Source: Nemertoderma westbladi (taxonomy: Eukaryota > Animalia > Xenacoelomorpha). From it: a stretch of 51,032 nucleotides of DNA. Under the pieces are notes generated by a model. That model saw nothing but the letters and a program-made list of their open reading frames with translations. It was not told where the DNA came from and searched no databases. Location of the stretch: contig JAUCBJ010003982.1 in assembly GCA_032718475.1 (NCBI GenBank), positions 1 through 51,032 on the forward strand, read 5' to 3'. Both the position numbers and the translations under genes were made by a program. Shown one piece after another: positions 1 through 51,032 of the stretch. The first letter of the stretch is position 1. Each line of letters starts with the position of its first letter.

Positions 1-2314
1 TACGATATGAGCCAGTATCCCTACGATATGAGCCAGTATCCCTACGATATGCGCCAGTATCCCTACGATATGAGCCAGTATCCCTACGATATGAGCCAGT
101 ATAGTATCCCTACGATATGAGCCAGTATCCCTACGATATGAGCCAGTATCCCTACGATATGCGCCAGTATCCCTACGATATGAGCCAGTATCCCTACGAT
201 ATGTGCCAGTATCCCTACGATATGAGCCAGTATAGTATCCCTACGATATGAGCCAGTATCCCTACGATATGCGCCAGTATCCCTACGATATGAGCCAGTA
301 TCCCTACGATATGAGCCAGTATAGTATCCCTACGATATGAGCCAGTATCCCTACGATATGTGCCAGTATCCCTACGATATGAGCCAGTATAGTATCCCTA
401 CGATATGAGCCAGTATCCCTACGATATGAGCCAGTATCCCTACGATATGCGCCAGTATCCCTACGATATGAGCCAGTATCCCTACGATATGAGCCAGTAT
501 AGTATCCCTACGATATGAGCCAGTATCCCTACGATATGCGCCAGTATCCCTACGATATGAGCCAGTATCCCTACGATATGAGCCAGTATCCCTACGATAT
601 GAGCCAGTATCCCTACGATATGAGCCAGTATCCCTACGATATGCGCCAGTATCCCTACGATATGAGCCAGTATCCCTACGATATGAGCCAGTATCCCTAC
701 GATATGAGCCAGTATCCCTACGATATGAGCCAGTATCCCTACGATATGCGCCAGTATCCCTACGATATGAGCCAGTATCCCTACGATATGAGCCAGTATC
801 CCTACGATATGAGCCAGTATCCCTACGATATGCGCCAGTATCCCTACGATTTGAGCCAATATCCCTACGATATGCGCCAGTATCCCTACGATATGAGCCA
901 GTATCCCTACGATATGAGCCAGTATCCCTACGATATGAGCCAGTATCCCTACGATATGAGCCAGTATCCCTACGATATGCGCCAGTATCCCTACGATATG
1001 AGCCAATATCCCTACGATATGAGCCAATATCCCTACGATATGCGCCAGTATCCCTACGATATGAGCCAGTATCCCTACGATATGAGCCAGTATCCCTACG
1101 ATATGAGCCAATATCCCTACGATATGTGCCAATATCCCTACGATATGAGCCAGTATCCCTACGATATGTGCCAATATCCCTACGATATGAGCCAGTATCC
1201 CTACGATATGTGCCAATATCCCTACGATATGTGCCAATATCCCTACGATATGAGCCAGTATCCCTACGATATGTGCCAGTATCCCTACGATATGTGCCAA
1301 TATCCCTACGATATGTGCCAGTATCAATAAACGATATGTGCCAATATCCCTACGATATGTGCCAGTATCCCTACGATATGCGCCAGTATCCCTACGATAT
1401 GCGCCAGTATCCCTACGATATGCGCCAGTATCCCTACGATATGCGCCAATATCCCTACGATATGCGCCAATATCCCTACAATATGAGCCAAAATCCCTAT
1501 GATATGCGCCAATATCCCTACGATATGAGCCAGTATCCCTACGATATGAGCCAGTATCCCTACGATATGCGCCAATATCCCTACGATATGCGCCACTATC
1601 CCTACAATATGAGCCAATATCCCTATGATATGCGCCAATATCCCTACGATATGAGCCAGTATCCCTACGATATGAGCCAGTATCCCTACGATATGAGCCA
1701 GTATCCCTACGATATGCGCCAGTATCCCTACGATATGAGCCAGTATCCCTACGATATGAGCCAGTATCCCTACGATATGAGCCAGTATCCCTACGATATG
1801 AGCCAGTATCCCTACGATATGCGCCAGTATCCCTACGATATGAGCCAGTATCCCTACGATATGAGCCAGTATCCCTACGATATGAGCCAGTATCCCTACG
1901 ATATGCGCCAATATCCCTACGATATGCGCCACTATCCCTACAATATGAGCCAATATCCCTATGATATGCGCCAATATCCCTACGATATGAGCCAGTATCC
2001 CTACGATATGAGCCAATATCCCTACGATATGAGCCAGTATCCCTACGATATGCGCCACTATCCCTACAATATGAGCCAGTATCCCTACGATATGTGCCAG
2101 TATCCCTACGATATGTGCCAATATCCCTACGATATGTGCCAGTATCAATAAACGATATGTGCCAATATCCCTACGATATGAGCCAGTATCCCTACGATAT
2201 GTGCCAGTATCCCTACGATATGCGCCAGTATCCCTACGATATGAGCCAGTATCCCTACGATATGAGCCAGTATCCCTACGATATGTGCCAATATCCCTAC
2301 GATATGCGCCAGTA
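1..2314. repeat. 21-bp minisatellite (consensus CAGTATCCCTACGATATG[A/C/T]GC), about 110 copies, open at the window start
   Basis: Direct tandem repeat. Some units in 1-505 carry a 5-bp insertion (CAGTATAGTATCCC), and a variant CAGTATCAATAAACGAT occurs at about 1320 and 2141. The ORFs YPYDMSQ and ILAHIVG are products of the 21-bp period. Confidence 0.98.
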
Positions 2315-2451
2315 CCATCCCCACTGTCTCTATATCTCCAGCACTTCGTGCAAACTTTAGCTGATGTGTTGCATTTTATTTATTTTTTCGCCATTGTTAT
2401 TTGTGAATGAAATAATGATAAATTTATTTTACATATAGTCGACCATCTTAC

Positions 2452-2487
2452 CTTAGTAGTTCCAGTCTCATTGTAAAACGGAATCAT
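2452..2487 (-). other. Possible small first coding exon of a minus-strand gene running off the left edge
   Basis: Strong donor AAG|GTAAGA on the - strand at 2452/2451, with upstream ATGs at 2487 (MIPFYNETGTTK, phase 0) or 2471 (MRLELL, phase 2). No homology recognised. Confidence 0.25.
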
Positions 2488-3155
2488 TGGATAACGGTGA
2501 TCTATAGGAACTACAATGAGTAAAGAACCGATCCGTTCACAGTTAGTCCCTTTCTTCTCGCGGCGAGATCACAGAAAACTGTTAATAATAGCTAATGATA
2601 AAAATATATAGGTATAAACGCGCCGGTTGGTATTAGTTAGCTGGTTGGTATACAAGATCCCTGCGTGGGTGGGAGGGTGGGTGGCCTAGGGCTCCGTACA
2701 TGGGTGAACCCCTTTGTGTGTCTGACTCATTACATAATGAGGGAGGCCCCTCCATTCTCTCTGCCCTTCCCTTTATGTTCACGTAGGCTCCCCTTTTCTG
2801 CTAATTTCTCTCATTAGCCTGTTTCTTATCTGCCTGGGGGTCACCGTACGTTCATGTGATCTCGAGTAAAGGTGGATTATGAACGTACGTGTTTGTTCGT
2901 TATAATACCGTGTTTGTCACTCCAAAGTTTATCAGTTTACAAGGAGTCAACTTAACGTACATTCTTTTATATAATTTACACAAAATATAATGCGAATTGT
3001 GTAATATTTAATCCGTTTGTTAAAGATAATAAGTATATTTATATAAGACAACGTAGGAGAAATTATTATGATTTAAATTTATAGAAAATTAATTTTATAT
3101 AAAAACTATCGACCATAAAAAAGAAACTTTTGGAAATCAATATTTATTTAGCAAT

Positions 3156-5216
3156 ATGAAATATTTATTGATAAATATCTTGCTAGCAATACCATTGGTT
3201 GTTGCTGTGCTACCACGTGAGACTCGTCAGTGGTCCCCAAAACAAAAACGTCCTGTAGACGACCGCTGCTCACATTGGGTGCTCCTAGTTGAGGACGACT
3301 TCTCGATTGATCATCTGTCGCCTCAGATCTCCTGCAAACCAACACCTTTAGGCTCCCACTATCTCAATTGCACCGATTGTAACTCTTCGTCACCATCTAA
3401 CGAGAAAATAAGAAATCGACAGTCTCTATGGAGTTTGTTGCTAAGTCGTTTGGGTGTGAAACGAATTATAACCCAGAAATCATTAAAAAGAGTAAAAAAA
3501 CGAGTTATTTTACAAGATGATGTTACAAACCCAAAATCAAACCCGTCTAAAAGGTCGAAATTTAGCAAACAAAGTTGGTACCTTTCTGCCATGAATATAA
3601 CAGGAGCTTGGAAGGCTGGATACACAGGTCGAGGTATCGTTGTAGCGGTTGTAGATGATGGTGTAGACTTCCAACACCCCGATCTATCGGCGAACTACCG
3701 TTCGAACGCGAGTTACGACTTCAATGAATGGGATACCATCCCTCTGCCTCGTAAATGGAGTGGCCTGCACGCGGCCGCCCATCACGGGACCAGATGCGCG
3801 GGTTTGATAGCGTCCGAAGGCAACATCTGCAACGTGGGTATCGCCCACGGGGCGTCGTTCTCGGCGATACGACTTCTAGACGCGACCATTACGGACGCCC
3901 ACGAGGCCGCAGCTCTCGAATCGAATCTCAACTCTATCGATATTTACAGCAGCTCGTGGGGTCCGGAGGATTCCGGGAACAACGTCGACGGTCCGGGGGA
4001 GTTGACTACGGCGACGCTAAAGAAAGGCGCGACTACCGGGCGAGTGCGCAATGGGTCCGCTAGAGGCGCTGTGTACGTGTGGGCCGCCGGGAATGGGGGC
4101 AACTCTGACGACAGCTGTGGTTGCGATGGTTACACCAATAGTATCTATACTATATCAGTGAGCGGGGTGACTGAGTTTGGCAATATTCCCAGCTTTCTAG
4201 AACCTTGTGCTAGCACCATGGCAGCCACATCCGCATGCGGTGATGTGAGTATTGGAGAAGCCTCCACGATTCTAACAACGGATTTAGGTAACGCCTGTAA
4301 GGAATGGCCTACAGGTACGTCAGCTTCAGCACCCATGGCGTCAGCGATAATCGCTCTAGTCTTAGAAGCGAACCCAGATTTAGGATGGCGAGATATTCAG
4401 CACATTGTGGTGCAATCTGCGGATCCAACTGCCATTCACAGCGGTAAATGGTCGGTGAACGGGGCTGGACTCAATGTCAGTCACGAATTCGGATTCGGTT
4501 TAATGAACGCCGGTTTGATGGTGGAATTGGCGCGAAATTGGCGTCGTGTTCCGGAACAGCATATTTGTAAAGCCGTTGTAGATGATAGGCACTTGTCAGT
4601 GCATCGTATTTCTAGGGCGCGGGCGATGAAACTCAATTTCTTGGTGAAAAACTGCGCGATAGAAAATGTGGAACACGTTATTGTTGAGTTGTCGCTCCAG
4701 TCGAATCTCCGTGGGAGTCTACAGTTGCATTTAACGTCACCAAGTGGTACTCAGTCCCGACTGCTAACACCCCGTCGTAAAGACGTACACAGAGGCGCTT
4801 TTGAGAATTGGCCATTCCTATCAGTCCACCATTGGGGGGAACATCCTAATGGACGTTGGAGATTCCACGTTTATAATTTTAATCAAAAGAAAAACCGCGT
4901 TAATGTTCGGAGATTGTCGTTGCGTTTGTACGGCACCGAGAAATATTCGGGGGAATTTAGCGGTACATCGCGAACTGAGAGTACCTCGACTCACACAGCA
5001 ACGAGCGAGACCACGATTAATACGTCTATAAGTAAGGTAGCAACCGTAACCAATGGGGTGACATCACCGGTTGCTATGGAGAGAGAGACTGTAACAGCTC
5101 CGTTCGTGGATCAATTTCGCATAAATTCAACAACATCAGGTGAATTATTGTTTCAATTTCCCTCAAACTCAACAGGAAATTCTCAGGTACATACTAATAT
5201 TTCTGCAACATATTGA
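3156..5216 (+). CDS. Proprotein convertase subtilisin/kexin-type (furin/PC-like S8B protease with P domain), single exon, 686 aa
   Basis: Signal peptide (MKYLLINILLAIPLVVA); prodomain ending KRVKKR; catalytic Asp (VVDDG), His (HGTRCAG), oxyanion Asn (AAGNGG) and Ser (GTSASAP); SWGPED and FGFGLMNA motifs; P domain (VEHV..LTSPSGT..WPFLSVHHWGE..LYGT); Ser/Thr-rich tail. Confidence 0.95.
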   Translation: MKYLLINILLAIPLVVAVLPRETRQWSPKQKRPVDDRCSHWVLLVEDDFSIDHLSPQISCKPTPLGSHYLNCTDCNSSSPSNEKIRNRQSLWSLLLSRLGVKRIITQKSLKRVKKRVILQDDVTNPKSNPSKRSKFSKQSWYLSAMNITGAWKAGYTGRGIVVAVVDDGVDFQHPDLSANYRSNASYDFNEWDTIPLPRKWSGLHAAAHHGTRCAGLIASEGNICNVGIAHGASFSAIRLLDATITDAHEAAALESNLNSIDIYSSSWGPEDSGNNVDGPGELTTATLKKGATTGRVRNGSARGAVYVWAAGNGGNSDDSCGCDGYTNSIYTISVSGVTEFGNIPSFLEPCASTMAATSACGDVSIGEASTILTTDLGNACKEWPTGTSASAPMASAIIALVLEANPDLGWRDIQHIVVQSADPTAIHSGKWSVNGAGLNVSHEFGFGLMNAGLMVELARNWRRVPEQHICKAVVDDRHLSVHRISRARAMKLNFLVKNCAIENVEHVIVELSLQSNLRGSLQLHLTSPSGTQSRLLTPRRKDVHRGAFENWPFLSVHHWGEHPNGRWRFHVYNFNQKKNRVNVRRLSLRLYGTEKYSGEFSGTSRTESTSTHTATSETTINTSISKVATVTNGVTSPVAMERETVTAPFVDQFRINSTTSGELLFQFPSNSTGNSQVHTNISATY

Positions 5217-5217
5217 A

Positions 5218-5223
5218 AATAAA
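5218..5223 (+). terminator. Candidate polyadenylation signal AATAAA of the convertase gene
   Basis: AATAAA immediately after the TGA stop, followed by T-rich sequence. Confidence 0.4.
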
Positions 5224-6989
5224 CAAATAACAACAATTCACGCAAAAATCTAAAAATATACTGAAAACTCACGTGATTAATTGTTTTTTATTTATTTTCG
5301 TAATATTTAATGAGCTTGTCGTATTTTTTATTGTTTTGATCTCTTGTGAGTTGTGATTATTTTTAGATTCCGAATATTATTTAGTTTAATGTAGATTCAC
5401 ATTGTAATAAATCACTCGAATTATCCTTTTTCTTATATAAAACACAATCGGACGAGAAGCATAAATATGCAACTTGGAAGTTGGTTTGTATTTGTAAAGT
5501 CCTATAATCTAGCACTTTATAAGACTGCAGTGCGTGACGTTATAAAATATGAATACCAGTGAGGATTATAGGGAAGATTAGTATGTATATCAATTGCTAT
5601 ATTTCTATACATATTATTCTATTATAGACATAATCCTGTCACCGCACAGCACAGACTTTGTAATCGTTAAACCTTTGGTAAAATAATTAATGTGGGGCGT
5701 GCCATAAAGTGTGCGATTTCGGTATATATAGATACCGCTGTTTCAACCATTACCCAAAGAATGCCAGGAAATTTATTGCAGTTTATATATTCCAGAACGT
5801 GAGGCCAATTAAATGAGTAAGGCACAGAAACTTTCGCGAAGAATCCGTCAGTTTCTGTGCCCTAATGAATTAAATTAGGATCTTTGGAATTCGGATGTAC
5901 TGTAACAGCTGTACCTGGAAGAAAGAGTGGAGGAAATCTTTTGTCCCACCCCCACCCCCTTTCTCATCTTGTATTAGTTTCTTGTTGTTCTCCGCTTAGC
6001 CATTCAATATATTTTAGTATTTTTGTTACATATATATTTGAAGAATTGTTTGTAATAAATAATAAATAAATATATTTCCACCACCTAACAACAACAGCAG
6101 TACCCATGTGAACATAGTTTATTGGAAATAGTAGGCTATATTTTGTTGCAAAGGTCTTCAAAGCAGAAACCAGTGCTGCAGTCGTTATATTGTTGACAAA
6201 TAAAACGTTCTAAAGAATCGAAATCTACAGAAGCAGCACGAGATAGTAAGTTGCTCATTTTTCCCGCAGTTACGCAATAAAGTGCTTTTCCATCTCCTAA
6301 GGTCAAAGTCTGAAATAAGAATACAACATTACCATTAGTGTAGCAATATAATAATAATTGTATGTACTGTATCAGTAATCAGTTGACGATAGTCAGCTGA
6401 TTAGTAGGTTTCCTACACCACAGGGTCCTTTATGCCAGACAAGGAAAATGACAATATAAGTCCCAAAAGTACTCTAGTAACCAATGAATGCCAATATATA
6501 CCTACCTATACAGTACAGGAAGGCCACTTTGTACTCTCTTACAATGTAGTAACCATGTTCGCGCTTTTAGACCTTTAGCAGTTTAACCTGCCAATTTTAA
6601 TTGTCTTTTTTGTATATCAATTATTTAATGTACTGAAGTTACATCAGCCGAAGCCAGTCTGTGCGCGATCATTCACCCACAGTTAAGGGAGACTGGATTC
6701 GGATGCTTTGATATTGATTGCAGTGTAGACCTACTGTATTATTCGATTGATCGTTACTATATAATCTCTGACAATATATTTACTTTCGGGGAAATATTAA
6801 CAGTTCCTTTAGGACGTGGCGCTTTAAGTATAAAAACAGAGTTATGACTTATACTAATCACAACTAGATGGCTATTGATTCACGTATAAAGCGCATTCTT
6901 TAGGAGATGCTTTGTTATCTGTCACAATCATGCACACTACCGTACAATGCTGCACACCGATCTGCCGACCTTCACTAATTTTAGTCACA

Positions 6990-7688
6990 TGTAAAGAGAA
7001 CAGCAACCGACACATGTAGTGCCTATGAAATAGCATTAGATTCACTCCAGAACCAATATAATGTAAGTCGCAGTTGCTACCGGTAAACCTGTTCCTCTCA
7101 CCTTCAGTAATCAAGAAGATTGGGGGTTTTATGATTATTCATCGGTATTCTCCAAATATATCAGCAATATACATTAATATCACAACAATTAATAACAGAA
7201 GTAAAATAATGCGGTGATGTATGTATGTCTGTATGATGTATGTATGTGTGTATGTATACAGTCAGTATGTATTACTTATGCAGTGTTCCATGTGCCGCAA
7301 TGTTCAATGTGTTAATAGTTTTACGTTCTTGTAATCAAAGCCATCAGATGTTTAGGCCAAAGTCTGAAACTTCCACAACAGAAAAGTACAGAAGATTTCC
7401 AAGCCGGTTCTTAGGCTCAGAAAGGTAAACAAAGACCGTAATGCATTGCGCGGTTTTCCATAGGCCTCTGTCCAACATAAGGGGGAAAATCGCTCTGATT
7501 GGCTGACTAGGCAGAACAAAGAAAAGTTCCACGTCTACAGGAAATCAGCTGACAGATTTCGTCATCTGAGCTCCGATCTTTTAGAGTATTATGCGCATTG
7601 CGGCAAAAATGACTTGTTATGTCCGCAAAAGCACCTACACTGCGCATTGCGGGAAAAATGACTTGTTATGTCCGCAAAAGCTTTTACA
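6990..7688 (-). repeat. Candidate 3' LTR of the BEL/Pao element (boundaries unconfirmed)
   Basis: On the - strand a purine run GGGAGCGG is followed by TGTAAAAG at 7688, and a matching inverted terminus (TGTAAAG on +) lies at 6990. It contains a duplicated motif (7592-7681) and a CCAAT box (7498-7502, - strand). No second LTR is in the window to confirm it. Confidence 0.3.
7592..7681. repeat. Two-copy direct repeat, 49-bp period (TGCGCATTGCGG.AAAAATGACTTGTTATGTCCGCAAAAGC)
   Basis: Near-identical copies start at 7592 and 7641. Confidence 0.9.
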
Positions 7689-7765
7689 CCGCTCCCAGAA
7701 AATGGGATTTAAGTCTATAAAATATAAAAATCACAGTTTCTAAAATATAAAAATACTCTAAACGA

Positions 7766-9970
7766 TTAGTCCTTCTTACATAAATGGCGTTTAAGAAGTT
7801 TTTTGAGGCTAGCAAGAGTCCTTTTCTCTTTGGGGCGAGCCACTTTACTAGGAGGGCTATAACTCCTGGGTGAAGGGTGCAATACAATTGCATCGGAAGG
7901 TTTAGGGTTACGGTTTGGTGTATCTGCCGGTCGAGGTACCCGGTTGATCGATATCAACCTCAGTGGAACGAGGTCGAACAACCTTTAGAGCGTGTTTCAA
8001 GACAGCAGCTCTTACTGGTCCCCGACAGGTCGTTTGCACGAGAGCAGTAGGTGGACCGTGAGTAGTGAGAAATTTCCTCGGTTTGATGGTTTTTTCCAAC
8101 TCGCATTCTCGGGCTCTATATTCATATGGTTGTCTATGAACTTCTTGTAGCTCTGGATGCGAGCTTATGAACAAGTCACCGTGGGATTTATCAATGGTAG
8201 AAACTTTAAACTGTATGTAGGGTCTTCCGGTTTCACCATATAATATTGAGTTAAATTGACATAATAAGGATGGTCTTTGATCCCATAAAATGAGTTCGGT
8301 AAAGGTCTAGCGCGTAGGTTGACCTCGTGTACCATACGACGGACAAGATCCGCTCGATTTTCCGGAGGTTCAACGAGTATACCGTCGACACGAGCGGCCT
8401 CGATTGGTGGACGTTGTAACATAGGAGCGTCAGCAATAAGATCTCTAGATCTTAGGTTGATATCAACCGGCTGGGGTTGTACCGTGGCGAAGAGTTTGTC
8501 TCCGAAATGGGGAACCATTAAAGGATGAATAATGGTTTTGGAATATAGATCAGTCATAAGGATTTGAGCTTCTGGCTGGGCTAAAGATGCTTCTTCTCTC
8601 TCGTCCATTTCGATATGCTTCTCCTCGAGCTGATTTTCCTCTGCTTGTCGCTGGAAGCGTTCGTCTAAAAACTCTTGTAGAGAGTAGGTTCGTCCAAGTT
8701 CGATGTCCTCCTCGAGATTCTGGATTTCTCGATCAAACTGAGGTAAAGCTAATTCTTTTACCGCTTGGACTTGCTGCTGCAATTTACGTTTATCCCAGCA
8801 ATCGTAAGTTCCTTTTCTGATCTTTTGCCGAATAGCGTCTAATGCGTTTCGTACAACGCTCTCCTCCACCTCGGTGACGGGTTGTATCGGGGTTAAACCG
8901 GGACGATTATACGGGTTGAACGGCGATATTAAATATCCGCGTCCCAATCCGGCTAGTTAGGATGGGCGAATATCTAGAGATCTCAATACCGGAGTGCAAC
9001 CGATTAATTGTTCGGGTAACACTAGATCTTTGAACAGTGAGTACAGTTCAGGAGGATCCGTTATACTATTAGGATCAAGAGTCTGAGGTCTCACCAGGGA
9101 GTGAGGAGGTCTGACCGAGTATTCCGGAACTCTGATCATCGGTTTATTTAAGGATCGTTTGAGTCGAGCGAGCGTAGGTGATACGTCGAACAAGTTTCGC
9201 TCGAAACTCCCATAAGTACAGCGAGTAAAACTGTGTTTAGCGCAACGTCTCCGCAGATGTTTATGTCTTTCCGTTTGTTGGTTGGGTCTAGGGCATTCAT
9301 CGCAATAATACCAAAGACGCACGTCTTGTAGGGGAAACGCTGGTGATCTTTCTCCAGTTTTACAATATTCCTCCATCTGTTCGAAGCTATCCGGGACAAC
9401 AGGTAGCGGTCGATCGGCGGTAAGATACATCATAGTGAAATAGAGTCGTTTGAGTTCTATCATAGGGCTATGATGTATACCTTGAGGATATTGAGTTTCT
9501 AGATTTTGTTGACTGGCTACATTGAGATATGTTTCTCTCAGGAATTCCAAATATTCGTTGAAGTCACTGCGTTTATCTGGCTCTTCAACATCTTCTCTTT
9601 CTAGCCGGTTTCGAATAGAATTTTCATGTTCTATTCTCAGTTTATCGTTCCGACTCCGATGGGTATGATATTTAAATAGAACCATTTCCCTGTCGGTGTC
9701 TACATCATCCGTATCGTGTAAATCGATAGGATGACCAGTAGTTAAGAAGTCCATATACGTACCATTACGATGCGTATAGCGAACGGTGAATTTTCTATAG
9801 TCCAATTCACCCGTGAGCTGTTCCTTTAACATTGGCGGTTCGATATAACGGCCATCGTCCTCCGTAGTAGGTTGACTAGCGTCGCCACTTATTAAACTAT
9901 CAACAAACGCTTGCAATGGTAGGTTATAACGCTCCCTGATACCAAGATCATCTTCTATCAACTCCGTCAT
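7766..9970 (-). pseudogene. Disrupted accessory ORF A of unknown function (about 735 codons), downstream of and co-oriented with the BEL/Pao integrase
   Basis: ORFs 8957-9970 and 8165-8947 share a frame and are split by one TAA. Fragments 7908-8174 and 7766-7981 continue it via frameshifts. It has a Cys/His cluster (CDEC..HKH..C..H..C), a Glu/Gln-rich helical middle and a basic C-terminal tail. The C-terminal part aligns with ORF B at about 19400-20027. Confidence 0.7.
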
Positions 9971-10793
9971 AGCTGCTACATGAGTTTATCAATATTATAA
10001 TTAATTATAATTTAGGCTAGCGGTCGTCGCTGCCTCCCCCTCAATGCCCCCGGACAGTGCAAGATCCTCAGCGCTGATGTACTGTCGTCGCCGTGCCTCT
10101 CGCCAACGCAGTAGCTACACAACGACAACAATAACCAGCGTGAGTCACTCCACTGTCTGTCCCAAGGGCTTAGAATTACTTCAGGTTCTTGCTACAGAGG
10201 TAGGGCAACTTTCACAACTGCGACTCGCTACTGTAAACACACTTTAGTAGTAACATTCACCTATAAATGCACAAATTCCACACAACTGTCACAAATTGTA
10301 CACATTCGGGCCATTTGTCCGTTAGTCAAGTGCTTTCCAGAATGCCACGTTATTATTATGTATCCCTGGATACTAGCAGTATGCTATTTATTCCGTATGC
10401 TATTCAATCGGGCAAGCTTTCTATTGTTCTTTTAACTTGCTTCTAATTCTAGCATGGTTGTTGCTATGGTGACATTATGGAAAGCTAGCAGTAGAATTAG
10501 GGTAATTCTCATGCATGCAGATCTGGGATGCTATTTAATAGTAATTCTTTAATTGTCAATATTCCCCTTTATACATGATTTTATGGATTTTATCGGCTAT
10601 TGACTATACATTGGAGATTCTCGTACACTAATATACTTAATAGGGTGAATCTCCGCTCCCATGATCTATTAATTAATGGAATTTTGGGAATGTTATAAAT
10701 TGTATAAAATGACAATTTATCAAATTCATGAGAGGATATGAATTGAAAATTTATTTCTGTAAATTTTATTATTTAATATTAAAATAGACACAA

Positions 10794-11180
10794 TTTTATT
10801 CCAGAGCATGTCTGGGGACTAGGATCCTCAATTCTTGGAAATTTGTCCTTTTAAGAGTATCGGTAAGTGCTACGATATCTTAATTGACTAGAATTTTAAA
10901 GGATCTGAATTTTAACAGATTTTTGTTTTATAGATTTTCTTGGTTTACAAACTCCTTAGAGTTTATTTGTATGCATTTACTCTATTATAACATTTGTTTT
11001 AATAGATTTTATAAATATTTATTAAATATTTAATATTTGAGATGGGCACAGATTTATTCCAGAACATGTCTGGGGACGTTAACCACTGATTCTAGAATTT
11101 TGTCTTTCAAGTATATCGGTGGGTGCCGCGATATCTTAATCGACTAGAATTGCAGATGGTCAAAGGGTTTAACAGATTTA
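10794..11180. repeat. Two diverged copies of a 130-bp direct repeat (10794-10922 and 11053-11180)
   Basis: Shared TTTATTCCAGA.CATGTCTGGGGAC...TATCGGT..GTGC..CGATATCTTAAT.GACTAGAATT...TTTAACAGATTT. Confidence 0.85.
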
Positions 11181-11319
11181 TTTTGCATTTTACGCTACTG
11201 TTAAATGGACATCATTCTACTATATGTATTATTTAATATACGGCATGAGAGCAATATTGCAAGAAGCAATGTCAGTGAGAAGAGGCAAGTCGTTTCCAAA
11301 AGTAAATTTTCTTCGGCCG

Positions 11320-11562
11320 CTAGGCCAGGGATTACGCACAAAGTCTGACGACTTATTTCCAGTGCGGTCCCCCCAGAACTTTACTCCCCAGAGGAAACTC
11401 TAGTACTCATTTAGCTACCACTTAAGGATGCAAGGCAGAGATGCGCCCTGGCTGGTCCCTTTAAAGCATTCGTGCCGAAACGAAAACTGCCCTGGCCCAT
11501 GTAAGGATCGAACCCACGACCTACAGGAGATGTGAATTCAATGCAACCACTACACCAAGGTG
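11320..11562 (-). mobile_element. tRNA-derived SINE, family 1 (second copy at 29927-30095)
   Basis: - strand A box TGGTGTAGTGG and B box GGTTCGATCC. The body CCAGGGCAGTT..CACGAATGCTTTAA.GGGACCAGCCAGGGCGCATCTCTGCCTTGCATCC..AAATGAGTACT.GAGTTTCCTCTGGGGAGTA is shared with the copy in formin intron 2. The 3' boundary is approximate. Confidence 0.8.
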
Positions 11563-11580
11563 GAACCTTAAAAAAAAAAT

Positions 11581-11822
11581 ATTGGTTATTTATATAGCGC
11601 TTTTCTACGCTCAGCATACTCAAAGCGCTTTTATTATCATTACCCCAGCAAAGCCAGGTTCCCATTATACCGCTGGGTTGACGTAGGCACTAATGTCTAA
11701 AGTGTCTTGCCTAGGGACACAACAGTGCGAAATTTCTACAGCCTTTAGTCAGATTCGAACCTGCGCCACCAAACACTATTGTGTAAGCAGTTCAGGCGCC
11801 GTATCCACTCGGACACTGCGAC
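11581..11822 (-). mobile_element. tRNA(Ser/Leu)-like CORE-type SINE with L2-like 3' tail, family 2
   Basis: - strand head GTCGCAGTGTCCGAGTGG, B box GGTTCGAATCT, CORE-like TGTGTCCCTAGGCAAGACACTT, and tail AAAGCGCTTTGAG..AAAAGCGCTATATAAAT resembling L2-associated SINE tails. Confidence 0.75.
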
Positions 11823-12241
11823 AATATACCAAGGTCTACCCAGAGCTTGGTTTAGCCGAGACACGAGGATCTGAACTTTGCATTCCTAATACTCTACTTA
11901 CCAATAATACTTGAGTATAGTAGGAGCGGTATTGTACTTTAATAAGTACGGACATTTCATCTTACTGTAGTCACGTATTTATAGTATGATATGGACAGTA
12001 AGGAAAGAGAAAAATAATTATTTCTCGCCGTTAAACTAAATATATAATGTTAAATAATTAAGTAATAAACACGAATATATATATATTGCACTAATCTACT
12101 AAATAATCGCTAAAATAATATTCTACTAAATAAAATTAAAGAAAACGATTATAATAAAATTACATAATAATACATACATAAGTATAAAAATAATAAAAAC
12201 AGATATAAAATAATGTAGTCACATACCCACTCCAGACGCTG

Positions 12242-13420
12242 TTACGTTGAGGAGTCCCTAGATGTTTGTTGGATTAGGGAGGTGGTCGTGGGAAGAGTAT
12301 CTTGCCTTCCATAGTTTCCGGATAGCTCTCTGTCTCTTTCCAGTAAACATGGGCGATTGGGTTGTTGTGTTTCGAATACAATTCCAGGTTTCTTAAAGTT
12401 ACGTCGCATGACGACGAGTTCTACCGATCGCACTAAACCATCATCGGATATATGAGTCTCGATGATACGACCTGTCTGCCACCGCTTATGTGGAAGATCT
12501 GATTCCACAATAAGGACCATGTCTCCGGCGCTGACGTTTTCTTGCTGCGCAAACCACTTAGTTCGAAGTTGTAGCGTAGGCAGATAATGTTTTTCAAAAT
12601 GGTCAGCGTAACGACGGGATAACAACTGCATAAGTTGCCAAGTTTGCCGGCAGTATTTGTCTCCGTCCGTGATTTCCGATCGTGGGAGCATGGCTACAGG
12701 TTTCCTCAGTAGGAAGTGCGCGGGTGTTAGCGCTTCCAGGGAATCAGGACTCGATGAGACTGGCATAAGCGGTCTCTCGTTGAGATAGGCGGCGATTTCC
12801 TCCATTAACGTCCGCAAAAGTTCGTCGGTAAGATACGCGCGGCACGGCACTATAAAGTGAAATGCGGTCTTCACGCTCCTGATTAATCTCTCCCAACTTC
12901 CTCCCCACCAAGGGGCGTCGGCGGCGTTGAAGGTCCAGCTAGACGTGTTACCCTTAGCAGATCGTCCACCTGTCTTTGGTTCCAATCTTTGACGTAAGCC
13001 TTGATTTCATTGTTGGCACCAATGAAGTTCGTTCCCTTATCAGATCTCATTGTGTTACTAGTTCCAAAGCGAGCGATCTGTCGGCGTAAGCTCAATATGA
13101 AGCTATTGGTAGATAAATCGTTCACCATATCGAGATGGATAGCTCTGCAAGTCATACAGACAAAGATGACACACCATCTCTTGACTATAGTCCTAGCACG
13201 ATATACTTCAATAGGGCCAAATAAATCCACACCGGTATTAGTAAAGGGTGGTTCATAGAAGCTTACTCGTTCCCAAGGTAATTCTGCCTCTCGCTGTGTT
13301 AAAGGCCTACTGAATGCTTTCCTACAGGGTATGCAGTTCCTAAGAACTTGGTTCAGAGCTCTACGGGGTTTATGAATATAAGGAGTGGACAACGCACCCA
13401 CATAGTAATCTGTAGCTACT
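12242..13420 (-). pseudogene. BEL/Pao integrase (frameshifted)
   Basis: CIPCRK zinc finger half, PFTNTGVDLFGP, CMTCRAIHLDMV, SDKGTNF, then a frameshift near 12950-12985 to APWWGGSWERLIRSVK, LNERPL, LTPAHFL and YLPTLQLRTKW..GDMVLI..W..GRI (DUF5641-like). Confidence 0.92.
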
Positions 13421-13472
13421 GTGGATTTCCAAACCTGCATAATTCCTGAAAGGTTCAACTTAGTTCGGAACT

Positions 13473-16400
13473 TCAAAGTTCAAGAAGAAGTTCAAAGATG
13501 TCTTCGGCTAGTTCTTTGTCGATGAATGTACCTGTGCTGCCGGAGTTAAGGAGGGCGTTTACTATCAAGCTTTTCCCTAGTCCTTGGACTCTCAGCTGCA
13601 CTACAGGGAATTCCCGGATTCCGACGTTGGAAGTCGGCGCTTTCCAAGATGGTTGCCGGTCCGGAATAGTCAGTCGAGGATCTTCATCGCTTGTTTCAGT
13701 CTTATACGTAAGTGCTCGATACACTGCGGTGTTTATCATATAACAGGATTCGTTTTCGTCGGAGAATTCGTCCGTGTAGAATCCTTCCATCTCAGAGCTG
13801 TGGTCAGTGTCGTTCACATCACTGAATTGGACATGTAGTTCGGGCTCACTTACCTGACTCGTGCGGGTTTTGTCAAATTCTGTGTGCAGCAAGATATGAT
13901 GTTTCGCGCCGCACTTAGCACACCTAGCATCGGAGTAACAGGTCCGCCGTTGGTGTCCTTGTCTGAGACAATTATAACACAACCGCTTATCCAACATGAC
14001 ATCACGTCTATCCTTTAGGGATTTCTTCAAGAATGCATCACATTCACTCAAGCGATGGGGCCCTTCGCACAATGCACATTGCACATTTGGGTTTGATGTT
14101 ACTTACTTTAACCTGTGTGGTGTTGTGCACACTTGTTCTTTCCTCGGGTTTTCTTCCATGAATTCTCTTAGGAGACGTTGGAGGAGTTGTTACCTGCTCT
14201 CTCCTGTCACTGGTTCGAGACTTAGATTTACTTACGTCTTTCCTAGTTTTATTGACATAATAAGATCTTTTGGTGTCCTTACCGCTGTTCTCGTCATATG
14301 ACGTTGTCTGACTCCCACAATCCGTATAAAACACTGGTGTTACCTCTCTCCTAGTAACGGGTTTTTCACTTGCCTTACCTTCCGGAGTCTTCTCTCTAGA
14401 CTGTTTTAGGAGTTGTAATCTTACCTCTCTGTTCATGAATGACAGAAGGTCCGTCATGGTTGGATCTCTATGTTGTTGGTCCATCAAATAGAGAACCTTT
14501 TTGTCCCAGCGAGTACCTACTCCACCCTTTGGCAAAGTTGATGCTAAGGCTCCTACAACCATAGAATTCTGGTATTCATGAGACTTACCCAACCAGTCTA
14601 ACTGTCTACAGATCTCCTGAATCTCGTCGGAAAACTCTATAATCCCGCTGCTAAGAAACTTTCGGGGCGCTACTAATTTCGCATACAAATACCTAGCTAT
14701 GTTAGTCCTATTACCATACCTGATGTTTAGTGTATCCCAAACTTGTCTTAATCCATCTGGATGTCCAATAAACTTTAACGCCATTAACTTGGGAGGTCAT
14801 TCCAAGCACTCGATGAGGAATCTAAGTTTCTCTCCGTTACATAGTACAGAGTTCTGTATGTTATCTTTATAATATTCATTAAAAGGTAATCATTTCATCT
14901 CATCTCCATTGAACTTAACGACCTCTCCCACCTTTACCGCTTGACGGGCTTCGGTTCTAGCCATTTGATGCGTAAAACTTTCTTGGGCCATCGTATTATT
15001 TAATATTGAGTTATCGGTATAGAAATTTCTCGGATTATGATCAGATCTGTATGGGATATCATTGTCAACGGGTTTATAATTACCCTTAATAGGGTTTACT
15101 ATAGGAGTTTCTACTTCACTAGCAGTATAGATGCGTGTAGGCTCCACACCTTGCGCATGAAATACTTCAGGCCTAACAGGTTGACACATTGTTACAGGGG
15201 GTGGTGGTATACCCATTTGTATATTTACTAATTTATCGCGCTCTAAAGCGATACTCTGCTGCACTTCTTGCAACTCTAACCTACTCTCTCTTACTGTTCT
15301 CTTTAACTGCTGAACAGTCCCTTCCAACTCTCGGACCTGCTGGGAAGAACGTTTTTGATGTTCTTCTAGCTGCCCGAGCAGGCGATCCATCCCCCGCCGT
15401 CCCTCGTCTACCCACTCAACCGCCGAAGCAGGAGCCGCCAACATAGTAGCGGGTTGACGCGTAGGGACGACGGGCGACAAGTCATTTATGTCTTGCTCGG
15501 TGTCCAGGACCGGGAGTGATTCAGGGGCTAGTCTACTGGGCACAGGTAGTTTAGTACTGTGTAAAGGGAATTTAGAGTTAGGTTCTGGAAGTACAGGGGT
15601 CTCTATCACTGGAGTGACTTCAATGACAGGCCTAATTATTTCGGGTTCATCTACTATAGTAGGGAGTCTGTCTACTCTAATAATTTGGTCTGTGGGTTCA
15701 GGATTACCTAAGTCTACACTAGCCAGTTGCCTTCTCACCGCAGGAGGTAAATTAGGTAACTTCTGACGGTGTGGCGTTCTTCTACGTCCGCTTGAACGAG
15801 ATTCATTACCTCTACCTTCGGGATCTGTTGTATCACCTTCATTGGAGGAGGTAAATCCCTGTCTTCTGGGAGTAGATCGACTCAGTAACTGCATCTGAGT
15901 AGCTGTCCTTTGTTTCTTCAAGTAATCTTGTTTCGTCTGAAGGTTCTCCAGCTCTAGTTGGGTAGTCGCTTCAGACGCCTTCCGTTCTGCTTCTACCACT
16001 GCTTCTGCCACTTTTCTTTCAACTTCTACCGCTGCCGCTGCCGCTGCCTTTCTGTCTTCTATCTGTTTTTTCTTTAGTTGTTCTTCCTGTTCCATAGCGT
16101 TGAGGATGCTTTCATGAAATTTAGCCTGCTCAGCGGCTAATATTTCCGCATCTGACGAGTCCAACACAAATTTGGCTCCCTCACTATTAGGATGAAGTCC
16201 AGCTAGCCATCTCCTTAGCTCTTTGTCACCTATAAATCGTTGATAGTCCGACAGATAGATGTCAATAGCATCCTTCTTCTGAGGTTTCTCGGATGTAGCT
16301 TCGCCTTCCACCTGAGAAAAGGTAGCGTCTGTTGATTCTCCTTGAGTCATGCGCTCGGTTAGCTGAGCTTTCCATTGTGTCGTTCCCTGGACTTTAAGAC

Positions 16401-16888
16401 TCACCCGTTGGAACCAAGTCTTTATGGCCACTTGCAACAACGTGTCTTGGCTTCTCTTCGAAGCTTCCTCAAAGGCTGAAAGAATTAATCTGATCCGTAA
16501 AATTCGTTCACGCACTTGATAAAGCAGCTCTCCCTGCTCTTGAGGTCCTTGGCGCTGTTGAAATAGGTGTTCCTCTAATCGCTCCAAAGAGCTGAAGAAT
16601 CCCTGGACATATCCTGCTGCCGACCTCTTCCACACAGCTGGATCTCGAGTGTCCCTTACTACTCCCATCCTGTATAAGTCCTCCCAGGCAGCTTCCGATA
16701 AGTTAAACGGGAGTCCGGGTCCGGGGAAGTTCCATTGCATCTCAACAATAGACCTCAGTTCCTCCATCGTGTATCCCGCATAGCTGTCCCTTAGCCCTTT
16801 GCGGACACGCAAATGATCCTCCCGTGGGCCCAAGAACGCGGCTTTTTCCGCGTCATTTACGAACGCGTAGGAAACGGAATGCGCAGTA
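13473..16888 (-). pseudogene. BEL/Pao gag plus protease remnant (stops and frameshift)
   Basis: ORFs 14890-16833 and 14044-14784 are in one frame, split by two TGA codons, and contain KFNGD..EKLRFL..WDTLNIRYGN (DUF1759-like). ORF 13473-14084 has CALCEGPHRLSEC, CYNCLRQGHQRRTC and CAKCGAKHH knuckles plus NALLNSGST (protease DSG mutated to NSG). The frame stays open up to the foldback junction at 16888. Confidence 0.88.
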
Positions 16889-18295
16889 GGGCGGTGCGTT
16901 TTTTACTTTTTTTCGATTTCATTGTTCTACCGGTGCACAAAAGTTCCCAAATGGTAAAAAAATAAGGCAAAAAAAATTTCTTTAAATTTTGTCTATATCG
17001 GATCCCAAGAGGGTTGAAATTTTGAGCCAACGCGATGCACCATAATTAAATTTATAGCAATGAAACACATTAATGAAAGATCAATGAAAGAACATTTTGC
17101 ATGCATTAAATGTCATCAAATGGGTCCAAACTTAGTTAGATACCAAAATTTTAATTTTTGGATCAAGGGAACTAGTGCCAGAAGCACATGGACAGAACAT
17201 ACCACTTGGTACAAGTGATGATAATTCTAAATTTTCGCGATGGCCAACTTTAAGTTCTCCTACTGCATTAATATTATGCTCATTAGAACCGCGATTACCG
17301 ATTTAGTGGGGGTACACACCTTCAAAACAAACGTAGAGCGAATAGTTCTTGAAATATCGCTGAAAATGTGAAGTCCGGCACAAGTCTACATTAGCGCCTT
17401 GATGCGATATGGACAAATCCTCAAAAAATTGTATTTTTTGAATTATCTCAAGGAATCAAGAATAGACACATCACAGAAAATGATCAATGTAGTGGGTGTA
17501 GACTCCTTCAAAATAAGAGTAGAGTCAGTAGTTCTTGAGCTATTTTACAAAATGTCAAGACTATTTCCACCAATTTATTGATACTTGATATTGAGATTGA
17601 GTTGACCCATTCCACACATTTCGTACAAAAACTATAGTGAACTAATCACTACTCTTTCATTTTGAAGGTGTCTGTATACACTAAATCAATTTGTTGCGTG
17701 ATGTGTATATTTTTGATGCCTTAAGGTAATTCAAAGTATCATTGTTAGTGTATTTGCCCATATCGCTTCAAGGTGGTACTGTAATGTAGACTTGTGTCGG
17801 ACTTCACATTTTCTGCGTTATCTCAAGAATTATTCGCTCTACGTTTGTTTTGAAGGTGTCTACCCCCACTAAATCGTTCATTGTGGTTCAAATGAGCATA
17901 CTATTAATGCAGTAGGAGTACTAATAGTTGGCCATCGCAAAAATTGAGAATACTCGTCACTTGCGCCAAAGGGTAGGTTCTGGCCATGTGCCTGTGGCAC
18001 TAGTTCCCTTGATCCAAAAACAAAATTTTGGTTTCTAACTAAGTTTGGACCCATTTGATGACATTTGATGCATGCAGGAAGTTATTTCTTGAGTTATTGA
18101 TCTTTCATCAATGTGTTATATTGTTATAAATGTCATTGTGGTGCATCGCGAAGGCTTAAAATTTCAACCCTCTTGGGATCCGTCAAGATATCGATGAAAT
18201 TTAGAGAATTTTTTTGCCTTATTTTTTTACCATTTGGCAACTTTTGTGCACCGGTAGAACAATGAAATCGAAAAATAGTAAAAAACGCACCGCCC
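16889..18295. mobile_element. Non-coding foldback / long-TIR DNA element (1407 bp, arms about 650 bp, spacer under 100 bp)
   Basis: The left end GGGCGGTGCGTTTTTTACT..CGATTTCATTGTTCTACCGGTGCACAAAAGTT is the reverse complement of the right end ..AACTTTTGTGCACCGGTAGAACAATGAAATCG..AAAAAACGCACCGCCC. Complementarity continues inward to about 17545/17630. No transposase and no TSD are visible. Confidence 0.92.
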
Positions 18296-20027
18296 GAGCG
18301 TAGAGCTGAACGTACCGACATCGGGCACATTTCATTCCATGAACTCGGCTGGGATTTCAAGGAAGGTCGGTATAACCGTTATTTAAATCTGTACGGTGAT
18401 AATTATTCCCATTACTACTTCAATGGTCCTTTGACCGCCCCCGGTGCTGTTTATTCTAACATTATTGTCCCCCTTTGGCCTTCTCTCACAGTTTATATGA
18501 TTTACGAGAACTCTGCTGTGTCAGGTTGGTTGGCCGATACTTGTAGTAGGACTCCGAGGCCTCACCCCTTACTTCTCGGCACCAAGCTTGCCAACGTTAA
18601 TCGTGAAGGGAAATTCCAAAGTTTCGAATGTTTTCGAAGGTTTTTATTCCTCTTCTTCGGCATCGACAGCCAGTTCCGTGACCCTGCTCTGAAGAGACAG
18701 GTAATTAAGCGTTTCTCTGCCTTTGAGGACCTAAACCGAAAGGGTTTCGCCATATTCAAGTATGTGTGCGTCAAAACCCTACATTCCACTATTCTAGAAC
18801 GCCCCATCCTCAAGTCTGGGTATTCGGTTTCGATTGACCAAACTTCGGACAAGCAGTTAGCTTCCTATTTAAATGACTCTGCGGTAGACAACGTTTTAGA
18901 ATCCAAATCCGTCCATCCCACCTCTGAGTTAGACGATGACGGTGAGTTTATTATACTGTGGCACCTTGGACCACAGCCATTAACGAGATTCGCCTTTCAT
19001 TCGGCCGTATCACAAGGACGGAAGCGCTGCATCCAATGTGGCTCCCATGCGCATAAAGCGCCACTTACCAGTGAGATTTGCCAAACGTATTCACAATGTT
19101 CCGACCTACCCCTGCATTGTCCGTATTGTAGATTGTTTAATGACCACACATTCTTTAACTGTCCGCAACTCTCGGAACAGTGTGATAAATGTCTACTAAA
19201 GGGACATTATCCGGGCTCCTGCCCCTTTGACTTAACACAACGGGACGATGAAACATCCCTCCTAAAGTATATTAAATTGTGGGAACATTCCGCTAATTTA
19301 TACAAAGTCACGCACCTCCGTTATGAGTTCACCCACTCATATTGCGGAGTCTTTGCCTTCAATCCCTACGCCTTTGCTATTGAAGTGCAATGATCCCACC
19401 TTCCTGATTACCAATTACCATTAACAGTCTCGGAACTCACCAACGTTCAATACGTGCGCACGTTCCTTCGCCGCATGAACCCCGGTGATGTCAACGACTT
19501 ACAACCTTATCGAATTTATTCGGAAAGACTCCAATCTTGGTTACGAGTTCGTCGCCACCAATCCTGAGTTGTTACAAACTTCGGATCGAGTTGCGTACCT
19601 CCGTCATACCGCGCGTCTTGCGGAAGAGACAGTCAAGCCTCTAAGGTATGTTTCGGATAGAGGAGGTGTTACGATTTCATCACAAACCCTTAAAGGACCG
19701 GTCACTGCCGTCATCCTCAAGAAAGCGGTACAATCCACATTAACCTCTTCCTCTAGATCTTCACCAGCCAAAGTACTCCGAAAGGGTGTGAAGTTATTAT
19801 GTTATTATGTTCCAGCGGCAACTACAGTTATCGAACCTTAACCGGGAACATCCACTGGTGGACCAACCATGCGTACAGTCGCGCCCCCTTCAGACTCATT
19901 GGAAATTCATCCTTCTGCCGCTAAGGGGCTGCAGGTGCGAGGTTCCCCGTCTTCGTCGCCAAACAACGGTTCCCCACCGATGAAGCGTCGCAAGCGACCA
20001 TCCAAAAAGAAAAAGACCCGAAAATAA
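18296..20027 (+). pseudogene. Disrupted, 5'-truncated accessory ORF B: Cys/His zinc-knuckle protein homologous to ORF A
   Basis: The frame is open from the foldback junction (ERRAERTDIGH..) through 19393. It contains CIQCGSHAH..C, CPYCRLFNDHTFFNC and CDKCLLKGHYPGSC. It continues past a TGA (19391), a frameshift near 19490 and a TAA (19839) to the basic tail MKRRKRPSKKKKTRK, with a stop at 20025-20027. Confidence 0.72.
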
Positions 20028-21849
20028 ACATTAATTTTACTGGTTACTTTATATTACACCTATTTTACTTTCTATGACTCATATCTGTACTTTATATTAT
20101 ATGTAAAATAAGTAAACGGTGTCCCCAATAATCCTAATAATATTAAGTAATATTAATTATTCCCATTGAATTATTTTCTAGTAAGGGTTTTTATGCCATC
20201 TAGTGCCATTATACCCACATTCGAATTGATAAGATGCCTCAATGAGATTCGTGACGTCTTATTGGCCCATATTATTGCCTTGAGTAAACCTGAGCGCATT
20301 AACATTTTGCAGAGGAGTTATACCTCCAATGCAGGGCCTTTAGATACTGCTCACATTACTGATGACCAGTGTTTATTACATGCCTTTATGCCTTAATGTT
20401 TTATATCTTTATTGTTAAATGCCTTGGTCGTTAATGTCTATGTCTTGGTGACATTATAATATTATTAATTGATATTCTGTCGTTAAACTCAATTTACTCT
20501 CTCTTTGTTTGTTTAATATATCACCGATATTACGAAATCAAGAAAGTTTTACACGCGCCACAACAGGTGGGTCACTACAATTAAGTATTAGTGATAATCT
20601 GGACAATTGTATTAGATTCGTGTGTTTGTCATACCTCTGATTTACTAAATAATTAATATATGGCGATATCTCAGTAGACCATTATTATAAGCAAAGCCCT
20701 TATTATTAGTTATATCACGATTGAGAGTTGTCATGAATTGATTACGGTAGAAATATCAATATAATTAGACATAAAGACAAGTCATAATACGTTTCCCCTA
20801 AAGGGAAACACAAACACTGGACTTGAGTCCTTACATAATTAATTAGTCAGTCATTTACTTATTATACTGTGTTGTCACACCCTCCCGGTATCATATCTCA
20901 GTTAAATACAATAGACAATCAAATACCGTATCAAACTAAATAATTATAAAGCAAATCAATACATGAGAAGGAAACAAAGGGGAACTAATCGATACAGTGA
21001 GCGGCCCTCGTTGACAGGTACACTAGCGCAACTCCGTTCATTGTATCAGACCAGTAATTATAAGCCCACAGTTCATGGAACCTCTGCGTAATTGCAAAAG
21101 AGTCAAAATATATGAAATTGAGATTGAAAGAACATATTTTACTAAAAGCGCTAACACTGTCAGCTCAGCAGCTGTCAGACAGTCAGAGTAGTTTACCCAT
21201 CTGCCCATTACCGTTTCAAGTGTTTATAAGGCTGTAAGGTACAAGCAGACAGGCAGACAGGCAATACTGCAATATGCAGATATGCAATACCGGTACTGGA
21301 GTCTTAGGTCTAGCAGTAGGCCTACTGCCAGACTGAAGTCTGGCAGTGCTGCAATGCAGCAATTTAAGATATTCAGATATTCATGCCTTGCAGCCTTGGT
21401 ACGGTACCGCGGTACCGGCTACTGCTGTACTGGTACTCAGGAACTGTCTTTCATTTTTTCCTGTTGCTGTTACCTTCTGCTTTCTGGTTACCGGTCAGCC
21501 GGTCAGTAAAATAAAGTAGGCATACTGTTACATACCGGTACACATAGTTCCGAGTTAAGTAGCCTGCCGTGCCGTACCGGTACTGAAGTAGTAGGCCTAC
21601 CGTACTTAGCATTATTTCTGTATTTAGTACAGTATTTAGCATATTTACGTTTTGTGGACGTGGAGCATCCCATCAAGTGAACAGGTGGAGCCGTCTGGCT
21701 GTGGTTGACAGGTTGATGTTTTGGCAACTGCAGAACTGGCATCTAGATGAGTTTTCATAAAGATAAACACTTGAAATTTATACGGTATCGCTAAATAAAC
21801 AACTCAAACTCCATAAATCTGAAGTCGGTTAGTCTATCAGTCTATAAAA

Positions 21850-22887
21850 ATGGACAAAGATAAAAAGAAAGATAAAAAATCCGGCGGTATATTTCACTTT
21901 TCGTCGAAGAAAGACCCGAAACTAACGTTACGAGACGTTGGTGACCCTCAGCCGATAGGCGATGCGGTCGTCCCTGACAACGGATTCGTTGTGGTCGGAG
22001 GGGCCGAAACGCTAAGCGAAACCGACGTTCTCGAGAAATTCGAGAAAATGTTGGAAGACATGAATCTAAGCGAGGAGAAAAAGAAACCCCTGCGAGAAAA
22101 ACCGTTCGCGCACAAGAAACAGATGGTGGATCAGCACACTAAGAGATACCACCCGATCGGTTCGAAATCAACCGAAACCACCCCGGAGGAGTACATCCAC
22201 GGGATAAAGAACCCGGCGGAATGCAAACTCAAAGTTCTAGAATCCCTTAGAATCTCCTTAGCGAACAACCCGGTCTCCTGGGTTAAGGAGTTTGGGGAGG
22301 ATAAAGGGTTAGACTATCTGTTAGACAACCTCGTCTGGGACCTAAGAGACGTGGCGAAGACCCACGAATGCGTCCGCTGTCTGAAGGCCTTTATGAACAC
22401 TAAATACGGTATGACGGCTATGATGGAGAGGGACGATGGGTTCACTAAGTTGGCTTATTGTATCTCCGTTAGGGACACTGAAGGCGGCGTTAGGGACCGT
22501 TACGAAGTTATCATACAGGACGTCTTTAACCTGATGGCCCCCGCCTGTTTCTTCCCTCCCAAAGGCCACCAACGAGTTCTCGAAGCGTTCACCGTAATCG
22601 CGGAGGTGCGCACCGACGATCTAGAGGAACAGAAGCGATTCTACCCGCTGTTTAAGATTCTGGAAACGGCAATTAAGTACCAAAACAATAAACCGCAGGA
22701 CCAGCTGGCCCCCCGGATGGAGCTCGTAGTGGCGGCCATGTCGCTGACCAACGCGTTGATATCGAACGCGGATGATTTCGACTTCCGGGTTCATCTGAGG
22801 AACGAATTCGTTCGTCTCGGGTTCCGTAACGACCTTGTCGACGGTCTCGATAAGATGGAGGGGGAAAATCTAAAGATACAGATGAAG
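21850..22887 (+). CDS. dia: Diaphanous-related formin, coding exon 1 (GTPase-binding and FH3/DID region)
   Basis: AAAAATGG start context; FEKMLEDMNL, LESLRISLANNPVSWV, CLKAFMN and DFDFRVHLRNEF motifs; phase-0 donor AAG|GTTAGT at 22887/22888. Confidence 0.93.
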
Positions 22888-22890
22888 GTT

Positions 22891-24610
22891 AGTTATTGAT
22901 ACTCGGTAGACCTACTAGAACTCCACGACGGTCCCCTACAGTTATTGATACTCGGTAGACCTACTAGAACTCCACGACGGTCCCCTACAGTTATTGATAC
23001 TCGGTAGACCTACTAGAACTCCACGACGGTCCCCAACAGTTATTGATACTCGGTAGAACTACTAGAACTCCACGACGGTCCCCAACAGTTATTGATACTC
23101 GGTAGAACTACTAGAACTCCACGACGGTCCCCAACAGTTATTGATACTCGGTAGAACTACTAGAACTCCACGACGGTCCCCAACAGTTATTGATACTCGG
23201 TAGAACTACTAGAACTCCACGACGGTCCCCAACAGTTATTGATACTCGGTAGAACTACTAGAACTCCACGACGGTCCCCAACAGTTATTGATACTCGGTA
23301 GAACTACTAGAACTCCACGACGGTCCCCAACAGTTATTGATACTCGGTAGAACTACTAGAACTCCACGACGGTCCCCAACAGTTATTGATACTCGGTAGA
23401 ACTACTAGAACTCCACGACGGTCCCCAACAGTTATTGATACTCGGTAGAACTACTAGAACTCCACGACGGTCCCCAACAGTTATTGATACTCGGTAGAAC
23501 TACTAGAACTCCACGACGGTCCCCAACAGTTATTGATACTCGGTAGAACTACTAGAACTCCACGACGGTCCCCAACAGTTATTGATACTCGGTAGAACTA
23601 CTAGAACTCCACGACGGTCCCCAACAGTTATTGATACTCGGTAGAACTACTAGAACTCCACGACGGTCCCCTACAGTTATTGATACTCGGTAGAACTACT
23701 AGAACTCCACGACGGTCCCCTACAGTTATTGATACTCGGTAGAACTACTAGAACTCCACGACGGTCCCCAACAGTTATTGATACTCGGTAGAACTACTAG
23801 AACTCCACGACGGTCCCCAACAGTTATTGATACTCGGTAGAACTACTAGAACTCCACGACGGTCCCCAACAGTTATTGATACTCGGTAGAACTACTAGAA
23901 CTCCACGACGGTCCCCAACAGTTATTGATACTCGGTAGAACTACTAGAACTCCACGACGGTCCCCTACAGTTATTGATACTCGGTAGAACTACTAGAACT
24001 CCACGACGGTCCCCAACAGTTATTGATACTCGGTAGAACTACTAGAACTCCACGACGGTCCCCAACAGTTATTGATACTCGGTAGAACTACTAGAACTCC
24101 ACGACGGTCCCCTACAGTTATTGATACTCGGTAGAACTACTAGAACTCCACGACGGTCCCCTACAGTTATTGATACTCGGTAGACCTACTAGAACTCCAC
24201 GACGGTCCCCTACAGTTATTGATACTCGGTAGACCTACTAGAACTCCACGACGGTCCCCTACAGTTATTGATACTCGGTAGAACTACTAGAACTCCACGA
24301 CGGTCCCCTACAGTTATTGATACTCGGTAGACCTACTAGAACTCCACGACGGTCCCCTACAGTTATTGATACTCGGTAGACCTACTAGAACTCCACGACG
24401 GTCCCCTACAGTTATTGATACTCGGTAGAACTACTAGAACTCCACGACGGTCCCCAACAGTTATTGATACTCGGTAGAACTACTAGAACTCCACGACGGT
24501 CCCCAACAGTTATTGATACTCGGTAGACCTACTAGAACTCCACGACGGTCCCCAACAGTTATTGATACTCGGTAGAACTACTAGAACTCCACGACGGTCC
24601 CCAACAGTTA
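22891..24610. repeat. 49-bp minisatellite (GTTATTGATACTCGGTAGAACTACTAGAACTCCACGACGGTCCCCAACA), about 35 copies, formin intron 1
   Basis: Tandem array with only two variable positions (AGAAC/AGACC and CCAAC/CCTAC). Confidence 0.98.
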
Positions 24611-24627
24611 TATGTTCATATGCATCA

Positions 24628-27600
24628 TTGTTATTCCTTATTAATTTATTCCTTGTGATTCCTTATTAATTTATTCCTTGTTATTCCTTATTAATTTATT
24701 CCTTGTTATTCCTTATTAAATTATTCCTAGTTATTCCTTATTAATTTATTCCTTGTTATTCTTTATTAATTTATTCCTTGTTATTCCTTATTAATTTATT
24801 CCTTGTTATTCCTTATTAATTTATTCCTTGTTATTCCTTATTAATTTATTCCTAGTTATTCCTTATTAATTTATTCCTAGTTATTCCTTATTAATTTATT
24901 CCTTGTTATTCCTTATTAATTTATTCCTAGTTATTCCTTATTAATTTATTCCTTGTGATTCCTTATTAATTTATTCCTTGTTATTCCTTATTAATTTATT
25001 CCTTGTTATTCCTTATTAAATTATTCCTAGTTATTCCTTATTAATTTATTCCTTGTTATTCCTTATTAATTTATTCCTTGTTATTCCTTATTAATTTATT
25101 CCTTGTTATTCCTTATTAATTTATTCCTTGTTATTCCTTATTAATTTATTCCTTGTTATTCCTTATTAATTTATTCCTTGTTATTCCTTATTAATTTATT
25201 CCTTGTTATTCCTTATTAATTTATTCCTTGTTATTCCTTATTAATTTATTCCTTGTTATTCCTTATTAATTTATTCCTTGTTATTCCTTATTAATTTATT
25301 CCTTGTTATTCCTTATTAATTTATTCCTTGTTATTCCTTATTAATTTATTCCTTGTTATTCCTTATTAATTTATTCCTTGTTATTCCTTATTAATTTATT
25401 CCTTGTTATTCCTTATTAATTTATTCCTTGTTATTCCTTATTAATTTATTCCTTGTTATTCCTTATTAATTTATTCCTTGTTATTCCTTATTAATTTATT
25501 CCTTGTTATTCCTTATTAATTTATTCCTTGTTATTCCTTATTAATTTATTCCTTGTTATTCCTTATTAATTTATTCCTTGTTATTCCTTATTAATTTATT
25601 CCTTGTTATTCCTTATTAATTTATTCCTTGTTATTCCTTATTAATTTATTCCTTGTTATTCCTTATTAATTTATTCCTTGTTATTCCTTATTAATTTATT
25701 CCTTGTTATTCCTTATTAATTTATTCCTTGTTATTCCTTATTAATTTATTCCTTGTTATTCCTTATTAATTTATTCCTTGTTATTCCTTATTAATTTATT
25801 CCTTGTTATTCCTTATTAATTTATTCCTTGTTATTCCTTATTAATTTATTCCTTGTTATTCCTTATTAATTTATTCCTTGTTATTCCTTATTAATTTATT
25901 CCTTGTTATTCCTTATTAATTTATTCCTTGTTATTCCTTATTAATTTATTCCTTGTTATTCCTTATTAATTTATTCCTTGTTATTCCTTATTAATTTATT
26001 CCTTGTTATTCCTTATTAATTTATTCCTTGTTATTCCTTATTAATTTATTCCTTGTTATTCCTTATTAATTTATTCCTTGTTATTCCTTATTAATTTATT
26101 CCTTGTTATTCCTTATTAATTTATTCCTTGTTATTCCTTATTAATTTATTCCTTGTTATTCCTTATTAATTTATTCCTTGTTATTCCTTATTAATTTATT
26201 CCTTGTTATTCCTTATTAATTTATTCCTTGTTATTCCTTATTAATTTATTCCTTGTTATTCCTTATTAATTTATTCCTTGTTATTCCTTATTAATTTATT
26301 CCTTGTTATTCCTTATTAATTTATTCCTTGTTATTCCTTATTAATTTATTCCTTGTTATTCCTTATTAATTTATTCCTTGTTATTCCTTATTAATTTATT
26401 CCTTGTTATTCCTTATTAATTTATTCCTTGTTATTCCTTATTAATTTATTCCTTGTTATTCCTTATTAATTTATTCCTTGTTATTCCTTATTAATTTATT
26501 CCTTGTTATTCCTTATTAATTTATTCCCTATTAATTTATTCCTTGTTATTCCTTATTAATTTATTCCTTGTTATTCCTTATTAATTTATTCCTTGTTATT
26601 CCTTATTAATTTATTCCTTGTTATTCCTTATTAATTTATTCCTTGTTATTCCTTATTAATTTATTCCTTGTTATTCCTTATTAATTTATTCCTTGTTATT
26701 CCTTATTAATTTATTCCTTGTTATTCCTTATTAATGTATTCCTTATTAATTTATTCCCTATTAATTTATTCCTTGTTATTCCCTATTAATTTATTCCTTG
26801 TTATTCCTTATTAATTTATTCCTTGTTATTCCTTATTAATTTATTCCTTGTTATTCCTTATTAATTTATTCCTTGTTATTCCTTATTAATTTATTCCTTG
26901 TTATTCCTTATTAATTTATTCCTTGTTATTCCTTATTAATTTATTCCTTGTTATTCCTTATTAATTTATTCCCTATTAATTTATTCCTTGTTATTCCTTA
27001 TTAATTTATTCCTTGTTATTCCTTATTAATTTATTCCTTGTTATTCCTTATTAATTTATTCCTTGTTATTCCTTATTAATTTATTCCTTGTTATTCCTTA
27101 TTAATTTATTCCTTGTTATTCCTTATTAATTTATTCCTTGTTATTCCTTATTAATTTATTCCTAGTTATTCCTTATTAATTTATTCCTTGTTATTCCTTA
27201 TTAATTTATTCCTTGTTATTCCCTATTAATTTATTCCTTGTTATTCCTTATTAATTTATTCCTTGTTATTCCTTATTAATTTATTCCTTGTTATTCCTTA
27301 TTAATTTATTCCTTGTTATTCCTTATTAATTTATTCCTTGTTATTCCTTATTAATTTATTCCTTGTTATTCCTTATTAATTTATTCCTTGTTATTCCTTA
27401 TTAATTTATTCCTAGTTATTCCTTATTAATTTATTCCTTGTTATTCCTTATTAATTTATTCCTTGTTATTCCTTATTAATTTATTCCTTGTTATTCCTTA
27501 TTAATTTATTCCTTGTTATTCCTTATTAATTTATTCCTTGTTATTCCTTATTAACTTGTTATTCCTTATTAATTTATTCCTTGTTATTCCCTATTAATTT

Positions 27601-28258
27601 ATTCCTTGTTATTCCTTATTAATTTATTCCTTGTTATTCCTTATTAATTTATTCCTTGTTATTCCTTATTAATTTATTCCTTGTTATTCCCTATTAATTT
27701 ATTCCTTGTTATTCCTTATTAATTTATTCCTTGTTATTCCTTATTAATTTATTCCTTGTTATTCCTTATTAATTTATTCCTTGTTATTCCCTATTAATTT
27801 ATTCCTTGTTATTCCTTATTAATTTATTCCTTGTTATTCCTTATTAATTTATTCCTTGTTATTCCTTATTAATGTATTCCTTATTAATTTATTCCCTATT
27901 AATTTATTCCTTGTTATTCCCTATTAATTTATTCCTTGTTATTCCTTATTAATTTATTCCTTGTTATTCCTTATTAATGTATTCCTTATTAATTTATTCC
28001 CTATTAATTTATTCCTTGTTATTCCCTATTAATTTATTCCTTGTTATTCCTTATTAATTTATTCCTTGTTATTCCTTATTAATGTATTCCTTATTAATTT
28101 ATTCCCTATTAATTTATTCCTTGTTATTCCCTATTAATTTATTCCTTGTTATTCCTTATTAATTTATTCCTTGTTATTCCTTATTAATGTATTCCTTATT
28201 AATTTATTCCCTATTAATTTATTCCTTGTTATTCCCTATTAATTTATTCCTTGTTATT
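24628..28258. repeat. 25-bp AT-rich satellite (TTATTCCTTGTTATTCCTTATTAAT), about 145 copies, formin intron 1
   Basis: Tandem array; the unit is built from two TTATTCCTT sub-repeats, with 15-bp deletion variants toward the 3' end. Confidence 0.98.
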
Positions 28259-28342
28259 GTTCCGTTTTATAACAATCCCCTTTTGATGTAACAATAAAGG
28301 CGATTTGTTACTAAATATAAACAAAATTATAACGATTTTCAG

Positions 28343-29926
28343 GTTTATAAACGCGATCGGGACGAGGATAAGGAGGAGTTAAGTGAGAGACTCGGACGAG
28401 TCGAGTTCGAGTTCGATGACGACGAGACCCTCTTCCAGTTGCTTCACGACAGTCTCAAGTCGACCCCCAGCCACCCCTACTTCCTGTCGGTACTCCAACA
28501 CTTAGTGTGTGTCCGGGACGAAGCGGACGTCCGGGTACAGTACTTCAGACTCATAGAGGAGTGCGTCTCTCAGATAGTACTGCACAAGAACGGGTTGGAT
28601 CCGGACTTCCGTAGCGGACAGCGGTTCCAAATCAATGCGGAGGAGGTTGTGGAGAATATCGTGGAGAAGATTAAAAGTGAGAGTATCCAGGATGGAGCCA
28701 CGTTGCAGAAGTCGTTGGAGGCGGCGTTAACGGCTAAACAGGAGGCTGAGGCCAAGCTGGCGGGAGGGGGCGGGGGGCCACCGCCCCCTCCCGGGCCGCC
28801 CCCTCCCCCGGGGGCCGCTCCCCCGCCACCGCCTCCCCTCCCCCCGGGGGGCGGCCCCCCACCGCCCCCGCCACCCCCGGGGGGCGGCCCCCCACCGCCC
28901 CCTCCACCCCGGGGGGGCGGCCCCCCTCCGCCACCCGGGCCCCCTCCTCCCCCGGGCGCGGGCCCCCCCGGCCCCCCTCCGCCCCCCGGGCTGGGGGGCC
29001 CCAGAGCTCCGCCCCCCGGACCCAAACTGCCCCCCGGAATGGCCCCCAAGAAGTTGTACAAACCGGAGAAACAGATGAAACGCGCCAATTGGAAACAAAT
29101 TCCCCCTTTGAAACTGAAAGATAATTGTTTTTGGGTGAAAATGAAAGACGAAACGTTCGACGCCAAGGAGACCCTTCGCGGACTGGAGGAGAACTTCGCT
29201 ACGATGGCCCCTAAAGTAGCAGCCAATCAGCAGACGGCGAATAAACCCGCGAAAAAAGTAAAACAACTAAAAGTTCTCGACGCGAAGACCGCCCAGAACA
29301 TATCGATAATGGTGGGTTCCATGAAGATGCCGTACGAGCGGTTGAAGACGTTGATAATGTCGGTAGACACGGACGCCATGCCGGACGGGTTGGTTCAGCA
29401 GCTGATTAACAACCTACCGGAACCCGAGCAGCTCTCCCAACTCGCCGAGGTTAAGGGATCCTACGCCGATATGGTGGAGGCGGAGCAGTTCGGTGTCGTT
29501 ATGGCCGGGATTAAACGGATCGGTCCGCGGTTGAACTGCATCTCCTTTAAACTCAGATTCTCCGAGGTTATCGACGATATTAAACCGAATATAGTGGCGG
29601 CTACCGAGGCCTGTAACGAAGTTCGTAACAGCTCAAAGTTCGCCAAGATCTGCGAACTAGTTCTCTGCGTTGGGAACTATATGAACGCGGGGTCGCGGAA
29701 CGCCCAGAGTCTCGGCTTCGATATCAACTTCCTGACCAAGTTGGACGGAACTAAAACCTCGGATAACCGGTCCACGCTGCTGCACTTCCTGGCCCAGCTG
29801 GTCGAGGACAACCACAGCGGGCTGCTCGGCTTCGTAGACGAGTTGCCTCACATCGAGCGCGCCGCTCGGGTCAACGGGGACTCCATTACCGGGGATCTAA
29901 AGGCCATGGAGAAGTCGGTGAAGCAG
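28343..29926 (+). CDS. dia: Diaphanous-related formin, coding exon 2 (end of FH3, coiled coil, polyproline FH1, most of FH2)
   Basis: Acceptor TTTTCAG|GTT at 28342/28343 is in frame (VYKRDRDEDKEELSER). It includes YFLSVLQHL, QIVLHKNGLDPDF, poly-Pro FH1, MKRANW and GNYMNAGSRN..GF motifs. Phase-0 donor CAG|GTGAGT at 29926/29927. Confidence 0.95.
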
Positions 29927-30095
29927 GTGAGTAGACGGGACGGGTCCCACCGGAGGTCGCGGGTTCGACCCCGCATGGGGACCAGGGCAGTTACCGTTTC
30001 GACACGAATGCTTTAACGGGACCAGCCAGGGCGCATCTCTGCCTTGCATCCATCACTGGTAGATAAATGAGTACTGGAGTTTCCTCTGGGGAGTA
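29927..30095 (+). mobile_element. tRNA-derived SINE, family 1, copy at the very start of formin intron 2
   Basis: B box GGTTCGACCC near 29962 and about 130 bp of body matching the reverse complement of 11380-11520. Confidence 0.8.
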
Positions 30096-30328
30096 TAGTC
30101 TTCACTACTTCACTTTGTACCCAATCCCTGCTCTAACTGCCGAATGTGATTCTTTGCGTTTTTTATAATTAACTTATTTCCTAATTTCACAAATAAATAC
30201 AAAATTTAACAAAATGCAAATAAAATTAAACTTTACAATATAATATATTCTGTAACATACGGAATTCCCAACAGTAAGTTAGTGATTAAATCATTTGTTT
30301 CTGTACTTAGGGTAACTTATTGGTATCC

Positions 30329-31464
30329 TATTGGTATCGTATTGGTATTGGTTCAGCATACTTTCATTATATGGGATTCCTGATGAAATTATTGCAGCAA
30401 TCAGATCAGTATACGATGGTTCGACAACATTTGTGTCTACTGTTGATGGTGACACAGAACCATTTGAAGTGTTATGGGGCGTCCTCCAAGGAGACACACT
30501 TGCACCATTCTTGTTCATTATTGTGGTTGACTATGTTCTACGCATGTCCTTAGATCATCATAATGATGATGGGGTGATGATAACTCCACATACTGGCTCC
30601 AGAAGTCGAGGAAATCCCGCCAAGTACCTAACTGATCTAGACTTTGCTGATGACTTAGGAGTACTCTCAGAATCATTAGAGGGAGCCCAGCGGCTTCTCA
30701 GCTCATTAGAACATGCTGCTTCTAGTGTTGGTCTTTTTATTAACTCCAGAAAGACCAAAATTCTGACAGTTAACTTAGAAAGTCCTCAGCAAGTCTCTGA
30801 TCGGATGAGCATAAGCTCAAAGGATGGTATGCTTGAGCATGTGGACGACTTCTGTTACCTGGGATCATGGATCCGGAAGTCAGGTGAGGACCTTCGAATA
30901 CGTAAGGGAAAGGCATGGGCAGCCTTGAATAGGCTTTCCAGGATTTGGAAGTCACCTAGAATTAATCGGAAACTTAAGGTCCGATTATTCAGAGCAGCAG
31001 TAGTTCCAGTACTCCTCTACGGGAGTCCATGCTGGGCTCTAACTGCTGAGGACACCAAATCTCTGGATGGCACATTCACAAGAATGCTACGCCGGGTACA
31101 TTGTGTCAAGTACAATGCACACATCTCCAACCAGACACTATATAACATTGGAGGTGTCTCATTGGTTCCCCCAAGCTTGACACTAGAACAAAATCGCCTC
31201 CGCTTTGCAGGACATTGCTTTCGCCGTGAGGACCAGCCAGTGCATAATCTTGTACTTTGGCAGCCTCATGGAGTGAATAAGCATGGTGGACAGCCCATGA
31301 CTTTCTTGAGACGCATCTTAAAGGACACTGGCCTTAAAGATGCGGATGATCTAGCAAATGTCATGGGTGATAGGGAGTTGTGGCGGTGCAATTTTGTTGA
31401 CAAGCCGGCACAGCATTCTTAAAAATGCAGCTGCAATGCAGCATGCCGATCCTAGTAGTAGTAG
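30329..31464 (+). mobile_element. 5'-truncated RTE-clade non-LTR retrotransposon (RT C-terminal half intact, ORF ends 31422)
   Basis: YGIP..GVLQGDTLAPFLFIIVVDYVLR, LDFADDL, FCYLGS and RLRFAGHC motifs; short 3' UTR ending (TAG)4; 11-bp TSD TATTGGTATCC at 30318-30328 and 31465-31475. Confidence 0.92.
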
Positions 31465-31770
31465 TATTGGTATCCAATAATTACTTCTATGTAATATTTT
31501 ACTAAAGTGGAGCTTCCGAAATTTTATGCTGCATTTTATTGAGAGTCTACAGCATAATAAATTTATATTAATATGAAAAACGCTAATTATTTGCTAATTA
31601 TTTATGTCATCAATTAATTTTCATGAGACCATCCCAGCATATTTTCTATGCGGTTAAATACTTACTCACCCATTTCCCTTTCCCACAGTTTGGATTCTAA
31701 GCTTTCGTGATATGGAAACGGTTTTTGGCGTTGCGGATATTAATTTTTCAGTGTTTAGTTTGGCCCTTTT

Positions 31771-34700
31771 CCAATAATCTCCTTTATTTCTCTCCTCCAA
31801 TAATCTCCTTTATTTCTCTCCTCCAATAATCTCCTTTATTTCTCTCCTCCAATAATCTCCTTTATTTCTCTCCTCCAATAATCTCCTTTATTTCTCTCCT
31901 CCAATAATCTCCTTTATTTCTCTCCTCCAATAATCTCCTTTATTTCTCTCATCCAATAATCTCCATTATTTCTCTCCTCAAATAATCTCCTTTAGATCTC
32001 TCCTCCAATAATCTCCTTTATTTCTCTCCTCAAATAATCTCCTTTAGATCTATCCTCCAATAATCTCCTTTATTTCTCTCCTCCAATAATCTCCTTTATT
32101 TCTCTCCTCCAATAATCTCCTTTATTTCTCTCATCCAATAATCTCCTTTATTTCTCTCCTCCAATAATCTCCTTTATCTCTCTCCTCCAATAATCTCCTT
32201 TATCTCTCTCCTCCAATAATCTCCTTTATCTCTCTCCTCCAATAATCTACTTTATTTCTCTCCTCCAATAATCTCCTTTGTCTCTCTCCTCCAATGATCT
32301 CCTTTATCTCTCTCCTCCAATAATCTCCTTTATCTCTCTCCTCCAATAATCTCCTTTATTTCTCTCCTCCAATAATCTCCTTTATTTCTCTCCTCCAATA
32401 ATCTCCTTTATTTCTCTCCTCCAATAATCTCATTTATTTCTCTCATCCAATAATCTCCTTTATTTCTCTCCTCCAATAATCTCCTTTATTTCTCTCCTCC
32501 AATAATCCCCTTTATTTCTCTCATCCAATAATCTCCTTTATTTCTCTCCTCCAATAATCTCCTTTATTTCTCTCATCCAATAATCTCCTTTATCTCTCCC
32601 CTCCAATAATCTCCTTTATTTCTCTCCTCCAATAATCTCCTTTATCTCTCCCCTCCAATAATCTCCTTTATCTCTCCCCTCCAATAATCTCCTTTATTTC
32701 TCTCCTCCAATAATCCCCTTTATTTCTCTCATCCAATAATCTCCTTTATTTCTCTCCTCCAATAATCTCCTTTATTTCTCTCATCCAATAATCTCCTTTA
32801 TCTCTCCCCTCCAATAATCTCCTTTATTTCTCTCCTCCAATAATCTCCTTTATCTCTCCCCTCCAATAATCTCCTTTATCTCTCCCCTCCAATAATCTCC
32901 TTTATTTCTCTCCTCCAATAATCTCCTTTATTTATCTCCTCCAATAATCTCCTTTATCTCTCCCCTCCAATAATCTCCTTTATTTCTCTCCTCCAATAAT
33001 CTCCTTTATTTATCTCCTCCAATAATCTCCTTTATTTCTCTCCTCCAATAATCTCCTTTATTTCTCTCCTCCAATAATCTCCTTTATCTCTCCCCTCCAA
33101 TAATCTCCTTTATTTCTCTCCTCCAATAATCTCCTTTATTTCTCCCCTCCAATAATCTCCTTTATTTCTCTCCTCCAATAATCTCCTTTATTTCTCTCCT
33201 CCAATAATCTCCTTTATCTCTCCCCTCCAATAATCTCCTTTATCTCTCCCCTCCAATAATCTCCTTTATTTCTCTCCTCCAATAATCTCCTTTATTTCTC
33301 TCCTCCAATAATCTCCTTTATTTCTCTCCTCCAATAATCTCCTTTATTTCTCTCCTCCAATAATCTCCTTTATTTCTCTCCTCCAATAATCTCCTTTATT
33401 TCTCTCATCCAATAATCTCCTTTATTTCTCTCCTCCAATAATCTCCTTTATTTCTCTCCTCCAATAATCTCCTTTATTTCTCTCCTCCAATAATCTCCTT
33501 TATTTCTCTCCTCCAATAATCTCCTTTATTTCTCTCCTCAAATAATCTCCTTTAGTTCTCTCCTCCAATAATCTCCTTTATTTCTCTCCTCCAGTAATCT
33601 CCTTTATCTCTCTCCTCCAATAATATCCTTTATCTCTCTCCTCCAATAATCTCCTTTATTTCTCTCCTCCAATAATCTCCTTTATTTCTCCCCTCCAATA
33701 ATCTCCTTTATTTCTCTCCTCCAATAATCTCCTTTATTTCTCTCCTCCAATAATATCCTTTATTTCTCTCCTCCAATAATCTCCTTTATTTCTCTCCTCC
33801 AATAATCTCCTTTATTTCTCTCCTCCAATAATCTCCTTTATTTCTCTCCTCCAATAATCTCCTTTATTTCTCTCCTCCAATAATCTCCTTTATTTCTCTC
33901 CTCCAATAATCTCCTTTATTTCTCTCCTCCAATAATCTCCTTTATCTCTCTCCTCCAATAATCTCCTTTATCTCTCCCCTCCAATAATCTCCTTTATTTC
34001 TCTCCTCCAATAATCTCCTTTATTTCTCTCCTCAAATAATCTCCTTTAGTTCTCTCCTCCAATAATCTCCTTTATTTCTCTCCTCCAATAATCTACTTTA
34101 TCTCTCTCCTCCAATAATCTCCTTTATTTCTCTCCTCCAATAATCTCCTTTATCTCTCTCCTCCAATAATCTCCTTTATCTCTCCCTCCAATAATCTCCT
34201 TTATTTCTCTCCTCCAATAATCTCCTTTATTTCTCTCCTCCAATAATCTCCTTTATTTCTCTCATCAAATAATCTCCTTTAGATCTCTCCTCCAATAATC
34301 TCCTTTATTTCTCTCCTCCAATAATCTCCTTTATCTCTCTCCTCCAATAATCTCCTTTATTTCTCTCCTCTATTCTCTCCTTTATTTCTCTCCTCCAATA
34401 ATCTCCTTTATTTCTCTCCTCCAATAATCTCCTTTATTTCTCTCCTCAAATAATCTCCTTTAGATCTCTCCTCCAATAATCTCCTTTATTTCTCTCCTCC
34501 AATAATCTCCTTTATTTCTCTCCTCCAATAATCTCCTTTATTTCTCTCCTCCAATAATCTCCTTTATTTCTCTCCTCCAATAATCTCCTTTATTTCTCTC
34601 CTCCAATAATCTCCTTTATCTCTCTCCTCCAATAATCTCCTTTATCTCTCCCCTCCAATAATCTCCTTTATTTCTCTCCTCCAATAATCTCCTTTATTTC

Positions 34701-37700
34701 TCCCCTCCAATAATCTCCTTTAGTCTCTCCTCCAATAATCTCCTTTATTTCTCTCCTCCAATAATCTCCTTTATTTCTCTCCTCCAATAATCTCCTTTAT
34801 TTCTCTCCTCCAATAATCTCCTTTATTTCTCTCCTCCAATAATCTCCTTTATTTCTCTCCTCCAATAATCTCCTTTATTTCTCTCCTCCAATAATCTCCT
34901 TTATTTCTCTCCTCCAATAATCTCCTTTATTTCTCTCCTCCAATAATCTCCTTTATTTCTCTCCTCCAATAATCTCCTTTATTTCTCTCCTCCAATAATC
35001 TCCTTTATTTCTCTCCTCCAATAATCTCCTTTATTTCTCTCCTCCAATAATCTCCTTTATTTCTCTCCTCCAATAATCTCCTTTATTTCTCTCCTCCAAT
35101 AATCTCCTTTATTTCTCTCCTCCAATAATCTCCTTTATTTCTCTCCTCCAATAATCTCCTTTATTTCTCTCCTCCAATAATCTCCTTTATATCTCTCCTC
35201 CAATAATCTCCTTTATTTCTCTCCTCCAATAATCTCCTTTATTTCTCTCCTCCAATAATCTCCTTTATTTCTCTCCTCCAATAATCTCCTTTATTTCTCT
35301 CCTCCAATAATCTCCTTTATTTCTCTCCTCCAATAATCTCCTTTATTTCTCTCCTCCAATAATCTCCTTTATTTCTCTCCTCCAATAATCTCCTTTATTT
35401 CTCTCCTCCAATAATCTCCTTTATTTCTCTCCTCCAATAATCTCCTTTATTTCTCTCCTCCAATAATCTCCTTTATTTCTCTCCTCCAATAATCTCCTTT
35501 ATTTCTCTCCTCCAATAATCTCCTTTATTTCTCTCCTCCAATAATCTCCTTTATTTCTCTCCTCCAATAATCTCCTTTATTTCTCTCCTCCAATAATCTC
35601 CTTTATTTCTCTCCTCCAATAATCTCCTTTATTTCTCTCCTCCAATAATCTCCTTTATTTCTCTCCTCCAATAATCTCCTTTATTTCTCTCCTCCAATAA
35701 TCTCCTTTATTTCTCTCCTCCAATAATCTCCTTTATTTCTCTCCTCCAATAATCTCCTTTATTTCTCTCCTCCAATAATCTCCTTTATTTCTCTCCTCCA
35801 ATAATCTCCTTTATTTCTCTCCTCCAATAATCTCCTTTATTTCTCTCCTCCAATAATCTCCTTTATTTCTCTCCTCCAATAATCTCCTTTATTTCTCTCC
35901 TCCAATAATCTCCTTTATTTCTCTCCTCCAATAATCTCCTTTATTTCTCTCCTCCAATAATCTCCTTTATTTCTCTCCTCCAATAATCTCCTTTATTTCT
36001 CTCCTCCAATAATCTCCTTTATTTCTCTCCTCCAATAATCTCCTTTATTTCTCTCCTCCAATAATCTCCTTTATTTCTCTCCTCCAATAATCTCCTTTAT
36101 TTCTCTCCTCCAATAATCTCCTTTATTTCTCTCCTCCAATAATCTCCTTTATTTCTCTCCTCCAATAATCTCCTTTATTTCTCTCCTCCAATAATCTCCT
36201 TTATTTCTCTCCTCCAATAATCTCCTTTATTTCTCTCCTCCAATAATCTCCTTTATTTCTCTCCTCCAATAATCTCCTTTATTTCTCTCCTCCAATAATC
36301 TCCTTTATTTCTCTCCTCCAATAATCTCCTTTATTTCTCTCCTCCAATAATCTCCTTTATTTCTCTCCTCCAATAATCTCCTTTATTTCTCTCCTCCAAT
36401 AATCTCCTTTATTTCTCTCCTCCAATAATCTCCTTTATTTCTCTCCTCCAATAATCTCCTTTATTTCTCTCCTCCAATAATCTCCTTTATTTCTCTCCTC
36501 CAATAATCTCCTTTATTTCTCTCCTCCAATAATCTCCTTTATTTCTCTCCTCCAATAATCTCCTTTATTTCTCTCCTCCAATAATCTCCTTTATTTCTCT
36601 CCTCCAATAATCTCCTTTATTTCTCTCCTCCAATAATCTCCTTTATTTCTCTCCTCCAATAATCTCCTTTATTTCTCTCCTCCAATAATCTCCTTTATTT
36701 CTCTCCTCCAATAATCTCCTTTATTTCTCTCCTCCAATAATCTCCTTTATTTCTCTCCTCCAATAATCTCCTTTATTTCTCTCCTCCAATAATCTCCTTT
36801 ATTTCTCTCCTCCAATAATCTCCTTTATTTCTCTCCTCCAATAATCTCCTTTATTTCTCTCCTCCAATAATCTCCTTTATTTCTCTCCTCCAATAATCTC
36901 CTTTATTTCTCTCCTCCAATAATCTCCTTTATTTCTCTCCTCCAATAATCTCCTTTATTTCTCTCCTCCAATAATCTCCTTTATTTCTCTCCTCCAATAA
37001 TCTCCTTTATTTCTCTCCTCCAATAATCTCCTTTATTTCTCTCCTCCAATAATCTCCTTTATTTCTCTCCTCCAATAATCTCCTTTATTTCTCTCCTCCA
37101 ATAATCTCCTTTATTTCTCTCCTCCAATAATCTCCTTTATTTCTCTCCTCCAATAATCTCCTTTATTTCTCTCCTCCAATAATCTCCTTTATTTCTCTCC
37201 TCCAATAATCTCCTTTATTTCTCTCCTCCAATAATCTCCTTTATTTCTCTCCTCCAATAATCTCCTTTATTTCTCTCCTCCAATAATCTCCTTTATTTCT
37301 CTCCTCCAATAATCTCCTTTATTTCTCTCCTCCAATAATCTCCTTTATTTCTCTCCTCCAATAATCTCCTTTATTTCTCTCCTCCAATAATCTCCTTTAT
37401 TTCTCTCCTCCAATAATCTCCTTTATTTCTCTCCTCCAATAATCTCCTTTATTTCTCTCCTCCAATAATCTCCTTTATTTCTCTCCTCCAATAATCTCCT
37501 TTATTTCTCTCCTCCAATAATCTCCTTTATTTCTCTCCTCCAATAATCTCCTTTATTTCTCTCCTCCAATAATCTCCTTTATTTCTCTCCTCCAATAATC
37601 TCCTTTATTTCTCTCCTCCAATAATCTCCTTTATTTCTCTCCTCCAATAATCTCCTTTATTTCTCTCCTCCAATAATCTCCTTTATTTCTCTCCTCCAAT

Positions 37701-40700
37701 AATCTCCTTTATTTCTCTCCTCCAATAATCTCCTTTATTTCTCTCCTCCAATAATCTCCTTTATTTCTCTCCTCCAATAATCTCCTTTATTTCTCTCCTC
37801 CAATAATCTCCTTTATTTCTCTCCTCCAATAATCTCCTTTATTTCTCTCCTCCAATAATCTCCTTTATTTCTCTCCTCCAATAATCTCCTTTATTTCTCT
37901 CCTCCAATAATCTCCTTTATTTCTCTCCTCCAATAATCTCCTTTATTCTCTCCTCCAATAATCTCCTTTATTTCTCTCCTCCAATAATCTCCTTTATCTC
38001 TCTCCTCCAATAATCTCCTTTATCTCTCTCCTCCAATAATCTCCTTTATTTCTCTCCTCCAATAATCTCCTTTATTTCTCTCCTCCAATAATCTCCTTTA
38101 TTTCTCTCCTCCAATAATCTCCTTTATTTCTCTCCTCCAATAATCTCCTTTATTTCTCTCCTCCAATAATCTCCTTTATTTCTCTCCTCCAATAATCTCC
38201 TTTATTTCTCTCCTCCAATAATCTCCTTTATTTCTCTCCTCCAATAATCTCCTTTATTTCTCTCCTCCAATAATCTCCTTTATTTCTCTCCTCCAATAAT
38301 CTCCTTTATTTCTCTCCTCCAATAATCTCCTTTATTTCTCTCCTCCAATAATCTCCTTTATTTCTCTCCTCCAATAATCTCCTTTATTTCTCTCCTCCAA
38401 TAATCTCCTTTATTCTCTCTCCTCCAATAATCTCCTTTATTTCTCTCCTCCAATAATCTCCTTTATTTCTCTCCTCCAATAATCTCCTTTATTTCTCTCC
38501 TCCAATAATCTCCTTTATTTCTCTCCTCAAATAATCTCCTTTAGATCTCTCCTCCAATAATCTCCTTTATTTCTCTCCTCCAATAATCTCCTTTATTTCT
38601 CTCCTCCAATAATCTCCTTTAGATCTCTCCTCCAATAATCTCCTTTATTTCTCTCCTCCAATAATCTCCTTTATTTCTCTCCTCCAATAATCTCCTTTAT
38701 CTCTCTCCTCCAATAATCTCCTTTATTTCTCTCCTCCAATAATCTCCTTTATTTCTCTCCTCCAATAATCTCCTTTATTTCTCTCCTCCAATAATCTCCT
38801 TTATCTCTCTCCTCCAATAATCTCCTTTATCTCTCTCCTCCAATAATCTCCTTTATTTCTCTCCTCCAATAATCTCCTTTATTTCTCTCCTCCAATAATC
38901 TCCTTTATTTCTCTCCTCCAATAATCTCCTTTATCTCTCCCCTCCAATAATCTCCTTTATTTCTCTCCTCCAATAATCTCCTTTATTTCTCTCCTCCAAT
39001 AATCTCCTTTATTTCTCTCCTCCAATAATCTCCTTTATTTCTCTCATCCAATAATCTCCTTTATCTCTCCCCTCCAATAATCTCCTTTATTTCTCTCCTC
39101 CAGTAATCTCCTTTATCTCTCTCCTCCAATAATCTCCTTTATTTCTCTCCTCCAATAATCTCCTTTATTTCTCTCCTCCAATAATCTCCTTTATTTCTCT
39201 CCTCCAATAATCTCCTTTATTTCTCTCCTCCAATAATCTCCTTTATTTCTCTCCTCCAATAATCTCCTTTATTTCTCTCCTCCAATAATCTCCTTTATTT
39301 CTCTCATCCAATAATCTCCTTTATCTCTCCCCTCCAATAATCTCCTTTATTTCTCTCCTCCAGTAATCTCCTTTATCTCTCTCCTCCAATAATCTCCTTT
39401 ATTTCTCTCCTCCAATAATCTCCTTTATTTCTCGCCTCCAATAATCTCCTTTATTTCTCTCCTCAAATAATCTCCTTTAGATCTCTCCTCCAATAATCTC
39501 CTTTATTTCTCTCCTCCAATAATCTCCTTTATTTCTCTCCTCAAATAATCTCCTTTAGATCTCTCCTCCAATAATCTCCTTTATTTCTCTCCTCCAATAA
39601 TCTCCTTTATTTCTCTCCTCCAATAATCTCCTTTATTTCTCTCCTCCAATAATCTCCTTTATTTCTCTCCTCCAATAATCTCCTTTATCTCTCTCCTCCA
39701 ATAATCTCCTTTATCTCTCCCCTCCAATAATCTCCTTTATTTCTCTCCTCCAATAATCTCCTTTATTTCTCTCCTCCAATAATCTCCTTTATTTCTCTCC
39801 TCCAATAATCTCCTTTATTTCTCTCCTCCAATAATCTCCTTTATCTCTCTCCTCCAATAATCTCCTTTATTTCTCTCCTCCAATAATCTCCTTTATCTCT
39901 CTCCTCCAATAATCTCCTTTATTTCTCTCCTCCAATAATCTCCTTTATTTCTCTCATCCAATAATCTCCTTTATCTCTCCCCTCCAATAATCTCCTTTAT
40001 TTCTCTCCTCCAGTAATCTCCTTTATCTCTCTCCTCCAATAATCTCCTTTATTTCTCTCCTCCAATAATCTCCTTTATTTCTCTCCTCCAATAATCTCCT
40101 TTATTTCTCTCATCCAATAATCTCCTTTATCTCTCCCCTCCAATAATCTCCTTTATTTCTCTCCTCCAGTAATCTCCTTTATCTCTCTCCTCCAATAATC
40201 TCCTTTATTTCTCTCCTCCAATAATCTCCTTTATTTCTCCCATCCAATAATCTCCTTTATTTCTCTCCTCCAATAATCTCCTTTATTTCTCCCCTCCAAT
40301 AATCTCCTTTATCTCTCCCCTCCAATAATCTCCTTTATTTCTCTCCTCCAATAATATCCTTTATCTCTCTCCTCCAATAATCTCCTTTATTTCTCTCCTC
40401 CAATAATCTCCTTTATTTCTCTCATCCAATAATCTCCTTTATCTCTCCCCTCCAATAATCTCCTTTATTTCTCTCCTCCAGTAATCTCCTTTATCTCTCT
40501 CCTCCAATAATCTCCTTTATTTCTCTCCTCCAATAATCTCCTTTATTTCTCTCCTCCAATAATCTCCTTTATTTCTCTCATCCAATAATCTCCTTTATCT
40601 CTCCCCTCCAATAATCTCCTTTATTTCTCTCCTCCAGTAATCTCCTTTATCTCTCTCCTCCAATAATCTCCTTTATTTCTCTCCTCCAATAATCTCCTTT

Positions 40701-43700
40701 ATTTCTCTCCTCCAATAATCTCCTTTATTTCTCTCCTCCAATAATCTCCTTTATTCTCTCCTCAAATAATCTCCTTTAGATCTCTCCTCCAATAATCTCC
40801 TTTATTTCTCTCCTCCAATAATCTCCTTTATTTCTCTCCTCCAATAATCTCCTTTATTTCTCTCCTCCAATAATCTCCTTTATCTCTCTCCTCCAATAAT
40901 CTCCTTTATTTCTCTCCTCCAATAATCTCCTTTATTTCTCTCCTCCAATAATCTCCTTTATTTCTCTCCTCCAATAATCTCCTTTATCTCTCTCCTCCAA
41001 TAATCTCCTTTATTTCTCTCCTCCAATAATCTCCTTTATTTCTCTCCTCCAATAATCTCCTTTATTTCTCTCCTCCAATAATCTCCTTTATTTCTCTCCT
41101 CCAATAATCTCCTTTATTTCTCTCCTCCAATAATCTCCTTTATTTCTCTCCTCCAATAATCTCCTTTATTTCTCTCCTCCAATAATCTCCTTTATTTCTC
41201 TCCTCCAATAATCTCCTTTATTTCTCTCCTCCAATAATCTCCTTTATTTCTCTCCTCCAATAATCTCCTTTATTTCTCTCCTCCAATAATCTCCTTTATT
41301 TCTCTCCTCCAATAATCTCCTTTATTTCTCTCCTCCAATAATCTCCTTTATTTCTCTCCTCCAATAATCTCCTTTATTCTCTCCTCCAATAATCTCCTTT
41401 ATTTCTCTCCTCCAATAATCTCCTTTATTTCTCTCCTCCAATAATCTCCTTTATTTCTCTCCTCCAATAATCTCCTTTATTTCTCTCCTCCAATAATCTC
41501 CTTTATTTCTCTCCTCCAATAATCTCCTTTATTTCTCTCCTCCAATAATCTCCTTTATTTCTCTCCTCCAATAATCTCCTTTATTTCTCTCCTCCAATAA
41601 TCTCCTTTATTTCTCTCCTCCAATAATCTCCTTTATTTCTCTCCTCCAATAATCTCCTTTATTTCTCTCCTCCAATAATCTCCTTTATTTCTCTCCTCCA
41701 ATAATCTCCTTTATTTCTCTCCTCCAATAATCTCCTTTATTTCTCTCCTCCAATAATCTCCTTTATTTCTCTCCTCCAATAATCTCCTTTATTTCTCTCC
41801 TCCAATAATCTCCTTTATTTCTCTCCTCCAATAATCTCCTTTATTTCTCTCCTCCAATAATCTCCTTTATTTCTCTCCTCCAATAATCTCCTTTATTTCT
41901 CTCCTCCAATAATCTCCTTTATTTCTCTCCTCCAATAATCTCCTTTATTTCTCTCCTCCAATAATCTCCTTTATTTCTCTCCTCCAATAATCTCCTTTAT
42001 TTCTCTCCTCCAATAATCTCCTTTATTTCTCTCCTCCAATAATCTCCTTTATTTCTCTCCTCCAATAATCTCCTTTATTTCTCTCCTCCAATAATCTCCT
42101 TTATTTCTCTCCTCCAATAATCTCCTTTATTTCTCTCCTCCAATAATCTCCTTTATTTCTCTCCTCCAATAATCTCCTTTATTTCTCTCCTCCAATAATC
42201 TCCTTTATTTCTCTCCTCCAATAATCTCCTTTATTTCTCTCCTCCAATAATCTCCTTTATTTCTCTCCTCCAATAATCTCCTTTATTTCTCTCCTCCAAT
42301 AATCTCCTTTATTTCTCTCCTCCAATAATCTCCTTTATTTCTCTCCTCCAATAATCTCCTTTATTTCTCTCCTCCAATAATCTCCTTTATTTCTCTCCTC
42401 CAATAATCTCCTTTATTTCTCTCCTCCAATAATCTCCTTTATTTCTCTCCTCCAATAATCTCCTTTATTTCTCTCCTCCAATAATCTCCTTTATTTCTCT
42501 CCTCCAATAATCTCCTTTATTTCTCTCCTCCAATAATCTCCTTTATTTCTCTCCTCCAATAATCTCCTTTATTTCTCTCCTCCAATAATCTCCTTTATTT
42601 CTCTCCTCCAATAATCTCCTTTATTTCTCTCCTCCAATAATCTCCTTTATTTCTCTCCTCCAATAATCTCCTTTATTTCTCTCCTCCAATAATCTCCTTT
42701 ATTTCTCTCCTCCAATAATCTCCTTTATTTCTCTCCTCCAATAATCTCCTTTATTTCTCTCCTCCAATAATCTCCTTTATTTCTCTCCTCCAATAATCTC
42801 CTTTATTTCTCTCCTCCAATAATCTCCTTTATTTCTCTCCTCCAATAATCTCCTTTATTTCTCTCCTCCAATAATCTCCTTTATTTCTCTCCTCCAATAA
42901 TCTCCTTTATTTCTCTCCTCCAATAATCTCCTTTATTTCTCTCCTCCAATAATCTCCTTTATTTCTCTCCTCCAATAATCTCCTTTATTTCTCTCCTCCA
43001 ATAATCTCCTTTATTTCTCTCCTCCAATAATCTCCTTTATTTCTCTCCTCCAATAATCTCCTTTATTTCTCTCCTCCAATAATCTCCTTTATTTCTCTCC
43101 TCCAATAATCTCCTTTATTTCTCTCCTCCAATAATCTCCTTTATTTCTCTCCTCCAATAATCTCCTTTATTTCTCTCCTCCAATAATCTCCTTTATTTCT
43201 CTCCTCCAATAATCTCCTTTATTTCTCTCCTCCAATAATCTCCTTTATTTCTCTCCTCCAATAATCTCCTTTATTTCTCTCCTCCAATAATCTCCTTTAT
43301 TTCTCTCCTCCAATAATCTCCTTTATTTCTCTCCTCCAATAATCTCCTTTATTTCTCTCCTCCAATAATCTCCTTTATTTCTCTCCTCCAATAATCTCCT
43401 TTATTTCTCTCCTCCAATAATCTCCTTTATTTCTCTCCTCCAATAATCTCCTTTATTTCTCTCCTCCAATAATCTCCTTTATTTCTCTCCTCCAATAATC
43501 TCCTTTATTTCTCTCCTCCAATAATCTCCTTTATTTCTCTCCTCCAATAATCTCCTTTATTTCTCTCCTCCAATAATCTCCTTTATTTCTCTCCTCCAAT
43601 AATCTCCTTTATTTCTCTCCTCCAATAATCTCCTTTATTTCTCTCCTCCAATAATCTCCTTTATTTCTCTCCTCCAATAATCTCCTTTATTTCTCTCCTC

Positions 43701-46700
43701 CAATAATCTCCTTTATTTCTCTCCTCCAATAATCTCCTTTATTTCTCTCCTCCAATAATCTCCATTATTTCTCTCCTCCAATAATCTCCTTTATTTCTCT
43801 CCTCCAATAATCTCCTTTATTTCTCTCCTCCAATAATCTCCTTTATTTCTCTCCTCCAATAATCTCCATTATTTCTCTCCTCCAATAATCTCCTTTATTT
43901 CTCTCCTCCAATAATCTCCTTTATTTCTCTCCTCCAATAATCTCCTTTATTTCTCTCCTCCAATAATCTCCTTTATTTCTCTCCTCCAATAATCTCCTTT
44001 ATTTCTCTCCTCCAATAATCTCCTTTATTTCTCTCCTCCAATAATCTCCATTATTTCTCTCCTCCAATAATCTCCTTTATTTCTCTCCTCCAATAATCTC
44101 CATTATTTCTCTCCTCCAATAATCTCCTTTATTTCTCTCCTCCAATAATCTCCATTATTTCTCTCCTCCAATAATCTCCTTTATTTCTCTCCTCCAATAA
44201 TCTCCTTTATTTCTCTCCTCCAATAATCTCCATTATTTCTCTCCTCCAATAATCTCCTTTATTTCTCTCCTCCAATAATCTCCATTATTTCTCTCCTCCA
44301 ATAATCTCCTTTATTTCTCTCCTCCAATAATCTCCTTTATTTCTCTCCTCCAATAATCTCCTTTATTTCTCTCCTCCAATAATCTCCATTATTTCTCTCC
44401 TCCAATAATCTCCTTTATTTCTCTCCTCCAATAATCTCCATTATTTCTCTCCTCCAATAATCTCCTTTATTTCTCTCCTCCAATAATCTCCATTATTTCT
44501 CTCCTCCAATAATCTCCTTTATTTCTCTCCTCCAATAATCTCCATTATTTCTCTCCTCCAATAATCTCCTTTATTTCTCTCCTCCAATAATCTCCATTAT
44601 TTCTCTCCTCCAATAATCTCCTTTATTTCTCTCCTCCAATAATCTCCTTTATTTCTCTCCTCCAATAATCTCCTTTATTTCTCTCCTCCAATAATCTCCT
44701 TTATTTCTCTCCTCCAATAATCTCCTTTATTTCTCTCATCCAATAATCTCCATTATTTCTCTCCTCCAATAATCTCCTTTATTTCTCTCCTCCAATAATC
44801 TCCTTTATTTCTCTCCTCCAATAATCTCCTTTATTTCTCTCCTCCAATAATCTCCATTATTTCTCTCCTCCAATAATCTCCTTTATTTCTCTCCTCCAAT
44901 AATCTCCTTTATTTCTCTCCTCAAATAATCTCCTTTATTTCTCCCCTCCAATAATCTCCTTTATTTATCTCCTCCAATAATCTCCTTTATTTCTCTCCTC
45001 CAATAATCTCCTTTATTTCTCTCCTCCAATAGTCTCCTTTATTTCTCTCCTCCAATAATATCCTTTATTTCTCTCCTCCAATAATCTCCTTTATTTCTCT
45101 CCTCCAATAATCTCCTTTATTTCTCTCCTCCAATAATCTCCTTTATTTCTCTCCTCCAATAATCTCCATTATTTCTCTCCTCCAATAATCTCCTTTATTT
45201 ATCTCCTCAAATAATCTCCTTTATTTCTCTCCTCCAATAATCTCCTTCTCCTTTATTTCTCTCATCCAATAATCTCATTTATTTCTCTCCTCCAATAATC
45301 TCCTTTATCTCTCCCCTCCAATAATCTCCATTATTTCTCTCCTCCAATAATCTCCTTTATTTCTCTCCTCCAATAATCTCCTTTATTTCTCTCCTCCAAT
45401 AATCTCCTTTATTTCTCTCCTCCAATAATCTCCTTTATTTCTCTCATCCAATAATCTCCTTTATTTCTCTCCTCCAATAATCTCCTTTATTTCTCTCCTC
45501 CAATAGTCTCCTTTATTTCTCTCCTCCAATAATCTCCTTTATCTCTCTCCTCCAATAATCTCCTTTATTTCTCTCCTCCAATAATCTCCTTTATTTCTCT
45601 CCTCCAATAATCTCCTTTATTTCTCTCCTCCAATAATCTCCTTTATTTCTCTCCTCCAATAATCTCCTTTATTTCTCTCCTCCAATAATCTCCTTTATTT
45701 CTCTCCTCCAATAATCTCCTTCTCCTTTATTTCTCTCATCCAATAATCTCATTTATTTCTCTCCTCCAATAATCTCCTTTATTTCTCTCCTCCAATAATC
45801 TCCTTTATTTCTCTCCTCCAATAATCTCCTTTATTTCTCTCCTCCAATAATCTCCTTTATTTCTCTCCTCCAATAATCTCCTTTATTTCTCTCATCCAAT
45901 AATCTCCTTTATTTCTCTCCTCCAATAATCTCCTTTATTTCTCTCCTCCAATAATCTCCTTTATTTCTCTCCTCCAATAATCTCCTTTATTTCTCTCCTG
46001 CTCCTCCAATAATCTCCTTTATTTCTCTCCTCCAATAATCTCCTTTATTTCTCTCCTCCAATAATCTCCTTTATTTCTCTCCTCCAATAATCTCCTTTAT
46101 TTCTCTCCTCCAATAATCTCCTTTAGCTCTCTCCTCCAATAATCTCCTTTATTTCTCTCCTCCAATAATCTCCTTTATTTATCTCCTCAAATAATCTCCT
46201 TTATTTCTCTCCTCCAATAATCTCCTTTATTTCTCTCCTCAAATAATCTCCTTCTCCTTTATTTCTCTCCTCCAATAATCTCCTTTATCTCTCCCCTCCA
46301 ATAATCTCCTTTAGCTCTCTCCTCCAATAATCTCCTTTATTTCTCTCCTCCAATAATCTCCTTTATTTATCTCCTCAAATAATCTCCTTTATTTCTCTCC
46401 TCCAATAATCTCCTTTATTTCTCTCCTCAAATAATCTCCTTCTCCTTTATTTCTCTCATCCAATAATCTCCTTTATTTCTCTCCTCCAATAATCTCCTTT
46501 ATTTCTCTCCTCCAATAATCTCCTTTATTTATCTCCTCAAATAATCTCCTTTATTTCTCTCCTCCAATAATCTCCTTTATTTCTCTCCTCAAATAATCTC
46601 CTTCTCCTTTATTTCTCTCATCCAATAATCTCCTTTATTTCTCTCCTCCAATAATCTCCTTCTCCTTTATTTCTCTCCTCCAATAATCTCCTTTATCTCT

Positions 46701-49700
46701 CCCCTCCAATAATCTCCTTTAGCTCTCTCCTCCAATAATCTCCTTTATTTCTCTCCTCCAATAATCTCCTTTATTTCTCTCCTCCAATAATCTCCTTTAT
46801 TTCTCTCATCCAATAATCTCCTTTATTTCTCTCCTCCAATAATCTCCTTTATTTCTCTCCTCCAATAATCTCCTTTATTTATCTCCTCAAATAATCTCCT
46901 TTATTTCTCTCCTCCAATAATCTCCTTTATTTCTCTCCTCAAATAATCTCCTTCTCCTTTATTTCTCTCATCCAATAATCTCCTTTATTTCTCTCCTCCA
47001 ATAATCTCCTTTATTTCTCTCCTCCAATAATCTCCTTTATTTATCTCCTCAAATAATCTCCTTTATTTCTCTCCTCCAATAATCTCCTTTATTTCTCTCC
47101 TCAAATAATCTCCTTCTCCTTTATTTCTCTCATCCAATAATCTCCTTTATTTCTCTCCTCCAATAATCTCCTTCTCCTTTATTTCTCTCCTCCAATAATC
47201 TCCTTTATCTCTCCCCTCCAATAATCTCCTTTAGCTCTCTCCTCCAATAATCTCCTTTATTTCTCTCCTCCAATAATCTCCTTTATTTCTCTCCTCCAAT
47301 AATCTCCTTTATTTCTCTCATCCAATAATCTCCTTTATTTCTCTCCTCCAATAATCTCCTTCTCCTTTATTTCTCTCCTCCAATAATCTCCTTTATCTCT
47401 CCCCTCCAATAATCTCCTTTAGCTCTCTCCTCCAATAATCTCCATTATTTCTCTCCTCAAATAATCTCCTTTATCTCTCTCCTCCAATAATCTCCTGTAT
47501 TTCTCTCCTCCAATAATCTCCTTTATTTCTCTCCTCCAATAATCTCCTTTATTTCTCTCCTCCAATAATCTCCTTTATTTTTCTCCTCAAATAATCTCCT
47601 TTATTTCTCTCCTCCAATAATCTCCTTTATTTCTCTCCTCCAATAATCTCCTTTATTTCTCTCCTCCAATAATCTCCTTTATTTATCTCCTCAAATAATC
47701 TCCTTTATTTCTCTCCTCCAATAATCTCCTTCTCCTTTATTTCTCTCATCCAATAATCTCCTTTATTTCTCTCTTCCAATAATCTCCTTTATTTCTCTCC
47801 TCAAATAATCTCCTTTATTTCTCCCCTCCAATAATCTCATTTATTTCTCTCCTCCAATAATCTCCTTTATTTCTCTCCTCCAATAATCTCCTTTATTTCT
47901 CTCCTCAAATAATCTCCTTTATTTCTCTCCTCCAATAATCTCCTTTATTTCTCTCCTCCAATAATCTCCTTTATCTCTCTCCTCCAATAATCTCCTGTAT
48001 TTCTCTCCTCCAATAATCTCCTTTATTTCTCTCCTCCAATAATCTCCTTTATCTCTCTCCTCCAATAATCTCCTGTATTTCTCTCCTCCAATAATCTCCT
48101 TTATTTCTCTCCTCCAATAATCTCCTTTATCTCTCTCCTCCAATAATCTCCTGTATTTCTCTCCTCCAATAATCTCCTTTATTTCTCTCCTCCAATAATC
48201 TCCTTTATCTCTCTCCTCCAATAATCTCCTGTATTTCTCTCCTCCAATAATCTCCTTTATTTCTCTCCTCCAATAATCTCCTTTATCTCTCTCCTCCAAT
48301 AATCTCCTTTATTTCTCTCCTCAAATAATCTCCTTTATTTCTCTCCTCCAATAATCTCCTTTATCTCTCTCCTCCAATAATCTCCTTTAGATCTCTCCTC
48401 CAATAATCTCCTTTATTTCTCTCCTCCAATAATCTCCTTTATTTCTCTCCTCCAATAATCTCCTTTATTTCTCTCCTCCAATAATCTCCTTTATTTCTCT
48501 CCTCCAATAATCTCCTTTATCTCTCTCCTCCAATAATCTCCTTTAGATCTCTCCTCCAATAATCTCCTTTATTTCTCTCCTCAAATAATCTCCTTTAGAT
48601 CTCTCCTCCAATAATCTCCTTTATTTCTCTCCTCCAATAATCTCCTTTATTTCTCTCCTCCAATAATCTCCTTTATTTCTCTCCTCCAATAATCTCCTTT
48701 ATTTCTCTCCTCCAATAATCTCCTTTATTTCTCCCCTCCAATAATCTCCTTTATTTCTCTCCTCCAATAATCTCCTTTATTTCTCTCCTCCAATAATCTC
48801 CTTTATCTCTCTCCTCCAATAATCTCCTTTATTTCTCTCCTCAAATAATCTCCTTTATCTCTCTCCTCCAATAATCTCCTGTATTTCTCTCCTCCAATAA
48901 TCTCCTTTATTTCTCTCCTCCAATAATCTCCTTTATCTCTCTCCTCCAATAATCTCCTGTATTTCTCTCCTCCAATAATCTCCTTTATTTCTCTCCTCCA
49001 ATAATCTCCTTTATCTCTCTCCTCCAATAATCTCCTGTATTTCTCTCCTCCAATAATCTCCTTTATTTCTCTCCTCCAATAATCTCCTTTATCTCTCTCC
49101 TCCAATAATCTCCTTTATTTCTCTCCTCAAATAATCTCCTTTATTTCTCTCCTCCAATAATCTCCTTTATCTCTCTCCTCCAATAATCTCCTTTAGATCT
49201 CTCCTCCAATAATCTCCTTTATTTCTCTCCTCCAATAATCTCCTTTATTTCTCTCCTCCAATAATCTCCTTTATTTCTCTCCTCCAATAATCTCCTTTAT
49301 TTCTCTCCTCCAATAATCTCCTTTATCTCTCTCCTCCAATAATCTCCTTTAGATCTCTCCTCCAATAATCTCCTTTATTTCTCTCCTCAAATAATCTCCT
49401 TTAGATCTCTCCTCCAATAATCTCCTTTATTTCTCTCCTCCAATAATCTCCTTTATTTCTCTCCTCCAATAATCTCCTTTATTTCTCTCCTCCAATAATC
49501 TCCTTTATTTCTCTCCTCCAATAATCTCCTTTATTTCTCCCCTCCAATAATCTCCTTTATTTCTCTCCTCCAATAATCTCCTTTATTTCTCTCCTCCAAT
49601 AATCTCCTTTATCTCTCTCCTCCAATAATCTCCTTTATTTCTCTCCTCCAATAATCTCCTTTATCTCTCCCCTCCAATAATCTCCATTATTTCTCTCCTC

Positions 49701-49729
49701 CAATAATCTCCTTTATTTTTCTCCTCCAG
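31771..49729. repeat. 26-bp pyrimidine-rich satellite (CCAATAATCTCCTTTATTTCTCTCCT), about 690 copies, 18 kb, formin intron 2
   Basis: Tandem array with homogeneous cores and variant-rich flanks. The last unit ends in the splice acceptor of exon 3. Confidence 0.98.
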
Positions 49730-50293
49730 GTAGAAACTGACGTTTCCCTCGCAGTAAAGGCTGCTGTCCAGGGCGACGCGTTCTCCCGGGTAATGGGCGA
49801 TTTCGCCAAGCGCGCCCGCGACCAGTACGAACTGCTGTGCGGGATGAGCACAAACATGAGTAAATCGTTCGCGTCGCTACTCGAGTATTTCTGTATCGAC
49901 GCTAAAACTCCGATGGAGGAATTATTCGGGGATCTGGCCGCATTTAAATCCGCGTTCCATAACGCAGTGAAGGACAATAAACAGAGACGGGAGGTCGTTG
50001 AGAAGGCGAGACGAGCCGAGGAGGCGAAGCAACGAGCGATGCGAGAGAAGGAGGAGCGAGCAAGGCAGCGAGCGAGTGCGACTAGTGCGGTTACAGACGA
50101 GACCGGGGTGGTGGATAATCTGTTGTCGGCGTTACAGAGCGGATCCGCGTTCCATAAAACCCGAGAACCTAGGAAACGGACGCCCAGGAGTGGGGGCGCC
50201 GGGCGCGGGGCGTTGCAACGGACCCGGTCCAGGGTGGGTATCATACCGGGGGGGATGGGGGACGTGGTGAGGAACCTGGATGGCGAGTTCTAG
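49730..50293 (+). CDS. dia: Diaphanous-related formin, coding exon 3 (end of FH2, DAD autoregulatory domain)
   Basis: Acceptor CTCCTCCAG|GTA at 49729/49730 is in frame (VETDVSLAVK..DAFSRVMGDF). It includes LLEYFCID..MEELFGDL and the DAD motif DETGVVDNLLSALQSGSAF followed by a basic stretch; TAG stop. Confidence 0.93.
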   Translation, partial: VETDVSLAVKAAVQGDAFSRVMGDFAKRARDQYELLCGMSTNMSKSFASLLEYFCIDAKTPMEELFGDLAAFKSAFHNAVKDNKQRREVVEKARRAEEAKQRAMREKEERARQRASATSAVTDETGVVDNLLSALQSGSAFHKTREPRKRTPRSGGAGRGALQRTRSRVGIIPGGMGDVVRNLDGEF

Positions 50294-50878
50294 AGCACCG
50301 CAGTACAGTACAGTCGCCCACTTAGAGTTCTAGAACGCCGCAGTACGACCGTTAGAAGTGCTAATAATTGCTGACGAGGCTGTTATTTATAAATATTCCT
50401 AAATTCCAGAATTCTTTAAATATTGCAAATTCAAATTCGAAAAAATTTTATTTTATTTTTCGCTTTAATTCCTATTTGAATAATCTATATTTCTGATAAG
50501 ATTAAATCAAGTGGAATTGTTGCGACACTTAATCGACTGGGTGCACTGGTCGCTATAGTTACCGGTTGGAATGAATTAAGAATAATTTAAAGCGATTTAT
50601 TAATTTATCTTGATAAATTAGCAAATTCACTCCACAGATTTCGCCAAATTAGATTGACGATTTATTAGCACCGATTAATATCGTAAATTTCGCCCGATTT
50701 AGGGGCATAGCGGTAAAATAGTCGCGGATATTTGGGTTCTTGAGAATGGATTAGTCTTAGTAGTTGGGTTAGGTTTTTTTAGATCTTTCATATTCATTTT
50801 AACAATATCGTTATATCCAACAAGTTATAGTATCATAATTTAGCGAGAATTTGAATTTGTGTAAATCAAGTAAACCAT

Positions 50879-51032
50879 AACCCTCTGCCCCCTTTATTAA
50901 CTCCACCCCCTTCCCCCTTCATTAAATCGAACCCCCTGCCCCCTTCACTAACTCGACCCCACCCCCCCCCCACCCCCCATCCCGATTAACTCCACCCCCC
51001 TACCCCCTTCATTAACTCGACCCCCCTTCCCT
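50879..51032. repeat. C-rich degenerate tandem repeat of about 25 bp (ATTAACTC[G/C]ACCCCCT.CCCCCTTC), open at the window end
   Basis: About six imperfect copies; G-run rich on the - strand. Confidence 0.75.

What the first reader, a model, noticed from the sequence alone, without database searches (positions are those of the whole stretch)
7766..20027. Unrecognised protein family present twice: accessory ORF A (7766-9970 -) and ORF B (18296-20027 +) share a C-terminal domain
Seen: after repairing stops and frameshifts, the last 170-200 aa align collinearly, although I see no obvious DNA identity. A LPNSFYGIKDHPYYV..MVKPEDPTYSL matches B LPLTVSELTNVQYV..MNPGD..TYNL. A FISSHPELQ..EKTIKPRKFLTTHG..TCRGPVRAAVLKHALK matches B FVATNPELL..EETVKPLRYVSDRG..TLKGPVTAVILKKAVQ. 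A QPGTSTG matches B *PGTSTG, A KPSDAIVLHPS matches B PPSDSLEIHPS, and A SPPSKVARPKEKR matches B SPPMKRRKRPSKK. Both end in an NLS-like basic tail and have upstream Cys/His clusters. Inference: protein-level conservation across diverged copies implies past purifying selection on a gene carried by mobile elements. I recognise no known domain in it, so it may be an undescribed nuclear, nucleic-acid-binding accessory factor (for example anti-silencing or transcriptional) of BEL/Pao elements.
Basis: partly seen in the sequence, partly recalled or inferred. Interest (0 to 1): 0.85.

Follow-up and report, generated by a model that had tools for sequence, protein, structure and literature searches.

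The report
Orphan retrotransposon gene in env slot
Two broken, distantly related reading frames in an animal genome share a tail of about 140 residues that matched nothing in the databases searched; one lies in a highly repeated sequence just ahead of what is likely the end repeat of an LTR jumping gene, so they likely encode an extra, non-envelope helper protein predicted to enter the nucleus and bind the element's RNA.

Summary
The A-B likeness is real but narrower than reported. Core, PGTSTG block and basic tail each beat shuffles (0, 0 and 31-39 of 5000); the LPNSF/LPLTV block does not (3774 of 5000), and the N-terminal halves with their Cys/His clusters are unrelated. A lies in a very abundant repeat in three samples, and 13 of 24 listed differences in it are synonymous (8 expected). 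After A's stop come a purine tract and a candidate 1159-bp 3' LTR (7688-6530), and a deleted BEL/Pao gag-integrase lies 2.3 kb upstream on the same strand. A is therefore likely an accessory gene in the env position. That it belongs to this BEL/Pao element is colinear but unproven; B faces the other way beyond a foldback and likely comes from another element. Neither has a membrane segment or any homologue in Pfam, NCBIfam, PDB, 5.8-billion and 1.84-billion protein searches; the folds failed. B carries three zinc-knuckle-like motifs and both end in a basic tail. Best guess: a nuclear RNA-binding helper working like Rev or CERV, untested. New variant of a known kind; interest 0.4.

The parts
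6530..7688 (-). Candidate 3' LTR, 1159 bp, TGTA...TACA, with TATATA at 6763 and ATTAAA at 6629 and 6601; the left end could instead be 6545
   Evidence: Sequence; single-copy contig ends at 6550 in three runs and depth rises several thousandfold beyond it in X1-X3; an X4 contig has 46 foreign letters beyond 7689. No second copy in 2400-22880.
7689..7702 (-). U-tract and polypurine-tract-like GGGAGCGG (7696-7689) directly before TGT, 77 nt after A's stop
   Evidence: Sequence; function inferred from Belpaoviridae layout (PMC8742986)
7766..9970 (-). ORF A, about 730 codons, broken by one in-frame stop (8957-8959) and two frame changes (near 8200-8215, near 7910); acidic, one Cys/His cluster, basic tail
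   Evidence: longest stop-free run 342 codons against shuffle maximum 193 of 1000; 13 of 24 listed differences synonymous
7772..8215 (-). Part of A shared with B (core, PGTSTG, proline/basic tail)
9971..11240 (-). Non-coding region upstream of A, high-copy at least to 10950 and joined to A in other copies; AG dinucleotides just before A's ATG could be a splice acceptor (untested)
   Evidence: Depth and joints 9734-9943 and 9978-10208; sequence
12242..13479 (-). BEL/Pao-type integrase, frameshifted, 5' part missing
   Evidence: DUF5641 E 8.9e-20; family assignment of that domain from my own knowledge
13473..16887 (-). BEL/Pao-type gag (very long N-terminus, DUF1759, three zinc knuckles) and start of protease; abuts the integrase with no RT or RNase H between
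   Evidence: DUF1759 E 1.3e-5; three motifs; frames
16887..18297 (.). Non-coding foldback element, arms 88-96% complementary, between gag and B; flanks GCGCAG / GCGTAG agree in 5 of 6 letters
18296..20027 (+). ORF B, open from the foldback edge with no ATG until 18497; three CCHC-like motifs, one canonical; two in-frame stops and one frame change; basic tail
   Evidence: stop-free run 365 codons against shuffle maximum 267 of 1000
19497..20024 (+). Part of B shared with A
20108..20122 (+). Purine-rich stretch ending CGG|TGT, 92 nt after B's stop, the same junction as after A; possible start of B's own LTR
   Evidence: CGGTGT within 120 nt in 14 of 2000 shuffles; motif chosen after seeing A; no read evidence

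Best explanation
A and B share a C-terminal region and lie among retrotransposon pieces; they are likely decayed copies of one accessory gene family carried by LTR retrotransposons in the slot where env would sit, and the protein is predicted to enter the nucleus and bind the element's own RNA to help export or protect it. Shown: the homology, the multicopy nature of A, the excess of synonymous differences, the purine tract and TG...CA stretch after A, the lack of membrane segments, B's zinc-knuckle motifs and both basic tails. Inferred: the stretch 7688-6530 is a 3' LTR (about 0.75); A belongs to the BEL/Pao gag-integrase upstream, giving gag-pol-A-PPT-LTR with RT and RNase H deleted (about 0.55); B comes from a second, diverged element facing the other way and cut at the foldback (about 0.6); the gene is made from a spliced or internally started message, the basic tail is a nuclear signal, the shared core is a common effector or oligomer module and the unrelated N-terminal Cys/His halves read each element's RNA, as Rev and CERV do (about 0.35-0.4, no direct test).
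For: Homology. Repeat: 30344, 10313, 20398 and 408 contigs laid on 6300-10950 in four runs (at most 3 samples, 3 studies) against one 711-nt contig on the flank; internal deletions 7914-8599 and 8119-8610 in three runs. Constraint: 13 of 24 listed differences synonymous, random placement 8.0, 109 of 5000; second codon positions best kept between A and B, 25 of 53. LTR: GGGAGCGG|TGTA, length within 0.2-1.2 kb and tract near 10 nt as in Belpaoviridae; boundary at 7689 in an X4 contig; TATATA then ATTAAA near the far end; depth lowest in the would-be U3 and high in R-U5 in X1-X3, as U3 varies most (PMC3601003). Same strand and order as gag-integrase. Not Env: highest 19-residue hydropathy 0.99 in A and 1.31 in B. 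RNA binding: canonical C-x2-C-x4-H-x4-C in B; weak leads to zf-CCHC clusters at 0.82 and to Air2 at E 1.9. Precedent: CERV is nuclear, has a basic signal and a Cys loop, no homologues outside nematodes, and is needed for RNA export (PMC10309623).
Against: No second LTR, primer site or target duplication in the window. GAGTGGGTA|TGTGAC at 12232-12218 directly behind the integrase could be the BEL element's own tract and LTR start. No read data cover 10950-12242 or B. Fourfold-site base use of A and B differs from gag+integrase (p 0.039 and 0.003). In X4 depth is higher in the would-be U3 than in R-U5, unlike X1-X3, and loose ends at 7674-7678 show other copies changing sequence 10-15 nt into the candidate LTR. 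No AATAAA in it. A has no canonical knuckle. Gap counts inside against outside the ORF are not significant (p 0.36, 0.14). A 67-codon ORF lies inside what would be B's LTR. The synonymous excess rests on 24 rows chosen by the tool from 943.
Confidence: 0.4

Rival explanations
1. A is an accessory gene of a different LTR element (Gypsy-type or non-autonomous); the BEL/Pao piece ends at its own LTR from 12223 and merely lies next to it in a nest of insertions.
For: Purine-rich run plus TGTGAC 18 nt after the integrase stop; fourfold-site base use differs from gag+integrase; a SINE-like and a hammerhead-like insert lie in the 2.3-kb spacer; many deleted derivatives of A.
Against: Same strand, correct order and plausible spacing; the stretch after 12223 has no partner in the window and matches the 20879 candidate over 9 letters only.
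Confidence: 0.3
2. Same gene family, but the protein is a DNA-binding activator or anti-silencing factor acting on the LTR, as foamy virus Tas or Arabidopsis VANC do (both recalled, not looked up).
For: Basic tail, acidic and proline-rich stretches in A (pI 5.2-5.6 in the N-terminal pieces); nuclear location is reported for plant additional ORFs (PMC7264820).
Against: B's motifs are knuckle-type, normally RNA-binding (PMC10309623; PMC2774666); no shared sequence between the candidate LTR and the region upstream of A (score 29, shuffle maximum 31).
Confidence: 0.2
3. B is an antisense gene of the same BEL/Pao element, head to head with gag, and the foldback is a simple insertion between once-adjacent flanks.
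For: The 6-bp flanks of the foldback agree in 5 of 6 letters; both gag and B are open right to its edges; additional ORFs upstream or antisense are known in plants (PMC7264820).
Against: Nothing right of B resembles the candidate LTR (scores 24-26, shuffle means 25); one element would then carry two paralogues; 36 length and offset pairs were tried for the flank match, so chance is not small.
Confidence: 0.15
4. The family is not retroviral-type at all: a captured host RNA-binding gene piece, a fragment of an unknown virus, or an accessory gene of a DNA transposon.
For: Internal deletion series as in non-autonomous DNA elements; faint Air2 and zf-CCHC leads.
Against: No terminal inverted repeat found for either border; no host or viral relative in any search; tract-plus-TG junction after both ORFs.
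Confidence: 0.1
5. The first frame change in A is programmed: ribosomes slip back one base at T TTA AAG, so the shared domain is an optional extension.
For: An in-phase slippery heptamer lies exactly at the change and is the only one in 600 codons of A's first two pieces; no indel row is shown there among 12 of 104 rows.
Against: B has no heptamer there and runs through in one frame; downstream fold is unremarkable (z -0.9); such heptamers occur 6 times in 1889 codons tested; no indel row is shown at A's second frame change either, so the table is uninformative.
Confidence: 0.1

Closest known systems
CERV of the C. elegans LTR retrotransposon Cer1 (PMC10309623; passages seen)
   Same: Large non-Env accessory protein of an invertebrate LTR element, lineage-restricted, fast-diverging, basic nuclear signal and Cys-rich region; needed for export of unspliced RNA.
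   Different: CERV shares exons with gag in a Gypsy-type element and has H, M and G domains; A is a separate ORF behind pol. No sequence hit in any search here; not aligned directly.
Non-env ORF3s of bdelloid rotifer LTR retrotransposons (PMC5408684; abstract and passages)
   Same: Family-specific third ORF between pol and the 3' LTR, shared between unrelated elements, typically from spliced messages.
   Different: Those are GDSL esterases, DEDDy nucleases, coiled-coil or membrane proteins; A and B hit none of these in Pfam.
Additional ORFs of plant LTR retrotransposons, e.g. Grande gene23, RIRE2, Retand (PMC7264820; parts 1-2 of 3 read)
   Same: Orphan, conserved in most copies, some nuclear, function unknown, near the 3' LTR.
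   Different: Plant Gypsy elements, mostly antisense; A is sense and animal.
Belpaoviridae with a third gene: Roo, Tas, mosquito BEL with gB-like Env (PMC8742986 whole text; PMC13524379 passages)
   Same: Third ORF in the same slot of a Bel/Pao element, if the link holds.
   Different: The third genes described there are envelope glycoproteins; A and B have no membrane segment and end in a basic tail.
Zebrafish DrFV-1 extra ORFs (PMC2774666; passages)
   Same: Extra ORFs without similarity to any known sequence in an animal LTR element.
   Different: Spumavirus-like element with three ORFs; no homology tested beyond the general searches.

Membership tests
Belpaoviridae (gag-pol piece 12242-16887) | Gag with capsid and zinc-knuckle nucleocapsid; integrase last in Pol | tested here: met
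   DUF1759 E 1.3e-5, DUF5641 E 8.9e-20; three knuckle motifs. That these two domains mark Bel/Pao is from my own knowledge.
Belpaoviridae (gag-pol piece 12242-16887) | PR-RT-RH-IN order; RT phylogeny | not testable with these tools
   RT and RNase H are absent from this copy: the protease start abuts the integrase.
Belpaoviridae (element carrying A) | Two LTRs of 0.2-1.2 kb with TG...CA ends | tested here: inconclusive
   One candidate of 1159 bp; no second copy in 2400-22880.
Belpaoviridae (element carrying A) | Polypurine tract of about 10 nt before the 3' LTR | tested here: met
   GGGAGCGG, 7 of 8 purines, after a U-tract and directly before TGT.
Belpaoviridae (element carrying A) | 18-nt primer site for tRNA-Arg or -Gly after the 5' LTR | not testable with these tools
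   No 5' LTR in the window; pattern scan gave only short look-alikes.
Belpaoviridae (element carrying A) | A linked to Bel/Pao gag-pol in independent copies | tested here: inconclusive
   Colinear in this window only; no genome held; read laying reached 10950; no related loci found.
Env / viral fusogen | Signal peptide and C-terminal membrane anchor | tested here: not met
   Highest 19-residue hydropathy 0.99 in A, 1.31 in B; tails are basic. B's true N-terminus is not in view.
Env / viral fusogen | Sequence likeness to F, gB or Gc glycoproteins | tested here: not met
   No such hit in Pfam or PDB sequences.
CCHC zinc-knuckle proteins | C-x2-C-x4-H-x4-C | tested here: met
   One exact and two variant motifs in B; none exact in A. 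Pfam zf-CCHC was not reported for B.
Rev/CERV-like export factor | Nuclear, binds the element's RNA, needed for its export | not testable with these tools
   Only sequence hints.

The most novel reading that the evidence does not exclude
An abundant Bel/Pao lineage carries a previously undescribed modular accessory gene: a constant, new-fold C-terminal effector with a nuclear signal joined to exchangeable N-terminal metal-finger modules that give each element family its own RNA specificity, the first Rev-like or anti-silencing gene for Belpaoviridae and a possible cause of the family's huge expansion.
Probability: 0.2. Interest if true: 0.72.

Novelty: new variant of a known kind. Interest (0 to 1): 0.4.

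Why it matters
The ICTV profile lists only gag, pol and env for Bel/Pao elements, and the third genes in the papers read are envelope proteins. A conserved non-envelope, likely nuclear gene in that slot would make these elements 'complex' like lentiviruses or Cer1 and would give a testable handle on how invertebrate retrotransposons get unspliced RNA past nuclear retention and silencing. Two members with unrelated N-termini and one shared domain suggest module exchange. If the function stays unknown it is one more orphan additional ORF, a kind already recorded in plants, rotifers and fish.

Tried and rejected
No genome is held. Word-based protein searches: A 606 aa near lengths, 0 of 7052 candidates; A shorter, 0 of 1856; B N-terminal, 0 of 648; longer lengths were not searched for either. 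HMMER with a three-row profile of the shared region over 1.84 billion proteins: 1 hit, a tandem-repeat protein matching only the basic tail, rejected. Pfam, NCBIfam, PHROGs: nothing for A or B above cut-off. Atlas: B N-terminal leads at 0.83 or lower, A shared piece no usable hit; B's tail was not searched there. Related loci: none in metagenome contigs (A piece 1, integrase) or viral contigs. AlphaFold models had mean pLDDT 40 and 30; one Foldseek run gave nothing at E 0.001; these say nothing about fold. Rfam 5000-22500: 0 matches; no tRNA. No RNA holder listed. Exact look-ups for three proteins: not in the collection. A or B as a second gag: no match to this gag beyond the knuckle spacing (4 of 200 for B). 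Terminal inverted repeats for the A element: not found. Literature: 8 searches showed no listing of a non-env accessory gene in Bel/Pao elements; subscription papers, Repbase and supplements (for example the element set of PMC3118150, passages only) were not seen and could hold relatives.
Full report
Setting. The window is animal DNA with an intronless subtilase gene, a formin gene split by satellites, a LINE piece and nested repeats. No whole genome is held, so structure had to come from the window and from public contigs laid on it.

The observation. Their stop-free runs of 342 and 365 codons exceed the maxima of 193 and 267 in 1000 shuffles. Of 16 comparisons between unbroken pieces, one stands out: 22 of 69 identical, score 86, 0 of 1000 shuffles; the tail pair reached 27 of 1000. 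DNA identity in the core is 61 of 159, highest at second codon positions, and 9 of 14 identical residues use different codons, which is what long divergence under protein constraint gives. The N-terminal halves are unrelated: B has three CCHC-like motifs, one canonical, and A one different Cys/His cluster.

A is part of an abundant mobile family. Four DNA runs of one organism (at most 3 samples, 3 studies; one may be the window's source) were laid on 6300-10950. A single 711-nt contig covers the flank and ends at 6550 in three runs; beyond it 30344, 10313, 20398 and 408 contigs were laid, most 90-99% alike. Depth there is not a copy number, but the contrast is several thousandfold in X1-X3. 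Joints show deleted derivatives (7914-8599, 8119-8610, 9734-9943) and tie A to its upstream region (9978-10208); 15 of 66 joints were shown. Of 40 difference rows shown out of 943, 24 fall in A; 13 are synonymous against 8.0 expected (109 of 5000; binomial p 0.028 for third positions). The other 16 rows lie outside A and were left out. Of 23 listed pieces inside A, 14 have no gap, against 2 of 6 in non-coding repeat; this is not significant (three flank rows left out). Whether the stop and the frame changes are private to this copy could not be read: only 12 of 104 indel rows were shown and none lies in A.

A sits in the env slot. Seventy-seven bases after its stop come a U-tract, GGGAGCGG and TGTA at 7688; 1159 bases on, the stretch ends in TACA at 6530, with TATATA at 6763 and ATTAAA at 6629 and 6601. 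An X4 contig carries 46 foreign letters beyond 7689, and the end of the flank contig at 6550 implies shared 31-letter words from about 6521, which suits 6530 better than the alternative TGTA at 6545 (inference). Length and tract fit Belpaoviridae (PMC8742986, whole text), and low depth in the first half in X1-X3 fits the greater variability of U3 (PMC3601003, passages). Against: X4 shows the opposite depth pattern, other copies change sequence 10-15 bases into the stretch, there is no AATAAA, and no second LTR is in the window.

The BEL/Pao link is plausible, not shown. Gag (DUF1759, three knuckles), a protease start and integrase (DUF5641) run on the same strand 2.3 kb upstream; RT and RNase H are missing. 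The order gag-pol-A-tract-LTR is that of a three-gene element. But GAGTGGGTA|TGTGAC just behind the integrase could be that element's own LTR start, the spacer holds later inserts, no read data cover the join, and fourfold-site base use differs between A and gag+integrase (p 0.039). I put the link at about 0.55.

B faces away from gag across a 1.4-kb foldback. Its frame is open from the foldback edge with no ATG for 66 codons, so its start is not in view. It is followed by a T-rich stretch and CGG|TGT like A (14 of 2000 shuffles, motif chosen afterwards), but nothing after it resembles A's candidate LTR. I read it as the end of a second, diverged element; the 5-of-6 flank match keeps open that it is an antisense partner of this gag. 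Its copy number was not measured.

No relative was found. Pfam, NCBIfam and PHROGs, word searches over 5.8 billion proteins, HMMER over 1.84 billion (one spurious repeat), PDB sequences, Atlas and contig scans gave nothing usable. These collections are mostly microbial and did not hold the integrase's relatives or three exact look-ups either, so the blank shows orphan status in these collections only. Models were too poor to use.

How it likely works. No membrane segment rules out Env. A basic, proline-flanked tail in both and knuckles in B suggest a nuclear nucleic-acid-binding protein, RNA more likely than DNA. The nearest working example is CERV, a nuclear, Cys-loop, lineage-restricted protein needed to export Cer1 genomic RNA (PMC10309623, passages). 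I therefore commit to a Rev/CERV-like helper made from a subgenomic message, the shared core acting as common effector and the variable N-terminus giving specificity. Every step of that mechanism is inferred; I give it 0.35-0.4, with activation or anti-silencing at 0.2.

Comparison and novelty. Extra ORFs behind pol are a known kind in plants (PMC7264820), rotifers (PMC5408684) and fish (PMC2774666), and two unchecked notes of this scan report orphan zinc-finger ORFs there in other genomes. For Bel/Pao the papers read name only env-like third genes, and 8 searches listed no non-env case; subscription papers, Repbase and supplements were not seen. Verdict: a real, constrained, orphan accessory gene family, a new variant of a known kind, function untested. 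Interest 0.4.

Noticed in passing
window 11345-11399 and 11240-11500 (+): Hammerhead-like core CTGACGA...GAAAC in an insert whose part 11378-11498 recurs inverted at 29979-30099 (91%); other notes of this scan describe tRNA-headed hammerhead repeats in this genome. Rfam gave no match.
   Followed up: partly
window 11490-11820: SINE-like stretch with tRNA-box-like and conserved-core-like motifs (recalled resemblance) in the spacer between integrase and A.
   Followed up: no
window 14890-16887 (-): Gag has an unusually long, family-less N-terminus of about 665 codons with coiled-coil-like and proline-rich parts before DUF1759.
   Followed up: partly
window 16887-18297: Foldback element 82% self-complementary over 1437 bases with TAGGGC-type ends and a possible 6-bp target duplication.
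   Followed up: partly
window 20193-20396 (+): Small 67-codon ORF with ATG after B; no NCBIfam hit; strongly C/T-biased fourfold sites.
   Followed up: partly
window 20874-20888 (-): CCGGGAGGG|TGTGACAAC looks like a purine tract plus LTR start and shares 8 of 9 letters with the start at 12223, but no more.
   Followed up: partly
window 10770-10922 and 11027-11179: 155-bp direct repeat, 75% alike, upstream of A.
   Followed up: no
window 3093-5216 (+): Intronless furin-like convertase (Peptidase_S8 plus P-domain) beside the element's left border.
   Followed up: no
window 21850-50300 (+): Diaphanous-like formin gene whose few introns are filled by 49-, 25- and 26-bp satellites (the last about 18 kb) and a LINE piece.
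   Followed up: no
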